Position numbers and translations under genes: made by a program. This document shows positions 1 through 64,000 of a DNA stretch of 64,000 nucleotides, piece after piece. The stretch comes from Podarcis liolepis (lineage: Eukaryota). The stretch lies in NCBI GenBank assembly GCA_965112155.1, contig OZ218099.1, one strand, 5' to 3'. The notes under the pieces are model-generated. The model did no database searches. It was not told the DNA's origin and worked only from the letters and a program-made list of their open reading frames with translations. Position 1 is the stretch's first letter, and each line of letters begins with the position of its first letter.

Positions 1-2629
1 TCTCTCTTGGTTCGCATCACGGCAGAGGCCCTGAATGATCGAAACGGCATTGTGCTGCGTTCGACAAGCAGATGCTTGGCCAGACATAGACAAAGGGAAA
101 TATGCAGGTTCCAAATAACGGTCTCATTTGGGGTGGCTTCAGGCTTCCCATCCCTTCCCAGGAGTCTCCTATTTCCCCCCATGTTTTGGCTTATTTCTGT
201 GATTTCAGGACAGTGTTGCTAGCCTTGCGTATTCCTCACTCTTTTCGGAAGCTCCTGTTCTTCCTATCCACCCACTGCGTTGTACTGCTGAGGTATTGGG
301 AAAGATGCAAACATTTACACAAGCCTAGGAAGCTTCTTCACTAAAACAACATCAAAACAAAAGGACGGGAATCTGTCTTCATTGTTTTAAAGAACTTGTT
401 TCCAGTTCTCGTTTTTGTGGAGAAAAAGTGAATTCCAAAGGGTGAATACCCACAATGTTCATTGGGTGGGGAGGCTGAGAGGAGAGTCTTCCTAGAGATA
501 TGGATTTTTACAGTTCTGCCTTTTCCTTCTTCAGGGGTCCTAGAGTGTCCCTGCCCCTGCTCTCCCCTTCTCCCCACCACACACATTGAACTGTACCCTA
601 GAAACCTTTCCTTTCTCCCTTCTTCCATCACCCCAGCCTGCCAATGATGTTTTCCTCCAGGAATCCAGATTTTAGTAAATGAAGCAAATTGGAAAATAAA
701 ATGGAAGTTGATGTGAAATGCATGCTCATTGCAAAACATGACTTCTGCATTTGCTAAAATCTCTGCTGTTATGTGTGATCAGGGCACATTTGCCTCTATT
801 CTCTCTCCCCCCCTACCCCCCCGTCTTCCCCCTAGCTTTGAGACCTGGGTAGACTTGACTTGTGCAAAGGTCCAGACAGGTCAGAAAAAAGAATTCCCAC
901 GTTTGCAATGTCTATGCTTTCTAGCTTTTCACTGCCTAGCTTCTCTGTGTGTGTATATTTCCCCCAGGCAGGTGGGTCTGGGTGCCTGAGCTTCCTGTCC
1001 CAGCCTGGAGCAGATTGGCTGTGGCACTAATCGTACTGCATGAAGGATTACCGGCCACCAGGATTAAAGGATTTCTGTAAAAAGAGCTGAGGAGGAATGG
1101 GGGATGGGATGCTGCAAGAGCTGGGAGGGCATACATGACTGGCTGATGGGGAAAGGAGTGAGGTTGGAAGGTCTTTGGCTGAGGAACCAAGGTACCGTAA
1201 TTTTTGCTCTATAAGACTCACTTTTCCCCTCCTAAAAAGTAAGGGGAAATGTGTGTGCATCTTATGGAGCGAATGCAGGCTGCGCAGCTATCACAGAAGC
1301 CAGAACAGCAAGAGGGATTGCTGTTTTCACTGTGCAGCGATCCCTCTTGCTGTTCTGGCTTCTGAGATTCAAAATATTTTTTTTCTTGTTTTCCTCCTCC
1401 AAAAACTAGGTGCGTCTTGTGGTCTGGTGCGTCTTATAGAGCAAAAAATACGGTACTTGTAGGCCACAGGGGAAATGCATGGCTGCTGCTCTCTAGAGAT
1501 GGAGAAGTCCACTAGTGACCTAACCCAGGGCAGTCCAACCTCTTAGACCAAGTAGAACGCAGGAGTACTTCAACACAGAACCTGGGGGCCGCACACTGAA
1601 TAAAATTTCCATATTGTTAATTAAAGCATTTGTAATATGGCCAATGCGATTTAATATACACAATTAATATATTTTAAGGGTGAGCACTCCTAAACATAAT
1701 GAGACCAGCTCCCAAGTAAGTATGCATTGAATCAGGGCAGGTTGCTAGGCTGTGATCAGTAGGACAGGGTTTCGACTCCATGCAAGCTGACCTGGGATAA
1801 AGCCCTGCTCAGGTCAAAATGCAATAGTGCAAGCCTAATGTGTGCCTATTCACAAGTAAATGCTGTTAATTTCATTGAGACATACTCCCAGGTAAATGCA
1901 GACTGCACAGGGCTGCCGCCTTAAAAAATATACATGGAGGTATTCAGCTGTCTTAATACCACTGCAGGGGAAATAACCTCTCTCACATTAATGCGTTGTT
2001 ATTGCTATAATTTTTTTGTTGTTGCTTATATCCTGGGCAAAGTTAGAGGGGAGGAGGGGGGTGGCTGGCCTGTATGGCCTTGCAGAGGCTGAGGGAGACA
2101 CAAGAAGTGCCTTTGCTGTTTCCGCGTGCCCCTCACAGCAGCAGTGACAAAGCCGGCTACTCGAGCCACACTAAGAAGCACTGTATGTTTTCAAGGGCTG
2201 CATGTTGGACCACCTTGATCTACCCCTTGCATGAACTAAGGACATCTTTTACGCTCCAAGCAGCAGGCATTGAGCTTCCCAGTGGGTGCTTCTCCCGTTT
2301 TTAATTATGCCCCCACCCCACCTCTGAAACTGGAACTGAGCTTAGGGAGCGGAGTGTGCATGCACAAGGTAGAAAAAGAGCGTTTGCAGTATCAGCAGGC
2401 CTGGGAGGGGTTGCACACCCGTCCCTCCCACCACCTTTTCTCTCTCTTGCAAGCCCCTTATCCCCACCTCCACATTCAGGTTATCTCTCCGAAAGTGGCT
2501 TTGGGAATGTGTGTTTGCTGAGATTAACCCCAGTGTAGTTTTCTCATTTTAAATGTCGAGAATGATGCCCCACAAGCCTCCCAGTGGGCCTTTGAACTAT
2601 ACAGTATAGGCATGCTGTTGAGGGTTGTA

Positions 2630-2748
2630 GAATTATTGGGTTGTTCTTGTTTTTAGTTTTTATTATGTATTTCATGTTTTTATATTGTGATTCTATGTTG
2701 TGAAGCCCTGAGACCTGTGGGTATAGGACTGTATACAAATAAAATAAT
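2630..2748 (+). mobile_element. L2 LINE 3' tail fragment
   Basis: T-rich tract, then tgtgaagccctgagacc...gtatacaaataaaataata; similar to the tail at 9330-9402. Confidence 0.5.
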
Positions 2749-3337
2749 AGGTGGGTATGCAGACCTTTTCTGGCACTTGCTAAAAAAGCACATTCCTAGC
2801 AATCCTTTGGCTTTTCAGCTGGTCTCAAACCAGTCTATGCTGTGTATCTGTCACCTTTTGGAAGCCTGTGTCCAGAACACAGGGAGTGGGTCACTTCACC
2901 TGTGGGACTCTCTTGGAGCAAATGCCTGGGCCTCGGTTCTCAAGCTGTAAAATGACAGGGACGAGGGTTGTAGGGTTGCTGGGAGGGGGACTGATGTGCA
3001 CACACAAAAATATGGAACAGGTTTCAAATGCGAATTCTAGTTCTTGAGATGTGCTCTCATTTCCTCAAATGTCTCTTGTTGCCTTGGGAGGAGTGCTTGT
3101 GCTTGTTGAATGGGGTACCTTCTACAACACCTGGGAGTAGTGAGGTCCAGCATCTTATCAAATGTACTGGTCACTGAGGGCGTGCTTTATGGGCTGGATG
3201 CCTAACTGAATGACAACATGGTTCCTATATCCTTGTAGGCAGCGGTCAAATCTCTGTTAAATGAATGAATGTCAGATCTACAAATCTTGAACTAACCTCC
3301 AATCCCTGATAGTTCATTTCATTTCATTTTTTAAACT

Positions 3338-3535
3338 TTATTTATCATGTTTATATTCCCCCCTTTCCTCCAAGGAGCCCAAGGTGGAATACGTAGTTCT
3401 ACTCTCTGTTTTATCTTCTCAACAATCACGTGAGGTTAAGACAAACTGGCCCAAGATCACCCAGTGAGCGTCATGGTTGAATGGGGATTTGAACCCTAGT
3501 CTTCCATATCCTAGTCCAACACACCACTACATCAC
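3338..3535 (-). mobile_element. CORE-type SINE (Squam3/MIR-like), degenerate
   Basis: ccaagatcacccagtgag...ggggatttgaaccc...ctagtccaacac; reverse complement of CORE and tRNA B-box sequence. Confidence 0.65.
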
Positions 3536-3604
3536 ATGGTCTCATTGATTTTTTTAGTCAAGCTATTAAAACATGGGATGGCTTCCCAACTCAGCATGGC
3601 CTTG

Positions 3605-3810
3605 GGCAATGCTGATTATTTGGATCCATTTCAATTTGTCTTCAGACCTGGGTTTGGGACAGAACAGCCTCTGTTTCACCAGTGGATGGCTTCCATTAGG
3701 GAATGGCTTGTGAGTGTGTCCCTGTTGGTTCTTTTGCAGCTCTTAGTGGCTTTCAACATCGATGACCATGGCCTTCTTCTGCGCCATCTTGCTAAGTTGG
3801 GTCTGAGGAG
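3605..3810 (+). mobile_element. Old L2-type RT fragment
   Basis: ORF translation DYLDPFQFVFRPGFGTE...SLLVLLQLLVAFNIDDHGLLL..L..LG aligns with DPFQSGFR...LLDLSAAFD.VDH of the element at 53738. Confidence 0.75.
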
Positions 3811-6800
3811 GGGAGAGTATATGTTAGCACTGGTCCTTTCTGGAAGCTTTCCCACCTAGTTTACCCATTGTATGGCATAGGATGCTAAAAGTTCATATCC
3901 CCCAATGCGTCCTGACCCAAATAAGGCTGCTGTCCCGATTCTTTAATCAGCTGCATATCGAGGAGAAGCTCAGCATACGGAGCTGCTTCTTTCACTGCCA
4001 GGGGCATCGCTTGGTACTTAAAGAACCTGGGAAACAGATCATGATGCAGATTTGCATAAATGTACAGTGTGCCTCTGGGTAAATTAAGATGGCAAGGCTG
4101 TTGCTAGCACTGCACTTAGCTGCACAGTAAGCAAAGTTTGCTTTTTTTTAATTTAAAAAGGAGGCGGAGGAAAGGGGATCTGGGGCACAGCACAAAATTC
4201 GGTTCCCCAAGCGGTGCCCCTGGTCTCTGCTACCCTATAATGGACTTTACGGACCTTGGCGTGCAGCTGTTCAAGGAACAGGAGCCTTATTTGGGGCAGA
4301 GAGGGCTTTTCCCCTGGAGGCATTGCTCTACTCATTTGGCTGGCTTGCAGTAAATGGTCCAGCGGAACAGCTTTGCTTGCTAGCTTCATTCAGCTGAAAC
4401 CAGAAACATTAACTGTTTGCCACCCCCACGCTTCTCTTTTCACTTACCAGGACCATACAGTAACAGGATGGCTTTTCTGTCCTCCTGTTGGATAATAATT
4501 CCCATTGTCTTTCCACCTTACTTTGGATTCAGTTCTGGGGGCACAGCGCTTGCCCCAAAGTCTTGTCATTGCCTAGTTGTGCGCCAGTTCAGAGACTGAA
4601 GCAGCAATGGATCAATATCTGATGTATGAGTGTTTCATTAACTAGAGTGGCCTGCTCTTCTTTTTGTATGTAGAGCTTGTCTGAAAAGAGTTCTTCTCTC
4701 TGCCTACTCATTTGGGGCAGAAGTCATTATGGGGCTCCTTTAGTTCCCCTTCTGAGTCTCAGGCACCGAATACAGTGTGAGAACTGGTAGCTCAGCCTTG
4801 TTAAAGAGCCTTTTGCAACGTTGATACAGCCACCTTTCTTTGAAGTGTCATCTACTGGGCATTTACCCCTTGGCAAATCTCAGCAGCAGATACCACCCTA
4901 CAGTGTTCGTTCATTTTAATAGGTTTGTATCCTGATTCTTCCTTCCCAAGGGCCTTAGTTTGCCTACCCATGGTTTAAAGCATACAACATTTTGTAAACT
5001 ATTGGATGAGGGATGGGCTTTTCTGGAGTCGCTTATGCCAAGGGAAGTGCCAACCTTTCATGGGTATTCTCTTCTCTGATTCTGCCTCTTCTGTTGATTG
5101 ATCTGGCTTATACCTCTCCTGAGCACCTCCCTCTTCTCTCTCTGCTGCTTGCTATCATGGAGAGATCTTTTTTCTCAGAAACGATGGCTCATTTTTTCAC
5201 AAACGGGGAGTTGCCTCTGCGTGTGTAAAAAAAAAAAATCACACCTATTTTACTTTGGGTGCTGGTTGTCAGGGTCTTGAACCCTATTAGTTTGTGGGCC
5301 AATTATTTTGCTTTGCTCTACTGTGGGTAAGAAGCAATAGAACTGGAGCCACATGCTAAGGGAATTACTTGTTTTGTTTTGTTCCTGTGCTAATAGATCC
5401 TAAAGCTTATCAAACTATTATGAAATGGGATTTCCGTAAACTTTCACTTTCCAGCAGTCTAGCATTTAGCTGCCAGAAGGAACATTATGTTGAACTTTCG
5501 ATAGATGAGAAAGCTAGAGTCGTGTGTTTCCAGAAGTACTAGGGAGAACTTCCAGAGGGATAGATGTAATACATAAAAAACCCAAGAGTCGTCTGGCACC
5601 TTAAAGACTAATTGGAGGAGGGCATTCTCCCCCTTTTTGATGCACCTTACAGGCAAACAAACTTTGTTAAGATATGTTTTTATGGGCTTCATCAGATGCT
5701 TGGAGAGCGATCCTTGGTTGTTGAGTATATTCACTTATGAGTTTAAAGACAGGAAACGTAAATTTGAAATTAAATGGTAATATAATGCAGTCTGTGATAA
5801 TTCAGTTAGATATTAAATTTGCAGCAGCCGTAATTGATAATCTTAGTGTTGTTGATTAAATTAACACCTGTGGAGGGAGAGGAAATCATTGTTTCCATTT
5901 GTTGCCCCCCTCCGGGAAACCCATGTCCTCACTGTGGAAAGATGTGTGGATCCAGAATTGGCCTCCACAGTCACTTATGGACTCATTGTTAAGACTGTGT
6001 TCATGGAAGACCATTTTACTCAGCTACGAGTGATCGCTGAAGAAGATGATTTTTATATGAGCAATTCCAGGTGATTAGGAGATCCAGAAAAAGAATAGTG
6101 AGGTTGAGTTTTAGTGGAAACGTATCAGATGAATATGGAAGCTTTTCTGTGTTCTCCTTTTTAAGACAGGGGACCCATGCTGTTAGCTGTCTAATGTAAC
6201 CTTGTTCTTGAAGCGTTTGGCAGACAGCGCTAGCACCTGTGCACTTTCTTGCTGCCATGTCCTCCGCAGCTGGGATGTGCACCTGTGCTTGTGGAGATAA
6301 GCTTGCCAGTTCCCCTTGCGCCTTGTTTCAGCTGCTGTTCAGCTTGGTGCTGCAGGGATTCTGGCCCCATTGAAGAAGCTCTTTACGAGTCTCTTGAGAC
6401 ATAGGGGAGCCAGTTGTGGAATCAGAAGAAAAAACACAAGGATGTAATTAATCCTGTTTGCTGGACTGTCTGTTTCATTCTCCATGAGTTCTCACAGAAG
6501 AAATTGCACACTTATCACCTAACTGGCCTTTTATGGATTCCCCATTAGTCAGGCTCGCCACACTCCTGCCAATCTTTCCTCTGAAACTCTGGCCATCTCA
6601 GGTTTCCCTGTGTCTTCCAGAAACAGAGTCATGTCTCTTGCCTGCTCCGCAGGTTCCAAGTAGGGCTCCCAGTTCTCGACAAGAGTGCTAATCTGATATT
6701 GCTTTGCACATCCTAGGAGAAGCAGCAATAGCACCACCTTTGCCAGTGAGACTTCTCTTGCCCTGTGCAGCTGATTAGATTGGATTAGAAGTTCAAGGTG

Positions 6801-7559
6801 GACTGGAATGTGTTTCAACTTGAGGCTTGCGCCAGACAAGTTTTCTCTGTGACTGTGTAATAAGAGATGCAAGGAAGAAGAGTTCAAACTGAGTTTATTT
6901 GCAGAAGCACAAAAAGGATGGACCTCTTTGCAGCTTTTTGTGTCTCACCATAACCACCAGCGCAGGATAAAACACGATCTATTTTAAGACAAAAATAGTT
7001 TTGTGGAAAGCATAATGCTGTGTCAATTCTGTGACACATCAGACATTGTTTGTACTCCCTTGTGCAGACAGCAGACATGGTTTGGATTTTATGCATTACT
7101 TTTAATACATCGCCATAACTTGTTCTGTAAACTTTTGGCTTCATACTGTGTTAAAGAAACTGACTTTTAAAAAGCATGTAGAAGGGGCTGATGTGCTGCT
7201 TTGGGGACAGGTGTGTAAACCAGGCTTGTCATGATCCCCAGCAAATTAAAAGACAGCAAGTAGCCCTGTCGAAGGGAAATAGCCAGTCACTGTCTGTCTT
7301 GTCCAAGTTTGTGAGGCTGACCTTTCTGTTCTCATGGGGGCTAAAAACCTTTTAAGAGAACAGCTGAGAATTCACCAGCAGTTGCCAGGGCCTCACAGCA
7401 GCAACCAGTCTCAGCCTTTTTTGCTTTTGAAACCTTTGTAATTGGGATCCAACTGGCCAGTGCCTTCCTGCTCAGGTGGAACCAGCTTCGGAGAAAAGGG
7501 TCTTACACCTAGAGAAGTGGTCTTGAACTGCACCTACCAGCAAGATCCACATGGTGCTG

Positions 7560-8263
7560 CTCCCGATCCTCCTTTTTCTAGCGGGCCGGGAATCGCGCCG
7601 ACTCCTTACTCTGCAACTCTTACCCTGCTGCTTCCTTGCACTTTCCATGCACATCTATGCACACATGCGTCTTTGGCACCTGCATGCGTTACATTTTCGT
7701 GCACCTTCCTTTTATGTGCTGGCCGTTGCATAGCAACCACTGGCTCACAAGATGCTTAGAGCCGTAATAATGCAGCCGGATAAAACCGACCTAAAAATAC
7801 CCCTTGCCCAAACCTCTCCTGGGCAGCTGGGAGGAGTGGCCGGGGAGGAGCCAGGGGGGGCACCTTGGAAAAAGTTCCCAAACTGAATTGCCCTCTAAGT
7901 GGCTTTGTGCGTCTCTCGTCAGCTGTCCAGCGCAGCGGGAACAGTAACAATTTCCTGGCAGGGAGCTGAGATTGGCTGGACTCGGTGTGTGGGAGTCTCT
8001 GCTGCTCCTTCTGCTCCAGCCGGACTGGGGATCCCTCTCCTGCTGTGTCTCTTCCCTCCCCGCCCCCTTGCACTGTCTGGAAGAGGGGGGAAGTGGAGGC
8101 TGCTGCTTGGGAAGCCATTTGGTGTTGAGAAAGTGGGCACCCTGATGTTCCGGCCTCTGCACCCCACCTTGTGCCTGGCTCTGACCTGCTAGGCCTTTCT
8201 CACCTGCCCAAGGGCAGCACCCCTTGCCCAGTCTTGAGAGGGCGTTGCCTCAAGGGCATCATC
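7560..8263 (+). promoter_or_regulatory. GC-rich putative promoter/5' UTR region for first exon A
   Basis: Locally raised GC and CpG content (gcgggccgggaatcgcgccg, ccccgccccc GC box near 8058) directly upstream of the candidate first exon. Confidence 0.4.
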
Positions 8264-8342
8264 ATGGGCACTGTCAGCGAGCTCTGTGCCTCCAGTTTCC
8301 AAGCCTTCCTCTTCCCCTCCACCTTGGTAGCCACCAAGCCAG
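8264..8342 (+). CDS. CYTH1: CYTH1 alternative first coding exon A (MGTVSELCASSFQAFLFPSTLVATKP)
   Basis: atcATGg start at 8264; 26 codons + 1 nt, then donor CAG|gtaggt. Phase 1 joins in frame to exon 2 (G|TG = Val of VPSDL). I recall MGTVSELC-type N-termini in non-mammalian cytohesin-1 isoforms. Confidence 0.75.
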
Positions 8343-8929
8343 GTAGGTGCTTTATATTTTGCCTCTCCTCTCTATGTCCAGGAGTGTCTTGTGCTGATGC
8401 TGGGAGAAATGAGGTGCCAGAAGTTGGGGTGTGTGCAGTATGTATATTGTCTGTGGTGGGGCCAGGATTAGTCATCCTCTCCTATGCCCTGTCCCTTGCA
8501 AGCGAAGCCACAACAGGCATATTGCACTGGTGTCCCTCTAAGTGAAGGCTGCTGGTGAAAGGAGCAGGGGCCACAGCTTCAGTGCCTTTAGCTATGATGT
8601 TGCTTTCCTCTTGCTGAGATTTGGTGCACCGTCGTTCAGCCAAAGTGCAACCTTATCCGCTGAAGCTCAAAAAAAACACACAGGTGACTGAATTGCTTTG
8701 GAATGAGGAGCTTGGAAGAATCCATCCTGCTGATTCCTTGGCTCAGGAACCAGTCTAACCTCTGTTGTACGGGTGGAAGAAAGAGGTGGCAATTGGTTCA
8801 CAGCCTTGTGTTTGGTTACAATAAGGCTGAACCCAGTTCTGTGTTTTGATCCCCTTGGCAATCTGTATTTGAATCTGAGTATGTGAGGAAACAAACTCCA
8901 GTCCATTTCACAGGCAACCTGCTCTGCTA

Positions 8930-9450
8930 GTTGTAAAATCATAGGATTGTGGAATTGGAAGGGACAATGAGGACCATCTAGTCCAACCCCCTGAAATGTG
9001 ATACCTCAAGGACTGGCTCTCTCCATGTGAACCTACCCAAACCCTGAGATCATCCTCTGGGGCCCTACAAGTGGTCCGGGGGGGGGGTCTCAACATGAGA
9101 ACGGGCCTTTTCTGTAGTGGCTCCCCATTTGTGGAATGCTCTCCCTAGGGAGGTTTGCCTGGTGCCTTCATTATGTACCTGTAGACGCCAGGCAAAAATG
9201 TTCTTCTTTAACCAGGCCTTTGGCTGATTATACCCTTTTAAATGTGTTTGTGGGAAGAGGTGAAGGGAGGAGGGTTTTAGTCGTTTTCTTCTTCTATTTA
9301 TTATGTATTTTGTGTTTTTATCTTGTATTTTTATGTTGTAAACCATCCTGTGATCTACGGATGAAGGGTGGTATACAGATTTAATAAATAAATTAAAATA
9401 AACATTTTGCCCAACATGGGCCACAACCCTGAATTTAAGAGTCCCTACTC
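8930..9450 (-). mobile_element. tRNA-Lys/CR1-tail SINE interrupted by a + strand L2 3' fragment (about 9000-9402)
   Basis: CR1-type tail (ggaagggac...catctagtccaaccccctg) at 8935-8998 and tRNA head (tttgcccaacatggg...taagagtc) at 9405-9450 flank L2 sequence (gggccttttctgtagtggctcccc...tggaatgctctccc). Confidence 0.65.
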
Positions 9451-9705
9451 ATGGAGATGTTGTCCCGGTGTTTGTATATTTTCTGAAAGAGTCACTTGTG
9501 CTGACTTTATACATGTTGAGGTGTGTGTGTTTTCCACATGTTCTTGTGAAGATTTTTTTTTATTATCTGAAGTAGGTTTTCTAAAGTGTGTGAGAGCAGA
9601 TCATTGTTTTGCTGATGCCTAGCAATGGGGTTGTGGCTGTGACCTCTTTTTGACCTCCTTAGAGGAAGAGCATATGCTGTAGTTGTCCTACTTGTTGAAG
9701 TTGCA

Positions 9706-9875
9706 TTTATATCCCGCCCTTCCTCAAGGTGGTTTACGTGGTTCATTTTCCCCTCTCTAGTTTATCCTTACAATAACCCTGTGAGGTAGGACAGACTGTA
9801 ACCCAAGGTCATCCAGCAAACTTCATAGCCGAGTTGGGATTTGAACCCCGGTCCCCAGCTCTAACCACTGCATCA
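9706..9875 (-). mobile_element. CORE-type SINE (Squam3-like)
   Basis: tttatatcccgccc...ccctgtgaggtagg...cccaaggtcatccag...gggatttgaaccc. Confidence 0.7.
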
Positions 9876-10711
9876 CCTGTAATGGGTCACAAACTCTGGA
9901 CTGCCGTTTGGTGTCTGCCTTGTGGAGTATGATGAATGGAAAGGACTGTGTTACACAAAGGCGGCTGCTGAGGCCTTAGGCCAATTCCATTCTCAACCCC
10001 ATTTTCACATTAAAAAACACACACCCTATGAGCTGCCTTACTGGAGGAAGAACCTGACTAAGGCAGCTTACAGTAAAATCTGTTCCATACAGTAAAATAG
10101 CAAAACAAACTGAACAGAGCCAGCAGCAAAATCGGGTAACCCTGGGAGGGGTTTTGAGGGAGGGGTGCGTTTCTAGACCTGCATACTGAATGCAACAGTC
10201 ATGCAACTGTTAAGCCAACTACAGTTTTCACCAGTATGGAAAACTGACAATGGGCAAAATTTCACCTGTGGAATGAATGTCTGCCCGTTGCACAGAGCCT
10301 CTACTAAAGAAAGATTAGCAAGCTTACTATGTATGGGCACTTGATGAGACGGGCTTGTTTTCTGTCTCTTCTTCCTTGCTGTGTGACAACAGGATGGGTG
10401 GAGGGTACTGATTTGTCTGATGAGGGTTTGTGGTTTTAGGTTGGCGGGGAGTCTGGCAGGCCAGATAGAATGATCCAGGATTAAAGCTACTTCACAGTAT
10501 GAGACTGTTGGTTCAGGTACAGAGAGAATATAGCAGCCTTAGCACTGAAGCCTGTAACATTGAGTTCTCCAGTTCATTGGCTCAGCCCCAGGTTCTGTTA
10601 TTCCTTGCATTCTGGTATTGAAAGTTTTGCTGTAGAGTTCTTGGACCCAGGGCTTAGTTCTTGTGAGTTCAGTCTAGGGACCTGCAGCTGTAAAGGACAA
10701 CTAATAGAGTA

Positions 10712-10953
10712 CAGTGGTACCTCGGGTTAAGTACTTAATTCGTTCCGGAGGTCTGTTCTTAACCTGAAACTGTTCTTAACCTGAAGCACCACTTTAGCTA
10801 ATGGGGCCTCCTGCTGCCACTGTGCCGCCAGAGCACGATTTCTGTTCTCATCCTGAAGCAAAGTTCTTAACCCGAGGTACTATTTCTGGTTTAGCGGAGT
10901 CTGTAACCTGAAGCGTATGTAAACTGAATCGTATGTAACCCGAGGTACCACTG
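10712..10953. mobile_element. Tc1/mariner (Tigger/pogo-like) MITE, 242 bp
   Basis: Perfect 18-bp TIR CAGTGGTACCTCGGGTTA / TAACCCGAGGTACCACTG with TA target duplications at 10710-10711 and 10954-10955. Confidence 0.92.
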
Positions 10954-13251
10954 TATCTGGTATCTTCCCAACAATTTTCAGAACCTGATTTTCCCCTTTT
11001 AAAAAGAGAACAAGTTTCTGCCCCCTAGTATTTATGAAAGGCAGTGTGAATACATGGATGGATTTTTCATAAAACCTAGCCAGGGAATATGGCTGTTTCA
11101 GACCTTTCCCATCACCCCAGTCCTTGTTATTTCTTGGGTCAACAAATCTCGTTTCGCTGTTTCCCTTGTTCAGTCTGACATAGGGTTGGTACACTGGTCA
11201 GTGGATTGCCTATTTATTTGACCATTGTCATATATGTTTGAATATTCCATGAAGGCAAGAATACCACTGCTTAGGTGGCAGATTTGCATTTTATTTCATT
11301 ATGGGTTTCACTTCTTGATGAGGACTGCTTACCTCAGTAGTGGTCAAAGGCAAGCCTAGCAACATAGAAAACATTTTCCTACCAACCCCCTGCTACAATT
11401 GCAGCTATCTCCAAACAGGAATGCAAGTTGTTTTCATTGGCAAAGTTTGTTATTTTAATTGCATTGTAAAACAGAACAAGCAGCAATTGTAAGCTGACCC
11501 TGGAGTTTTAGGATAAAAAACGAAGAATAATTTTTCATTGACTTGTTCACATGTATAGAAACCATACTTTGCATTAATTCATTAGCAGCCTAACATTTTG
11601 GGGGTGGGAAGTTCAAAAACACATAGTCAAAAATCCTTGGTAGTCTACTGCATGTCACTTAGACGTACCAGTAGATCTCAGTTTAGCTTCTGTCTAGTAC
11701 TGCTCCAGATGTTGTCCACCTGCAACTTCCAGCAGACCCAGGCAACATGGCAGTGGTCGGGAATGATGGGAGTTGCAGTCCAGCATTGTCTGGATGGGCA
11801 TCATGTTTATTCTGGCCTCAGAACTTGGGGTTTAGGTTAAAGATTTTGAGGCTTATTTTTTAGCAAAACAAACCAAGGTGAAATCGCTTGGTCTAGAAGA
11901 TACCATATGTAGGTGTGCAGAACAGGGTGTTAATTCCTGTTGCTTCACAGTGAATTTCCTAAAATACAAAATGTGGAAAGTGAAATCGCATACTAGACTA
12001 GTGACTAAAGCATGGTGGGTGAGCTTGTAAAGCCATGCAGAACTCTACAGGTGAGGAAGACAGCTAAATTGTGGAGGGCAGAAAGCTTGGGGTCTAGTTC
12101 CCTTTTTCTTCTTCTGCCTTATGAAGTATCCTGTGCGAAAAGGCATACACCTCCACTCCCACAAAAAGATAGATCCATTCTTCTTAGGCATTCTTTTGTA
12201 GGACCAAAGTATCAACAGCTGCTTGAATTTCTACCATGCAGCCTGGCAGTAGGATAGATATTGCAGAGTAATGGCTGGCAGCCTGCAAGCTCTTGCCAAA
12301 CTGGGAGAGGAATTCTGCCATCGCCCAGTGGCTTACAAACAGGGCACAGCTGCAGTTTGTCATGAAGTATGTGAGGGGGAACCCAAGGGGCTGGTTGTGT
12401 TGTTCTCCCCACCTCTTCAGACGTTGGGGAGAGCCGTTTCCCATATGGCTGCTAGCTCCATCCCCAACAGTCAAACAGAAGGGGATTCTGCCTTGGCAGG
12501 AGGTGGGAGGGGGAAACGGAAGCCAGATGGTGTCCATGGAAACGAGGCCTGTACTCTGCACAGCCAGGTGGCTCCAGGCAAAGCATGGCTGGGGCTGTTG
12601 TTATGCCTCAGCTGTGAGTGAAGAGGAGTGGGGTGATGGGCCCTGTGTGTGTCTGCCTCTTAAAAGTGAGGAATTGGTTGCACTTCTGCAAAAATAATGG
12701 GCCTGGCAGACTTAGAAATGGAGCCCCTTTCCTGGCAGCACTGAAGTCTTACCGTATCTGATGCAGCAATGAGAGGCGACTGTCATTAGGAAAACAGGAT
12801 GTGGTCGCAAAAGCAGCTGAGAGCAGGAACTTCTTGTGGTGCCTTGAACCCGTTTGTGCCTGGCAACTTGGAGGAGACAGGCAAAAGTTTGTTGGCAGCC
12901 GGATCTTGTCAGACGCTATTTAAACTAGAGGAGCACTCCAAAGTTTCTTAATCTAGAAACAACTTTACAAAAGCCATTGTACCCTCTCTCCCTAGCTAGA
13001 CCAGGTCTTTCAGCTCAAATGCCACATTCCCTCAGGGGCAGGCTGCATGCTGGTAGTAGGCAGGAACAGAGGCGGATGTGGGCATCTCCAGAGGCAAAGC
13101 TGGGTAGGGCTGTGGATGTGAATTTTCCCTTTGTATGGGACTCCGCGCTAAAGCCGGAGGTTTTTATGCACAGGTATCTCTGGCCATGCTAGTATTACCA
13201 CAGTGGAGGACAGCTTCCAGTCAGGCAAAACCACTCCAGGCTGATGTAGAG

Positions 13252-13588
13252 CAGGGGTCCCAAACTGTGACCTTTGAATCACTGGTGGTCCGTGAGCTTC
13301 ATCCAAGTGGTCTGCAGCATTTCTGTGGATATGTGGTTGAAGATGGCAGGTGGCAAGTCCAACGCGTTAAATACTCCTATTGATTTTTAACAGCTTTTTT
13401 ATTGCTCCTTTTATTATAATATTGTATTTTATTGCATTGCAATTTGAATTCTATGAAATGCAGTAAAATACAGTGTGTAAGAAATAAAAGAAGCACTAGA
13501 AATACAATTGCTACAGCAGGCAGGAAAGTCAGTAAGTGGGCCACCAAGACCCCCGTATCCTGTGTGGGATATAAATAGGGAACCACTG
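13252..13588 (+). mobile_element. hAT-type non-autonomous element, family A
   Basis: caggggtcccaaact...gggaaccactg ends, AT-rich core, degenerate 8-bp flanks atgtagag/ctgcagag; related copies at 14984, about 21190 and 35408. Confidence 0.7.
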
Positions 13589-13724
13589 CTGCAGAGTGTG
13601 GCCAGTGACGTGTGTGGTCTGGGAGAAACCTGATGAGGGATGGATAAAGAGGCCCAGAAAGCCACATTTGTCCCCCTCCACCGTGGACTGAAATACCCCT
13701 ACCCTTCCTCTAGGCATACAGATT

Positions 13725-13906
13725 AGGTCCCCAACTGCACTGTACATTTAAAGCGGGATCATACCACTTTATACAGTCGTGGCTTCCCCCAAGAATCCTG
13801 GCAACTGTAGTTGAGGGTGCTGAGAGTTGTTAAGAGGGCCCTATTCCCCTTACAGAGCTATAGTCCTCAGAGTAGAGGTTTAACAGTCAATCCCTCTTCC
13901 CAGGAA
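13725..13906. repeat. Fragment of an interspersed repeat (probable non-autonomous DNA element)
   Basis: ataccacttt...ggcttcccccaagaatcctgg...ctattcccct.acagagcta motif, which I recall as a common lizard repeat. Confidence 0.45.
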
Positions 13907-14983
13907 ACCAAAAGGTTTACTCATTAACTTCTGATTTGATTCTTGAACTGCCTGGGAGCAACTTTTTGAACGGCTCTACAGCTGTGTATGATTTCCTCAG
14001 CTACAGTTTGACCACTTCTGGTTTGCAACTGCGTTTGGGGAGGTGTGTGTCTTACAAAGCTTCGTTCCAGCCAGCCCTATCGTGTGGAGTGAACTGGATG
14101 AAGTTTTTGGGCAGATTGGGAATGTGAAGATGTGTGAATAAATCAGCAATGATGGAGAAGACTTGGAGCATCACCATGTCCCTCCTTTCTAAGGCCCTCA
14201 GGGAGAAAATGCGTTATTGTGCGTTGGGAATCTATGCATTTGCTTGACTTACTAATTGGCACCCTATTGAGCCAGGGCTTTCCCACCTATTCTTTTAGTC
14301 TAGGTGCCCTCCTGTCTGCCTTTGGGCAGCTGTCTGGGTATGATGCTTTCTTTTAAAATGTAAAATCTGGGACTTGCCCAGCAAAAATTGCAGGGTGATT
14401 TTACAGTGATTCACATATGTGCTCAGATGCAGCTTGCAGAAGCCCTAGAGTGCAAGGAGTAAGCTGCAGTCATATAGTTACTGGACCATAAATGTGTGTA
14501 ATTGCTTTTTGCAGTCTGGGGTAGAGGTGGTAGCAGAGAGATTATTTGTAATGGTTCATGAGTTTGTTTTCAGGAAGGAGTTCTCTCTGCAGTCCTCTAC
14601 TGGCTTGATGGGTTAAAATACAAATGTGACCCCTGCTTGGACCAATGCCTTTTTATTATCAGCAGAGGGCAGCACATGGCCAGTTCTTATCTGTGTTGTT
14701 CTGTTACACACTTCCCCACATCTTACAGTGCATTTTCGGTGCTGAAAAAGTGTGCATGCAAATACAAGCGTCATGGGGGTGGTGTGTGTGAGTGAACTGA
14801 AAAGCATTGAAAAAGTGTGCATTTTACACAACAGTGTGAATTTTACGCATACGGTGTTCACAAAAATGTGTGCAAATGTGTCCAACAGACCTATGAATGC
14901 CAGTGAGGCCTAAACTGGATGGAATTAGCTGCCCTTTACTTTAACTTGGGTTTGAATAGCAAGTTACTAGCCATTCTGCAAGG

Positions 14984-15176
14984 CAGTGGTTCCTGATTTC
15001 CATGGACCACTTGAAGTTGGTTGAGGGTCTTGGGTAGACCACTTCAAGATTTTTCTACCTGTTGTAGCAATTGTAATGTGCTGTGCTAGATTCTGTCATG
15101 TCACATGTTCATTCCCAGTAATGTTCTTACCCTTGCAATCGTCTGTACTGTAATGCTTTTCTGCTTTTGTTTGAAA

Positions 15177-15239
<63 letters not shown>

Positions 15240-15506
15240 GTGCTGTGCTGGATGCTGCATGGTTTTTAATTATATTTTTATTGCTCCTTTCATTTCTTAT
15301 GTATTGTGTTTTACAGCATTTTGAAGAATTCAAATTGTAATACAATAGAACGCAACGTAAAAATAAAAGAAGCAGTAAAAATACAATTTAAAATATGTCA
15401 GAATATTTTATGTGATGGATTTGCTGCCTCCCATCCTCAGCCACAAATCCAGACACAGTGCAGACTACCTGAACGAAGCTCATGGACTTCAGTTTGGGAG
15501 CCCCTG
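14984..15506 (-). mobile_element. hAT-type non-autonomous element, family A, containing an (AC)n(AT)n microsatellite (15182-15239)
   Basis: cagtggttcc...agtttgggagcccctg ends; reverse-complement similarity to 13252-13588. Confidence 0.7.
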
Positions 15507-16114
15507 TTTTGAATAAATGTCATTCAAAACAAAACACCACATCCCACAAATGAAGAATAGTTACCATGCTGGGGCATGTTGAATTTTTAAAGTTTCAAAT
15601 TCCAAAAGTGAGGGGTGCTAAAAAATTGTAACAATGACCTGAGGATTCAAAAGCTGTTTTCAGGAACGACTGGGCCTGTGGATGGTTTAATAACAGTTCT
15701 CCTGGTAGACTAAAAGCATTTATAACATGCTTTTCTTCACTGCATTAATAACCCACTTTTTCAAGGTGGCACACTTCGTGGTTCTTCTCTCCTCTGCCAG
15801 CAAGCTTCAAGGGGCTGCACAGAAATTTCAGCCAGTCTTTTCTCAGCCCTAGTCTTGACACAGTGGACCACACTGGCTCTGCACTCTAATGTGCGTAATA
15901 GTTTGTGATTCCCCACCCTTTGCTGCAGGCTTGGGAGGGGATCTTTCTGCTATCCCACCCCGCACAGATCATGCCAGCTAGTGTTTACATCCGTCAAGCT
16001 GTAGTTTCCTCCTTGCCTCCAGAGCATGAGGGGGTTAACGGCCCTCCAGAGGCTGAGGGATCAGCACAGGAACAGGGCGTTGCTGGTTATCTCAGTTACG
16101 CCAGGCCAGGACTG

Positions 16115-16185
16115 TAATGACGCCTATCCTCCAAGGCAAGGGCCGCCCATTGGCTGGGACAAGACTTGACTCATTCCAGGAAGCC
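16115..16185 (+). promoter_or_regulatory. Putative proximal promoter of exon B: CRE half site, GC box, inverted CCAAT, AP-1, ETS core
   Basis: TGACG about 16118, CCGCCC 16143-16148, ATTGG 16149-16153, TGACTCA 16167-16173, CAGGAAG about 16177, all 110-175 nt upstream of the ATG. Confidence 0.5.
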
Positions 16186-16290
16186 GCAGCCAGACAGCAA
16201 GTCAGACTCAGGTGTCTACCCAGCCGAACAGCACGTAACTGTGGAACGGACAGAGACAGTGGTCTGCAAGATCTCTCTGCTGCTGGCAGC

Positions 16291-16312
16291 ATGGTGCTCA
16301 GGATGGAGAACG
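16291..16312 (+). CDS. CYTH1: CYTH1 alternative first coding exon B (MVLRMEN)
   Basis: Strong Kozak gcagcATGg; 22 coding nt, then ACG|gtgaga donor, phase 1. Spliced to exons 2-13 with the microexon it gives 1197 nt = 398 aa + stop, the length of human cytohesin-1. Confidence 0.75.
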
Positions 16313-16668
16313 GTGAGAGCGGCACAGGGTGGGGAACTCCCGGGCCCCCTCTTTGGGTGGTTGGTTGGGCGAGTTGTGTTTAGTGGTGGCGACCGCTAAA
16401 GGCTTCATTTGTGGGGAGCCATGGTCAAGTTGGATGTTGTACAGAAGTACGCACCTTCCTCTTCCATTAAACCTTTTAAAACTGAGATCTTTCCCAACCT
16501 GCATCTGTATTGGAATTGTTTTAAAATAAGTTTTTGTTGTTTTATCTCTCACCGTGTTCTCCTCTGGGAGTGAGTCCGGAATATAACTTTAATAAATATA
16601 TAAACATGGGGTGAGTTCTTCAGAACGTGGCCTTCCATGTTGCAGTGATAACTGACTAGTGTTCTGAT

Positions 16669-16803
16669 CAGTGCTGTTTTTCTAGAAAAAGGGGTGCCGG
16701 AACTCAGCAGGAACACCTCCCTCGATCTCTTGGAATGGCTATGGCCCCCACCTGAGAGGTGCTGGAACTGAGTTCTGGCGAGTTCAGCTGAAAAAAAGCC
16801 CTG
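16669..16803. mobile_element. hAT MITE, 135 bp
   Basis: TIR cagtgctgtttt / aaaaaagccctg, perfect 8-bp TSD GTTCTGAT (16661-16668 and 16804-16811). Confidence 0.88.
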
Positions 16804-17369
16804 GTTCTGATAATACTAGTGAGAGTTGAAGAGTGCTTTGAGCTCCTGGCTCACTAGGAGCACATCCCATGAAGATATGCTGCCCTGGGGGGCGGTGGGG
16901 CGGTGGAATTGCACTGGAATATGGGACAAGCAGTTACAGTAAGCAATGCCAGGTAGGCTTACTCCTGTAGGGCCACTGCTGTGGCCTAGATACTTGAGGG
17001 GTTTTTTTTGGTGAAGTGCCCTATTCCTGCTCTCAGCCGGGAGAGGCCCAGTCTCGCTGTACTTGAAAAGCAGGAGTTTCTGTTGGCAGCGCCCTGAGTG
17101 GCATGCTCCGGCATGCGTCTCTCCCAAAATACCTCTCCTGTGCTTTTCAGTTCCGCTTCAGCCCTTGGGCACCAGGGAGGGTGCTGGGAGAAAAGCACGT
17201 GGATTTAATGAGGCAATAGGCTGCTTCCTACGCACTTAGGGCAGGGCTTCTCTACTTTCCCTGGGCACCAACTTGAGAGCAAGAGTGTTTAACATGGCTG
17301 TCCCTGAGCCACATGTGGATCCAGATGAGTGGGAAACGTGTTTGGAGAGAGGGTTGAACATGTTGCCCA

Positions 17370-17374
<5 letters not shown>

Positions 17375-17452
<78 letters not shown>
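17375..17452. repeat. (CT)n(CA)n compound microsatellite
   Basis: Read directly. Confidence 0.95.
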
Positions 17453-17454
<2 letters not shown>

Positions 17455-17902
17455 CCAATCAGATACAGGTGGCCACCATTTTGTGTGTGTCTGATTGATG
17501 CACAACAGCTGACACGTGCGCTGCTTTTGGCCCCAGAAGGGGGCGGAATGAGTTTACGCACAACCGCTGATGCGCACAATGACCTGGAACACAATCCACA
17601 CACAAATGGGGAGTTCCCCGTTTTGTCAAATAATCGTCAAGTGTGTTTTTAAAAGACCTTTAACTTTGAGAATGAAATCCACCAAAGCTTTAAAAATAAA
17701 CAAGTACAGCCAGGGAATCTCCAGGTGAGACCTGGAGAGACTCTTGTTTTAAACGCTGGAGAAACCCAGTCACTGTAAATACTTCTAAGCTAGGTAGACC
17801 AATGGTCCTGCTTGATAGAAGGCATCTTCCTATGTCCTAATGAAGTGGTCAATTGACCATTCAGTTATAATGTTTTCCTGGTCAACTGATGAACCCTTAG
17901 AG

Positions 17903-18020
17903 CAGGCATTTGGCCCTCCAGCTGTTTTGGGACTACAATTCCCATCATCCCTGACCACTGGTCCTGTATGCTAGGGATGATGGGAGTTGTAGTCCCAAAA
18001 CAGCTGGAGGGCCATGCCTG
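17903..18020. mobile_element. Palindromic hAT MITE
   Basis: Near-perfect hairpin tggccctccagctgttttgggactacaa...ttgtagtcccaaaacagctggagggcca; TSD ccttagag/ccttaggg; same family as 45448. Confidence 0.85.
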
Positions 18021-21000
18021 CCTTAGGGTGACCATGAGCCCTGGGAAATAGTTTCCTTCTAAGCTTGGAGCTCAACATAACTCTGAGCCCATGCAAGTCC
18101 AAAGAAGAAATCCTTTCCTAGCGTGGGACTGAGTTTGCTCACTTGTTTTTATTGCAACACTATTAGTGTTCTTCCAACTTAGTCTTGTGGCTTCTCTCCT
18201 ATCCCAAACTTTCTCTCTTGAGTAATTCAGTCTGGATTTTTTACATCATCAGATAAGGGCTCTTCCAGCAGAGCATGGATTTTTTTAAAAATGAAATAGA
18301 TCTTTTTTGGTTTATCAAAGAGTGGGCCACTTATTTGGTGTGGGTGTGGAGTCTAGAAGTGCAATTTAGAGCCAAATCAATCAGTCTTGGAACAGCAACA
18401 TGCATTTCCACCTTTGCTGGCCAGCTTGCTTATGGCAAGGGGTCTCTGCCTGCGTTCTGTGCAATGTGGAGCCTCCCTCACTTCTGGCTTAGTCTTTACC
18501 TTGACAGCTGCTCTCCATGTAGCATGGCGCTTTAGGACTCCGGTTTCCTCTTGGGGTGCATTTACCTGGCCATGCACACTCTTCCCACGCTGCCTGAAAC
18601 TGACGAGACCAGTGTGCACTCAATGATGGGTGAAAGGCAGCGGTCCCAAACATTGCGGCAGTGTCTCTTGCATTAACATCAGCAGTGCTTTTGTCTCCTC
18701 TGCAGTGAAGAGTGAGCATTGAGGATTTGCCCAATAGCCATTGGGATTTGTGGTTCTACTGAATCAAGGCACTTAGGAATGACTCGTTTTCTACATTTCA
18801 TTCACCCTTAAAACAACAACCACAATGCAAATTATAGTCCAGTAAGCAAAGGCCTTTTTTATAATGGGTCTTTTACTGGTCACAGAGTATGTTTCACAAT
18901 CTGCGGCAAAGATCCTAACTTGCACTTTCTAAGCCCCTAGCCTTTATTAAATGCTGACTTTTTGCTTTCAAGACCCATGTGAGTTTACCTTGGGCATTGG
19001 TTTAAGGAACTCTTTGCATCTGATGGCCTCTATAAGTACCTTTTTTTCTGTGGTGATGAATCCCATCAGTTCTCTTTCTTGGAGCTTTTACAGTGATGCT
19101 GCCAGCAGTGTTTAGTCCTTGGCATTGCAGAAGCTCACCTGAAGCCTACAGATCTGGCACATTTGTTGAGCTGCAAGGTTACTTGTCCATGTGTGAGTTG
19201 TGGGGATGTTTAGAGCCACCCACAATGTGAAACATCTGATAACTTTATATGCTGCCGCTGCTTTAGACTTCCCACAGAGGATGTAGTCTTCTTGCCTGAG
19301 TATATGGTGTTACTTGCTTGTGGAGCCTTTGAGTGGGATTCATTTAATGAGCCCCATCAGCAGAAGCCCTGCACAATAACTTCTGCTTGGGGCTTTCCTT
19401 CCTTTCCTCCCCCCCCCGCCCCCGTCCCCTGAAATTGGCTCAGGGGAGCAAGAAAACCCCTGGAACAGCACACAGGGGGAGGAGAAGGGGGACTCGTTCC
19501 ACCTGGCAAGTTAAAATGCTTGCCCAGATGTTACATGAGTGGTATTCAATGCTAGCCCTACTCAGAGTAGACCCATTACACTTAATGGGCATGACTAACA
19601 TAGGTTTGTTAATTTTAAAGGTTTTACTCTGAGTAGTTGACTTAGTTGAGCATAATCCTTTATCTTTGTTAGCAAGGAGCCCAAGTGCAACGTTGGGCAA
19701 GTGTGGGCATCATGTCATGAAGCTGGTGCTGAGTAGCGTCTGTGATTACAGGGAGAAGGATATAAATCCCTCTCTGCCATGATAGGATTTCTGTGGGTGG
19801 AATCTCACAGTTGCTTACCATGAACCAGTTGCCAAAACCCTTGAAGCCAGGAGGCAAATGTGGCACATGGATTCCCTGTGGTGCCTACTATGGGGTTTTT
19901 TGTGCATAAGGGTGTGTGTGCAACACCCTGTTTTGGTTTTGGAACAAGTTATCCCTCCTCCTCAGAATATGTTGTGTTGCTTTTTGGTGCCAAGCCAATT
20001 ATCTGCAAGGAGCCACACAGGAATTGTTAGTAAAACACCCTTGCCTTCTGTAGTGAGGGTTGCTGCTTCCTTGCGAGCAAATTTACTGTGCAACTTAAAA
20101 TGGCAGGCTGCAGAACATCCCACTGCATGGATCTGTTCCCACAAGATGTGTGTCATTTGCAGCCTTCATCTTAATGTCTGCTTAAGCCTTGCTAGGAAGT
20201 GAACCTTTCTTCAGCTTCCCAGTAACGGTACCCAGAAATGGAGCGCTCATTGAAGGAACCTGCCTTGAGGAGAACTTCTGGAGCAAACATACCTGTTGAG
20301 TGGTGCACTATAGAAAGGGCTTGTCTCCATGCCTTGTCAGGTGCATTTCTCCCACCCTTACAAGCTCTGCTGTTGTAAGGGATAGATACTGAGTTTGGGG
20401 GGAAGTCCTTAATGGACTGCCTTGCCTTGCTTCTTGTGGCGAATGCCAGAGGATAACTGGCTCTTGTGGCCTTAAATTAGATTGTCCAACCTGGTGCCAT
20501 CCAGATCATTTGGACTAGAACTCCCATCAGCCCCAGCCAACATCTGAGTGGGGGAAGCTGCTGGAAATTTACAGGATAACTTGTGGGGTGCCATCTTATC
20601 CTTGCTCCCAGTCTGTGATATGAGTTTAACTGCCTTGGCTCCACTGGGTCTTATGGTGTCAAGGCAATAATTTCTTATGAGCGACCAGAGTAAGAGCAGG
20701 GGGAGAGACAAGGGTGTCAAGTCAAGCTTCCACCACCCTGCAGGCACCTGATGATGTAACAGGGAGAGTAATCCTAAGGGTTAAATTTCTTGCGCACACA
20801 TGCAGGAAACTGATGGTATCTGGAATTTCTCGTAACCTCAGCCACTGCCTTTAGTACACACGAGATCTCCTGGGATTGGACACTTGGCATTCATGAGTCC
20901 TGTTCTATAGTTTCACTGCCTTAGGGCAGGAGAGTTCCCTACCCTCACTTGACTTTGTGTGGATGAGGGGAGATCATGGAATTTCTGTTGCATGTTTGTT

Positions 21001-21389
21001 TCTTTCCCTTATAAACCCATCAGTGTGTGTGGTGGTTTACAGAGTACAAGAAGACAAGTCCTTTGTCTCAAGGATCCTACAGTAAAAAGAGAGAGAGAGA
21101 GGATACAAGAGAAGGGGAGGCAGGGGGTAAACAGGGGAAATAATGTAGAGTTGTACATTTCACTTGCTACAGGTTTAACTGCGGCACGCCCACATTAAAT
21201 ATGTTGATTATGACATTCAAGTTGTGATACAATAAAATGCAATATAAGAAATAAAAGAAGCAATAGAAATGCAGTTAAAAATCATACAGCATCTAGCGCA
21301 GTGCATCGCAATTGTTACAACAGGCAGAAAAATCATTGTGGTTCCCTGGGACCCTTGGCAATTTCCATTTGGTTGTTGAGGGTGGAGAG

Positions 21390-21570
21390 TAGTGCCAGAT
21401 TACCAAATAGGCAGAGTAGGGACTAGCCTATGGGCCCTGCGACAACAGATCAAAATAATATTGGTTTGATCTTGAAAGAAGATTACAAAAACGTCTCGGG
21501 AGATCATTTGAGAGGGAGCCCCCAATATTTCGACTTCCTAGGGGCCTCCACAGGGTTTAATCTGGCACTG
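21390..21570. mobile_element. hAT MITE nested in a family A remnant (about 21190-21594)
   Basis: TIR agtgccagatta / taatctggcact, TSD gtggagag/gtagagag; the host end gggaaccactg resumes right after it. Confidence 0.7.
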
Positions 21571-24500
21571 GTAGAGAGAAGTTTGGGAACCACTGGACTG
21601 CATCACACTGACTGGTGGTGGCTCTCCAGGATTTCAGATAGGAGTCTTTCCCCAGCCTGCCAGAAGATGCCAAGTCCTTTTATATGCAATGCAGTTGTTC
21701 TACCACTGAGCCTTGTCTTTTCCTTTGGTGTGCTGGTAAAAATACTGTGTTTTCTGTGATGAGCTGCAGGATACAAATGGCTTGCCATGTGCTGAGTTTT
21801 AAGAGGCAGCCACATGGAATTGGCCACATGTTCCTCTTGCTTGTTCTCCATTGTTGCCTGCTGTTGTGGGCTGCCTTGTGGATCTTGCCATGCATCAGTG
21901 GAATCACAAAGTGTCACTGACAAGGACACTGGTTCTTGAAGACGCTGTCATATCTTGTTAGCTAAGTTGTATTTATGTAGCCGTGATTTGGGGAGTGGGA
22001 TGAATCAAACCTTGTTTTCAAGGTTTGTGGGGAGGGATGCCCTTGTGTATGCAAGGGGGCAGTGGGGAGAGAAGTGCTTGTTATGAAGATGCGGCACCAG
22101 GAGGGTCTGTGGTTTTTAAACTTCCCGGATTACATTGAAGAGATTTCAGATTCCAGTCCAGGGCTTCAGGGGATAAATCAAAGGAACAAAAAAAACCCCT
22201 TTTAGGGTTCAGAACCTGAATCTGCAACTAGGATTAGGAAAGAGGTTCAAGCAATGCCAGAAGCAGAAGTCACAGATACTTGTATGTACCGTAGGTCTGG
22301 TGTCACAACAGGATGGAACCGATCTTGGGAACATAATCTGAATGCGTTGCATCTTGGGACAGTTTGCTCTTAGGGCATTTAGGAGGAGGAGAGGCCTTTT
22401 GAGAAATTGCTCCACTGAGGTACTCCATACCCATTTGCTGGGGAGTAAGACTTACTGAACTTTGCAGTACTTAACTTCTGAACACACTTGCATAAGTCTG
22501 TGCTGTTGCTGTGAGCTTAGGATAATGGAGATTTCGCATCTGCTAGGGAAGCTTGTGCTGGGAGAGCCTGAAGGAAGTGCTACCTTAGATGCACCAAACC
22601 AGGCCTTAGAAGAGGTGGCATAAAAGTGAGGGATGTGTCAGAAGGACCCCGAGCTCTCAGACTTTGCGTGAAGAAGCTCCTCTAGAGGAAGGATGGGGAA
22701 ATGGTGACTCTCCAGATGTTGCTGGACTGCAACTCCCTTTGGACCCCTCCAGTCACACATCATTGCTTCTCCACTGCTGCTCCAGGGAGTTTGGTCTGAA
22801 ATGGAGGAGAAAATGGAAAAGTGGAACAAATCTAATGGGACTGCCAGTGCTGAATTCTAATGGGGCTTTCTCAAAGCGGAACTCCATTACTAGTGAGTCT
22901 GTAGGCTTTCTAGCTCACTAAGCTGCAGGAAAGTACTGAATTTGAAAACACATGGGCAAGCATCAAAGTGCATGGAAGTTATTTTCTTGCAATGAGAATC
23001 TGAAGAGTTTAGCACAGCATTCTAAATCTTTTGGGGGCATAAACACCACACCTGAAAGCTCCACCCCAAAATCAATTTTCCAGATTCAGTGCTGTCATTC
23101 TCTATTTTGAAAAATGTGACTTTCAACCTTACTTTGGTGCTATGTTTCCTAGAATGAACAGAATAGGAATTACTATTTGGCAACTTTTCAAACACAGCAA
23201 CTCCAGGTCAACAAGAAAATAAGCATGTGACTATAGCTAAATATAATGAAGTGGCCATGAATGTGAAATTAAAAAAACAACCTAAAATGCCACACAGCTG
23301 AACCCACATTTACCTGTGATGAGGGGTCTTTCCCCTTAGTTCTCAACCCCCTCTGAAAAGTCCATGCCCTCTCTGAAAATTCACACCCCCCCCCATTTCA
23401 ATCCCTATGCTTGCAGACTCTCATAAGCAAGGTTAGGGCATTAGGGTGTGTCATTTTAGGGGGTGAAACTTAATTTCTGCAAATTTGGGGGGGGTTCCTT
23501 AAAAATATGGTTTTGTGTATGAGGAATTCAAATCTACTATTTTTGTGATCGGGCAACATTTAGCTTGTTAAGTCTACATTTGATGAAGAAGCACATGAAC
23601 TGCTTTTGGAAAACCAAATAATTTTAATTTTACCTTATACAAATATTAGGTAATGCTTAATAATAATAAATATTGTATAATAGTATTGATATTAATATTA
23701 CTACTTGGCAATCATTTTAATGATTTCTACGCAATTTTACATGCATTTACTTATCAAGCAGAACTAAATTATATTAATTTAACCAAAATATGTTTTGAAT
23801 TCCCAAGTCATGTTACAACTTTTTAGCATCTCCACCTGAAACTTGAAAAATTCAACATGCCCTGCTAAGACATGGGGGATTGTGAGGATTAAGAAGAAAG
23901 GGATGTTGTTGTGGAGGAGCATATTTTCCTTCAAACAGGCAGTGGATGATGATGGTACACTGGTCTCCTTCTGGCATGGAGAAGAGCAGTTGTGCTGCTG
24001 GGCAGTCAGGGCTTTGAAAGAGAACACCTATAAAGTGTTAATGAATTTTCACAAGTACTAAGGAAACCACCTGGTATAATTAAGAATGGGAATGATAAAA
24101 TGCCTGGCTGTGTAGCACATTTAACAAGTCGCTACCACAAAAGCAGATTGGATGTCTGATCAGCAGAAAACTTGCCCAAAACTTCAGAGAAGGCATCTCT
24201 CATTAAGGCAGAATGCAAGGCGAGGAAGTAATGTCGTCTGGTATAAAAGCACATACTATGAAGGATGAAGGTAGGAACAAGTAATGCAGGGGCATCCTTT
24301 AAATAGAATGAAAATTAAAGCAGATGAAGTTGATGCAACCTTAAATTTACAAAACTTAACAAGAAACAAGTTTAGCTTAAATAACCTTAATTTATAGGAA
24401 ACTAAGATCAGATTTCACCATGCCATGGGTAAAAGCTGAATTCTCCAATATTTAAGTCTGTGGTATCAGAAACCTCTGTCTGTGTGTGTGTGCGCGCGCC

Positions 24501-24776
24501 TAAGATTAAACACCTATTCAGCTGCATTAAACTATGAGAGTGTGCATGTTGTGATGCACTTGTTTTTGGCATGCTTGACAATGAGAGAAACAATGAATTG
24601 CTTCTGAGTGAGGCGCTAAGAATAACATCTGTGTGGCTGCAACTTTTGCATCTGTTTTAGGGTCCTCAGAAGACGAGAAAGGCAGTAAGGGAAAAAGACG
24701 CATCTTCCTTAGAAGCTGAACAGCATTTCCTCCTTGAGCATGTAATTCTGCTAGAAACTCATAATATCACACCCAG

Positions 24777-24780
<4 letters not shown>

Positions 24781-24815
<35 letters not shown>
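24781..24815. repeat. (GT)n microsatellite
   Basis: Read directly. Confidence 0.95.
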
Positions 24816-24816
<1 letters not shown>

Positions 24817-27627
24817 CTGCTTCTGATACTCATATTTCAATGTATTTGCTGCTTGCTCTCACTTTGTGTGCAAATGTCCTGCACACATGCCCTCCCTGTG
24901 CTGCAGCCTGGACAGGCAGGGGTTAATCCCCAGGCCTCGGCAGGTGGGCGGGGTTCCAAAGCTGTCATCCTCCATGGAAAGCAGCACGAGCAGAGGAGCT
25001 CAGCTGAGCAGAATGAGAGGAGGCCGAGACACAGCCCCTTCTCCTTGACAGGGCTGGGCTCCCCAGCACATGGGCTACTAGCGCACTGATGGTGTGTCAC
25101 AGGGCTTACTTTGACAGTGGGCAAAAAGAGCTGGGCGGCAGCCTGGGGTAAGTCTCTCCCCCTCCTCTCCCTCTCTCACCCTGTGTATTATGTTTGCAAA
25201 GGGGAATTCTCTGCTCCTGTTTGCCCCCCCCCCGTCTTGTGTGCTGCTTGGTCCCTCATGGCTGCATTTGGTGCCATGTGCCAGTGCCTTTTCCATGCCG
25301 AGCACCATGTGCCTGGCCTTTCTGTCATAGCCATGCCTGGTGCTGCACTTCTTTCTGCCCCGTCCACCAGCATGCTGTGCTTCCCCTGCCTGCCCGTTTT
25401 CTGGCTCCCCAGCAGATTATTCCAGGCATGGAGGGGAGGGGGGAGGCACTGTGTGTTGTTGCTCCTCCCTTCCTTTGGGCCCATGTTTATGCACAGACTG
25501 GATTTTCCCAAAGTGTCTGCAGGAGAGGAGGGAAGAGAGTGATTTCACCAGGGTGGGAATGCCATGTTTCTACTCCGGGGCTGTTTAAGTCAAGGGCCCC
25601 TAACTGAAAGGTGTACAGAAGTGGCTGATATTGGGTGGGGGTAGATGCCACCACCAGGGCTGCCATTGCCCTGCTCAGAGAGTAGATAGGCACTAAGAAA
25701 GGGGAAAGGCTGCTTAGAGTGGTGGCTGTCAAAGGGGGGCAGTCTATGTTGGCAGCCAGCCAAGTGTGTGAATTGGTGGGTGGGCATTAAGAGCCCAAGG
25801 GGCAAAGAGAGTCCCTCTTGTGGGTCAAGCAGCCGGTGGACCTGGAAAAAACAAGAAATTAGAAGCTCAAGCTTCTAATTTTTTTGGTGGGGTGAGGAGG
25901 GGAGGAAGAGGGGGAGTTGGCCCTGAAAGAGCACACAAATGAGAAGGATAGAAGTAACCCACTAACATCCTTGTCTTAGAATAATGTTAGTGTGATTCTG
26001 CTTACTGTTTCCTGTTTCGACACATCCCCCTGTGGTAGGGGGTGTAGAGGACAGCACTGTCTCTGGGAGTTGAGTAGGACTCCCATTGGGGCTGACATAT
26101 AGGGCAAGGGGGTTCCTTCAAGCTAGGGTTTCCCGTTCTTGCAGACCAAAGCTCTCTTCAGACTGAGCTCAGATGCATTTGACCCACAGGTGGGGTAGAA
26201 CTGCACTCTTACTTGCAACCCAGACAACAGCATTGGATGAAAGCAAAGCAGGCCGTTTCATAAAATATATAAAATAAACACAATTCACACTAAAAGCATG
26301 TTTTGAGAATTTTGCACCAGTCTTTGCTTGTTTTCCTCTTCTCCATCCCGCTCCCCCTTCCCTTCTTTCTTTTTGCACCATGCCTTTTTAGACCGTAAGC
26401 CGGATGGCAGGCAGGGACTGTGTTGCTTTTATTGATTTGTAAGTCACTCTGGGAACATTTCCAGCCGAAGAATGGGTTACAAATGTTTTGAATGAATTGT
26501 TAAAAAATGTTTTTCTTTTTGATAGCTTCAGGTGTTGGAGCCCCTATTGCTTGGTCTTCTGGGAAGAGAGTAAGTGGTAGGGGTTAGAGCAGTCAGGGAT
26601 TGTGCTGATGGGTGATTCTCTGGATAAATCGTTGTTCATTGGGGAGTTCTGCCTTCCTACCTGCAAGACCCATCCAGCTGATTGGAAGTCATATACTCAG
26701 GTATTTTGCTTGGACTAAGCCCAGAGTGCCTTTGCTTATTAGTGTTTCTCTGTACTTATGGAGGCACATAAATAGACACACACCCTAGCCCCTCCTTCAG
26801 AACATCTTCTCCTAATTACCAGCCCCACTGTTTATCTGTAGCACTGACATAGCTGGAGTTGGGACTCAGGTCAATTGACCAGTCAGATACCAGTCAATTG
26901 ACTGCCTATTATTTGACTGTGGTCAAATGATCAATGAAATAAAGAAGGCCCATGTGAATGTGGCAGTCAGCTGCTTTATTGCATCTTGATAGCAATAGCA
27001 GGAACACGGGGCGCTTACACACTTCCCCTTCCCAATTAATCCAAAAGGCTCAGCCTTTTCCATTGACAAAACCAGCTGCTGGCATCTTTGAACAGGGACA
27101 TACAGAGTTCAGGAGGAAACGTGGAGCCAATAATGCAGAAAGGAGGCATGGGCCAGTGGAGGGTGTGTGTGGAGAACACATTGGTATTTGTAGTATATCA
27201 CCTCTGTGAGTTTTCACCTGTTTACAAGACCACAACGATGGCTCTTCTTGCCATCCATCTTGCTAATGCAACCTTTTATGAGAAACCTGTTTCTGTAACC
27301 AAAGAGCCAGGGTTTGGATGGCTCCGCTGGAGTCATTGCAGGGGCATGGGCCTAGAATTGCCAACTCGACAGGATATGGCATAGGAGAGCCACTTGTGGC
27401 AGACTACATGCGCTGTGATTCAGAATGCCTGCGCATCAAAGAGGACCATGGAGATGCTGGATATCGTTTAGCAGGGTGCACTCAGCTTGTTTACTCCTTG
27501 GTCTCTTGGATTTCATGCAGACCAGTTGTCCTCCCTAGAATGTCGCCTGCACTTCCCCCTCTCATGTAGTTATTCAACGATCAGCTTTATCATCTAGCCT
27601 GGTGGGGGAGGAGCAAGGTGAAGCAAC

Positions 27628-27767
27628 TGGTTTCAGTCAGTAGAGCATGAAACTCTTATTCTCAGGGTTGTGGGTTTGAACCCCACATGGGGCAGAAGAG
27701 ATTCCTTCATTGCAGGGGGTTGGACTGGATAATCCTTGTGGTCCTTTCCAACTCCACAATTTTATGA
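27628..27767 (+). mobile_element. tRNA-Lys-derived SINE with CR1 tail
   Basis: tcagtcagtagagcatgaaactcttattctcagggttgtgggtttgaacccca head plus gggttggactggat...ccaactccacaattttatga tail. Confidence 0.75.
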
Positions 27768-30739
27768 AAACATTGTGTAGGACTCTACATTTCAGTCTCC
27801 AGGCAAAGAGACATTTCTTCCCCAAAGGATAGGTGCTCTGGGGGCGAGCACTTTTCCATTCACAAAAGGAAGGGCAGACCTCTGGGAGTGAATTCTGCAC
27901 ATATTTAGGGGCTCCCAGCCTTAGGTGCTGGGTTCTTTTGGAAACAAGATTATGACGAGTACCCAGGAGTAAGGTCCACCAGCACACCCACTGTACTTGC
28001 TGTTGGAAAGAGGGGCCCTCTGTGAGATCTTCTGCTTTGTTTTTGTTAAGCTTCTGAGGAGAGCACAGTAGTTTTGGAAATTGGTATATTTCTTTCCACC
28101 CCAGTTAGTGCCATTCTTTTAATGCATTACGTAATTACTTAGTTGAATGCTGAATTTCAGCTTTAAGCCTCCCAGAGCTCCTGCTCTGGGCCCACCTGCC
28201 CTGCCTGCTGGAAGGGGGGAGGCACTGCCTCTTTAAGAGCTGCCTCCTTTGTATGCTGCGGCTGCAGTATCTTGGCTTTGGGCTCCTGCCCTCGTGTCCA
28301 ACTGCAAAGCAATGAAAAGGCACTTCCCTTGTTCTGGCTTCTCTGTTCCAGCAGCCACACAATGGAGCCTTGTTGTGTCAGGAACTCTGATCTCTTTGAA
28401 ATAGCCCTCAAAGCTAGAGCCTGGCTCCCCACCCCGGCTACAGGTCTGTGCTCCCTGTTGAGGACAGGGACGCTGCTGCTCTCCACACACCCTCCATAAG
28501 GCAAGGGAGCACCACCACGTTCTTCCCCTGACTGCCTGGGTACACGTTCCCCACTGGGCAACTGCAGTGGTATGGCCAGGATGGTAGAACCTGCCTTCTG
28601 TTCCTCTGTTGACCTCTGGGCTTGGTCCTGCCTCTCCCCATCTCAAAGCAGCTGAATCAGCAATGCTCCCAGCAGGGTCAAACCGAGACACTCCCCCTGC
28701 CTGCAGAGACTAGAATGTGATGCCTGGAGCATTGCTTGAATTCCTCCAGCGGTATTTGGGAAATGTCTTTCTCATGCTGCGAGCTGCAGATGTGAGAATC
28801 CACTGTATGTTATACCGCACAGATGCAGGACAGAGTTCTGGGGTGCATCATTACCTTCATGTGCTGTGTCCTGCCTCTCTTTCTGGGGTGCTCAACAGGA
28901 GTCGTGCCTTTTTGCTAGGAAGCCACAGCCAACGTGGCCGCCTTAAGTGCTTCTGATTTTGTTTGGGCTCACACATGAGAAAGGAGGAGCTGGCCTGTGG
29001 TCTGAGGCCTGCAGCTTCAAGTCACCTTTGTGCAGTGCTCTGCATGTATCCTAGCACTGTTTCAGAGGGTTCGTTTGGACAGTGACAAAAACAGAGATGT
29101 AGCCTTGAATGACTGCAGTGGGTTTCTCTTGGAAGTATGACATTGCTGTGTATGTATGACGGCAATTTTTGCCCCCGTTGCCTGATGCTTGTGGCAGCAC
29201 CCCTGCATCCTTAATTCACTCTGGAGGATCAAGATTGCTTTAGATCTTTCCTTATGGTGGTGATTGTGGTGCTTAATAGGAGAAGCCTTGGGAAGAATTC
29301 AACATAGCATTAAGTGATGTATGCGTCAGTGGAACAAGGTCCCCTGCCGCAATGGGACTTTTCCACCCATTCCTCCCCAAACCTGTTCATGTGTTGCGGG
29401 CAGGGGAGAGGGGAGGAAGTCCTATAGGAGAAGATCTTGTTTCACATATGCAACAATTTAATCTTGCCTTTCATGTCATTGGCAATAAACAGCCCGGTTT
29501 GGGGGGCTTAGCTTTCCAAAAACGTTTGCTTAAGCATCTATTCCTGAATCTTGAGACTGGGTTGTAGGTTGGCAAGATTCAATGTGTGAGAGACATCTGT
29601 GCCTTTTTTTTAATGGCTACCTAGAAGGAAGAGTTTCTGGTTTGCACATAATGCTAAGCCATGGTTTGCTTAACAAACCACATGTTAACCAGAGGTTGCC
29701 CCACAGAGAATCAAACTAACCATGGCGTGTTACTCTATAGTCAGTTTTGTTTTCCAGCTGTTCTTGCCTCCTTTCTTTGTAGCTTCATCAGTGTCTATGG
29801 TGGGCTGGCCAAGCAAACCACAGTTAAGGAAGGGTGCTGGGTTCACGTGTAACACCAAGCCATATTTAAAATAAACCAGGCTTCATAAGCCAATGACAAA
29901 CCATGGCTTTCCATGTTTCAGAATGTTGCTTCTATCTTGTGAGTCCTGCAGTTGCCTTGACCTTCACAATGACCTTTATTTTTGTATGTTTCTGTGGCTT
30001 TCCCTTCCCAGAAATAATGTCTTCCTCTCTGTTGTTCAAAGTAGGATCTAATTGTGTTCAATGGAGCTTTGACAGCTAGTGATCGAACACAGGTCTCTCT
30101 AACCTAATATGCAGAAGTCAGTGCAGCAATTCTGTGCTTGGTGATTTTGAAGTGGAGTGGGAAAGAAATGATTTGTGGGAAGTTGATGCTACTCACTATT
30201 GAAGCAAAGTAGTTTCTGGCTTGTCTGACTGCTATGCCTGTTACCAGTAGGATTCCTCTCGATCTAGCATTCTGTGTCCAACACTATCCAGTCAGTAGCT
30301 TCTGGGAAATGCACAAGCAAGGCATCATGTAATACACATAGCTTGTTTGCTCCCAGAAACCAACAGATACACACTGTATCTAACAATGGTGGCCCCATTG
30401 GCTTGTCATAGCAAATATTGGTTTGGTGTTCCGGCCTCATATATTGGACTATTTCTCCCCTCCAAAAAACCAGCACCACCATCAACCCATAATGACAAGT
30501 GGTCATCACACATATTGTGCTGATGAATGCCATATAATGGCATCAACAGTGGAATGAAAAAAATGTGTACGCTGGGTCATATGTTGCATATCCCAAGGGT
30601 TTATTGCATCTTCTGGTTACAGCAAGCAGTTCTGGGTGCAATTGTGACTGCTACATCAGTCTCCCTGGCCTTTCCACATCATATCCTTGTTGAGATCCAC
30701 CCATTGTAAGCAACTCTCTTTGTTTCTTTACCCTGGCAG

Positions 30740-30822
30740 TGCCCAGCGACCTGACTCCTGAGGAGCGTCAAGAACTTGAGAACATTCGCCGACGCAAGCA
30801 GGAGCTGCTGGCAGATATACAG
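30740..30822 (+). CDS. CYTH1: Cytohesin-1 exon 2 ([28 protein letters not shown])
   Basis: cag|TGCCC...CAG|gtatgt, 83 nt; coiled-coil sequence near identical to known cytohesin-1. Confidence 0.97.
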
Positions 30823-32505
30823 GTATGTGGGGGATAGGGGTGTGGCGTGTGAAGATCCTAGGTTCAGACTCTGGCATCTGTAGGCAGGGCTGCGAAGTTC
30901 CCTGCCGGTCAGTATAGACAGTATTGGAATTCGATGGACCAGTGGTTTTGACTGGGTCTGGGGTTTGTTTGTATGGCACAAGACTGACACAATACTTCCT
31001 ACCAGTTCCCATTCCAAGGAAGGGTTGGTGGCTGTTTTGTAGCTTCCAGACTTGGTGCCTCTGTGTGTCCTGGCTTTCCCTCCTTCACCTCCTCTCTTTT
31101 GGGGCTTAACTGTTTTCAGTGCCGTGACTTCACCCTGGAAATGTGACACACACACAAAAATAGAATGCCTTTGAGCACATGTAGACTTGCTTTACTTTGA
31201 TCCTGAGTAACCACAGTGGAACTCCCCCCCCCCCCACTGCCCAACACACACCTTGAGTTAGCAGCAAGTGGTTCTTTGTGGACACGAAACCCCATGGCAT
31301 TTCTTTCTTTGGATATTAAGTGCACGGCTATCCCTGCTCCTGTTCCCCCAGAGGATTCTGTGCCTGCAGCCCTGAGGCTCTGCACAGCAGGTGTCTTGGG
31401 CAAACGTCACTGCAGATCAGCAGCCAGGCACAGTTCTGGCCACCCCAGCAGAGGTTGGGGGGTGAGAAATGGCTGGGGGTGGGGCCTGATTACCCAGTGC
31501 AGCTCATGTCGAAGGATCAAGTTGGTGGGGAGGGGCATCTCCACCTGCCTCTAGCCTTGACCTGTCAGGTTGATGTACCTTATGGACATGACAAGCTAGA
31601 AGGTGGGTTACGGATATAGGATTCTCTGTCAACCAGCCCCACCTCCCAGTCAACTTGTTCCGTCTTTCCCATATAAGGAAAGATGCTGTAACTAGCCAAT
31701 ATTGGTGCAGACCTTTAAGAAGATGGGGGTGCGCCTTCCAAAGTGATGCCGGGAGAACATCCCCTTCCCTGTGTCCCACTCCTTCCATGCCCTCAGAGGC
31801 AGCAAGGCCCACCCTCCCCTTGGCTCTGACATGGGCTGCCTGTTCCTGTGGCAACTTGCTCCCAGGTGCTGGGCTTGGCAGAGCTGTTCATCAGTCCTAT
31901 CAGCAATAAATAAGGCAGTAGGAGAGGCTAATCACTGCCATATGCTGGACACTTCCTAATGAGATTAGCCCAGTAATTGTGTTAGCCCCAGGGGCTCGCT
32001 CTTCTTCCTTCCTTCCTAGAGCTCAGCACGCTGATGCCTCCCACAGATTGGCATCCATAGCCCAGCCTGCCTCTGAGCCAAGACAGGCAGACAGGCAGGC
32101 TTCTCTCTGGTCTTCATTTCCCAGGGCAGTGGGTGCCTGCAGCTGGCTTCAGCTGTATCTGATGAGTCTCTGAAGAAGGGAACAGGGTTTCCCCTTATAC
32201 AGGAAGCGAGAGATTCTGTTGTTGAACCCTGCTTCCTGAGTCTCCTTAAGCCTCTACCTTGCAGGCTCCTGGATTTTTGTGGAGAGGTCAACTTGGCAAG
32301 TCTTTCCTCTGTTCTCTATGCATTACTTCTCCCTCTGCCCAACCCAACTGATCCTCAAACCTAGATTAATGGGCATGGGGAAAGGCATAAGAGGACAGAA
32401 AAAGCTGGAGTAATAATTCCAAGGTGTTCTTTTATATAAAAAAGTTCCCCCCAAGAGCTCCACTTGATGGTGTGCTCATTCCCCCACCTTTCTTCTCCTC
32501 TGCAG

Positions 32506-32570
32506 CGTCTGAAAGATGAGATAGCAGAGGTCACTAATGAAATCGAGAACCTGGGCTCTACAGAAGAGAG
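32506..32570 (+). CDS. CYTH1: Cytohesin-1 exon 3 (RLKDEIAEVTNEIENLGSTEER)
   Basis: tgcag|CGT...GAG|gtgagt, 65 nt, in frame. Confidence 0.97.
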
Positions 32571-33119
32571 GTGAGTGGTGCTTCTGCTGGAGGAATGGGG
32601 AACGTGATATTTTGGGGGGCTTTCTCAGAATAGAAATAGGGTTCTGTTTCTAAAGCAAGCAGAAACCTGCACAGCAGAGCTGGCATGAATTCTAACATTA
32701 ATGGATATTCAGGGTCAAATCGGCCCACTGAAAACAGAAGAGAACCCCTTTTACCAGGAGCAATACTTGAACGTCAGTCCAGATAACATTGCACATTTCA
32801 TGCTGTGGATGAAACAATATCTAAAGGCAAACAAGAGTTTAAACTTGAAGAATAACCCCCAAAGACTTATCAGAGACCCATTCAGATGCCCAGTAAAAAT
32901 AGATTTGCCTATTTTGCTGACTTCAGTTGTCTGAGGAATGGGATTCCCTTGGTCTGGATTCCATCACACTTGTGTTGAGAATTGACATTTTAATCCTGGC
33001 TCTGTTCGCGTAGAGCAGATTTGCTTACATTTGAGGCCTATATGTTGAGCCTCTAGCCTGTCAAAAAAGAAAAGAAAAAAAAGATCATACTAATCTATTG
33101 AGAAGAATGGGGTGACAGT

Positions 33120-33120
<1 letters not shown>

Positions 33121-33150
<30 letters not shown>
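33121..33150. repeat. (GT)n microsatellite
   Basis: Read directly. Confidence 0.95.
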
Positions 33151-33151
<1 letters not shown>

Positions 33152-33895
33152 CTGGCTGGCTGTAATGTTCAGTCACTTTAAGTAACTATGTGGAACAAAA
33201 AGCTCCCAGACTGTTTTGCCTTGAATATCATCAGGGATCTCTGGCCTGGTCTGTTCTGCTAAAGGCTCTAGGTTTTGTCTTGCCCAGAGTCATCCCCCCC
33301 ACCCCCCAAAAACCCCTCTTCTATGACTGGTCTCGCTTCCCCATCTGGCAGCAGGTTCCCTGTCTCAGGCAGTTAACTCTGAACTGAGGCAGATGGAGTC
33401 ACCAACAGATTAGGCGGCCCAAATTATCAATGGAAACTGACATGTGACGTCTCTTTCAATCACTCAGTGTGGCTTCCTTTGCCCATCCCTGCGGACACCA
33501 GGCCCTTGTCATGTAGGGCATCCCAGGAGGCCTCCTCCTCCTCTTCCACAGTATATGGTATGCCAGTTCCCTGCTGTAGGCTCCATTTTAGTGCTGGGAA
33601 GACATCCAAGTTCCACCAAAACTTAGCTGGGGTGGTGAGAGGTCTTCATTATTTCTTGGGGTAGAGAATGTATTTCCTTGTGTTTAGAAACTTAGTAGGG
33701 GGGAGGAGTTTGTAGGGGAGGAATTTGTGCATGTTCGATGCACCCTGTCAGATAGGGGAATGGAAAGTGCCTCATTTCCTAGCCTGCCTCATATCTATGA
33801 CTAAGATGTAGGCGGGTGGAGCATTGATGAAGTGGCACAGCCCATGCTGCTTCTTGGTGGGGGTGTCTCTAACCCAAATCTTTTGTGCCTTCTAG

Positions 33896-33962
33896 GAAAA
33901 CCATGCAGAGGAACAAGCAGGTGGCGATGGGCAGGAAGAAGTTCAACATGGACCCTAAGAAG
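33896..33962 (+). CDS. CYTH1: Cytohesin-1 exon 4 (KTMQRNKQVAMGRKKFNMDPKK)
   Basis: ctag|G...AAG|gtaata, 67 nt; start of the Sec7 domain. Confidence 0.97.
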
Positions 33963-34661
33963 GTAATAAACACTTCCTTACTATGGAGCTGGCAACAGGT
34001 GTCGTTCAGGGACCACCACAAGGTCCCTCATTGCAGGCAAACTGGCTACTGTCATCTGTGGTTACTCTGCTTGTGCATGTGTGTCTCACCGTCTCCCTTG
34101 CTCTCTTTCCACAACATTATTTGTGTGTCCTGCTCTTGAGCAATTCCTTCCTGTTCAGGAATTCTTGGGAAGCAAGTGCCCAAGATCTCTTGTTTCCCTG
34201 TTCCACCCTAAAGGAGAGCTCTAAGGTGGCGATGTTCCTTAGCAGCAGAGCTCACCGGAACATGACTTGTGGACTTGGCATGGTGTTGGGATACTCAGAT
34301 CTCGTGGGTGACTGATCCTGGCTAATGGCTAGAAATGCCCAAACAGGCACATGTGCTCCTAGGGAAGGTGGACCTAGTTGTGGGCTAGTAAGCCACTGGT
34401 GCAAATCTCATGTCAGCCACGAAACCCATTAAATGGTCTTAGGCAAGCCACTATTTTCTTGACCGCAGGCTCCCTCACCTGCAAATATAGCCTACGTTTA
34501 GGGCTATTGCAGGCACTACTAAGAAGGTTTGCATGAGATACGGCTTGACCATTTCAAATCTACTATCTGCATTCTGTGCATTATTGGAGGTATTTTTGGT
34601 TCCTGTACCTGTATGTCCTGTGCAAATGCAGAGAGACACCCTTTTCTTTCTGTGCTTGCAG

Positions 34662-34780
34662 GGAATCCAGTTCCTGATAGAGAACGACCTCTTGAAGAAC
34701 ACCTGCGATGACATTGCCCAGTTCCTCTACAAAGGGGAAGGGCTCAACAAGACAGCCATTGGCGACTACTTGGGTGAAAG
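34662..34780 (+). CDS. CYTH1: Cytohesin-1 exon 5 ([40 protein letters not shown])
   Basis: gcag|GGA...AAG|gtaatg, 119 nt; Sec7. Confidence 0.98.
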
Positions 34781-35407
34781 GTAATGGGAGAAGGGAGCTT
34801 TGAGGCTTAGTCTTCCTTTATAGCCACTACCATAATGGACTTTGGTTCCTATCTCTCATGGGCATTCAAGAAATGGGAAAAGAACTTGGGATCCCAAGAG
34901 ATCTCTTGCCAGTGCCCCATTGTCTCGAGTTTCCCATGTGGACTGGCAGAACAGGAGTTCATAGTCAGGACCTTGTAGCATCCTTGGCTAATTGGAGGTT
35001 TCTGTGACCTGACCCAAGCTTTGCTTACCTAGTTGTGGGGGACAGCTGAGGAATGCCAACTGAAATTATGAATATTTAAACTGTGTGGGACTTCAGGATC
35101 ATTCTCGCTGCAGCTGACCAGTACTGGGTACTTCAGCCTTGAAATAACTTGCCTGTGCTCTGAAGCTTCTTGGAAGACTTCTGGTAACTTCATAAGAATA
35201 GACACCAGGTCATCTTCAAGGCCCAGAATTGACAGATTGAACACTGAATATTTTGCATGCATGCAGAAGGTCCAGTTCCTGGCATCTCCAGTTAAAATGA
35301 TCCAGGATCGGGTAGCAATTAAAATGACGAGGGATTGGGTAGCAAGTCACGACAGAGAACCTTCTCTGCATGTCTTTCCTGGAGAAAGACTGCCTGTCAG
35401 AATAGAC

Positions 35408-35745
35408 CAGGGGTTCCCAAACTGGTGCATAGGCCACCAGAGGTCCACAAACTTCATCCAGGTGTGTCTGTGGATTTGTAGTTGAAGATGGGAGGTGGCA
35501 ACTCCATAGCATCAAACATTCATAATTGCATTTTTATTGCTTCCTCTATTTCTTACATTGTCTTTCAATTTAATTCTGTGGACACAATAAAATACAATAT
35601 ATAAGAAATGAAAGGAGTAATAAAATACAATTAAAAACCATACCGTGTCTAGCATGGCACATTGCAACAGCCAGAAAAATCATTAAGCAGTCTGCCCAGA
35701 CCATCGGGTGGTCCATGCTGGGGTGGGGAAATGTGGGAACCACTG
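35408..35745 (+). mobile_element. hAT-type non-autonomous element, family A
   Basis: caggggttcccaaact...gggaaccactg, TSD gaatagac/gaacagac; inserted into an older repeat. Confidence 0.75.
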
Positions 35746-35926
35746 GAACAGACAATATTGGACTAGATGGCGAGAGAGTCCCACCTGGGATAAGGCAGCT
35801 TCCTATGATCCAGGCCAGGGCAAGAGGAGAGCCCAGTTCTTGGCAGCATCAGGGGTTTGGCAGCTGTATGGGATAAGTGAGTTTGGTCGCTCTCACATGT
35901 TCCCTTATTCTTTTGCCTCCTCACAG

Positions 35927-36007
35927 AGATGATTTCAATATCCAGGTGTTGCACTCATTCGTGGAGCTGCATGAGTTTACAGACCTCAACCTTGTCCAGG
36001 CACTGCG
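35927..36007 (+). CDS. CYTH1: Cytohesin-1 exon 6 ([27 protein letters not shown])
   Basis: acag|A...GCG|gtgagt, 81 nt; Sec7. Confidence 0.97.
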
Positions 36008-36254
36008 GTGAGTGGCAGCAGGATGTTTGTGAGTGAATCAGAGGTGTGTCCTTTTTCTCTTTTCCTGCACAGAAAAGGCAAGAAGAGGACATGCGTGGGC
36101 TATGGGGCTCCCTAGGAAAGAGCAGTGGATTGCAGTGCACGCACACAGAGGGAAATATGTGACTTGGAAGTCTCTGGCACATCACACAACCCTCCTACCG
36201 AGGAATGTTACTTCTGTGGCAGCTTAGCTGACTATGTGCTTGTTTCCCCTGCAG

Positions 36255-36367
36255 GCAGTTCCTTTGGAGCTTCCGGTTGCCGGGCGAAGCACAAAAGATT
36301 GATCGGATGATGGAAGCCTTTGCACAACGGTACTGTCAATGCAACCCCGGTGTCTTCCAGTCAACAG
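36255..36367 (+). CDS. CYTH1: Cytohesin-1 exon 7 ([37 protein letters not shown])
   Basis: gcag|G...CAG|gtacgc, 113 nt; holds the Sec7 FRLPGE glutamic finger (GAA at 36286-36288). Confidence 0.98.
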
Positions 36368-36529
36368 GTACGCACAAACTCTGCTGAACTCTGCAGGCAG
36401 CAAGGTTTTGGGATGCAGTTTTTCCTGGAGCATCCTCAGAGAGTTCTCGGCTGGGTGCCTTCTGGCTCCCACTGCCAGATTTTCAGGCTTTGTTGCTTGG
36501 GAGTGGAGAAGGGCTGGCCATTGGGCCGC

Positions 36530-36838
36530 ACAAAGTTCTTTCCCATAGTTAAAAGTGTGGATTTTGCTCCCACAAGATGGAGAAGTGGCCACCAACTTTG
36601 GATGTGTTGGAAAGACCCAGTTCATGGGTATAAGGCTATCAGTGGCTACTAGCCATGGTGACTATGTTCTCTTTCCACTGTCAGAGGCAGAATGCCTCTG
36701 AAAAGTAGTTCCTGGGAATCACAAGTGGGGATTTTGAGCTTGTGTTTTGCTTGTGGGCATTCTGCAGGCATTTGGTTGACCACTCTGAGAATAGGATGCT
36801 GGACTAGATGGGCCTTTGGTCTGATCCAGCAGGGCTCC
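36530..36838 (+). mobile_element. CR1 LINE 3' end fragment
   Basis: ggctatcagtggctactagcca...gatgctggactagatgggcctttggtctgatccagcagggctc. Confidence 0.6.
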
Positions 36839-37018
36839 CTGTCCAGCTACCCACCCACACCAAGATAGCAAACAACCCAATACAGAGCATGCATCCTGGG
36901 ACTGGATGACACTTCCTAGGCTACCCAATTGTCTTGAGTTTGTGCCTTGGTAATGGATGGAGCCAAAGGGCAGCCCATTCTGTGCTTGATCCATCCTTCA
37001 CACCTTTCTCCACCCCAG

Positions 37019-37167
37019 ATACCTGTTATGTGCTCTCGTTTGCCATCATCATGCTCAACACCAGTCTTCATAATCCCAACGTTAAGGACAAGCCAACAGT
37101 GGAGCGCTTCATTGCCATGAATCGTGGCATCAATGATGGCGGGGACCTGCCCGAGGAGCTACTTAGG
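37019..37167 (+). CDS. CYTH1: Cytohesin-1 exon 8 ([50 protein letters not shown])
   Basis: ccag|AT...AGG|gtgagc, 149 nt; Sec7. Confidence 0.98.
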
Positions 37168-37530
37168 GTGAGCTTTGTGGGAAGGGAGTGGAAGTAGTGT
37201 TTGGAAATCACAGGACTGCGATAAGGGACATGGGGGTGGCGGGTCCATTGGAATATTGGAAGCTGCCTTTGTACCTGGTCATATTTGTCCATCTAACCCA
37301 CTATTGTCCTGTTGCGTCTGATCTGGTTGACAGAGACTCTCTCCTGGGCCTCGGGCAGAGATCTTTCACATTGCCTGCTACCCGTTACTTTTTTGCATGT
37401 TAGATGTGGAGGATTTCACCCGGCACCTTCTGCATGCAAACGCTGGTCCCTTCCCAGGTTGGCTATTCCTCCTGGGAAGCAGGAGTTGGACTTGTACAGG
37501 CCCCCAATGCGTTTCTCTTCCTCCTACCAG

Positions 37531-37642
37531 AATCTGTACGAGAGCATTAAAAACGAGCCCTTCAAAATTCCCGAGGATGATGGCAATGACCTGACGCACA
37601 CTTTCTTCAACCCAGACCGTGAAGGCTGGCTTCTGAAGCTCG
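37531..37642 (+). CDS. CYTH1: Cytohesin-1 exon 9 ([38 protein letters not shown])
   Basis: ccag|AAT...TCG|gtgagt, 112 nt; Sec7-PH linker and PH beta1. Confidence 0.98.
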
Positions 37643-40368
37643 GTGAGTGCATCTGCGCAAGGTGCAAGGCCTCAGCCATGCGGAGCAGTACGGCTGTCGC
37701 CATGGCATAGGCTGCAGGGAGCAGGGAGCTCGGCTGCAGTCTGGTGACTTCTTCGTTTTTTATTTTTTGCATGGGGCTCGGTGGCCACAATCCAGCACAA
37801 CACATACCCATTGCCGAACTCAGGATGCTTTCCTAATCATCCATGCTTCAGCAGGATGTCTAGCAAGGGCAGTCTTGGTTGCAGTGCTCAGCGTCCCCTA
37901 ATGGTTCTCTTAACTTGGGCACGGCCGACTGGTTTCGGTGATTTGGTGGGTTGGGGTGCTTATGACAGTGAGGAAGACACATTGGTTTCATGGGCCCCAG
38001 GAACAGCAGATAAACTTGGGCTTTCTCTCCCTGGCTCCAAGCATTAGCCCAAGACTTGTCTGTGGTTCTGTGCTTCTCACCTGACATTGGAGGCTAGTCT
38101 CTGGCATCACCTCCCACATCCCCGCTGTGTGCGCACCGGCAGTGCATGCATGGCACCTGCAAGGCATCCACCAGCCCACCAGCCTTTCCCTGCGCAGCCC
38201 TTGACCATCTTTCTCCTGCTCACTCAGAGTGTTTCAGTTGTCTTGCCAGGTTATGGCTGGAGCAGCTCCCTGGCTGGTTTGTTTCTCCGATTTCTCTCCC
38301 CACCACCTTTAGGGCTGTTTAAATCTCTTGGAATCTGCAAATCAAATTTGAAAGCACAAATCCTCTGAATATTCAAATTTGCAATCACTGAATCTTTAAT
38401 GAAATATGGCTAATGGAATTATTCATCTATGTTTGAATGTGTAACCATCCTCTTTTTGCTTGGAGCATTTTATGAAATAAAATGGAAACAGATGCTTTTG
38501 ATTCCAAGGGATTGAGGGAGGGTGCACACACTCGAGATATTCCTGGGGAATGATGTCTGAGCTGAGACTCAGTGCTGAGTCTGAACGACACGCCTTCTAA
38601 ATCGTGCCCTTTTCCTTTCAACCAAAGCCCATGCAACAAAATGACAAAGGATTGATAGATATTGTTATTTAGAACACACGTTTTAATTATTTTAAAATAA
38701 GAGGTTGCATTGCACGGCAGTGGAGACAGAAATGAGGCTTGCTCACAAAGCAGACTTCAGGACAGGCTGCTAGGTGCACCATTACGGACACGGATATAAC
38801 TTGAGAATATTTTACAGTTTACAATTTTAGACCTGCAAGTAAGCAGCAAATATATGGTTGCTTGAAAACACAGTTGTATATTACAGTTATGATTGTAGCA
38901 AAACATAAATTTTGTTAGCTGTGAATTTTTCCATTCTTTGTTAAGTATGTTTAGAAAAGATACGTGATCCTGAAGTTCAGCCAGAAGAGGAGGCCTAAGA
39001 GATAGTTTCATTTCGGACTGGGAAGGATGTTTTCTGGCAAAAACTCCACAACTTTCTTCCCTAACTCCAGATCCACCCAATAGATGAACAAATGAAGACA
39101 CAGGAAAAACAATGATCATGCTATAGCCAAGGCAACGGGCTATCAAAATCGATAAACACAGGATAACACACACCATAGCCGGCTTATAGTTAAATAAGCC
39201 TTGATTGAATCTGATGATCAAATCCTCTTTTCTATTTGTTTCAAACTCCAGCCCTCTTGTGTCTCAGTTCAGGAAGCATTCACCAGATCTATGTTGGTGT
39301 GTGTATCTGTCAGGTGCAAAGGTGGGGTGGGTGGGTTTGTTTGTTTTTAACGCCGGATTTTAAAAATTGTGACTAAAAAACTGCAGGTACTAATGCAAAG
39401 AGTGCAGACATTGCAATGAGAACTCAGTTCAGCATGGCCTTTTCCAACTTTGGGAATTTCTCCTGTGGCTAGCTTTCTCAGAGGCAATAGAAAGAACTGG
39501 CCTGAATCCTTTTCTTCGCAGATAGGTGAGCTTTTCTGCCTGAACGGGGATGTTTGAATTGGGAATTCTAGACTGCAGCTATATCCAAATTTAGGCCCCC
39601 TGGTTCCCAATACTACCTGTCCCTGTCCCCCATTACATGGGAAGGAAGTCCCCTTGATCCCTGCGGGACCATGTTGCTGACTTTATCACAAAATGCTAAA
39701 TCTGCTGAGTTAGGAGCAATCACTCAGACAGCATCCTGTGGTTTTACCCTTCCACTGAATGCCCAGGACTTGGTAGAGCTTTATTCTGGGATACAGTGCC
39801 GCAGGGTGGCGGCAGAAAACAAAGACATGCCTAAAATCCTTGGAGAGTGAGATTAATTTGGCCCGTGAATGCGCCAAACTGCGTTGGTAATCACCAGAGG
39901 CGATTCCTCGTGTGTACACGATTTTGGGGGCAGGGGCCTTGGCTGTCTTCCAGCTGAATCCCAGCAGCAAATTGCTGATTGCTTCCGCCTGCGAATGATG
40001 CATGCCACCCCCACATGGAGGAGTCTGGGCTGCAGGCCACTTTAACAGCTGTCACTAGCCCTGGCACTAAAATCGCTAATTCTGGGACCAGGGAGCCATT
40101 TCTGTGGCAAGCAAATTCCTGACGCTGCCAGGATTTCCTAAGCTAGCAACAAGGACGAACCTATTTTTTTTTTCTGCCAGGAGTTGCTGGGGCTTTTGTG
40201 TCCTTGGCTTTGGCACCATGTTGACCTCGAGGTGGGCACTCTCCTTCTTGGTATTCTAGCGGAGAGGGAGACCTGCACCACAACAGGAGAAACGTGGGCC
40301 TGGTTTTGGGAAAAACCCTTCTGCCAACCCTCTTTTCCCTAATGCTCAACACCTTTCATTAGCTTGGG

Positions 40369-40384
40369 CAGCGCCCCCTGCTAG
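40369..40384 (-). promoter_or_regulatory. Candidate CTCF site
   Basis: CTAGCAGGGGGCGCTG on the - strand, one mismatch to the CCASYAGRKGGCRS core. Confidence 0.5.
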
Positions 40385-40509
40385 CAGCAACTGGGGTGTG
40401 CGCGAAGGGCAGATTTGATAAAGTCCTTTGTTTTTTAATTTTCTTTTCTCCCTCATTTTGTATGTTTCCATGATTTTGGCACTGCCTTTCCCTGCCCTCC
40501 AAACTCCAG

Positions 40510-40512
40510 GAG
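40510..40512 (+). CDS. CYTH1: 3-nt microexon GAG (adds the third glycine: LGGGR vs LGGR)
   Basis: ccag|GAG|gtacgt with an ~85-nt AG-free pyrimidine tract and TGC motifs upstream; matches the known cytohesin di/tri-glycine microexon. Confidence 0.88.
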
Positions 40513-42066
40513 GTACGTACCCCCATATCCCCTCGCTAGCTTCGCTGGGGCCAGGGGTGTGCTGCCATGCTTCTTTATTTTTCTGTTCTTTCGTTCTTTT
40601 AAATTGCTGGTGATTATTACTAGTCTTATCGCTGCTATTGCCACCGTTGCTAACTGGCTGCACAGTCCATGGGGAACTGGGGGACAGGTGGGATGGTGAG
40701 TGGGTTTGGGGGGGGGTGACGGGAAGGCGGAGTTTCCATGTCCTGTTTGGCCCACCCCTCAAAAAATTGCCCCAAAGAAGCTTCTCAACAGGGCCAGGTC
40801 TGAGTCTGGCAGTATCTCTCTCCCCAGCCTTGTCAGTACCCTGGATTTATAGGAGTCAGAACCACATTGTAGGATGCAACGGTGAAGAACCAGCCTTTTG
40901 TCTGCCCCAAAGAGGCAGGGGGCAGGGAGGTCACTATACCCCTCAAGAAGAGGCAGCTCCTCACAGCATGGACGTTGCTGTGCAGTATGGCGCCTTTGCT
41001 TGAAAATGGCAGCGCGGCCACATCTTTCTGGGAACTGACACTGTGAATCTGGCCTGAGAAGGTGCATAGCCACTGAGCCTGGCCTGCTATTGCCAAGAAA
41101 CTCTGCGTGCGCTGCTTAAGACTGGCTGCTTCCTGCTCCAGAAGGCCCTGCAGTGCAGCCACAGCGAGTCTGCAGCTGCTATCATGAAACCATCCAGGCA
41201 TTGGCAATGCCTTATTACCAGCCCTGCAGCAAGCAGCTGGCAAACGGCGGTTCTTTATCCCAGCAGGCATAGCTGCTCAGGGTGGTGGGGTGTTCAGGCA
41301 TGTCTGCGCTGGTGCTACCTGCACTTACCCCATTATATTACTGCAGGTCACATGACAAGCCCCACCCCCTGCCTCCTAACATACCCACAGAACTTTCTAT
41401 GCCCCGCTGAAAGCTCTTCACCTTGGGTTTCCCCCCTTCCTATTAAGCTGGAAAAGGGCAAAGCTAGTATTAAGAGAAAGCCGCATTCCTTTCATGGAGA
41501 AAATATCTCAGTACATTTCTATTAAAGATTTCTCAACCTCTTTTCATTTAAAATAATTCCCAAACCAAGAGATAAAGTTTAGAACTGCAGAAGCCTGGTT
41601 ATTAACGTAGGACATTTGTCCTGAAGGGCCCTAAGAATTCGCAGGCAGCAGAAAGAAGGGGAGGCCTCTTGTAACAAGGACTAATGAAGTATTAATTGTG
41701 CTAAGCTGATGCATGCTGGCAGCCGCATGGCATTGGAATCCCAGTTGGTGGAGGGACGAGGCCCAGAAAGCTAGGGAGGTGCTGGCAGCAGTGAGCTGTT
41801 AAGATCTTGATTGGGTAACGCGTCATGGTTCTTACCAGTTCATTTATAACACTGTAAATCCTTCCCAATCCTTATCCCGCCTAACTCTGCAACAACCCTG
41901 TGGAGTAGGTCACTGCTTCCATTTTTAAGGGTAGGGAGGTGGAGGTGGAGACGGGGCCTTGGCCACCCAATGGTTCCATGGCTGATGAGTCTTCTGTGCC
42001 ATCCTCTGGAGAACATCGACTCGCACTATCATAAACGAAGGGAGAATGTTAATTTGTTTAATGCGA

Positions 42067-42209
42067 TAGAATCACAGACTTGTAGAGTTGGAAGGGATCG
42101 CCAGGGTCATCCAGTCTAACCCCCTGCAATGCAGGAATGTTTTGCTCAATGTGCGGCTCAAACCCACTACTCTGAGATTAAGAGTCTCTTCCTCTACCAA
42201 CTGAGCTAT
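42067..42209 (-). mobile_element. tRNA-Lys-derived SINE with CR1 tail
   Basis: Reverse complement reads tagctcagttggtagag...gactcttaatctcag...gggtttgag...ggatgaccct...cccttccaactctac...gattcta. Confidence 0.8.
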
Positions 42210-45184
42210 GCCAGATGTATTAGCCTAAATTGCAGTTAGCTTTTTAAAGAGTTTCTTGGCAACCAGAATAACTTAAAACAAAGAATCAGCAGAAATTCTT
42301 GTGGCTTTTTTCTCTAGAAGTCTCCAGACCGCTAAAATATATATCCAAAGTATATATTGTATATTCCTGGCTTCTAAATTTAATGCCATGTCGTGGCGGA
42401 GGAGGAAAAGCTGCATAATGAATGGGCAGGGTCTATCAGCTTCTTAAAACTGACAGCAAATTGGAAAACCTCTCAAACAACGTTGCTTCTTGAACATTTG
42501 GTAGCCGGCTTGAAAGATTTCAAAACTTTGTGGACTTGGCTTATAGCAGATGGGACACACTCATTGAACAGCAACCATGGCTAGAAACCACTGATTAATA
42601 TCCTGGTCTCATGAGCTTATTTATACTCGTCCTAAGGGGAAAATACTTTGGGTAATTCTAGCTGGTTATCCCTTATTAGCAGCTTCGCTTGGGGGCTCCT
42701 TAACAGGGTGTGTGGGGTAATGACACCGCCCGCCCCCCGCTTTGTTCACAAGGCTGTTGTACCTCAGAAGCTGTTCTAGCATGAAAACAACTGTGTGAGT
42801 GAAATTCCAACTTGGGTTTTTGCCTCAGACCCTTAACACAACCTGTTTGGAACTTGCACACACTAAAAAGCATCTTTTGTCTAGTGCTCCCTAGCGATGT
42901 TTCACTGTGTACTCTTCCGATAGGATGGTAGCAACCTGCCTAACACCAGGTCAAACCATTGGTCCATACAGCCCAGTATTGTTTACTCTAAAGGTGGGGA
43001 ATCTCCAGCACATGGGCTAATCTCGGCCCGCAAGGCCTTTCCCCACAAGTCCTGGTCAGCTGAAGAGTGAAGTCTAAATCTTTCTGCTGGGAACAGGTGT
43101 GTATAGTCAAGGCAAGCAGAAAGTAGTGTTTTGCAAGCAAAGGCAGAGTGCTGGTGAAGTCCCCCTCCACTGGCTTTCCTTGCAAAACACACCTTTCTTT
43201 CTAGTGAGTGGATCCTCCTTTCAATGTGGGGGGGGGGGAGTGGAAGCTGCTTCCATTTGCACTTTTCAGCCCTAAGACTGTGCTAAAGCACTTGCCTCTG
43301 AAAGTCTCCCCATCTTCTTATTGTAAACCCCCGACATAGGGTTTGAAGGGGAGTGACATGAAGGCTTGCAAAGCAATGCCTGTCTGCCATGTGTGATGGG
43401 TGGATCAGTAGCCCGGTCCACCTGTCGAACTTGTCCCATGAGGCCAATCTCATGGGCCTCTGTTTCCTCACCCTGGTCTACTCTTGACCGGCAGCAGTTC
43501 TCCAGTGTTTGGGGCTGAGAAGGGCCTTAAGATTCCTGGCATTCCTCGTAAAAGGCGTGTGCCCCACCACCAGAGAGTGAGGATCCCCTGCAGTGGCTCT
43601 TCTGAGAAGGTTGGCAGTGGTGGTGCAGTGGGCCACCCCATGATGCCAGGGGCTCCCAACAGGTGGGGTTTTCTGTGTTCCCCGGGGACTGTGGCAGGCA
43701 CTATCTGGAGCAGTTGGCTTGTTTTGTCTTTTTTTCCCCTTTTCTTTCCCTTCTTGTGTTGCTGAATGAGGTCTCATTGTTGTATGTGCTGGTCTGTGGC
43801 TGTCAGGGCCTCCTTAGGAGGGGTCTCTAGTGTTCTGCACCTTTTAAATCTCGTTGGTTCATCTCCACTGCCGTGGGCTTGAGAGAGCAGCCAATGCTGA
43901 CAGAAAATACCCAAAGTTGTTGCCCTCTCCACCACTGAGATCTTTCCATCTTTGCCTCCCTGTCCTGTATTCCCCACCTCTCTTGGACGCGCTGTTGTTT
44001 GCAGCCTCTGACTGGCGAGGCCAAGCGAGGAGGGCCTGCAGCTATAGCATTCTGTTGTTTTCGCAAGTGAGGTGCAAGGTGGCTTTTGCTGGAGGTGATC
44101 CTGGGGGTCTCTTGGTGTTCAAAACGACCCCTGCTGTATTGACTGGCGGTCGCAAGGTCTCTCAGGATCTGAGCTGTCTGGTATGGATTCTTTTTATTAT
44201 TATTATTTTGGTGATGGCTTGTGCAAATACTTTTCCCAAGACCCTGGATTTGGATCCTGGACACTTGAGTTTCAGTGTCAATTTGGAAGGGCCACTGGAG
44301 TCTCCTGTGTTTACTGATGGGATGGTGGGTGGGGGCATCTTTCTGAATGGGTGCCAGTTCTAAGCCAATCCCCCTCCCTCTCACCTCACCCTGACTAAAA
44401 GTCACCAGAGCGGGATTCCATAGAACTTTTATTCTGAGATGGGCTTTCAGGTCATGTTTGTATTTCAGGCCCCACCCCCCACCCCGCCTTTTGGGTGGAG
44501 CTCTGGAGGCCCAACTTAAAAGCCACACTGAGGCAGGAAAGGGAATAGCTGATTCCTGTAGTTTCAGTACTCATCCCTTTTTAATCCTGAAGCTGCTGTT
44601 AAGCTCTGCTTCGTGCCTGGAACTGCATGTATCCGGGCACGCAAGTGTCAGGGACAAGAACCCACAGCTGAAAAAGACTGTGTAGCCATGGGTTGTCTGT
44701 TGGGAAGACTCTTGGTGCGTCTTTCTTTTTAAATTAGTTGGAGCTGGCTATGAGGCAGGATGCAAACAGGGCAAACAGAATCCCATGGAGCTCAGACTCT
44801 GACTAAGCTATGAGCTTTGTCCCTAAAGAGCCTAAGTAGATCCCAGCACTAGCAGGACACTGATGCCTCTTCCTTCCCCAGCATGTCAGCAGATCCATGT
44901 CTGCTCCATAGTATATGCAGCAGGGCACTTCTCTTGATGACCACCACCTCTGCCTTCCGCCTGCCCCCTTCAGCTGCTATGCTCGCCATGTAGCCACTGG
45001 CTGCTGCTGCTGTGGTGTGCGGCTGGCTCTGGCTCTGCTTGCACTGCTGACGCCACTCGCTCTCTTACACCGCCTACTTGTGCCTGTAGGCTCTTAGCTC
45101 TGCCTTTGCCTTAGCTGCTCTTGTGCCCAGCACCCTCCTTTCGGCCTGGGCATGCATTGTCAAGCTTGCTTCTTCTCTGCGCAG

Positions 45185-45261
45185 GTGGCCGGGTGAAGAC
45201 GTGGAAACGGCGCTGGTTCATCTTGACGGACAACTGCCTTTACTACTTTGAGTACACCACG
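45185..45261 (+). CDS. CYTH1: Cytohesin-1 PH exon ([26 protein letters not shown])
   Basis: gcag|GT...ACG|gtgagt, 77 nt. Confidence 0.98.
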
Positions 45262-45447
45262 GTGAGTGGCACAGGGTGCTCTCATAAGTGTCCACGGACG
45301 TGATCCCATGACGGGATTGCTAATGTGCAGTTTTGAAAGATGGACTATGGTATGTAGTCTTAGGCTCATGTAAGAGCCCAGGGCATGGGTTATCTGGAGT
45401 CAACTGCATAGCTGAGCTCTTACTGTTGGTGTGGGAATGGTGTAGAG

Positions 45448-45584
45448 CAGGCTTCCTCAACCTTGGTCTTCCAGGTGTTTTTGAGACTACAATTCCCATC
45501 ATCCCTGACCACTGGTCCTGCTAGCTAGGGATCATGGGAGTTGTAGGCCAAAAACATCTGGAGGGCCGAGGTTGAGGAAGCCTG
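45448..45584. mobile_element. Palindromic hAT MITE, 137 bp
   Basis: TIR caggcttcctcaacct / aggttgaggaagcctg, perfect 8-bp TSD GTGTAGAG (45440-45447 and 45585-45592). Confidence 0.92.
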
Positions 45585-45611
45585 GTGTAGAGGTACTGCA
45601 GACTTGGCTTT

Positions 45612-46345
45612 AATTATTTAATATATACACACATACCACCTTTCCCCCCTGACAAGGATTCAAGGTGGCTTACACATTACAATAAGAACAGCTAAAAACA
45701 CAGGAAGAAAAACTATTACTTATTAAAAAGCAGTTATTTAAACAAACCTTTATAGTTTTAAAACTATCTAAACTAACTATATATTATTAGAAAGGTACAG
45801 ATAGTTACGTTGAAAAAAGTATGGCACCAGCCCTTTCATTAAAAGCAAGTCAGTTGCCCAAAGCCTGTTGTAACAAGAAAGTCTTCAGCTGCTGGCGGAA
45901 GGACAGCAAGGAAGGAGCCAGTCAAACTTCTCTAGGGAAGGAGTTTCAGAGTCCGAGAGCAGCCACCACAAGGCCCTCTCCCACATCCCAAAGGTGCCTG
46001 TGAGGGTGGCGGGACTGAGAGAAGGGCCTCCCCCAAAGATCTCAGATCCTGGGCAGGTTTGTATGAGGGATTGCGGTCTTTCAGATAGCTAGGACCCAAA
46101 CTGTATTGGGCTTTATAGGATATATAACCAACACTCTGAATTGTGCCTAGAAACAGATTGGTAGCCAGTAGAGCTGTTGTAACAAGGGGCTCTCAATCAG
46201 CCCCAGTCTACAATCTGGCTGCAGCTCTTTGAGTCAGATGAAGCTTCTGGACACTTTTCAAAGGTAGCCCCATGTAGAGTGTGTTATAGTAATTGAAACG
46301 GGATGCAACTGAGGCATGTGCCACTGTGGCCAAATCAGACACCTC
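45612..46345 (-). mobile_element. Degenerate L2 LINE 3' portion
   Basis: Translation DLATVAHASVASRFNYYNTLYMGLPLKSVQKLHLTQRAAARL is homologous to the same region of the 52497 ORF; L2-type tail near 45640-45670. Confidence 0.8.
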
Positions 46346-46597
46346 AAGGATATATATTGGGTACAGCGCATTCTGTTGTGGACCCATGAAAGTGAATGCC
46401 CTAATAAAGCTGTTAAGTCTGTCAGATGCCATGGTTGTGTTTGCAACAGTAGGCTACTCCTTTCAAATGAGCATTAAGGATGAATCTGTCTGAGAGCAGT
46501 GTTCTTCCTGTTCAATGTTGGGATGGAAGAACCTGTAATATTTTGTCAGAATGAACCAGCCTGGATGTGTCTGAATTAACAAATTGTCGTCTTGCAG

Positions 46598-46669
46598 GAC
46601 AAGGAGCCACGAGGCATCATTCCCTTGGAGAATCTGAGTATCCGTGAGGTTGAAGATTCCAAGAAGCCC
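46598..46669 (+). CDS. CYTH1: Cytohesin-1 PH exon ([24 protein letters not shown])
   Basis: gcag|GAC...CCC|gtgagt, 72 nt. Confidence 0.98.
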
Positions 46670-47618
46670 GTGAGTAAATGCCAGTGCTGGAGAGCACTTC
46701 CTAACTGGGTGGGAGCCCAGGCTGCAGATGCTGTGTGCACGTAAAAAGAAAGAAAAGGATGGTACCAAGAAAAAACTGAATTATGCAAATCATTAACTAA
46801 GCTTGCCCACTTTTGTAGAGTTGATTCTGATTCTGCCATGGGGGAAGAGGCAAAGCTATGCAAGGACACCCAGCTGGCTACAGAAAAATCCCGCGCAGGG
46901 ATAAGTCAGGCTTTTGAGACTTGACTCATCTTTTCTGCCCTAAGAGCAAAATGCTTGAGATGTTTGCAAGATGATTTTAAACCTGCACACAAAGTACTAT
47001 TTTCTGTGCTTCTGCAGTGCAGAATATGCACTGTCTTTTGGAGGTCTCCAAGGTGTTGGAGGACCCTGTTGCATCTGAGCTGTTAGTGACTACACTTGGA
47101 TAATGCTATGAGAGCTTAAATAGCCAAGATAAGGAAAAAGCCCCATTCCTGTTCACAGCTAGTTCGCTCCTTCCTCTGCTTTGTGATCAATCCAACCAAA
47201 AAGTCTTCACCCATAGTTTCCTTGTTTGGATGAAATGGGGAAACTGTGGTTAATCAGTGATATTTCTAGTGTGCTTTCTTGAGGAGCAGTGGGGCTGCAT
47301 GTGTGGGTAAAAGGCTTATTCATAATTACGTCTGATCCTCAGACAGCTTGCCAGTGATTTCTATCAAGTCGTTCTGGTGATAGCTGCAGTGGGCCAGGAA
47401 TGCTGACCCAGCTAGTGGAATTGTAGGCCCTTGATGAGAGTTGCCTTCCCAGAGTGTTGCATTGCTGTCAGGAAGTCATACCAGAGAATTGGTTACTTGC
47501 TGTCGAAAATCCTGTAATTCCTGCTCTTGAAGGATGTCTGGGAAATCCCTGGAATATGCAGAAAGTTTGAGCTGGTGTTGGCCACAAATCAGTTCTGTTT
47601 ATCCTTCTCTTCTTGCAG

Positions 47619-47773
47619 AACTGCTTCGAGCTGTATATCCCTGACAACAAGGACCAGGTGATCAAGGCTTGCAAGACGGAGGCAGACGGGCGTGTGGTGG
47701 AAGGGAACCACACTGTCTACCGCATCTCTGCACCCACCCCAGAGGAGAAGGAAGAGTGGATGAAATGCATCAA
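47619..47773 (+). CDS. CYTH1: Cytohesin-1 PH exon ([52 protein letters not shown])
   Basis: gcag|AAC...CAA|gtgagg, 155 nt. Confidence 0.98.
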
Positions 47774-48573
47774 GTGAGGAGGGGCAGGAATGATGTGAAG
47801 GGATCTGGGTAGTTTGCTTGAGCAATGTGTCATTCATTCATTCATTCATTCATTCATTTGTATGTTGCTTTTCTGCACACACACACAAATGCTCAAATTG
47901 GCTTACGACAAAAAAACAAAGCTGCATTTCAAACAAATACTACAAAACAATTTCATAATAACAAACCTCAAAAAACACATTTCAGCGCTTATAAATATAA
48001 CAAAGATTACTTAAAAATGTAGCATCCAATAGCCCAAATTAACAAGGGAGCTTCAGTTTCAGCCTTAGCCCTAGAAATATGCCTCCCATGATGTAGCTCA
48101 CAGTCCCTCTCCTGCAGCAGCTTCTTATAAGGCTTACATGGGCAAAGGGTGGAGTAGCTGTAAACACCCCTCCCATGAAAAGAATTATTTCCCATTCCTC
48201 TAGATTTCCTCACTGTGAGGGGGGGGGCGCAACTCTGTGGTTAGGTGGGCACCTGGAATTTTGGGGAGGAGATGTAAGCAGCTGAGAATGGGGCCTTTCT
48301 ATAGCTCCCTGGTTGAGATTTGCCAGTGGGTTGTGGGTTATGAGGGGGAAATAGGGCAGCCCTTAATGAAGTGCAGTCCCTCTGATCTTCCTGCTCCCTC
48401 TTCAAGCTAAATAATGCTTCCTTCCAGAAACAGTCGCTAAGGGGGTGGACTGATCCTATAATTATGTGCTAGGTGGCATCTCCAATCAGTTGGGGATTTC
48501 CCTTAACACTTTGTGGGTTTTTTTACTCTCTCTCTCTCCCCCCCCCCCCCACCTCCCACTTGTCTCTCTTCAG

Positions 48574-48652
48574 AGCTGCAATTAGCCGGGATCCATTCTA
48601 CGAGATGCTTGCTGCACGCAAGAAGAAGGTCTCCTCCACCAAGAGACATTAG
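48574..48652 (+). CDS. CYTH1: Cytohesin-1 last coding exon (AAISRDPFYEMLAARKKKVSSTKRH*)
   Basis: tcag|A..., TAG at 48650-48652. The RKKKVSSTKRH polybasic tail distinguishes CYTH1 from CYTH2/3/4. Confidence 0.98.
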
Positions 48653-50395
48653 CCACATGGCTTTGTTGAGTAGCAGTGACATTGGCAGCTGTTGCCTCTC
48701 CGTCTCCTGGCAGAGAGGAAGAGGAGCGAGACGACACAGACCCGCCTGCTCTGCATTATGACCCCGAGGGGGGACTAGCTTCAGCTTTTGCTATTCTTTT
48801 CTGGTTTGGGGGCAGGAAGAGTTGCGGGGGGTAGGCTATGTTGATGGCAACCACCAGCTCTCACTGACTTATTTAATTTGCAAGAATGCCATCTCCCTGC
48901 CAGCCCCTCAGCTGGGCAGCTTGAAGCCAAACCACGTCACTGGTAGCCCAAGTGGCAGGAAGAGAAGAATTGTTGGGGTCTTTTCTGCTACCGTGGCTGA
49001 CTTGTTCCTTGCCTGTGCCGATGGTGAGGCAGACCTATTCAAGCTGCCAGCGAGAAGTGTCGGCTGTACCAGGCTTTAGGCCTAATACTCTCCGAGACCC
49101 TGAATCAGGAATGGACCACAAACTGCCAAAGGCATAGATCAGTCTGCAGCAGAGGTTGGGGGCATGGCTCTCTAGCACTGAAGCAGAGAGATCCCTGTGG
49201 CCCTCTGCATCGCCATGTTGCTCCCTGTTCTTTGGACAGGTAAGCCCAATGGCGGCTTTTCCCCAAAGCAGTTGAGCTGTATGCTCTTTCATGTTTAATT
49301 TCCGGGGTTCTCTGTCGCAAGGAGTTTTATTAACCACGTTGAGTAATAAGCAACCAAGAATGTCAGTCCCAACAGCTGGCATGATGAATAGCAAGGCTGC
49401 CACCTCCAGGATTTCCCCTGCCCTCGTTCTAGAGGGCACTGACTAGGCTGCCTCGTATGTGAAGCAGGAATGAGGCCAGCAGAGGGCTCACTCAAGCAAC
49501 CTTGCCCAGATGAGAAGGTGGTGCTCTTGTGAGCTAGCGGCATGCATGTGGTTGTGGGTGGGCAGGTAGCTTAACCCTCATGGATGCTTTACAGGGAGGC
49601 TTTTCACCCCTTTGCCAGTGGCTGCTGGGAAACCCTCTCACCCAGCAACTGGGCACAAAAATTTATCCCTGCAGCCAGAGCTTCCTCCGTTTTTTGTTTG
49701 TTTGTTTAACATTGCAATCGGGAGCAGACAGAGCTGAAGAGAAAAGACCTGCACCATTCCCTGCTACCCTGAAGAAAGAAGCTGAAACAGGCTAGCTCTG
49801 GATTCTTTGACATAGGCTATCTTCTTACAGTTGCACTTTTCAGTAGAGGGAGTGGATGGATTGGGATGAAGGCTGTCCTGGACAGTGGGGGCACTTCTTG
49901 GCTCTGAAGCACAAGCAGATGATTGGTTGCTGGGGAACCATTGGAAGCCCAGGGTGGGTGGGGTATGAGATGATGGCTTATGCCTGGAGCACTGAGCTGG
50001 GGTAGGCCGTAAGAAGACGGTTTTCCCCGACTGTTGATTTCATTATGCGCCTTGGAAAAGCTCCAGTTTCCCCCAGCTCAGTATTAATCTATTTATCGGA
50101 GATGTACATACTCTCTGTATAGATTTTTCTCCTTTTAGATTATTTTGTATTTGTTTTTAAATAAGAGGATTGTTTTCTGTGAAACATAGCAGAATTCTAA
50201 AAAAATTGCTGTGGCACAAGGGGGGGCGGGAAGCAAGGGGGTTGCGGGAGGAAGGTGGAAGTTACTCCTGGTCAAAAAGTTTGGTTACAGTTTTTTGTGT
50301 TGAATCCTTTTCCACCCCATTGTTGGGTTTTTGTTGCCACAACCTTGTGAACTAGCACAGAGCAACTGCAGCAAATAAATGTTGATCTCACACTT
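48653..50395 (+). other. CYTH1: CYTH1 3' UTR (about 1.7 kb)
   Basis: Runs from the stop codon to the AATAAA at 50374, with U/GU-rich sequence downstream; end is approximate. Confidence 0.7.
50374..50379 (+). terminator. Polyadenylation signal AATAAA of CYTH1
   Basis: Canonical AATAAA after the stop codon, followed by CA and T/GT-rich sequence. Confidence 0.7.
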
Positions 50396-51735
50396 GGCTC
50401 TATGCCCTTCTTTGGCTGCCTCTGTCTCTGTGATCTACATTTTTGTGGTTTTCCTATTTGAGGTTAGTAGCATTACATCAAGCAATTCAGGGGCCTTGGG
50501 CCAGTCTATTTAGATCTGTGAGATTGAGGACATTTCTGTAGCCATACTGAGGAAGGGTTTCATTGTGGCTTCCCTCCCCAGCTTTAATTTTTCTTTATCT
50601 GCCAGGGGAAGCTGCTGGTAAGATTGGTTTAAGTTAAGGGACCAGAATGTAAAGCATTCATCTGGCTTCCCAGCATTAGCATTGGTTACTGATAGCTAGC
50701 TGCTATCAGTAGCCAGATGCAAAGAGGTTATAAAGCATACATTAGGAAATGAGGTTACAGTGGGTTGTATTCAAGCTCGCACTAAGGCAAACAGGGCAAC
50801 AAATTCTCCTTGCTCAGCAGAAAGTTCTTTCCCCAAACATGTTCTGGAAAATCTCCTAACCCTCTGGAGCAGAGCTTGGGGATTGTGTGTTTGGGGGTGG
50901 GGAGATGGGAGTGGAAGTCCCACTGTGCTAGCAGAAATCCTTGCACAGGTACAATTATTTAACTGGATACTGCCCAGGGTGTTGTTTTTTGAGAGGGGCT
51001 TAGAGAAGACCCTGGTGGATTTGGGATAAGACAGCAGGCTACAGTGGGGCCCCTAGTCTGTGGATGATTTGGGTTTGCATCTCCACAGTACAGTAGTGTA
51101 CACAAGCTGTGGAACCTGCAAGTTGTTATGTTTGGGGAACAGCAAGAGCGACCCACTTGTGGGTAAAACGTAAGCATGCCTACACTGAACCCGCCTCGTC
51201 ACAAACCAGCATAATGTTAAGATAGTGTTATGTCTATGCCTTTCCCCTGCATGGCTTTGCAAAATCAGTTTTTGTTTCATCAGATTCTGGATTTTAAAAG
51301 CTGTCTCAGGGGATGTGCCTAGATGGGGTTTACATGCCAGTTGACCTCTATCTATTATAAAGCTTTAAAATCTTAGTAGCACTGTATACTTACAGAATAA
51401 CAGGATTACCTCCAAAAATAGGCAACAATTGCTTTGTCTAAATAACATCCAGCAAAACTTGGGTGTTCACCTCCAGTGTGTCTCAGATTCTACAAAAGTG
51501 AATTAATCAGTCAGACAATTGCATTCAAAATACACATTAGCAGAACAAAGGTGGTGTATCTAATGCAGACTTTCTTGATCACCACAGCTCTTCCTGATAA
51601 TGGAGCAAGTGGGGTTGAACTTTAGCTAATTTCCTGCATGGGTTCTTAGTAAGAACTTCAAAATTCTGCTCGGGTCCACTATATTTCTTTTAAAGATCCC
51701 GCTCTTGCTAAAATTGGTTCAACTTTTCAAACTCA

Positions 51736-51766
51736 TGCAGCCTGAGCAGCAACCAGCAGATGGCAC
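51736..51766 (+). promoter_or_regulatory. Candidate CTCF site
   Basis: Core CCAGCAGATGGCAC (51753-51766) with upstream TGCAG (51736-51740) at U-motif-like spacing. Confidence 0.55.
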
Positions 51767-52275
51767 CAAGGTATCACATTTGGGTTTGTAGGGGAAAAGG
51801 AATGCTTATCTGCAAAAATTACCTTACCTTAAATAATCTCTTAACACTCTAGGCTGTTTTTCTTAAGGAATGTAAGTTTATAGCAGCTTTGTAAAATGGT
51901 TTTCAGTGCCCACAAAATGTAAATAAGAATCAATGTGCTATCTGTGGTGGTAGTGGGTAACCTGGTTTGATTAAGTCATAGGTGGGATGAATATGTTGGC
52001 AATGCTCATGCTTCTCATGATCTTCCACCCCTTTCTCTGATATCCAAAGCAAGGGGTGGGGGTTCACCTTGCCTAATATGTGGTCCCTTCCTGGCCTCTA
52101 TGGGTGGGAAAGAGGATTCTCCTCATTTCCTTTTATGGCAGTGGTAGCAGTAAGTGGAGGAAGTGCTCTTTCTAGATGCTCTCAGTACCACATCAGGACT
52201 GAAAGAGCAGTGGTGCTTGGGCCTTCTGGCACTGTAGTATGGGGAGGGCATCTTCCAATGCTGCTATTTCAGCTT

Positions 52276-52276
<1 letters not shown>

Positions 52277-52323
<47 letters not shown>

Positions 52324-53738
52324 TTTATTTATATCCCGCCCTCCCCAGCTGAGCCGGGCTCAGGGCGGCTAACAACAATCAAATAAACAATCAAATAATA
52401 ACACGTTCTGAAAATATTTCATTATAAAAATTAGTTAAAATCAAATTGATGGCAACCGATTAAACAAAATTCTGTGCAGGTTGCCAGAGGAGGGAGTCAG
52501 GCTGCGCCCTGACCAAAGGCCTGGCGGAACAACTCTGTCTTGCAGGCCCTGCGGAAAGATGTCAAGTCCCGCAGGGCCCTAGTCTCTTGTGACAGAGCAT
52601 TCCACCAGGTTGGAGCTGCAGCCGAGAAGGCCCTGGCTCTAGTTGAGGCCAGCCTAACCTCTCTGAGGCCTGGGACCTTGAGGGTGTTATTATTTGTAGA
52701 CCGTAGGTTTCTCTGTGGGGCATACCAGGAGAGGCGGTCCCGTAGGTACGAGGGTCCTAGGCCGTATAGGGCTTTAAAGGTTAAAACCAGCACCTTAAAC
52801 CTGATCCTGTACTCCACCGGGAGCCAGTGCAGCTGGTATAGCACCGGATGAATGTGATCCCGCAGCGAAGACCCCGTAAGGAGTCTCGCTGCGGCATTCT
52901 GCACCCGCTGGAGTTTCTGGGTCAGTCTCAAGGGCAGCCCCACGTAGAGCGAGTTACAATAATCCAGTCTGGAGGTGACCGTCGCATGGATCACAGTGGC
53001 TAGGTCAGGGCGAGAGAGATAAGGGGCCAACTGCTTAGCTTGGCGGAGATGGAAAAATGCCGCCTTTGTTATAGCTGTAATCTGCGCCTCCATAGAGAGG
53101 GAGGTATCGAAGATTACACCCAAACTCTTAACGGACGGTGCTGGCACTAATTGCACCCCCGCAAGAGATGGGAGTTGCCCCCTCAATCCCATATCGTCCC
53201 GCCCCAGCCAGAGGACCTCTGTCTTCGAAGGATTTAACTTCAACCGGCTCCCACGTAACCATCCAGCCACAGCTTCCAGACATCTGGTCAGTGTGTCTGG
53301 GGCCGAGTTAGGATGGCCATCCATCAACAGATAGAGTTGGGTGTCATCAGCATACTGATGGCAACCCAGCCCAAAACTCCGGACAAGCTGGGCGAGGGGG
53401 CGCATAAAGATGTTAAAAAGCATCGGGGAGAGAATCGCACCCTGAGGCACTCCACACACCAAGGAGTGACGCGATGACAATTCCCCCCCAAGCGCCACCC
53501 TCTGTCCCCGATCAGAGAGAAACGAGCGCAGCCATTGAAGGACTGTGCCCTGGATCCCCACGTCGGCAAGGCGGTGGTCCAGGAGTTCGTGATCGACCAT
53601 GTCAAAGGCTGCTGACAGATCTAGAAGAATCAGCAGCCCCGACCCGCCTCGATCCAGCTGCCTGCGGAGATCATCTGTTAGGGCGACCAGAGCCGTCTCG
53701 GTCCCATGACCAGCACGGAAGCCGGACTGGAATGGATC
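52277..53738 (-). mobile_element. Young 5'-truncated L2-clade LINE: RT and C-terminal domain, 3' stem-loop, (TTA)n tail
   Basis: Uninterrupted frame from DPFQSGFR (53738) through LLDLSAAFD, GVPQGAILSP, YADDTQLY and LHWLP to the stop at 52497; 3' gccgccctgagccc...ggagggcggga hairpin and triplet-repeat tail at 52277-52321. Confidence 0.93.
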
Positions 53739-54256
53739 CTTACTTTAGGGGAGTAAGGAGGAAGGGTGGATGCTTTGGGGTCATGGGGAGGTGCAGATCA
53801 AAGGAAACCAGGAACCCTCTGTCCCAGATAATTTATTTTAGCCAGAGAAGACTTTAAGGGTGCTTTGATAATTTGTCCCCTCCTTTTGCAGTGCCCCCTT
53901 AAGAACACTGGGAGTTTGCTTCCAAGCTAAGCCATGCTTTAGGCCGACATCCATGGCATCACTGTTGCTTCTGAAAATACTGTAGAATGAGTCCCTACTT
54001 GTTCTCCACTACCATTTCCACTTCTGCTCTTATCTAGTCCTCTTTCAGGGCTCCTGATTAGCATCCTTCTCCAGCTTGTGACATCATATCCCCATCACCA
54101 AACCAATTTAGTTTGTCTAACAGTGAGACCTGTACACTCTCTCCGCACAAGGTTCTTTCTCTGCCAACCTGGTCCTGTATATGGTCTTCTCAGTGCCTCT
54201 TATTCTTCCATCATGGATGATTTCAGCAGCAGGAGCCACAGTATCCCTTGTGGGTT

Positions 54257-56867
54257 TCAAACCAGCTTCCTATGGCATTCCTCTCCGTTGCAGTCTGCAC
54301 AGAAAAATGTGTCTGGGAGGATCTGTACCTTTGGGGTGAATATGTAGTTATTGTGCCCTGGGGTCCCAGGAAGGTGACCTGGAAAAGAAATTGCAATTAG
54401 TCTTACAAAGAGTGAAAAATGGGCAGCACGAAGATATCCAAGCAACAATGATTGCATTTTTCAGTAGTGGTGCCTAATGGCAGAATACTTTGTGCAGTTA
54501 TGCGCTTCTTAATGCTATATTATTTTTAGGAAGCTGTTATTTTTCATTACCGCTCCCTCAAAAGGACATTAGATTGAGCTAGTTTGAAAACAAGAAAAAT
54601 ATTTGCTGCCTTTTACTGCACCAGGTTTTGCCCTAAATTGTCTAGATATCTGATGGAAGGCCTGAAAATGTCTTAGATTGGAAATTATATGGTGATTTGA
54701 AAGTAATTCACATGCATTTCCAACCTCCCTGGTGCCAGGTTCTCCATAATTTTTAAAACTTATATATGTGGGGTTTGTTAAGCACCTCTCTAAGCCAATC
54801 CCCCAGGAAGCTGCTTTGACTTCAAAGAACAAAGGCAGAATCATTAATACCCTGATGAAAGGTCAGATATTCAGAGTCAGACATGGAAAGGGGTGGCGTG
54901 CCTTCTCCAGCTGTGTGTTACTTAGCAGAATTGAGAGGGGGAGATTGCCAGAGAAACAGGGGTGTGATGTCACCACAGAGGTTTGGGGAACAGGGTTTTC
55001 TGGGAAGGAGGAGCAAGAAGTGGGTGGAGCTCTGAAGTGTGCTGGCTGGAAAAGGCTGCACCGAGAAGCATGACTGGCTGCTGCTTTGGACCCAAGCTGC
55101 TGACAAGAGGAGCAACGAGAGATAGTCTTGGGATGTGTTGTTCTGCACCCCCACCACTGAAGGCTTCAGCTGTAAACATGTATAAAATAAACCATATTTC
55201 TTAAAGACACTAGTCTCTATTGTGCCTCATTCCAAAGGAACACAAACCCAGGAATCTCTTGCTGCTGCTTGACAGAGATTGGGGTGGCCTGTAACAATAT
55301 AATTCCTGAATGTGATACGTTTTCAGTGCCCAATGCACCCCGATTTTGCTGTGTGTGAAATAGTCTCAGTGGAGCAAGGGGTTTTACCTCCATAAAGAAG
55401 CCTTTCCCTCTCTCTGATAGTTTGTCCACTTCCACTTTATAAATTCCTGCTTCCTGCAAAGGGAAGTGCACAGCTAACTTGCTCTGCTTCTAAACTCAAG
55501 ATTATGAAGGTTTAATAGTATGAACTAGTGTGACTTGCAGCAAAATCTTGAACTATGGTATGCTCCTATTGAATGTTCCAGCCATACCTTCTTTCGGGAC
55601 ACTCTTTGCAAGTTTAAGGGGATGGGACTGGTTGGGGAGGCTCAATGGGAATAGTACTGGAAGTGAGGCTCCCCTCCTCCCAAGCAGTTGCCTCATTCTG
55701 TCTAATAATAGGACCAGCCATGGATCTGGAGAAGTAGAGCTGGGGGGGGGGGACTTATACAGAGAGACATAGTGGTTAAGAGCGGTAGATTCGTATTCTG
55801 GGGAACCGGGTTCGCTTCTCCACTCCTCCACATGCAGCTGCTGGGTGACCTTGGGCCAGTCACACTTCTCTGAAGTCTCTCAGCCCCACTCACCTCACAG
55901 AGTGTTTGTTGTGGGGGAGGAAGGGAAAGGAGAATGTTATCCACTTTGAGACTCCTTCAGGTAGTGATAAAGTGGGATATCCAATCCAAACTCCTCTTCT
56001 TCTATTGCCAAGAGCTAATTTCCATTCCTACTACTTACACCATCTCCACCATCATGCCCTAAGAGGCCCTTCCCGACACTGCCTGCAAATTTAGGAGCAC
56101 TTTTGCAGGAGGGAATCTTGCAAATGCAAACAGGAACCATCTCATGGGGCAGCCTTAGGTTTAGAGAATGCCCCTGCTGTGGATAGCAGTGCAGAGTGAA
56201 TTTGTAGCCCCAATTTTTTGCCTCACACAATTTGACATAAAACAGCTGAATAGAGATGTTCCTTCTCCCTTGACTAGGTCCTCCATCTGCCCTTCTGCTC
56301 ATCCATGACGGAGAAGCATCAATATGCTCCTCTGACCCTACTCTTCACTACTTCACAAAAAGTAACCAGTGGTTGGTTGACACTGTTAGGCTACACAGCA
56401 ATCTTAACAGCAAATGAGCATGGCACCTGCGGGAAGAAATGTATTTTGCAGGCTGACTGCTGGGTCAATCCAGTGTTTCTACAACAGAAGCGCAGCTCGG
56501 AGGAAAATGTAGCAAGTGTGAGAAAAATTAACACGTACCGCTTGTGCACAAACAGCTTTGACTTCCTCCGCAGTGTGAAGAATGCTCTAAAATCTCCAGT
56601 CCACTTTCTCAAGTGGCAACCATAGTATAAGACCCACTATCCCACCAGGGTCCATCTGAATTAACCTGAAGTCTCACCTGAGAATGGAAACAGAAAGATG
56701 TGACTTAGTAATCATTGAGGAAACTGCTTGTTTAAAAACAAGTACCTTCAGCTACTCAAAATTGCTGAAATAATCCTCCCCTGTAGAGCTCAAAGTGGTA
56801 GCAACATAACATTTGGTACAGAAGGGCTCTTGATCCGTGAAGAAGTAAATGATGCCTGTGGTATTTT
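54257..56867 (-). pseudogene. AprA/PqaA-like pseudogene remnant, copy 2 (last four exons)
   Basis: Exons on - strand: about 56780-56867 (NTTGIIYFFTDQEPFCTKCYVATTLSST, no GT donor); 56605-56677 (R*DFRLIQMDPGGIVGLILWLPLEK, TGA inside the RRDFR motif); 55388-55453 (EAGIYKVEVDKLSERGKGFFME, tttgcag|...|gtaaaa); 54257-54378 (VTFLGP / GHNNYIFTPKVQILPDTFFCADCNGEECHRKLV*, 122 nt vs 120 nt in copy 1, a 2-nt frameshift). Confidence 0.75.
55762..56003 (+). mobile_element. Squam3-type CORE SINE, nearly full length
   Basis: A box tagtggttaag, B box gggttcgct, CORE gggtgaccttgggccagtcac, L2-like tail ending in (CTT)n. Confidence 0.85.
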
Positions 56868-59800
56868 CTAGAAAGAGATAGATGGTGCAGAAAAATCACG
56901 TCCTTAAAACCACTGTATCCCCAAGACAAAAAAGGGAGAAAGCAGAAATACCAGGATGACCCACACACTTCTAAACCATGAGGAGATAAAGGTGATAAAT
57001 GCCTGGTTTATAATGTATACGGGCTACACCTATAAGATGAACAGTAACTGGTTGCCCTACTTGGTTTCTGTTATACAACCTTCAGCCAGATATCCACATT
57101 AGAACCACTCCCCAGAACAGAGGCCTTCTGCATGCTCAGTGCCAATATTTTCCTCAAGGAAAGACTTTTGCCTTTGGGAAGCACTAGATGGCAACAACAT
57201 GAACATATCTTACACAAATGGCCCTGCTTAAAGGGGCTCTGGTCACTCCTAGCACTGGGTGGGCTATGGGAGCAGAAAAAAGCTGTGGGAAAAGCAAATC
57301 CACCCCCTTCCCCCCAAAAAATATAACCTCAAAGTTCACCGGCCTAATGCAGAAAGAAACTGCAAGACATATGTGAAGGGGTGTAAAATAAATTTAAAAT
57401 GTGAGGGGTCGATTCAGCTGCAAAAGGCTGCCCACAGACATTGCCAAAAGCACTGTGGACTAGGCCGAAGCCTCCATTGCACTGAAAAATAAAGGCCCGC
57501 AGCAGGGCAGAAAGAGCAAATGCTCCCTTTGCTGGCTTAGTCAGACCTGAGCAGAGAGACAGGCTGGAGATTGTGTCTCCTCAGCTCAGCTGGCCCCAGA
57601 TATCATCTCAAGGTCAGTTATGCAAAAGTCTCTCCCACTAGCTGTCACCCAGGCATGGCAAAGCGTCTGTTCAGTTCTGCACGCTGAATGACTCTGCTGG
57701 ACAGAACAAGGATCAATAGTATACTAAAAGTGAGATAAAAATATTCTTCTTGGGAGAGGAAGGGGAAAACAATACAATTTAGAGAACCACTGGCTTGAGG
57801 GCCTGTAAAAATAATGCCTGTTTGGAAAGCCAAGGCACTTGCTTACTTAGCTCTGTTACTGGAAGTTGGTGGTTGGTGTGTCAAAAGCGAGATTCATATT
57901 TTTAATTTGGTAAAGCAACAAGTAATGTCTTACAGGGCAAGTGCTTGAGGGCATATGCTAGCACATTGTTCTCTGTGCATAGCATTAAAGCAAAGGAAAA
58001 TAATGCATTTGAAGGATATTTAAATAATTAAGCTTGAAAAGGCACAGCTTTGTAATAAAAGTAGGGCATATTTTCTGCCTAGGGAATTTCCAAAGCACAG
58101 AGTTCTCAAATAACAAATTGTAATCATCAGCGCTGAGAGCAATTTAGCTCAAAGATGTGTGTAAATCAGAGTTTTTTAATATGAATGTTTAAAAATTCCA
58201 CATATATTAAAAAGCTCTGCACTTTTTTGATCTACACACATCTTTGAACTCATTGCTCTCAGAACCAACAATTACAATTTGATGAGTCACCAGAGAGGCA
58301 CAAGAAACACAACATTTAAGAGAGCGCAGGAACAGACATCCTGATAAGGTGCATGCTGGGATTGTTTGAAGAGGGAACAGGTGAGAGCCTGGGGCTCCAA
58401 ATGTAAGAAGATGGGGAACAGGTTATGGCAGCTCCCAGTTTCTCTCTAAGGTAACTTCATGATTTGGCTTCTGTATTTTAATTCTAGTATTAAACCACTT
58501 TTGTGAAAGCAATGTCCACTTCTTCACGGACCATGAAATTTAGATGTTGTTATAAAGCACGGTTTTCAAACAAACTACTAGATTTTGACCACTAGATTTT
58601 GACGTGAGAAAGTAAACACTTTCCTCATCAGGGTGTATTAGAAGAAGAGAATCTGTCAAGATCCAGACATGGAAAAGATTCAAGGGTGTTCACATGGTAG
58701 GTGATTGACTAGTTTGGGATTTGCCTCAAAAGAGCTACACAACTTTGGAGACAAAGCAAAGTAACAGTACTTAAGTCATTAGTATCAGTTCTGCAAAGGC
58801 TATTCATGCTTCTTGAAAAAGAGTATTAGCACAAATAACTGTACTTATAAAGGTCACTGAGCATGGAAGGTGCTGAACCACATGGTCTGGGCAGCCCTTA
58901 TGCAGATGGAAATGCGCCAATTGTTCTTTAGTGGCCAAAGCATCCTCCCAGCACATGGTCAAATTGAAGCCGACAGGTACTCTGCTATATCTGAAGGATG
59001 GGTTCAGGCCTAGACTGAAGTGGAGGGAGAAAAAGGTGGCACATGCTGGCAAACAGCACCCTGCCCCTTCTGTTTTGCATTCCTGCCACTGCCTGAAGCA
59101 ATGCAGAAGCAAATGCCCTTTTGTAATGGGCTTCATTACAGGGTTTGGTCTCCACCTGAGGGGAAAGAGAGGAGGGGAACATCTTGCTAGGCCAAAGATG
59201 ATTGGGAGGGGCAGAGCTAGTCAGGTACAGGGGCACTAGGAAAAGCAGCTAGCCAGATAATGCAAACAGGAGGAACTGTTTTGAAAGTACTGTAATCTTA
59301 ACCATGCCAACTCAGAAGGTAGTACCTCTGGTGGGCTCATGCTCCTTCTGGGGTAGTTTGTCCACCTTTGGTCCCCTGTGGCTCTTAGAAGCTATCAGCA
59401 TGCAAGAGCCGCCACATCCTGGGAATGGCTCAGACAGTCTAGCTAAACCAGATGAGGGTAGCAGATTGGTCTCAAACCCTCAGTGAATTAGGGATTTCCC
59501 TGGCAGGCAAAGACAGGCTTGTGGTGGATTGAGTGGGTGAGACCAACAGGGGGTCCAATGGTGAGGAAGGCTGTTTCTGCAAGTGCTGTAGGTAGAAGTG
59601 AGGGGCAGATGGGGCTCATCAACCTGGGAAGGTAGCCCATCTAGCAGAAGGAACAGTCTGACCCTAAACCTCCATTGCCTTGCAGAGCATCTTTGGGAAA
59701 AGAAAAGGGTAAGGAGTAAACCCTACATAAATCCAGAGTGGAGTCCCTAAGACAGTTGTATGGTGCCTTGTTTGCCTCTTTCCAGCAACTCCAACATCCA

Positions 59801-60444
59801 AGCTGGTAACAAATGTATTGCTCTTCTTTCCTTTGAACAACATCAACAAGGCTGAGAGTCTTGTCATCTGCGCAGCCCAGAACCTCCATACACACTGCCC
59901 AGGCTTGTGCCCTGAGAAGATCACATCGATCCTGCTAGTGCAGCAGTTTGACTTCGCCCCTGAAGGAGCACCCCATTGTCTTTCAAAACAGACGGATGCC
60001 AACAACTCCCAGATAAACTGAGTTAGTAAGAGAGGTGTATTGTCTTGCATGGGTACAGTGTATATAATCTCAATGCAAGGCATTGTGAACTGTTGAAATC
60101 TGCTGCTTGCATGTGTGTGCATGCAAACAGACAAAATTGTATAAAATTGTCAACCAGGCATAGATGATAAATTTTGCTGTCTGTCTGATAAGTTTTCCAT
60201 GAGTCCTAGCAGGAGATAGCAGCAGTAGGAATAGCAGCCAGCAAGGTGTTATCTGTCCTGAATTGTCTAACATTCAGCAACATCCACGAGTTCTGGAGTT
60301 ATGAGAGACGGAGAAAGTCCTGTCCTGTTCAGGTCTGATGCTGAATTCTGCAGGGAAAGCAAGCCTGGAAGCTAGCTCATGGATAGCACTAAGCGAATGA
60401 CTTGTTTCTCCAGGCTCCACCCACTTGTAGAGAACTCCAGAGCC

Positions 60445-60698
60445 TTATAAGCCCTTGCGGTGTTGGAGGGTTTCAGGAGTCATGACACCAATTTCCTTCC
60501 GTTGTGTAGCACCACTCAGGGCCCTGTATGATTCAGCAAGGCTGTGCAGCAATAGGGCTGCAGAATTATTGCCTTTCAGTTCCTCCCCTGTTCTTCTCAG
60601 CTGCTCCACGAATTCCAGCATGGAATTCACATGCTCCCGCATCTGCTGCCCCTTTGGAGCCTCATCCCGTGCAGTTTGAGTAGCGGCAGCAGCTTAGT
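60445..60698 (-). mobile_element. Degenerate Ty1/Copia LTR-retrotransposon gag fragment
   Basis: TKLLPLLKLHGMRLQ / GQQMREHVNSMLEFVEQLRRTGEELKGNNSAALLLHSLAESYRAL, joined by a frameshift. Resembles the Copia gag pattern KL..MRL.EG..M..HI..M...VEQL...GE.......A.LLL.SLP.SY. Confidence 0.65.
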
Positions 60699-61330
60699 GC
60701 CAAATTCAGAAGTGCAGGGTCCTTTTATGATAGTCACAGCTGTGTCCCTCTCACAGCCACACCATCTTCTAAGATTATGTAGTCAAAATGAGCTTTCAGT
60801 CTCTTTGCTTGGAATTCTGTTTAGCACAAACACACTGGGCAGCTGACCTGTATAAATGCCTTTGCCATAATTAAGAGCAGCAGCAGAGGGCAGTGGTGCT
60901 CCTATTTCATTTTCATTGGCCTTTACAAGAGAACTCCCTGGTGGTTTGTACTTCAGTCACTGCAACTGCCTGTATGAAGGACAGTCTGTAGATCCACTTT
61001 ACTAACAAACCTAATCTGTTCAACTGAATGACATATATTCACAACACTGATAGTACTGTGGTAGGTATTACTCCTTTTGTTATGATAGGCTTATGACCCA
61101 ACCTGCTACACACCCTAAGAACAGACACCCATTCCCCATACAGTAGCTATAGGAGGATAGTGGAGCAAGTGGCGGTTCACTTCAAAACACAAGAAAATCT
61201 CACCCAGTGCAAGATGGTAAGAATGCCAGAAACAACCTTTATTTGTTAACAGGGAATGAACAGCTAGAAATCATCAGGCCATGAAAGCCACAGCAGGTGG
61301 GCTCACTTCTGCCACACAAAATATAGTCAC

Positions 61331-61336
61331 TTTATT
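61331..61336 (-). terminator. Candidate polyA signal (AATAAA on - strand) for AprA-like copy 1
   Basis: tttatt on the + strand about 650 nt past the stop; a second one at 61238-61243. Confidence 0.4.
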
Positions 61337-61980
61337 GTTACCCCCATTTTGCAGAAGGGACTCGAAAACGAAGAGATAATAGCTAGCCAAAGAAGACACC
61401 CTCTTCCGTCTGTGACTCACGTGCAATTTGAACTCAGTCATTTTACATGATTTACAATCCAGCTATAATCAATTACTTGGATTAGAGGCTATTTAATCCC
61501 ATCAAAGTCTATGAGGCTAAACTATTTTAAAACCGGGTTAAGGAATTGTGCATCAAATGCTCAAATACTTGTACAGAGTTTCAGTGAAGACCTATAGAGC
61601 ATAGTGCTTCTCTTTCTTTTGATCCTGAGATCTGAGGAATACAAAGGCACTTTCCTTTGCTGCATTAATCGTTCATAATTTTATATAGCCAGGCCCTCCC
61701 TCTGTCTCATGCCCAATATGCTTCATCCACCCACCAGACCCATTTCCCACAACCCTCCTTTAGGGCTCCTGTTCCTGACTGACATCTTCACCTACCTACC
61801 CCACGACCCCACACCCCTCTCCCATTTCATGTTAGTTGAAGTTGAACCTGTGCATTCTCTATGCAGTATTATTTCTCTGCCCAACCCACCCTGACTCCTC
61901 TGCGTGGTTTTCTGAGCACCTCTCGTGTTTACACTCATGGATGTCTTCAGCAGCAGGAGCTATAGCATCCTTGGTGAGTG

Positions 61981-62100
61981 TCATACCACCTTCCCCTTGC
62001 ATTCCTTTCCGTGGCAGGCTGGACATGGAAAAGTGTCTGGAATGATGTGAACCTCAGAACTTAACACAAAATCAATGGTCCCGGGTCCTGGGAAGGTGGC
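61981..62100 (-). CDS. Terminal coding exon of an AprA/PqaA (PhoPQ-related)-like gene, copy 1 (ATFPGPGTIDFVLSSEVHIIPDTFPCPACHGKECKGKVV*); rest of gene off-window
   Basis: Acceptor tttcttttccag|GCC, 39 codons + TGA. The FPGP...I(I/L)PDTFP-x2-C-x-G-x2-C-x-GK-x-V* ending matches the C-terminus I recall for autocrine proliferation repressor A-like proteins. Confidence 0.72.
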   Translation of the reverse strand, partial: ATFPGPGTIDFVLSSEVHIIPDTFPCPACHGKECKGKVV

Positions 62101-62374
62101 CTGGAAAAGAAATTGCAGTTCTGCTCAATATCTCGCCTTGCAAATCTAATAGAACGGAGCCTACATTGGTAGTGCAAAGCACAGGGATAGCTAAAAAATA
62201 ATTGTTGTGCCTTACAGCATATTGTAGCTTATGGAAGAATACTTCCTGCCTATTCAGCACAACAGCTTTCTATCACTGGATTTCAATTAGTACATGAAAG
62301 TAGAGCTTTCAGGCATAGTTGCTTTATTGTTTTTGGAAGGACACAGTGAGTGAGCTAGACTGAAAGGTAAGCTA

Positions 62375-62376
<2 letters not shown>

Positions 62377-62429
<53 letters not shown>

Positions 62430-62446
62430 TGTTTGTTTGTTTGTTT
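62377..62446. repeat. (TAA)n then (TTTG)n simple repeat
   Basis: Read directly; probably a LINE/SINE tail. Confidence 0.9.
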
Positions 62447-64000
62447 ATACCCCGCCCATTTGGGTAATACCAGTTTTTGCCTTGAGTCTTTTAGATTATT
62501 GGTTACAAAGCCAATATTCCCTCATTAAACAGAAGCAAGTAGTTCACATGATGCAATATCCCCCCAAATTGTTTTAACAGCTAGGGTTGTGCAACCACTG
62601 CATCCAAATCCCAAGATGAGGCGGGATCAAAGTAGGGTCCCTCCAAGGCTCAGCTCTGCCCCCAAAGCGATCTGAGCCGAAGATCCCCCTGCTCTGGAGA
62701 CATTCAGTTACAAAGCAAAGGTGATCTATGCCAAGTAACCTGTCTCCAAAATGACTGGAAAAATGTAAACGTCCTCAAATAAGGGAAACATGATGATGGA
62801 GTCAATGGGAGTAGTAGAACTGGTGTTTGCTCCCCGTAGCCTCAAACCCAGACGTAGAATATTATCCTACATCCCCACAATCCTAGTATCTTTGTCCCAG
62901 TGCCTTTCCCCCTCACTCTATGGCTAGTACTATGGATGGCACAAGGAGTTTGCTGTGGTATTTTGATTCAGCTTGTCTCTTAACCCAACATTTCTACCTA
63001 TTTGCTTTTTTCATCCTTCTCTATCTACACACACATAGAGCTTGTTGTCACTTTTAGTCTCCAGTTATAATAGCCACTAAGGCAGTTTTACTTCCTTCCT
63101 CTCCCAAATGTGGCTATGGTGTTTTGAACTTTATTTACACTTGTATCATCTCTCAATGAGTCATAGATCCTTCATAATCAAACTACGTGTTTGTTTTCTA
63201 TTCTTTTCCATCCTTCCCAATCCAACATTATATATACATATATCTATGCACACAAGCATATACACATATTGTGTGTTGTCCCCTGGCCATAGTGTTTTCT
63301 GAGATAGGTTTTCAAAATCTCTTTCAAATAAGTTATGACTGTTCTGGATTATTATTATTATTAGAAAAGTCACACAACCTATGTGTCTCAAATTTGGCAG
63401 GGTTCATCCTATTTTTGGAGAGGTGGGCCTTCTATGTCAGCAGGTGTTATGCACCTATGTAACTAATCCAAAATTTGTGAATATCTTGCTTTCCCAATGC
63501 AAGTCAATGGGAGGTCTGAAGCTGCAGCTTTGGATTTGGGGTGCAATACCACCCCCTTCCTGTAGCAATTCACACTGAATAGGAGACAGTCAGAAGTGAA
63601 GCAGCTTGGGTTGCTTCACAGAGCCCTAAGAAATATCATGGCGTGATTACAGCAGCCAATGAATTAATGCCTGGACTGCAACATGGAACAGCAATTTCCA
63701 GATCATAGTTCCTACCTGTCAACCACTCTGATTTAGGAGTGCTTTATTCAAGCCATAATTTGCCCAAAACACGTTTTATGGAAAACTTAAACCTTGTAGC
63801 CTTTATTTTTAGGTGTTGATGAAGATTTGACACTGGAATAGGATAGACACTCCAGAGCCATTGTGTGTTCTGAGAAACGTAGTCTAACAACCTATCTTGA
63901 TTTCTTCTGGCTTAGCATCTCAGTGCTAATGCCAATACATGACCCTCCTAAAGGTGCCTGTTATTTCCAGGGAGACTGATTTGGGTGAATCTCTATCAGT

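Follow-up and report, generated by a model that had tools for sequence, protein, structure and literature searches.

A terminal AprA-like (PF10142) exon and a decayed tandem copy beside CYTH1 in the lizard Podarcis liolepis

The first-pass annotation of a 64,000-nt stretch of Podarcis liolepis DNA (the window) read two homologous exons on the minus strand as the ends of a tandem pair of AprA/PqaA-like genes lying tail-to-tail with CYTH1. This raises the question of whether the locus belongs to that family and whether both copies are live genes. Each exon was searched separately, without a joined spliced model. We consider it very probable that the window spans the CYTH1-proximal end of a minus-strand cluster of lizard AprA-like (PF10142, PhoPQ_related) genes. 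In this explanation, copy 1 (62100-61981) would be the final coding exon of a lacertid lineage, here called E, with the remaining gene past position 64000, and copy 2 (58777-54257) would derive from an old tandem duplication and have decayed in situ to an unprocessed pseudogene. A motif scan placed the coding end of CYTH1 on the plus strand at about 48652, and the AprA-like exons lie on the minus strand; therefore, the tail-to-tail arrangement is as proposed. An Rfam search of the window gave no match. The neighbouring gene and the two terminal exons are as follows.

48581..48652, plus strand: end of the CYTH1 coding sequence (...ISRDPFYEMLAARKKKVSSTKRH, then stop), convergent neighbour of the AprA-like exons
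54039..54256, minus strand: 3' flank of copy 2, homologous to the post-stop sequence of copy 1 (blastn, alignment)
54257..54378, minus strand: last exon of copy 2, with a net frameshift of +2 nt
61981..62100, minus strand: last coding exon of copy 1, 39 codons and TGA (61983-61981), phase 0 entry
62101..62120, minus strand: polypyrimidine tract and AG acceptor of copy 1, matching the copy 2 acceptor at 19 of 20 nt

The two terminal exons are homologous. In blastn, 61754-62120 and 54039-54398 were 68% identical over 373 nt, and these were the only two copies in the 64 kb. The common acceptor context, the C-termini of both ORFs and the shared stretch of 3' UTR were also found as first described: identity between the copies was 69% in the exon and 80% in the first 50 nt past the stop, and it dropped to 53-57% farther on. 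The copies differed at 13 first, 6 second and 13 third codon positions, with no clear coding pattern, and in tblastx all three reading frames were about equally conserved. Such even conservation could suggest that the segments are not gene exons but dispersed-repeat copies or a chance ORF. This is barely credible, however, given that the window holds just two copies, that additional family exons lie in gene order, that an annotated Zootoca orthologue matches at 90%, and that a profile of the two last-exon peptides retrieved 55 proteins at E<=1e-3, most of them matched exactly at the extreme C-terminus.

PF10142 was present in all 10 of the profile matches scanned, seven of which (425-514 aa) scored E 1e-73 to 1e-105, and the best matches were lizard RefSeq models named 'autocrine proliferation repressor protein A-like'. 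In contrast, direct hmmscan searches of Pfam gave no PF10142 match to the four exon peptides, nor any among 108 stop-free minus-strand segments of at least 30 aa in 53900-64000. The direct miss was partly expected. In a protein of 487 aa the domain occupies residues 23-404, and the exons that survive are mostly C-terminal to it; those in the window encode only the C-terminal domain and tail of an AprA-like protein. Taken as a refutation of the family, the miss was reversed by the homologue-based searches. Since the window peptides themselves have no PF10142 match, the family link runs through homologues and a family-specific HMM. When this HMM was compared with the window in six frames, the five best matches (61984-62124, 54260-54460, 56755-56895, 58712-58825 and 55220-55489) were all on the minus strand and in gene order. 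By homology, we assign the locus to the PF10142 (AprA/PqaA-like) family, in agreement with the earlier assignment from motifs. A LIM gene was also considered, on a weak LIM_FHL2-3_N match (E 0.016) to the GIIYFFTDQEPFCTKCY exon, and was rejected; this exon aligns to AprA-like proteins.

Copy 2 is a dead, unprocessed pseudogene with two in-frame TAG codons, a frameshift, a decayed RRDFR motif and no catalytic-core exons. Four exons were recognisable, and splice sites were checked in three. In addition to the last exon, copy 2 comprises the following.

58679..58777, minus strand: relic exon, family residues ~109-146, with the motif ALLRQIPNQP
56746..56867, minus strand: exon NTTGIIYFFTDQEPFCTKCY...GEDYFSNFE*LK (asterisk, stop), 122 nt, AG acceptor and GT donor intact
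55388..55453, minus strand: penultimate exon EAGIYKVEVDKLSERGKGFFME, 66 nt, both ends in phase 0, splice sites intact

In tblastn, several lacertid proteins matched the relic exon at one common site (E 0.003-0.015), and the family HMM matched it at model positions 111-132; an in-frame TAG at 58711-58709 replaces a Q codon. The 122-nt exon matched the family HMM at E 1.7e-7 and was 65.6% identical to Anolis sagrei (E 9.5e-9). It reads GEDYF at the position of RRDFR and then an in-frame TAG at 56754-56752; the (R/K/A)RDFR motif is conserved from bacteria to squamates. The penultimate exon was matched in tblastn by Sceloporus and Phrynosoma (E 0.002) and by A. sagrei (E 0.038), and it was in order with the remaining exons in the HMM search. 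Thus, two of the three extra in-order exons reported earlier, GIIYFFTDQEP (56867-56746) and GIYK...GFFME (55453-55388), were recovered. The third, an 'RDFR' exon at 55869-55880, was a chance match, apparently in repeat-like sequence; in family members, RRDFR shares one exon with GIIYFF.

Only the tail of the last exon of copy 2 matched the HMM (E 6e-11, model positions 457-490). From a phase 0 entry, the exon translates as VTFLGPQGT...CGSCC with a stop at 54225-54223, and split-frame tblastn showed that the family tail, ILPDTFFCADCNGEECHRKLV followed by a stop, sits in a different frame from this entry. The spacing from LGP to I-x-P is 53 nt in copy 2 versus 51 nt in copy 1 and the family, and therefore the family's phase-0 splice cannot lead into the frame chosen in the first reading. 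The frame ending in CGSCC, which had the top tblastx score, was rejected as the true coding frame on the position of the family tail and on a stop in the counterpart frame of copy 1. Exons of copy 2 for residues ~147-370, including GxSKRGW, were not found in the window by tblastn or with the family HMM.

These results bear on the proposed gene pair, of which the local duplication stands and the pairing of two live genes does not. A live, functional tandem pair would fit the last-exon ORFs, both of which are open in the frame first chosen, and the splice sites that copy 2 retains. However, the two TAG codons, the +2 nt shift, GEDYF in place of a motif otherwise conserved from bacteria to lizards and the failure to find the exon for residues 147-370 make a live pair highly improbable. 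The shift, both TAG codons and the relic exon at 58777-58679, all in copy 2, are features beyond the first reading.

The copy 1 exon matched the family HMM at E 1e-15 (model positions 448-490), and its start, ATFPGP, is common to many family members. Its orthologue is Zootoca vivipara XP_034954850.1, 'autocrine proliferation repressor protein A-like', to which 35 of the 39 residues (90%) are identical. Animal members end in the pattern I-I-P-D/N-T-F-P-x-x-D/E-C-x-G-x-x-C-x-G-x-L-V, encoded in a phase-0 exon that opens (A/V)TFPGP. Copy 1 possesses this tail in full, with all three cysteines, save for Ala in place of an acidic residue, where the Zootoca orthologue carries Gly. Two segments downstream of the exon correspond to further parts of the Zootoca model.

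61890..61980, minus strand: post-stop sequence of copy 1, coding read-through in the Zootoca RefSeq model
60516..60692, minus strand: copia-type gag-derived segment, a further downstream exon in the Zootoca model

With XP_034954850.1 as the query, tblastn gave a continuous match at 62112-61888 (80% identity over 75 aa, including the flank), and a donor-like site, CAGG/GTGGGT at 61890/61889, closes the segment after the copy 1 stop. The gag-derived segment (Retrotran_gag_2, E 6.9e-8) is preceded by an AG acceptor at 60694-60693, and residues 530-574 of the Zootoca protein match 60669-60519 with 79-93% identity. The Zootoca model, which has the same gag-derived segment downstream, carries sense codons at both window stops and runs 84 extra residues into the gag-derived exon. 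In this window, the segment would be at most a 3' UTR exon.

RefSeq has lineage E models for Zootoca, Podarcis and Lacerta; the relatives compared were P. muralis XP_028576937.1 and XP_077776260.1, P. raffonei XP_053236140.1, P. lilfordi CAI5765836.1 and L. agilis XP_032991901.1. The lineage groups with Rhineura (SH-aLRT 100) and is orthologous to the gene of that genus. Unlike the Zootoca model, those of Podarcis and Lacerta end before the copy 1 exon: the P. muralis and P. raffonei models stop at 303-326 aa, and that of P. lilfordi (428 aa) lacks the last two exons. Because the Podarcis models stop early, the gene could be damaged in wall lizards, and copy 1 might also be a dead remnant, merely the surviving last exon of a pseudogenised or truncated lineage. 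Consistent with this, the penultimate exon of copy 1 was not found in the 1.9 kb of upstream sequence in the window (62101-64000) by the family HMM, by tblastn with the Zootoca orthologue or by a donor-anchored motif scan, whereas the equivalent intron of copy 2 is 1.0 kb. Further, chance alone can keep a 39-codon ORF open. On the other hand, the translated flank after the stop matches XP_034954850.1 at only ~77%, compared with 35/39 in the exon, and the strong acceptor, phase 0 entry and three tail cysteines are all retained. In addition, branches are short for the lineage E proteins, which retain the leader and the Ser, Asp and His motifs, and truncated gene models are common annotation artefacts. 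We regard a dead copy 1 as rather unlikely and infer that lineage E is, on balance, probably still functional in this genome. The wall-lizard lineage E models seem to be missing the genuine last coding exon (62100-61981), and 58777-54257 should be annotated as a pseudogene rather than as a gene.

The reading of the product as a secreted protein with a hydrolase fold held at the level of the family. By motif inspection, intact squamate members possess an N-terminal hydrophobic leader resembling a signal peptide (MYAAVALLLLTTCLPSGW in orthologues of copy 1), an alpha/beta-hydrolase domain with the triad Ser (GxSKRGW), Asp (GDEFF) and His (PNxxH), and an all-beta C-terminal domain with the cysteine-bearing tail IIPDTFPCxDCxGxxCxGxLV. 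The triad is intact in most squamate lineages, including the lineage E orthologues, and the Zootoca protein has a full PF10142 domain (E 6e-94), the leader and a GGSKRGW motif. In an AlphaFold2 model of Podarcis paralog A (pLDDT 93), the all-beta domain covers residues 363-467. There was no PF10142 structure among the Foldseek matches listed for this model; the nearest solved folds were alpha/beta-hydrolases (E 1e-11 to 5e-9), namely CE7 acetyl xylan esterases and cephalosporin C deacetylase (for example, 6agq, 1vlq, 1ods) and prolyl-oligopeptidase-type catalytic domains (FAP 1z68, acylaminoacyl peptidase 4hxg), at 11-15% sequence identity and with about one quarter of the model unaligned. Squamate AprA-like proteins are putative secreted hydrolases and/or signals, as in Dictyostelium AprA.

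Secreted AprA works through the GPCR GrlH as a chemorepellent and a repressor of proliferation (PMC5821085, PMC8886819). AprA of Dictyostelium discoideum also belongs to PF10142; a Dictyostelium homologue, at 34% identity to the Zootoca protein, has GLSKRGW, GDEFF, PNTNH and KRDFR in common with it, but the C-terminal tail of AprA differs (PFPPCGDACKVGKSNIE), and GrlH-type signalling is not to be assumed for lizards. The bacterial PhoPQ-activated pathogenicity-related proteins (PqaA family) possess the same Pfam domain; their identity to the Zootoca protein is 28-35%, and GxSKRGW and (A)RDFR are common to both. However, they fall in a clade of their own (SH-aLRT 100) without the animal-type cysteine tail, whereas the squamate proteins group as a single clade next to invertebrate animals. 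To our knowledge, the AprA-like family has been well studied in Dictyostelium only.

The locus had been put forward as an undescribed system, but RefSeq already carries AprA-like models, automatically annotated in 16 squamate species (among Podarcis, Zootoca, Lacerta, Anolis, Sceloporus, snakes and geckos); Podarcis has several paralogs. The family is already in databases, and the window holds the last exon of an annotated gene and a decayed copy; the locus is therefore not a new system, though its family was named correctly. No paper on any squamate member was found in the literature searched. The suggested absence from mammals was upheld in that no vertebrate other than squamates was among the 120 homologues listed, and among vertebrates the family seems to survive in squamates only. 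It is a doubtful, more far-reaching proposal that squamates are the only vertebrates to keep the ancient AprA/PF10142 secreted hydrolase, with at least five lacertid paralog lineages in a cluster starting beside CYTH1 and gecko copies apparently catalytically dead. If this were true, lineage E could be a working secreted enzyme or a chemorepellent-type signal without a mammal or bird counterpart. The biological interest lies in the squamate family as a whole, to which the window contributes one exon and one relic.

Other squamate models compared were lacertid paralogs A, B, C and x and those of Anolis sagrei, Sceloporus, Rhineura, snakes and geckos. Their exon boundaries are as in the window (GFFIE/VTFPGP). 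In the tail, the copy 1 lineage has CPAC or CLGC, whereas other squamates have CxDC or CxEC. The other models are intact at 475-505 aa, in contrast to the broken copy 2, whose exons are 45-66% identical to them. The GIIYFF exon of copy 2 was closest to Anolis sagrei (66%) and its tail to a Lacerta agilis paralog (~70%, hand count); the exons disagree on the nearest paralog.

We compared two minus-strand last-exon ORFs of the window, copy 1 and its homologue copy 2, both present as the first-pass annotation had described. When 61754-62120 was aligned with 54039-54398 using blastn, the identity was 68% over 373 nt. There was no third copy in the window, and 62120-64000 showed no further resemblance to 46000-61700 beyond this pair. 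(TAA)n microsatellites at 62373-62429 and 52277-52341 produced spurious blastn and tblastx matches between both regions. Alignment of the two copies showed that 19 of 20 nt of the splice acceptor were the same, that the exons were 69% identical and that identity was 80% in the first 50 nt past the stop, falling to only 53-57% farther 3'. Further, copy 2 contained two extra bases directly after GGACCC, which had been overlooked. The differences fell at codon positions 1, 2 and 3 in 13, 6 and 13 cases, respectively, and altered the amino acid in 19 of 33 codons; tblastx scores were about equal in all three frames. The substitution pattern was thus without a clear coding signature.

All window searches were run exon by exon. 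PF10142 was not found by a direct Pfam scan of four exon peptides or of the 108 stop-free minus-strand segments of at least 30 aa in 53900-64000, and these scans picked up only a fragment of copia-type gag and one weak similarity to LIM.

Features of the AprA-like region (window positions)
62100-61981, minus strand: last coding exon of copy 1
60448-60693, minus strand: copia-type gag-derived fragment (Retrotran_gag_2, E 6.9e-8), modelled as coding in Zootoca vivipara XP_034954850.1
58777-58679, minus strand: copy 2 exon, SCVALLRQIPN*SITY; TAG at 58711-58709 replaces the Q codon of QIPNQP
56867-56746, minus strand: copy 2 exon, 66% identity to Anolis sagrei (E 9.5e-9); TAG at 56754-56752
55453-55388, minus strand: copy 2 penultimate exon, phase 0 at both ends, splice sites intact
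54378-54257, minus strand: copy 2 last exon

A profile built from the two last-exon peptides was searched against 1.84 billion cluster representatives and matched 55 proteins at E<=1e-3, mostly aligned at their final residues. PF10142 (PhoPQ_related) was present in all ten matches scanned, with E values of 1e-73 to 1e-105 in seven of them (425-514 aa). Ranking highest were RefSeq entries of Podarcis muralis, Zootoca vivipara and Heteronotia binoei that bear the name "autocrine proliferation repressor protein A-like". Thus, the assignment to the PF10142/AprA-PqaA family in the first-pass annotation was correct.

Cluster look-ups revealed a fifth lacertid AprA-like lineage (E). This lineage grouped with a Rhineura gene (SH-aLRT 100) and was distinct from the lacertid paralogs A, B, C and x in the tree. 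Its proteins possessed the full PF10142 domain (E about 1e-94) and retained a hydrophobic leader together with the motifs GGSKRGW, GDEFF and PNNDH. The models of Podarcis and Lacerta end at 292-326 aa, and that of P. lilfordi at 428 aa; the copy 1 exon is missing from every one of them. Zootoca XP_034954850.1 (574 aa) matched window 62112-61888 at 80% over 75 aa, a value slightly inflated because tblastn overran the exon by four residues into the polypyrimidine tract (62101-62112, minus strand), whose encoded FLFQ resembles the family FFIE. In the exon proper, 35 of 39 residues were the same. The exon begins in phase 0 with ATFPGP, matching the family boundary GFFIE/VTFPGP, and many fragmentary database matches start at this same ATFPGP/VTFPGP point. 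The penultimate exon of copy 1 was not found in the window, indicating that the intron exceeds 1.9 kb or that the exon was lost.

The Zootoca model reads sense codons at the TGA stop of the window and at a second stop, and runs on downstream into a segment corresponding to window 60669-60519 (79-93% identity), within the gag-derived fragment. This extension of the model probably represents read-through into sequence that is UTR in the Podarcis window. The donor-like site at 61890/61889 and the AG acceptor at 60694-60693 are retained, and the stretch from 61890 to the gag-derived segment could be a 3' UTR intron in the wall lizard. Because the gag segment is common to the Zootoca model and the window, its insertion is older than the Zootoca-Podarcis split.

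When all six frames of the window were searched by tblastn with squamate proteins and by the family HMM, exactly four copy 2 exons were recovered; each lies on the minus strand, and their arrangement follows the gene order. No exon for the catalytic core (residues about 147-370) was detected by either method in the whole window. The exon at 56867-56746 carries GEDYF in place of RDFR, a motif universal in the family from bacteria to lizards; the RDFR exon proposed in the first-pass annotation (55869-55880) was a chance match, weakly similar to another site in the window. Family-type splicing of copy 2 yields VTFLGPQGT..., leaving the conserved tail out of frame, because the 3' end of the penultimate exon is in phase 0 and the last exon carries the two extra bases. 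The in-frame stops, frameshift, GEDYF substitution and absent catalytic-core exons mark copy 2 as a long-dead unprocessed pseudogene. A LINE-type reverse transcriptase ORF fragment (52500-53600, minus strand, 367 aa; RVT_1, E 5.6e-20) sits between the end of CYTH1 and this pseudogene.

With the Zootoca protein as query, AprA-like models were found in Podarcis muralis, P. lilfordi, Lacerta agilis, Anolis sagrei, Sceloporus, Phrynosoma, Rhineura, Lerista, four snakes and three geckos. No non-squamate vertebrate was among the best 120 PF10142 homologues; after squamates came molluscs, a brittle star, a sponge, Seison, Dictyostelium and bacteria, the molluscs and brittle star being closest (39-42% identity). 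That squamates were the only vertebrates among these 120 points to loss of the gene in all other sampled vertebrate lineages. In a quick, rather than careful, maximum-likelihood search, the squamate proteins formed one clade (SH-aLRT 100) adjoining invertebrate animals, with bacteria set apart (SH-aLRT 100). Such a topology is consistent with a vertically inherited gene that other vertebrates lost, rather than one recently transferred from bacteria. The newest P. muralis models (XP_077776260, XP_077776263, XP_077776273 and XP_077776279) have near-consecutive accessions on one 126.8-Mb record, suggesting a single cluster. No paper treating a squamate member was found in the literature searched. 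Family genes already bear automatic RefSeq names, and the claim of an undescribed system therefore fails, although the two exon ORFs and the family stand; the first-pass observation is thus confirmed in part. The window supplies one AprA-like paralog with its missing last coding exon and adds a neighbouring pseudogene.

The AlphaFold2 model of Podarcis paralog A (pLDDT 93, pTM 0.92) placed an all-beta domain (residues 363-467) after an alpha/beta-hydrolase body, and it is this predicted domain that the exons of the window encode. The nearest solved folds were CE7 acetyl xylan esterases, cephalosporin C deacetylase and prolyl-oligopeptidase-type domains, all at 11-15% identity. In Dictyostelium, secreted AprA acts through the receptor GrlH to repel cells and slow their proliferation, and it has been described as DPPIV-like in structure and function (PMC5821085, PMC8886819). 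The Ser, Asp and His motifs were retained in most squamate proteins, and the triad was kept in those of lacertids, iguanians, amphisbaenians and snakes. His was replaced in all three gecko proteins aligned, and Ser was also absent from both Heteronotia copies. In these gecko proteins (P0076, P0006 and P0086), GxSKRGW is changed to GVYSSGW or GVVMNGW and His to Q, Y or F, and the gecko paralogs may be pseudoenzymes.
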